From assembly GCA_036676495.1 (NCBI GenBank), contig JAKFCT010000044.1, positions 1 to 12,544 on the forward strand: a stretch of 12,544 nucleotides of DNA, written 5' to 3'. Positions 1 through 12,544 of the stretch are shown in pieces. The notes under the pieces were generated by a model. It was not told the origin of the DNA. It made no database searches and worked only from the letters and a program-made list of their open reading frames with translations. A program made the position numbers and the translations under genes. Origin of the DNA: Candidatus Sericytochromatia bacterium. Lineage in GTDB: Bacteria; Cyanobacteriota; Sericytochromatia; S15B-MN24; UBA4093. The number at the start of each line of letters is the position of its first letter. The stretch's first letter is position 1.

Positions 1-51
1 TCTCGACCCCCTCCTTGGCAAGGAGGTGTTCTACCACTGAACTACATCCGC
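1..51 (-). tRNA. tRNA-Gly(GCC), 3' part cut off by window edge
   Basis: Reverse complement reads GCGGATG TA GTTC-AGTGGTA-GAAC A CCTCC-TT GCC AA-GGAGG GGGTC GAGA...: 5' acceptor strand, D-arm, anticodon arm with GCC (plus-strand 17-19) and the start of the T-arm. Confidence 0.95.
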
Positions 52-99
52 GTGGTTGGCGTTCCGTCACGCTTTCGCGATCCGCGCTCAACACAATTC

Positions 100-129
100 A
101 CTATACCAAAGCCTCCTCGAAGGCGTCAA
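100..129 (-). promoter_or_regulatory. sigma70-type promoter for tRNA-Gly
   Basis: Minus strand TTGACG (129-124), 18-nt spacer, then TATAGT (105-100) preceded by TGG (extended -10), about 50 nt upstream of the tRNA 5' end. Confidence 0.7.
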
Positions 130-215
130 CAGGTTTCGCGAAAAATTCTGCCCGCCCTCTTTAGGCCCCCATGACGCCTGGGCGCCCCCCGCCCCCTTTA
201 ACGAGCCGGAAAGGG

Positions 216-224
216 TGATATACT
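216..224 (+). promoter_or_regulatory. putative extended -10 promoter for prfA
   Basis: TGaTATACT at 216-224, 30 nt upstream of the SD-preceded ATG; weak -35 candidate TTTAAC at 197-202. Confidence 0.45.
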
Positions 225-253
225 ATACCTTTGGCCGTAATGAGGTGAGGAAG

Positions 254-1348
254 ATGCTCGAGAAGCTTCAGATCGATAAACTGCACGAACTAGAACGGAC
301 GTACCAGGAGCTGGGCGAACGCCTCAGCGATCCCGTGGTCCTGGGGGATCAGGCCCGCCTGATGAAGTACGCCAAGGCCCGCTCCGACATGGAGCAGACC
401 CTGGAGGTCTACCAGGAGTGGCAAACGGCGACCAAGCAGCATGAGGACGCCGTCAGCATGCGCCGCAGCGAGACCGACCCCGAGCTCAAGGAAATGATCG
501 ACCTCGAGATCGCCGAGCTCGAACCCCGCATCGAAGCCCTCGAAAAGCAGATCACGATCATGCTCCTCCCCAAGGATCCCCGCGACGAAAAGGACATCAT
601 GATCGAAATCCGCGCGGGCGCCGGCGGCGAGGAAGCCGCCCTCTTCGCGGGCGACCTCATGCGCATGTACACCCGCTACTGCGAAGGCCGCGGCTGGAAA
701 GTCGAGCTCGTCTCCATGTCCGAAGCCGACATGGGCGGCGTCAAGGAAGTCGTCCTCTCCGTCAAGGGCGATGCCGTCTACTCCCGCATGAAGTTCGAGT
801 CGGGCGTCCACCGCGTCCAGCGCGTTCCCGCCACCGAAGCCCAGGGCCGCATCCACACCTCGACGGCGACCGTCGCCATCATGACCGAGGCCGAGGCCGT
901 CGACGTCGACATCAAGGAATCGGATCTGCGCTGGGACACCTTCCGCTCCGGCGGAGCCGGCGGCCAGAACGTCAACAAGGTCGAATCCGGAGTCCGCGTC
1001 ACCCACATCCCGACCGGCCTCGCCGTCGCCTGCACCGTCGAGCGCTCCCAGCTCCAGAACCGCGTCCGCGCCATGGACCTCCTGCGCACCCGCCTCTACG
1101 ACATGAAGCAGGCCGAGATCGACGCCGCCCACGCCGCCACCCGCAAGTCGCAGGTCGGCAGCGGCGATCGCTCCGAGCGCATCCGCACCTACAACTACCC
1201 CGAGAACCGCGTCAGCGACCACCGCATCAAGCTGACCCTCTCCAAGCTCGACCGGATCATCGAGGGAGACATCGACGAGCTGATCGACGCCTTGATCTCG
1301 GCCGATCAAACCGCCAAGCTCGCGGAGCTGATGGGCCAGCCCGCCTAA
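254..1348 (+). CDS. prfA: Peptide chain release factor 1 (364 aa)
   Basis: GAGGEEA, KFESGVHRVQRVP-AT (PxT = RF1 specificity), SGGAGGQNVNK (GGQ) and RSERIRTYNYP motifs. Start moved from 56 to ATG 254, which follows GAGGTGAGG (SD). prmC lies directly downstream. Confidence 0.97.
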   Translation: MLEKLQIDKLHELERTYQELGERLSDPVVLGDQARLMKYAKARSDMEQTLEVYQEWQTATKQHEDAVSMRRSETDPELKEMIDLEIAELEPRIEALEKQITIMLLPKDPRDEKDIMIEIRAGAGGEEAALFAGDLMRMYTRYCEGRGWKVELVSMSEADMGGVKEVVLSVKGDAVYSRMKFESGVHRVQRVPATEAQGRIHTSTATVAIMTEAEAVDVDIKESDLRWDTFRSGGAGGQNVNKVESGVRVTHIPTGLAVACTVERSQLQNRVRAMDLLRTRLYDMKQAEIDAAHAATRKSQVGSGDRSERIRTYNYPENRVSDHRIKLTLSKLDRIIEGDIDELIDALISADQTAKLAELMGQPA

Positions 1349-1361
1349 ACCCTTCGGATTT

Positions 1362-1400
1362 CGCCGGGGTCTCGCCTTCGCGAGGCCCCGGCGTTTTTCT
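1362..1400 (+). terminator. intrinsic terminator after prfA
   Basis: CGCCGGGGTCTCGC-cttc-GCGAGGCCCCGGCG (14-bp stem with one G-U pair) followed by TTTTTCT. Confidence 0.8.
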
Positions 1401-1423
1401 TGCCGCTCAATCACCCGCTAGCC

Positions 1424-1432
1424 GGGTAGAAT
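1424..1432 (+). promoter_or_regulatory. putative -10 element for a leaderless prmC transcript
   Basis: GGG-TAGAAT ends 6 nt before the prmC ATG (1439); there is no SD in front of the ATG. Confidence 0.55.
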
Positions 1433-1438
1433 GAACCT

Positions 1439-2365
1439 ATGACTAACCTTCAACCTCAAGCCATTCCGACCATCGGGGATGCCCTGCGCGAGGGATCCCG
1501 CTGCCTGCGCGATATCGGCCTGCCTTCCGCCAGCCTGGAGGTCGCCCTCCTCTTGGGGATGGCCACCGGCCTCGATCGCCTCGGCCTCCACACCCGTACC
1601 GCCACCCCGCTCACTCCCGAGCAAGCCGCGGCCTTCCTCGCTCTCATGGAGCGCCGGGCCAAGCGCGAGCCCCTCCAGTACATCACCGGCCACCAGGAGT
1701 TCATGGGGCTGGACTTCGAAGTCACCCCCGCGGTCCTGATCCCGCGCGCGGATACCGAGATGCTGGTGGAGACGATCCTGGACGCCGAGGAGGAGCGCGG
1801 CTCCGAGGAGCGCGGCTCGGAGGCCCCTGGCTTCGCCGGGCCCCCCGCGGTCTGGCTTGCCGATGTCGGCACCGGCTCGGGGGCGATCGCCATCGCGCTG
1901 GCGTCTTACCTGCCCTACCTCCACGTCGTGGCCGTGGATCTCTCGGAGGCGGCCCTCGCGATCGCCCGCCGGAACGCCGAGGCCCATGGCGTGGCCGATC
2001 GGATCACCTTCCTGCAGGGCGACGGCCTCGCCCCTCTGGCCCCCTACCGCGCGAAACTCCGCTACCTGGTCTCCAATCCCCCTTACATCCTGGACGAGGA
2101 AGTCCTGACGCTGGAGCCCGAAGTCCGGGACTGGGAGCCGCACATGGCCTTGACGCCCGGCTCGGACCCGCTTCACTGGTACCGGATCTTCGCCACGCAA
2201 GGGGCAGATTACCTCCAGCCCGACGGCATGCTGGCCATGGAAGTCGGGATGGGGCAGGCCCAGGAGGTCGCGGCGCTCTTGGAGCGGACCGGCCGCTGGG
2301 AGCCCGCGCAGATCCGCCAGGACCTGGGCGACATCGAGCGCGTGGTCTACGCCGTGCGTGCCTAA
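1439..2365 (+). CDS. prmC: Release factor glutamine methyltransferase PrmC/HemK (308 aa)
   Basis: RRAKREPLQYITG, VLIPRADTE, SAM-binding DVGTGSGAIA and the NPPY catalytic motif; adjacent to prfA. Confidence 0.95.
   Translation: MTNLQPQAIPTIGDALREGSRCLRDIGLPSASLEVALLLGMATGLDRLGLHTRTATPLTPEQAAAFLALMERRAKREPLQYITGHQEFMGLDFEVTPAVLIPRADTEMLVETILDAEEERGSEERGSEAPGFAGPPAVWLADVGTGSGAIAIALASYLPYLHVVAVDLSEAALAIARRNAEAHGVADRITFLQGDGLAPLAPYRAKLRYLVSNPPYILDEEVLTLEPEVRDWEPHMALTPGSDPLHWYRIFATQGADYLQPDGMLAMEVGMGQAQEVAALLERTGRWEPAQIRQDLGDIERVVYAVRA
1790..1819 (+). repeat. 15-bp in-frame tandem duplication in prmC (EERGS x2)
   Basis: GAGGAGCGCGGCTCC (1790-1804) followed by GAGGAGCGCGGCTCG (1805-1819). Confidence 0.85.
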
Positions 2366-2394
2366 AGGCGGCCGCGCTTTTCCTGGGATACGCT

Positions 2395-2425
2395 GAGGCA
2401 GGGCTCGCCCTGCCTCTTTCTTTTT
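2395..2425 (+). terminator. intrinsic terminator after prmC
   Basis: GAGGCAGGG-ctcg-CCCTGCCTC followed by TTTCTTTTT. Confidence 0.85.
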
Positions 2426-2463
2426 GCGGCGAACGCCCTCGGAAGCCGAGCGCCCCACCCGAA

Positions 2464-2599
2464 CCGCGTTCCTGGACGTGATCAAGCACTGTCAGGCTGG
2501 CGCTAAGCTGCCAGCCTGATCTTTCGGTTTGTGAATCAAGCTCAGCGAAAGCTGAGGGAAATCTGAAAACTGCGTCGAGCGGACTTGCCTGGAACGCGG
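2464..2599. ncRNA. candidate structured non-coding RNA / cis-element (unassigned family)
   Basis: Terminal inverted repeat CCGCGTTCC (2464-2472) / GGAACGCGG (2591-2599) encloses a 10-bp hairpin TCAGGCTGGC/GCCAGCCTGA (2492-2519) and the GAAA-tetraloop hairpin CTCAGC-GAAA-GCTGAG (2541-2556). No credible ORF. Confidence 0.4.
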
Positions 2600-2788
2600 G
2601 AAAACGCCAGGGTTGTGCCGTTTTGGGCGGAGGGGGCGAGTGTTGAGATTCGTGAGGATGGCTAAATCGTGCGAACTTTCTGATCGTCCGGGAGTGGGAT
2701 CTGCTACCGTGGAGACGCGGAACATGGGGCTGGGTGCCGATGCCGCCCTCCTCGCGGAGAATTACGGACCGATTTCTTGCGGAACTCT

Positions 2789-2797
2789 TGCTATGCT
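2789..2797 (+). promoter_or_regulatory. putative extended -10 promoter for the regulator pair
   Basis: TGcTATGCT, flanked by direct repeats CTTGCGGAACYCYTG at 2776-2790 and 2817-2831. Confidence 0.4.
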
Positions 2798-2848
2798 TGA
2801 CTCAACTCGATCGTGCCTTGCGGAACCCCTGGAAAGGGCGGTGAGTCC

Positions 2849-3490
2849 TTGTTAGGTCAAGCGCCCCAGCGCTCGAGACTCCTCCTGGTCGACAGCGATG
2901 CCAAGGAGCGCGAGTACCTGCGGACCTGGCTTCACGGATCGGGCTACGAGGTTCATGCGGTGGGGAGCGGGGCCGATGCGATGGTGCGGCTACGCCACCA
3001 TGCGATCGAGGTGGTCCTCACCCATTTGCGCCTGCCGGGTCTGAACGGGATCGAGCTGCTTTCCCTCGTGAAGGAATGGGATCCCCGGATCGAGGTCATC
3101 ATCCTCAGCAACTCGTGCACGGTCGAGGACACCCTCGGAGCGTTGCGGGGACGGGCGTTTGACTTCCTTCAAACTCCGCTTTCCGACCTTCAGGCCCTCA
3201 ACCGGGCGATCGCCGGGGCCTTGCTCCAGCGGTGTCTCGGTAACAGTGCCGCGCGTCCCCTTCCCGTCCGGTTGCCGCCCCGGCCGGCCGAGGAGTTGAC
3301 GCCCCGCGAAAAGCAGATCCTTTCCCTGCTGGCGCAGGGCTTGGAGAACAAGGCGATCGCAAACCACTTGTGCCTGGGTGAGAAGACGGTGCGAAACCTC
3401 CTCAGCGGCATCTATGCCAAGCTCGGGGTGGTGAACCGGACTCAGGCGGTCCTTCACTATCAGCAGCGGGCCTGGCCGCAGTCCCTCTGA
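2849..3490 (+). CDS. NarL/LuxR-family response regulator with atypical (pseudo-)receiver domain
   Basis: Receiver-fold pattern (LLLVDSD...GYEV...VVLTHLRLPGLNGIELL...AFDFLQTP) plus LuxR HTH (LTPREKQILSLLAQGLENKAIANHLCLGEKTVRNLLSGIYAKLGVVNRTQAV). TTG 2849 follows GGTGA and gives 213 aa; GTG 2813 is an alternative start. Confidence 0.88.
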   Translation: MLGQAPQRSRLLLVDSDAKEREYLRTWLHGSGYEVHAVGSGADAMVRLRHHAIEVVLTHLRLPGLNGIELLSLVKEWDPRIEVIILSNSCTVEDTLGALRGRAFDFLQTPLSDLQALNRAIAGALLQRCLGNSAARPLPVRLPPRPAEELTPREKQILSLLAQGLENKAIANHLCLGEKTVRNLLSGIYAKLGVVNRTQAVLHYQQRAWPQSL

Positions 3491-3495
3491 ACGTC

Positions 3496-4014
3496 ATGAA
3501 CAGGAGTCAGGGCCACGTGTCCACGTACCGTGATTTGGGGGAAATCTCAGAGCTGCTGGGAGTGAGCCCCACCAAGCTTCGCCGCTGGATCGATCGGCTC
3601 GAGATCGTGCCGGCCGTCCGGGTGGCCCATGGCCGTCACCTCTTCGATGACTTGTCGGTCCAGCTCCTGCAGGGCATCAAGGAGCACCTGGATGCCGGCT
3701 GGGAGCTGAGCAAGCTGGTCCGCATGTTCGGCTCCAGCTCCGGTCAGCGGCTCGCCGCTCCCCCCGAGCTCCCGCTTGCCGAGGGGGGAGGAAGTCGCCC
3801 TCCCCTGCACGACGAGCTTCGCGCCTTGCATCAGCGGCTGGATCAGCTCTTCGAGGAAGTGGCCGGCGTTCGCCGCGAAGTGGCCCAGCGCGAGACCGAA
3901 TACCAAGCCTTGATGGAAGCGCTGGCTCGAATGGCTACGGCCATGTCGGTCAACACGGCGATGCTCGAACAGCTCGACGAGCGCCTTCCGTCCGTCCTCT
4001 TGCGCCGCAACTAA
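3496..4014 (+). CDS. MerR-type HTH DNA-binding protein with C-terminal coiled coil (RacA-like architecture)
   Basis: LGEISELLGVSPTKLRRWI...GRHLFDD...LQGIKEHLDAGW is a MerR-type winged HTH; then a Pro/Gly linker and a heptad-rich LHDELRALHQRLDQLFEEV... segment. Starts 5 nt after the regulator stop codon. Confidence 0.8.
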   Translation: MNRSQGHVSTYRDLGEISELLGVSPTKLRRWIDRLEIVPAVRVAHGRHLFDDLSVQLLQGIKEHLDAGWELSKLVRMFGSSSGQRLAAPPELPLAEGGGSRPPLHDELRALHQRLDQLFEEVAGVRREVAQRETEYQALMEALARMATAMSVNTAMLEQLDERLPSVLLRRN

Positions 4015-4203
4015 CTCCGGGCCGGATCCTTTCTGTTTCCACGCCCCGCAGCCCCTCTCCCGACCCCAGGCGCAAACGCCGTTTCTACGGGCCCGCAAGG
4101 GAAGTGATGGGATCTCGGGACGCAAGCTTGACGCCGGAACGTCGATAACTCGGTACGAGGTTAAGCTAGCTTTAAGCCGATGACGAAGCTGAGGAGGGAC
4201 GGG

Positions 4204-5316
4204 ATGATGCGTCGACGGGGAAGATCCGGGCTCGGGCTGATTCTGGCACTGGCACTCACGGGTTGCGGCCAAGGGGCTCTCGTTGCTCCTCAGTCCTCCG
4301 AGGAGCTTTTCGCCGGCTCCGGGATGACGGATCGCTTGCTCGGCCTCGTCAATGGACAGGCGCGCAAAGGCTTCGACGCCTACGATCGGGACCGCGACGG
4401 CCAGGTCAGTCGAGCAGACGTCCCCTTTCTCTTCCCGAAGACCTTCGAGCGCCTCGACAAGAACGGCGACGGCTTCCTCACGTATTCGGAAGCCAGGCCC
4501 GAATCCTTCCGCCTCACGGCCTCGGTATCGCAGCTCGCTCGCATGCTGACCTCCACCTTCAAGCTTCTGGATCTCGATTCCGACGGCTTGCTCGATTCCC
4601 GAGAGCTTGCCTTGCGCGAGGGGCTCGCCGAGGCTGCCTCCGAGCGGCCTCTCACCCCGGAGACCTTCCTGACCGCTCTGGAGGGGGAGCAGCGGGCCAT
4701 GGATGCCCTGCCGGCACCCGACGTCAAGGGCAAGAATCCCATCCTGATGGTGCCCGGCTTCTTCCTGCCGGCCTTCATCTGGGTGGACATGCGCAAGGAC
4801 CTTTCCAAGGAGGGCTGGAAGCAGTTCTACACCATGGAGCACTGGCCGGGTTTCGACGATATCCGCGAGTACGCGGCCGAGGCCAAGCTCCATGTCGACC
4901 GGATCCGGCGCGAGACCGGTGCGCGGCAGGTCGAGTACTTCGGCCACAGCATGGGCGGCCTGGTCGGGCGCTACATGATCAAGAACCTCGGTGCCGAGAA
5001 GGACGTCGCCCACTACGTGGCCTTCGGCACTCCGCAGCATGGCACGGTCATGGCCCATCCCTTCAACTGGCTGATCACGTCCAATGCGCAGATGAGCCGG
5101 GACAGCGCCTTCATCCGCGAGCTCAACGCCGGAGACGAGACGCCTGGACCGGTGAAGTACACCATGATCCGCGGTGGGCTCGACGAGATCAGCATCCCCA
5201 ACGACACGGCCGTCCTGGAGGGCGCCGAGAACCACTACATCCCGCGCGCCATGCACCTGCACCTGGTCTTCCATCCCGACGCGCAGCGCATCGCCATTGA
5301 CGCCCTGAAAAAATGA
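4204..5316 (+). CDS. Lipoprotein with EF-hand domain fused to an alpha/beta-hydrolase (lipase/esterase)
   Basis: SD GAGGAGG (4191-4197) before ATG 4204. Basic n-region, hydrophobic h-region and lipobox LTGC (Cys 4264-4266). Three DxDxDG-type loops. NPILMVPG, GHSMGG nucleophile elbow (4942-4959), candidate Asp (GGLDE) and His (AMHLHL). Confidence 0.88.
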   Translation: MMRRRGRSGLGLILALALTGCGQGALVAPQSSEELFAGSGMTDRLLGLVNGQARKGFDAYDRDRDGQVSRADVPFLFPKTFERLDKNGDGFLTYSEARPESFRLTASVSQLARMLTSTFKLLDLDSDGLLDSRELALREGLAEAASERPLTPETFLTALEGEQRAMDALPAPDVKGKNPILMVPGFFLPAFIWVDMRKDLSKEGWKQFYTMEHWPGFDDIREYAAEAKLHVDRIRRETGARQVEYFGHSMGGLVGRYMIKNLGAEKDVAHYVAFGTPQHGTVMAHPFNWLITSNAQMSRDSAFIRELNAGDETPGPVKYTMIRGGLDEISIPNDTAVLEGAENHYIPRAMHLHLVFHPDAQRIAIDALKK

Positions 5317-5350
5317 GACGAGGGGGAGCCGCGGCTCCCCCTCGTCCTTT
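5317..5350. terminator. bidirectional terminator hairpin between convergent genes
   Basis: Perfect 30-bp palindrome GACGAGGGGGAGCCG/CGGCTCCCCCTCGTC (5317-5346), with CTTT on the right and AAAAAA shortly to the left. Confidence 0.75.
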
Positions 5351-5361
5351 AGAACGGGTCG

Positions 5362-6711
5362 CTAGGCCAGGGTCTTCAGCGCCTGGGCGAATTCCTGGGC
5401 CGACGCGAAGCGGTTGGCGGGCAGGGGCTGCATCGCCTTGGCGATCGTCATGCTCAGCTCCTTGGGCAGGTCCGGCACCAGCGAGGCGGCCTCGGGGTTC
5501 GGCGACTGCGAGAGGAAGCTCTCGGGCTTGCGCTTGGTGATCAGGTGGTAAAGGGTCGCGCCCAGCCCGTAGACGTCCGAGCGGGGATCGGCCCCCGACG
5601 AGTTGGTGAACAGTTCCGGGGCGGCATACGCCGGATCCCGGCCGTGAATCACCTCGGTGAACACGATGGACGGGTCGCCTTCGATCCGGGCCGCCGAGAA
5701 GTTGGTGATCTTGACGCCCTGGCCCGTGACGCGCAGGGAGGCCGGCGTGAGGTTGCGGTGGACGATCGGCGGGGCCGAGCGATGCGCCGTGTCGATGCCT
5801 TCGGCGGCCTGGGCCACGAACCGGACCGCCTCTTGCCAGGACAGTTCATCCAGCTTGTCGGCCAGGTTCCAGCCTTCCACCCACTCGGAGATCACGTAGA
5901 TGTTTCCCTGATCCTCGAGCACGTCGAGCACGGAAACGATGTTGGGGTGCTGAAGGCGTGCGGTCGCCCGCGCCTCGCGAATCGCGCGGTTCTTCCACAT
6001 GGCGAGCTTGTCCGGGGGCTGGTTGACGTCGGAAGACAGCTTCTTGATGAAGACCAGCTTGCCCGTGAGGTTGTTCTCCGCCTTGTAGGAGATGCTGCGA
6101 GCCGAGCTCTTGAGGGTCGAAAGCACCTTGTAGTTTTCGAAGGGCAGGTACTCCTCGACGGCCAGGGACTTGCCGACCAGGTGCTGGGCCATCTCCTTGA
6201 GCTGCTTGTCGGTGGCTTCGGCGGGAAGCTTGGAGGCATGCTCCTGGATCACCGGCAGCAGGCGCTCCAGCGCCACCAGCTCGATATCCGTCGGGTTCTC
6301 GACTTCCATCGGGGTGTAAGGCGGAACCACCACCAGGGCCTGGGTGCGGAGCTTGCCCATCAGCCCGGAGTTCCAGCGCGAGAGAATGGTGTTGAGGGTC
6401 TTCGCCTTCATCTCCGAGCGCTGAAGCGGGTTCTCGATCTGGTGGGGAGGGTTGCCCTCCCGGTAGACCACCCAGTTCTTCTGGTTGACGTGACCCTTGA
6501 TCTCACCCTGCCAGTACTTGGTCTCGATGGCGTAGACCGCATGGCGCGTGAGCAGGATGATGTCGATTTCGATGTTGCTCTGCTTGTGGTAGAAGCCCGG
6601 CAGCACCACGTTGGTGAGCAGCAGGGTGTCGTCCGGCAAATGCCCGAGCGTGCGCGCGACGGTCTTTTCGAACTCGTTGACGGGGTTTCCCGCGACGATG
6701 ATCTGGGCCAT
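5362..6711 (-). CDS. NERD nuclease domain fused to a Hanks-type pseudokinase (449 aa)
   Basis: N-terminal EFEK...NVVLP...EIDIILL...YAIETKYWQG...NPLQ is a NERD (PD-(D/E)xK) pattern. C-terminal kinase fold (VFIK, IREA, LQHPNIV, YAAPE, SDVYGLG) has HRNLTPAS and NFS in place of HRDLKPxN and DFG. SD AAAGGAGA upstream. Confidence 0.88.
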   Translation of the reverse strand: MAQIIVAGNPVNEFEKTVARTLGHLPDDTLLLTNVVLPGFYHKQSNIEIDIILLTRHAVYAIETKYWQGEIKGHVNQKNWVVYREGNPPHQIENPLQRSEMKAKTLNTILSRWNSGLMGKLRTQALVVVPPYTPMEVENPTDIELVALERLLPVIQEHASKLPAEATDKQLKEMAQHLVGKSLAVEEYLPFENYKVLSTLKSSARSISYKAENNLTGKLVFIKKLSSDVNQPPDKLAMWKNRAIREARATARLQHPNIVSVLDVLEDQGNIYVISEWVEGWNLADKLDELSWQEAVRFVAQAAEGIDTAHRSAPPIVHRNLTPASLRVTGQGVKITNFSAARIEGDPSIVFTEVIHGRDPAYAAPELFTNSSGADPRSDVYGLGATLYHLITKRKPESFLSQSPNPEAASLVPDLPKELSMTIAKAMQPLPANRFASAQEFAQALKTLA

Positions 6712-6807
6712 GAGAGGGCCTCTCCTTTCGGGGTCGAATCTCTTCTTAATCTACCCCGAACGGACGCTTCCTACCCAAAAGCGCGTGGATCGTCGTTTTC
6801 GAGGTCC

Positions 6808-8469
6808 TCAGGACCCCGACGGGCTAACACTCGCCTGCATGCGATGCCAGATGCGCGAGAGCGCCTCCTTCAGGCTGAGGGCATCAGTGTAGCGGCTGGA
6901 GGGCAGCTCCTCGAAGGCGCGGCGAATGGTGCGGTTGAGTTCGTCGAGCCATTCGGGCGTGGCCGTGATCCCGTGCCGGTCCAGGAAGAGGCGCACCGCA
7001 GGGCTATCCGGGCCGATGGGGCGGAACTGCTCGGCGGGGATCAGGCCGAACGTGCGCGGGCCCAGCCAGGGCTCGGTGGGGAGTGCGCCGGTAATCAGGC
7101 GGTAGAGGGTGAGTCCGAGCGAATAGAGGTCGGAAGGGGGCTTGGCTTGGTTGGGAGCCGCGAACTGCTCGGGGGCCATGTAGGTGAAGGTGCCGATGGG
7201 GACCCCGGCGTCCAGGGTGAGGTTGCTGGTGCCCATGGCGTTGTTCTTGGCGATGCCGAAGTCCAGCAGCTTGACGCCTCCGCGGCGGGTGAGCATGACG
7301 TTGCTGGGCTTGATGTCGCGGTGGACGATGCCGTCGGAGTGGGAGGCGGCCAGGATGTCGCAGAGGGCGATGCCGATCTCGACGATCTGGTCGAGCGCGA
7401 GGCCGTCTCCTCCCTCTTCGAGGTTCTTGCCGTCGATCCACTCGGTGACCAGGGTGTTGGGCTCCAGGTAGTCGAAGACCTTCACGACCCCGTCATGGAC
7501 GTTGGAGAGGGCGATCAGGCTCTGGACTTCCTTGTGGAAGCGCGAGCGGGCCATGTCCGAGTGGGCTCCGACTCCGGGGTGAACCTGTTTGAGGGCGACC
7601 ATCCGGTTGAGCTTGGTGTCGGTGGCGGCGTAGAGGATCGAGTGGAGCGAGGAGCCGACGACGCGTTCGACCCGGTACTGCCCGATCATCTCGCCGGCCG
7701 CGTGGATGCGGTGACCTTCCGGGGCGTAGGCCACGGGGCCGGTCTGAAGCGCGCCGGCGGTGCCGCGGGCGGGAGGGGCGATCGCCACCTCTTGCTCCGG
7801 CTTGGCTTTCGCTTCCTTGCGCATCATCCAGAGGGCCCATCCCCCGCTGAGGGAGCCGACTCCGGCGACGAGGCCGAGGGCGATCGCCCAGGGGTTGGAG
7901 CGTTGCGGCGGGGAGGGAGGAAGGGAGGACTCTTCGCTACTTTGGGGGCGCGAGCGGATCTGGAGGATCAGGTCCGTGGCGGCGAGGCGCACGGCGGGAT
8001 CGCGAAGCATGGCCTCCTCGCAGACGGCGATGGCTGCGGCTTCGCGTCCGCTCGCCACCAGGATCTGGGCGACCGGAAGGTAGACCCAGCCGTTCTCCGG
8101 CCATGCCTTGATGGCCTTGTTGCCGCTGGCGATCGCCAGGTCCCAGCGCTTCTGCTGGGCCTGGATGGAGGCGATGCGCAGGTAGAGGTCGGGCTGCTGG
8201 TGGCGTTCGGCCGTCTTCGCGATGGCCTCGAGCATGGTGACGGCTTCGTCCCATTTTCCGGCCATGGCCAGGGCGTTGGCCTTGGAGAGGTCCTCGGATC
8301 CCAGGGGGGAGGCGGGGTCGAGTGGAGCCAGGGCGGCTGAGGGGGGATTTCCCTGGGGGGCGGCCGGGCCGGGGGCTTGCATGGACTGAGCGCTGGCGAG
8401 CCCACCCAGGAGGGGAGCGGCAAGCGCCAGCGCGATCAGGTTCAAGCGGAAGCTACCAGCAGGTCTCAA
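6808..8469 (-). CDS. Membrane receptor-type Ser/Thr protein kinase with exported TPR-like domain (553 aa)
   Basis: Signal peptide (LIALALAAPLLGGLASA-Q), TPR-like helices (GKWDEAV..., KRWDLAIASGNKAIKAWPEN..., GREAAAIAVCEEAMLRDP), TM helix PWAIALGLVAGVGSLSGGWALWMM followed by basic RKEAKAK, then a kinase with VALK, HRDIKPSN, DFG, GTFTYMAPE, SDLYSLG. TTG start is uncertain. Confidence 0.9.
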   Translation of the reverse strand: MRPAGSFRLNLIALALAAPLLGGLASAQSMQAPGPAAPQGNPPSAALAPLDPASPLGSEDLSKANALAMAGKWDEAVTMLEAIAKTAERHQQPDLYLRIASIQAQQKRWDLAIASGNKAIKAWPENGWVYLPVAQILVASGREAAAIAVCEEAMLRDPAVRLAATDLILQIRSRPQSSEESSLPPSPPQRSNPWAIALGLVAGVGSLSGGWALWMMRKEAKAKPEQEVAIAPPARGTAGALQTGPVAYAPEGHRIHAAGEMIGQYRVERVVGSSLHSILYAATDTKLNRMVALKQVHPGVGAHSDMARSRFHKEVQSLIALSNVHDGVVKVFDYLEPNTLVTEWIDGKNLEEGGDGLALDQIVEIGIALCDILAASHSDGIVHRDIKPSNVMLTRRGGVKLLDFGIAKNNAMGTSNLTLDAGVPIGTFTYMAPEQFAAPNQAKPPSDLYSLGLTLYRLITGALPTEPWLGPRTFGLIPAEQFRPIGPDSPAVRLFLDRHGITATPEWLDELNRTIRRAFEELPSSRYTDALSLKEALSRIWHRMQASVSPSGS

Positions 8470-8510
8470 TGGTCACCACCAACGACTCGGGAGGCGGAAG
8501 GCCGTCCTTC

Positions 8511-8539
8511 ATTGTACCCCAACAAACCCGACTCCTGAA
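8511..8539 (-). promoter_or_regulatory. putative sigma70 promoter for the kinase pair
   Basis: Minus strand TTCAGG (8539-8534), 17-nt spacer, TACAAT (8516-8511), about 40 nt upstream of the kinase start. Confidence 0.5.
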
Positions 8540-8578
8540 AACCGGCGAGGCGCCTTGGGGCGCGCCACGGGCGCCTCG
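8537..8578 (-). terminator. possible terminator downstream of the methyltransferase
   Basis: 9-bp inverted repeat CGAGGCGCC (8546-8554) / GGCGCCTCG (8570-8578), followed on the minus strand by CCGGTTTTC. The U-tract is short and offset. Confidence 0.35.
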
Positions 8579-8702
8579 AGGCGGCCGGCCCCCCGGGGCA
8601 TGCCGGCTGGAGGGGCGTCCTGCGCGGATCTCGGCGGGGAGGTCGGGGCGCGGCGTAGACCGGGCGAGCGATGTTTAAGAATCCTTACCGCCCGCCGGAG
8701 GC

Positions 8703-9458
8703 TCAGACGTGCATGGGGCGTGCCAGGTAGGCCACGCGGTAGGTGGTGGGGACGGGCTCGCGCTCGGTGAGGCATTCGTAGGCGGCCACGACTTCCATGC
8801 CGGCACGCTCCAGGAGGGTTTCGACCTGCTCGGGGGAGTAGCCGCGGTGGCGGTGGACCTCTTCGACCCGGCGGTAGCGGCCGTCTGCTTCGCGCTCGAA
8901 GAAGAGCGCGTGCAGGGTGCCGACCTCGGAAACCGGATCGTAGGAGGACTTCCAGATGCGGGTGAGGTCGAGGTCGAAGGAGGTGTCGGTGGTCTCTCCC
9001 CAGGTCTGCTCGATGGCATGGTCGGTGATCATGTCGAACAGGAAGAGGCCGTCGTGGCGGAGGTGGGCACGGACCTGGCGGAAACTTTCTTCCAAGTCTT
9101 CGGGAACCAACATGTAGTTCAGGGCGTCATAGAAACATGTGACGGCGTCGAACGGTCCCCCGGCCTGGAAGCGGCGGAGGTCGCCTTGCAGCCAGGTGAC
9201 GGGGGCATTCCAGCGTTCGGCCTTTGCCTTGGCGTTTTCCAGCATGGTCTCGGAGAGGTCGAGGGCGGTGACCTCGTAGCCCCTGCGGGCGAGGGCGATC
9301 GCCGCCGAACCGGTGCCGCAGGCCAGGTCGAGGACCCGCTGGATCCGGTACGGCGCGTGCTGCGCCCAGAGGTAAAAGGCGTAGAGCACCATCCGGAGCG
9401 AGAAACGGCTCTGTCCGGTTCGGTCGTAAAGAGAGGCGTACGCGTCGTAAAGGGCCAT
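8703..9458 (-). CDS. Class I SAM-dependent methyltransferase (YqeM-like)
   Basis: YDAYASLYD N-terminus, RVLDLACGTG motif I, ALDLSETML, QGDLR, FDAVTCFYDALNY and LRHDGLFLFD. Substrate unknown. Confidence 0.9.
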   Translation of the reverse strand: MALYDAYASLYDRTGQSRFSLRMVLYAFYLWAQHAPYRIQRVLDLACGTGSAAIALARRGYEVTALDLSETMLENAKAKAERWNAPVTWLQGDLRRFQAGGPFDAVTCFYDALNYMLVPEDLEESFRQVRAHLRHDGLFLFDMITDHAIEQTWGETTDTSFDLDLTRIWKSSYDPVSEVGTLHALFFEREADGRYRRVEEVHRHRGYSPEQVETLLERAGMEVVAAYECLTEREPVPTTYRVAYLARPMHV

Positions 9459-9619
9459 CGAGAACAGCTCAAACGAAGGAAGGGGGCGGGGGAACGAGGT
9501 CGGAAGCGGCCGTAAACCCTAGTTTGACTGATATAAAGCCTAGGTTAAGGGTATATAACCACGGTCCTGCGCCCTTTGGGGCGAATTAAAAGAAAATTAA
9601 GCTTAGATGGAAATTTAAC

Positions 9620-9648
9620 TGGATATTTTTCCCTCGATCGCTTACCAT
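9620..9648 (+). promoter_or_regulatory. putative promoter for the sigma factor gene
   Basis: TGGATA (9620-9625), 17-nt spacer, TACCAT (9643-9648), preceded by an AT-rich UP-like tract (AATTAAAAGAAAATTAA) within an AT-rich divergent intergenic region. Confidence 0.45.
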
Positions 9649-9669
9649 AGGAAGTTGCCAAACGATCAT

Positions 9670-9807
9670 GGAACGTTCAGCCATTGCCGCGGCAAACGGC
9701 AGGCTGGGCTCAAGTCGGAGGGGGCGGGATCATTATCCCCCCGGCGGAGAAATTCCGCAAGCCGAGCGAGTCGTTCGTTCCTCTGATTGGCGAATCATCG
9801 AGGAGGT
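9670..9807 (+). promoter_or_regulatory. structured 5' leader with SD-sequestering hairpin
   Basis: Hairpins at 9675-9709, 9726-9739 and 9744-9758. TTCCTCTGATT (9778-9788) pairs with AATCA-tc-GAGGAG (9793-9805), covering the SD. Confidence 0.5.
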
Positions 9808-9813
9808 GCAAAC

Positions 9814-10836
9814 TTGGCCAACGTCGCCGGTGAAATCCTGGACATCGCCTCTCCGGTCCCCTTCGAGGAGGAGACCTTACCCCATATGCCGGAGCTCGCC
9901 TTCCAGCCAGTCGATGAGCTGGAGGAGGGCTTCGAGGAGACCGAAGAGCCCCCTGTCGAGCTCACCAAAAAGATCTCCGTCGCCACCACCACTGCCCAGC
10001 ACGAGACCTCGGATGACTCCATTCGCATGTACTTGCAGGAGATCGGCCGCAGGCGCCTCTTGACCCATCCCGAAGAGCTCGAGCTCGCCCGCCGCATCTC
10101 CAACGGAGATGAGCGCGCCAAGCGCCAGCTCGTCGCGGCCAACCTTCGCCTCGTCGTTTCCATCGCCCGCAAGCACCTGGGTCGCGGCCTGTCGTTCCTG
10201 GATCTCATCCAGGAAGGCAACATGGGCCTGATGCGCGCGGCCGAGAAGTACGACTACCGCAAGGGTTATAAGTTCTCGACCTACGCCACCTGGTGGATCC
10301 GCCAGGCCATCACCCGGGCGATCGCCGACCAGGGCCGCACCATCCGCGTTCCCGTCCACATGGTCGAGACCATCTCCCGCGTCAAGAAGACCATCCGCCT
10401 GATGTCCCAGAAGCTGGGCCGTCAGCCCAACGAGCATGAAGTCGCCGCCGAGCTTCAGATCACCGTCGAGAAGCTCCGCGAGATCACCAAGGCCGATCGG
10501 GAGCCCATCTCCCTCGAGACCCCCATCGGCAAGGACGATGACTCCCGCCTCGGCGACATCATCAAGGACCAGTACGCCACGAGCCCCCCGGTCACCGTCA
10601 TGAACCGGATGCTCTTCGAGGACGTCAACTCCCTGCTCGAATCCAACCTGACCGAGCGTGAGCTCTACGTCGTGCGCCGTCGTTTCGGCCTCGATGGCGA
10701 GCCCCAGCGCACGCTCGAAGGCATCGGCCACGACATGGGCGTCACCCGCGAGCGGGTCCGCCAGATCGAAGCCAAGGCCCTCCAGAAGCTCCGCGCCTCC
10801 GCGCAAAAGGAGCAGCTGCGCGGGTACCTGAGCTAG
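9814..10836 (+). CDS. rpoD: RNA polymerase sigma-70 factor, SigA/RpoD family (group 1 or 2), 340 aa
   Basis: Region 1.2 [11 protein letters not shown]; region 2 [38 protein letters not shown]; region 3 [10 protein letters not shown]; region 4 [29 protein letters not shown] 9814 is 6 nt after the SD AGGAGGT (9801-9807). Confidence 0.9.
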
Positions 10837-10889
10837 GGCGCCTCGCCTCGTCTTGCCGTGGCGCCCGTCGCCTCGGCGTGTTCCACTCA

Positions 10890-10926
10890 GGGCGCCTGGC
10901 CGGTCTCCGGCCAGGCGCCCCTTTTG
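10890..10926 (+). terminator. intrinsic terminator after the sigma factor gene
   Basis: GGGCGCCTGGCCGG-tct-CCGGCCAGGCGCCC (14 bp) followed by CTTTTG. Confidence 0.75.
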
Positions 10927-10944
10927 ATATCGAGATCCCCCCCC

Positions 10945-11835
10945 ATGAACCCTATCGAAAACCCTATCGAAAACCCTATCGAAAACCCCATCGATAACCC
11001 CAGCGAAGCCCCCGCGCATCCCCTTCACCTCAACCCCGAGCTCACGTCCTCCTTCCTCGCCCGCTTCATCCGCGAGGAAGTGACCAAGGCCGGCTTCTCC
11101 AAGGTCGTCCTCGGCCTCTCGGGAGGCATCGACTCCGCGCTCGCCGCCGCCCTCGCCGTCAGGGCATTGGGGCCGGACAACGTCCATGTCATCTGCATGC
11201 CGTACAAGACCAGCAATCCCCAGAGCCTCGAGCATGCCAAGCTCTGCGCGGCGGCCTTCGGCCTCGATCTGGTGGTCACGGAGATCACGCCCATGGCGGA
11301 TGCCTACTTCGAGCGGCAGCCGGAGATCTCGGCGCATCGCAAGGGCAACGTGATGGCGCGCCAGCGCATGATCATCCTCTTCGACGCATCGGCCGCCCTT
11401 CCCGCCCTCGTTCTGGGCACGTCCAACAAGACCGAGCTCTTGCTCGGGTATGGCACGCTTCACGGAGATCTCGCCTCGGCGCTCAACCCCCTGGGAGATC
11501 TCTACAAGACCCAGGTGCGGCAGCTCTCGCGCCACCTGGGCGTGCCCGAGCCCATCATCACCAAGCCCCCCTCGGCAGACCTCTACGAGGGGCAGACCGA
11601 TGAGCAGGATCTCGGCTTTACCTATGAGGAAGTCGATCGCCTCCTGCATGTCCTGGTCGACGAGCGCCTTGCCGACGATCAGATCATGGCGATGGGCTAC
11701 GACGCGGCCATGCTGGAGAGCGTGAAGGGTCGGATCCGGCGCAACCACTTCAAGCGCAAGCCGCCGATCCTGCCGAAGATCTCGGCGCGCACCCTGGACA
11801 AGGATTTCCACTACATGCGCGACTGGGGGCTCTAG
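10945..11835 (+). CDS. nadE: NH3-dependent NAD+ synthetase (no glutaminase domain)
   Basis: VLGLSGGIDSA (SGGxDS), GNVMARQRM, VLGTSNKTE, GYGTLHGD, DLYKTQV and KPPSADL motifs. Start placed at ATG 10945 because the GTG 10858 extension runs through the terminator. Confidence 0.93.
   Translation: MNPIENPIENPIENPIDNPSEAPAHPLHLNPELTSSFLARFIREEVTKAGFSKVVLGLSGGIDSALAAALAVRALGPDNVHVICMPYKTSNPQSLEHAKLCAAAFGLDLVVTEITPMADAYFERQPEISAHRKGNVMARQRMIILFDASAALPALVLGTSNKTELLLGYGTLHGDLASALNPLGDLYKTQVRQLSRHLGVPEPIITKPPSADLYEGQTDEQDLGFTYEEVDRLLHVLVDERLADDQIMAMGYDAAMLESVKGRIRRNHFKRKPPILPKISARTLDKDFHYMRDWGL
10948..11007 (+). repeat. 12-bp tandem repeat, 5 units (NPIE repeat)
   Basis: AACCCTATCGAA x3 (10948-10983), AACCCCATCGAT, AACCCCAGCGAA. 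Confidence 0.92.
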
Positions 11836-11842
11836 CGGTATC

Positions 11843-11922
11843 CGTCACTCCCGCGGAAGCGGGAGTCCAGTGAGCCTTCCCCGCTACCCGGGGGCTGGAT
11901 TCCCGCCCGCGCGGGAATGACG
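11843..11922. repeat. CGTC-tagged REP-like / dRS3-like inverted doublet
   Basis: 28-bp arms CGTCACTCCCGCGGAAGCGGGAGTCCAG (11843-11870) and CTGGATTCCCGCCCGCGCGGGAATGACG (11895-11922) in inverted orientation. The right core ATTCCC-N8-GGGAAT matches the dRS3 consensus. Confidence 0.8.
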
Positions 11923-11939
11923 CTCGCGGAGAAAGGCGA

Positions 11940-11967
11940 GAGGCCCGGACGATTTCGTCCGGGCCTC
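11940..11967. terminator. bidirectional terminator hairpin between nadE and the aminopeptidase gene
   Basis: GAGGCCCGGACG-attt-CGTCCGGGCCTC (12-bp stem) between convergent stop codons. Confidence 0.7.
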
Positions 11968-11976
11968 GATTCTTGG

Positions 11977-12544
11977 TTACTTCTTGGTCTTGGCGGCCGG
12001 GGCCTTGGTGGCCGTCTTGGCCTTGGCTGCCGGAGCCTTGGCCGCGGGGGCCTTGGCGGCGGCCTTCTTGCCGTTGCCGGCGGCAGCCGCGACCTTGGTC
12101 TTGGCGTTGCCGTTCTCGCTCACATAGGTCTCGGCGAGGTTCAGGAGCAGGCGGACGCCGATGCCGGTCGCGCCCTTGGGCACGTAGGCCTTGCCCTTCT
12201 CCTCCCACGCGGTGCCCGCGATGTCGAGGTGGGCCCAGGGGTACTTCTCGGCGAACTTCGAGAGGAAGGCCGCGGCGGAGATGGTGCCCGCTTCGCGCCC
12301 GCCCGAGTTCTTGAGGTCAGCGATGTCGGACTTGACGAGCTCGTGGTACTCCTCCCAGAGCGGCAGGGGCCAGGCGCGCTCGTTGGTCTCTTCGCCGGCC
12401 TGGCGGACGCGCTGGATGAAGTCCTCGTTGTTGCCCATCAGGCCGATGGCGTTGTTGCCGAGGGCGACGACGCAGGCGCCGGTGAGGGTGGCGAGGTCGA
12501 CGACGCCCTTGGGGTTGTAGCGCTCGGCGTAGGTGAGGGCGTCG
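11977..12544 (-). CDS. pepA: Leucyl aminopeptidase (M17), 3' part; 5' end outside window; Lys/Ala-rich C-terminal tail
   Basis: Frame stays open to the window edge: DALTYAERY..VVDLATLTGACVVALG...ERAWPLPL...SDIADLKN...AGTISAAAFL...WAHLDIAG...GATGIGVRLL, all typical of the M17 C-terminal domain. Confidence 0.92.
   Translation of the reverse strand, partial: DALTYAERYNPKGVVDLATLTGACVVALGNNAIGLMGNNEDFIQRVRQAGEETNERAWPLPLWEEYHELVKSDIADLKNSGGREAGTISAAAFLSKFAEKYPWAHLDIAGTAWEEKGKAYVPKGATGIGVRLLLNLAETYVSENGNAKTKVAAAAGNGKKAAAKAPAAKAPAAKAKTATKAPAAKTKK

Follow-up and report, generated by a model that had tools for sequence, protein, structure and literature searches.

A receptor kinase and a NERD-pseudokinase encoded as an adjacent gene pair in Sericytochromatia: a candidate split form of the triad known from PglW, MAD6 and DndF

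A block consisting of a NERD domain, an inactive kinase and an active kinase occurs in PglW and in some DndF proteins, according to the sections of the source available to us (PMC12839542). In PglW the NERD domain spans residues 12-130, an atypical kinase residues 195-490 and a Hanks kinase residues 537-704, and kinase activity is required for defence (PMC4365076, PMC12839542). PglW has also been reported to be toxic in E. coli (PMC4365076). MADS, encoded by an eight-gene operon, requires MAD6-8 (bioRxiv 10.1101/2023.03.30.534895). Within the portions of these papers available to us, the mechanism of the triad is described as unknown and the activity of NERD as uncharacterised (PMC9040797, PMC12839542, PMC4365076), and the functional study of SmdA, a NERD protein without several of the conserved NERD residues, deals in its available sections with cell morphology and not with nuclease action (PMC9040797). 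The combination of NERD, dead kinase and live kinase is thus common to at least three anti-phage systems (PglW, MAD6 and kinase-fused DndF). In the literature on NERD with pseudokinases and on PglW with NERD, supplementary files aside, we found no description of the same domains divided between a pair of genes. In eukaryotes, RNase L, IRE1 and MLKL use a kinase or pseudokinase fold as a switch on a destructive effector. To our knowledge, their effector domains have no homology to those of the pair described here and their domain order differs, such that any likeness may be one of principle only.

The pair lies in a window of 12,544 nucleotides (the whole stretch of DNA that was analysed) from an uncultured soil relative of cyanobacteria belonging to the Sericytochromatia. 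Both genes are on the minus strand: gene 1 (6808-8469) encodes a receptor Ser/Thr kinase of 553 aa with type I topology, and gene 2 (5362-6711) a cytosolic protein of 449 aa with the layout of a NERD nuclease-pseudokinase. The spacer from the gene 1 stop to the gene 2 start (6712-6807, minus strand) measures 96 bp and contains an AAGGAG motif ahead of the gene 2 ATG (6722-6727, minus strand). GC3 in the two minus-strand frames is 0.87-0.91, matching that of prfA and the sigma gene, whereas a plus-strand ORF at 5545-8340 (931 aa) has the mirror composition; the minus-strand frames were therefore taken as the real ones and the plus-strand ORF was rejected as a shadow ORF. The original prediction had described two co-oriented genes with a gap of 96 bp, the first encoding an exported TPR-like domain, a transmembrane helix and an intact kinase, and the second a NERD domain with a nuclease motif fused to a dead kinase, and the reading frames, Pfam matches, hydropathy and invariant residues agree with this description.

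In the gene 1 product, hydropathy indicates a signal peptide at about aa 1-29 (8383-8469, minus strand) and one transmembrane segment, at about aa 195-213 in the hydropathy profile and annotated as about aa 193-216 (7822-7893, minus strand). The ectodomain carries TPR repeats at aa 63-159 (7993-8283, minus strand; Pfam TPR_19 and TPR_16, with an E value of 2.9e-08 for TPR_19), and strong matches to it (E <= 2.3e-16) occur at pair loci only. The remainder of the protein is a Hanks kinase (aa 265-553, 6811-7677, minus strand; Pfam Pkinase at 265-466, E 1.6e-29) which has the beta3 Lys, alphaC Glu, HRD, catalytic-loop Asn, DFG and APE elements of Hanks-type Ser/Thr kinases. K294, E314, HRD383-385, N390, DFG403-405 and the APE motif (P433-E434) are invariant in 12 orthologues, and the G-loop is degenerate (GSSLHS).

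The gene 2 product, in which hydropathy finds neither of the two segments seen in gene 1 (signal-like or transmembrane), begins with a NERD/PD-(D/E)xK domain (aa 1-180, 6172-6711, minus strand; Pfam NERD at 12-114, E 1.3e-16), for which the PF08378 profile scores 61.5 bits against a gathering cut-off of 22.1. The motif E15/D50/E63-x-K65 is intact; E48, D50, E63 and K65 are invariant across 16 orthologues, and E15, D50, E63, K65 and K102 remain so even in relatives of other lineages that are only 22-28% identical. NERD is also the most conserved part of the protein (59-97% identity), and a word-based search with this region returned the same 28 orthologue clusters and no others. AF2 modelling reached a pLDDT of 84.9 over the whole protein and of 89.6 when NERD was modelled alone. 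Strand 47-54 carries D50, and E63-x-K65 is found where strand 58-64 ends, so that the predicted arrangement is that of a PD-(D/E)xK enzyme, whose D...(D/E)-x-K residues occupy neighbouring strands of a restriction-endonuclease-like fold. The NERD model finds its best structural matches in nuclease domains, those of VC1899, Can2 and Cdn1, with Z scores of 9.9-10.1 and an rmsd of 3.0-3.2 over 115-125 aligned residues; a Foldseek search against the PDB gave no match at E <= 0.001, and its weak rows were all nucleases.

The second half of gene 2 (aa 190-449, 5365-6144, minus strand; Pfam Pkinase at 206-398, E 8.5e-25) has a kinase fold without the catalytic Asp, reading HRN318-320 and NFS337-339. 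A kinase fold counts here as a pseudokinase if the beta3 Lys, the HRD Asp or the DFG Asp is missing, and in gene 2 both Asp residues are replaced in 16 of 16 orthologues, which read HR(N/G/S) and (N/G)F(S/G/A/N); the three most distant of them also have Arg in place of the beta3 Lys. The relative placement of the two domains in the model is uncertain (pTM 0.58). The best 60 matches listed in a PDB sequence search with gene 2 cover the kinase-like half alone (aa 183-446), hence none of these 60 is a solved NERD-kinase relative.

Compared with PglW, the pair reproduces the order of the first three domains: gene 2 aligns to positions 48-485 of the PglW model NF033442, which cover NERD and the first kinase, whereas positions 511-664, in the second kinase, are matched by the gene 1 kinase. 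This supports the parallel with PglW that had been drawn originally. However, the scores of 108 bits for gene 2 and 42 bits for gene 1 are far from the cut-off of 990, and PglW is one chain of 1400-1600 aa with C-terminal wHTH and inactive STAND domains, whereas the pair consists of two chains of 449 and 553 aa in which the live kinase, unlike that of PglW, bears a signal peptide, a TPR ectodomain and a transmembrane segment. PglW works with PglX, PglY and PglZ, whereas the genome of the pair gives no match to PglZ. The best curated family for gene 2 is MAD6 (NF047741), to which it is collinear (aa 1-448 against model positions 1-460 of 612) but reaches 242 bits against a cut-off of 460, and in contrast to MADS, the pair has as its neighbour a methyltransferase that does not look like a DNA methyltransferase.

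The kinase domains themselves separate along the same lines. A tree of 78 kinase domains, obtained by a quick search without bootstraps, is split in two by a branch with SH-aLRT 97: gene 2 falls on one side, with the stand-alone NERD-pseudokinases and with K1 of the tripartite and PglW-size proteins, and gene 1 on the other, with the K2 domains and other kinases. The gene 1 kinase is sister to K2 of the tripartite membrane proteins of the same clade (SH-aLRT 91). These tripartite proteins (NERD-K1-K2-TM-ectodomain, about 940 aa, for example L020:1474-4290) occur in the same class and in several genomes coexist with the pair, and they combine all three cytoplasmic domains and the membrane anchor in a single chain, with K1 grouping with gene 2 and K2 nearest to the gene 1 kinase. 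They differ from the pair in being fused and in having the ectodomain at the C-terminus, whereas that of gene 1 is N-terminal, so a simple split of one gene does not account for the pair. In most of them (9 of 12 rows) NERD has E-Y-R in place of E-x-K, their K1 retains HRD and reads NFG, and in 22 of 30 loci uvrB is the gene immediately upstream.

Stand-alone NERD-pseudokinases of 442-501 aa are found elsewhere, in Anaerolineae and Phormidium tenue, under the NCBI name "NERD domain-containing protein kinase family protein". At 22-28% identity to gene 2, they share its two-domain layout and the invariant E15, D50, E63, K65 and K102, and in 6 of 7 another residue stands in place of the catalytic Asp. 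A search with the NERD profile gives 408 hits at E <= 1e-10. In contrast to the pair, their spread is patchy (one of 81 genomes in the Phormidium order) and their neighbours are of accessory type, either an HTH-M78 peptidase gene and an IS4/5 transposase or DndB-like and HNH genes. In Phormidium tenue, the one independent stand-alone locus read, the gene for the stand-alone protein (22% identical) precedes genes for a PP2C and for two kinases whose motifs are intact; unlike gene 1, these kinases have no TPR receptor layout in Pfam, and the PP2C gene is a further difference.

Among 41 related genomes, orthologues of gene 2 are present in 19, comprising all 10 of family f1 (own genome included), the single genome of f2 and all 8 of f4, while f3 (0 of 8) and f5-f7 (0 of 14) have none. 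All 19 carry gene 1 immediately upstream of gene 2 in the same orientation, down to identities of 50% and 37%, so the pairing is not due to chance. The subtrees of the two genes are congruent, with the same groupings, and together with the restriction of the ectodomain to pair loci this upholds the original proposal that the genes belong together. The pair is single-copy, and in all 12 wider loci it keeps the same syntenic place, with sigma-70/nadE on one side and prmC/prfA on the other; the flanking genes are housekeeping genes in three families, and every sampled genome of these families carries the pair. On balance, we somewhat favour a reading in which gene 1 and gene 2 are a vertically inherited core gene pair of one order of non-photosynthetic cyanobacterial relatives, together forming one signalling-effector module, a kinase-controlled nuclease, and in which, judging from domain order and the kinase tree, the pair would be a split form of the triad known from the N-terminus of PglW, from kinase-fused DndF and from MAD6.

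The two genes are probably co-transcribed, and the spacer lengths (1-103 bp in 10 other genomes) are consistent with this. A predicted terminator 3' of gene 2 proved to be a real intrinsic terminator (5316-5347, minus strand), with a 14-bp stem containing 10 G-C pairs, a loop of 4 and a T run; it abuts the stop, at 5316, of a convergent lipase-like gene. The promoter proposed for gene 1 fared less evenly. The candidate (8511-8540, minus strand) consists of a -10-like TACAAT at 8511-8516 and a weak -35-like TTTCAG, and a consensus scan over 5000-9800 called no sigma-70-type site. TACAAT and the leader downstream of it are kept in a genome of the same genus, where the sequence upstream has a large indel, but as only two sequences are compared this is weak support. 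An Rfam scan found a truncated tRNA at the window edge and nothing else, and ARAGORN found no tRNA.

The mechanism that we would propose for this kinase-controlled nuclease starts from a periplasmic cue, which would be received by the TPR sensor of gene 1 and passed to its active cytoplasmic kinase. Kinase 1 would then dock on the pseudokinase of gene 2, phosphorylate it, or both, a candidate phosphosite being the conserved Ser/Thr348 of the activation loop, in the invariant G345-D346-P347 segment; this event would be the switch that either licenses or restrains the NERD nuclease. Both the binding and phosphorylation of gene 2 by gene 1 and the nuclease activity of gene 2 are presumed. The proposal to model the complex was followed for kinase 1 (aa 240-553) with gene 2 and yielded an ipSAE of 0.42, against 0.00 for the best of three controls, with at least 39% of contacts agreeing between runs and a partner pLDDT of at least 77. 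The result stands above the controls but its verdict is weak support: 58 of 80 solved complexes attain the mark applied, as do 2 of 110 mismatches, but only 7 of those 80, and both mismatches, do so with a value of 0.60 or less. In addition, a pair of kinases may owe its score to solved dimers that the predictor has learned.

At present the module could serve in abortive defence, in programmed death, or in DNA processing in response to envelope stress or DNA damage. A more specific version is tentative: the TPR domain would read a cue from the envelope, for example an attack by phage or damage to the wall, and the pathway from receptor kinase through pseudokinase to nuclease would be a defence-derived cell-fate switch that is now an order-wide core pair and the simplest natural form of the PglW/MAD6/DndF triad. 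A dedicated anti-phage abortive infection system, in which the TPR domain senses perturbation of the envelope by phage and the nuclease destroys phage or host DNA, is likewise possible but doubtful. All named relatives of the NERD-pseudokinase block (PglW, MAD6 and DndF) are defence proteins, the toxicity of PglW fits such a role (PMC4365076, available sections), and the patchy distribution of the distant stand-alone relatives among defence- or mobile-type neighbours makes a defence origin likely. However, mobile defence islands are marked by patchy spread, variable position and defence or mobile neighbours, whereas the pair is found at one syntenic site in 19 of 19 genomes and in every sampled genome of three families, and its NERD domain is the most conserved part of gene 2 and not a fast-evolving one. 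Proximity to defence islands, which had been put forward as a check, finds no support for this pair: it sits in conserved housekeeping synteny, with no defence neighbours in the window. Pfam and PADLOC find no other pgl or brx genes there, as originally noted, and the company of PglX, PglZ and BrxC that would mark a PglW is missing from the window. In the 92%-complete genome PglZ has no match (its control matched in 2 of 14 genomes), nor does mad7 (its control matched nowhere), and the mad8 matches are generic ATPases on other contigs, none being on contig C44. The PADLOC matches are those of a generic kinase and a generic methyltransferase, and PD-T4-6, Stk2 and MkoA were rejected as gene 1 and gene 2 match the same models. 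The module seems to derive from a block of defence type, and it now behaves as a core gene pair.

A quite different role, which we regard as unlikely, would make NERD a DNA- or protein-binding scaffold in housekeeping signalling (envelope, division or DNA repair) instead of a regulated DNase, with the pseudokinase as an adaptor for kinase 1. The core-like distribution and housekeeping synteny would suit such a scaffold, as would the morphological role of SmdA (PMC9040797, available sections) and the tripartite paralogue, with its position downstream of uvrB and its mostly E-Y-R motif, but the invariance of E15, D50, E63, K65 and K102 of gene 2 even in relatives from other lineages that are 22-28% identical would be expected of an active enzyme. 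That gene 1 and gene 2 are mere neighbours without a shared function is very improbable: Hanks kinases are numerous in these genomes (7-41 matches each) and a separate conserved -10-like element stands ahead of gene 1 only, but adjacency is invariable, spacers are as short as 1 bp, both genes are lost or absent together in family f3, the subtrees are congruent, and the K1/K2-type split mirrors the fused triads. Read as a kinase-controlled nuclease, the pair could be a minimal system of two small proteins, with a clearly separate, extracellular input domain and no other components, on which phosphorylation, docking and control of the nuclease would be much easier to test in vitro than on proteins of 1400 aa. 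Its fixed syntenic position in one order would also make it a case of a defence-type module kept as a core gene pair.

Upstream of the pair lies a class I SAM methyltransferase gene (8703-9458, minus strand; 251 aa, Methyltransf_25 E 6.3e-23), found in this position in 11 of 12 wider loci and separated from gene 1 by 16 bp in family f4. Its translation contains no NPPY or DPPY motif, and its best NCBIfam match is a daptide-type RiPP methyltransferase (88 bits against a cut-off of 175); by its motifs and family match it looks like an enzyme acting on a small molecule or peptide, and not like a DNA methyltransferase. A PADLOC match to mad2 reflects the generic SAM-binding core only. A role as third component is unproven, and the methyltransferase is probably a conserved upstream neighbour outside the module, being kept beside the sigma gene in three of three family f3 genomes without the pair.

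The two genes of the original prediction, a TPR receptor kinase (gene 1, 6808-8469, 553 aa) and a NERD nuclease-pseudokinase (gene 2, 5362-6711, 449 aa), are present as open reading frames exactly where they had been placed, on the minus strand and separated by 96 bp, in a window of 65% G+C on a contig (C44) of a 4.1-Mb assembly that is 92% complete. AAGGAG stands 10 nt ahead of the gene 2 ATG, and the terminator proposed behind gene 2 is a strong hairpin at 5316-5347. The promoter proposed for gene 1 fared less clearly: a promoter scan called 0 sites, but TACAAT at 8511-8516 and the downstream leader are near-identical in a same-genus genome (G001; a two-sequence comparison), with divergence and a large indel further upstream. 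A 931-aa plus-strand frame antisense to both genes (5545-8340; GC1 0.88, GC3 0.65) was rejected as a gene and taken as a high-GC shadow, because GC3 in the minus-strand genes (0.87-0.91) is the same as in prfA and the sigma gene, and the plus-strand frame mirrors this pattern. At the window edge, Rfam matches the cut 5' part of a tRNA (1-51, minus strand; 36.7 bits), with no ARAGORN call.

A search of 5.8 billion proteins gave 28 full-length relatives of gene 2 (447-451 aa, 50-97% identity, all NERD plus Pkinase), with Candidatus Sericytochromatia among the source names; beyond these, scores drop steeply to those of ordinary kinases (E 1e-37, 57% coverage). The nearest of these 'ordinary' kinases (P0029, P0031 and P0040) each carry two tandem kinase-like domains. 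Orthologues of gene 2 were found in 19 of 41 related genomes (E <= 2e-105; next best 3e-36): in family f1, which includes the window's own genome, 10/10, in f2 1/1 and in f4 8/8, with 0/8 in f3 and 0/14 in f5-f7. At each of the 19 loci, the next gene upstream on the same strand is a gene 1 homologue (37-100% identity), and the spacer spans 1-103 bp at ten other loci where it was measured. Strong matches to the gene 1 ectodomain occur only at pair loci, with weak TPR-type matches elsewhere, in a search that missed one pair-bearing genome (G024). Given this adjacency, the short spacers and the confinement of the ectodomain, the two genes form one unit, and the expected co-occurrence in relatives is borne out.

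Gene 2 has no hydrophobic segment by hydropathy; in Pfam it carries a NERD domain (aa 12-114) and matches Pkinase over aa 206-398. Its description as an intact nuclease motif fused to a dead kinase holds across 16 orthologues, in which E15, E48, D50, E63, K65 and K102 are invariant while none keeps the HRD Asp (N, G or S instead) or the DFG Asp (N or G); the beta3 Lys is Arg in the three most distant. APE, R434 and G345-D346-P347 are also invariant, and position 348 holds only Ser or Thr. AlphaFold2 modelled the whole protein with mean pLDDT 84.9 and pTM 0.58 (low-confidence linker at 181-187) and the NERD domain alone with pLDDT 89.6 and pTM 0.87, with D50 and E63-x-K65 on neighbouring strands. 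Foldseek alone gave no match to the NERD model at E <= 0.001; VIA-align against 48,161 chains ranked the nuclease domains of VC1899, Can2 and Cdn1 at the top (Z 9.9-10.1, rmsd 3.0-3.2 Å, 115-125 residues), and nucleases make up most of the 50 entries listed, among them Can2/Card1-type effectors, McrC, Hjc and numerous restriction enzymes.

In gene 1, a hydrophobic signal-like N-terminal segment (hydropathy), TPR matches (aa 63-159), a single TM (about aa 195-213, with RKEAKAK behind it) and a Pkinase domain (aa 265-466; both domains from Pfam) predict a sensor outside the cell and a kinase inside. The kinase is catalytically intact as proposed, with K294, E314, HRD383-385, N390, DFG403-405, APE and R526 invariant in 12 orthologues, as are T418 and T427 of the activation segment; the glycine loop is degenerate (GSSLHS). 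A P-x-x-P-W-x-G-P-R motif C-terminal to APE (aa 464-472, within 6811-7677 of the window), likewise invariant in the 12, is a possible docking surface.

Among curated families, MAD6 of the MADS anti-phage system scores best for gene 2, collinear over aa 1-448 at 242 bits against a cut-off of 460. The proposed parallel with PglW of Pgl/type 2 BREX stood up, since positions 48-485 of the PglW model (NERD plus first kinase) align with gene 2, and positions 511-664 (second kinase) with the kinase of gene 1. The N-terminal half of PglW is described in part of PMC12839542 as a NERD nuclease domain, an inactive pseudokinase and an active kinase, a triad shared by some DndF proteins; a portion of PMC4365076 gives the PglW domain limits, reports that the Hanks kinase lysine is required for defence and that PglW is toxic in E. 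coli, and treats its NERD domain as uncharacterised. The same bacterial class also has a tripartite protein of ~940 aa, with NERD (mostly E-Y-R), a first kinase domain K1 (HRD kept, NFG), a second, K2, complete in its motifs, then a TM and an outer domain.

A quick IQ-TREE was built from 78 kinase-domain rows, leaving out domains spanning < 120 profile positions and loci at which the gene had escaped the ORF picker. It is divided by a branch (SH-aLRT 97) into one side with gene 2, every NERD-linked first domain and the stand-alone pseudokinases, and another with gene 1, second domains, the kinases from Phormidium and further kinases. K2 of the class's tripartite proteins is the sister of gene 1 (SH-aLRT 91, quick search), and the groupings in the gene 1 subtree are those of the gene 2 subtree. 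The tree is consistent with a split triad whose halves were inherited together; simple gene fission is insufficient, because the ectodomain lies at opposite ends in gene 1 and the tripartite protein. In 22 of 30 loci across the class, the tripartite gene comes directly after uvrB, 10 bp behind it in one (L020:1474-4290), and a link of the tandem kinases to excision repair is possible. The gene that follows uvrB in the genus of the window (G000:C80:147972-148874) is without the NERD part.

Searching 1.84 billion representatives with the NERD profile gave 6810 proteins at E <= 0.001 and just 8 at E <= 1e-30, comprising the orthologue cluster, a 174-aa protein, the ~940-aa class and one 659-aa form. 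Seven of ten more distant matches checked are stand-alone NERD plus Pkinase proteins (442-501 aa; named sources for two, an Anaerolineae MAG and Phormidium tenue) that share E15, D50, E63, K65 and K102, with the catalytic Asp absent in 6/7. The P. tenue cassette (L098:1521-11842) runs from a QueC-like gene through an HTH-M78 peptidase gene, the NERD-pseudokinase, a PP2C gene and two genes for kinases with intact motifs to an IS4/5 transposase gene, and may be an undescribed phospho-signalling defence cassette. Its NERD-pseudokinase has an orthologue in 1/81 genomes of that order, four others having 1395-1615-aa forms, and at another cyanobacterial locus a NERD-kinase-kinase gene follows DndB-like and HNH genes. 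From this patchy distribution and the accessory-type neighbours, the family is accessory and defence-like in other lineages and fixed in the pair's order.

The pair itself sits in stable housekeeping synteny and not in a defence island. The gene order across 12 wider loci runs from nadE and sigma-70 to a divergent set of SAM methyltransferase, gene 1 and gene 2, and on to prmC and prfA at varying distance, with the methyltransferase in 11/12, sigma in 10/12 and prmC in 8/12; loci truncated by contig ends hold most of the misses, among them all three of the methyltransferase and sigma. The window's own genome (92% complete) has one NERD match and none to PglZ; mad7 was also unmatched there, with a control search likewise silent. 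Present-day phage defence is a possible role for the pair, but less likely than not. The underlying observation is confirmed, and the original interpretation is supported in part, through linkage and the PglW parallel. Beyond architecture, motif states, linkage and ancestry, which are established, kinase 1 may act on the gene 2 pseudokinase, with S/T348 as candidate site, and this action would control the NERD nuclease. Complex prediction for kinase 1 with gene 2, as had been proposed, scored 0.42 against 0.00 for the best control, a weak support that may reflect memory of kinase dimers in the model. In calibration, this mark was attained by 58 of 80 solved complexes and 2 of 110 mismatches, but with scores of 0.60 or less by only 7 of the 80 and by both mismatches.

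The SAM methyltransferase was treated as a neighbour and is probably not part of the module: its gap to gene 1 is just 16 bp in family f4, but it stays beside sigma in 3/3 f3 genomes without the pair and resembles small-molecule or peptide methyltransferases. The window carries, between gene 2 and prmC, genes for a LuxR-type response regulator (2813-3490), a MerR-family protein (3496-4014) and a lipoprotein-like EF-hand and alpha/beta-hydrolase protein (4180-5316); this block (2813-5316) is a variable insertion, since no more than about 110 bp lie between gene 2 and prmC in the same-genus genome.
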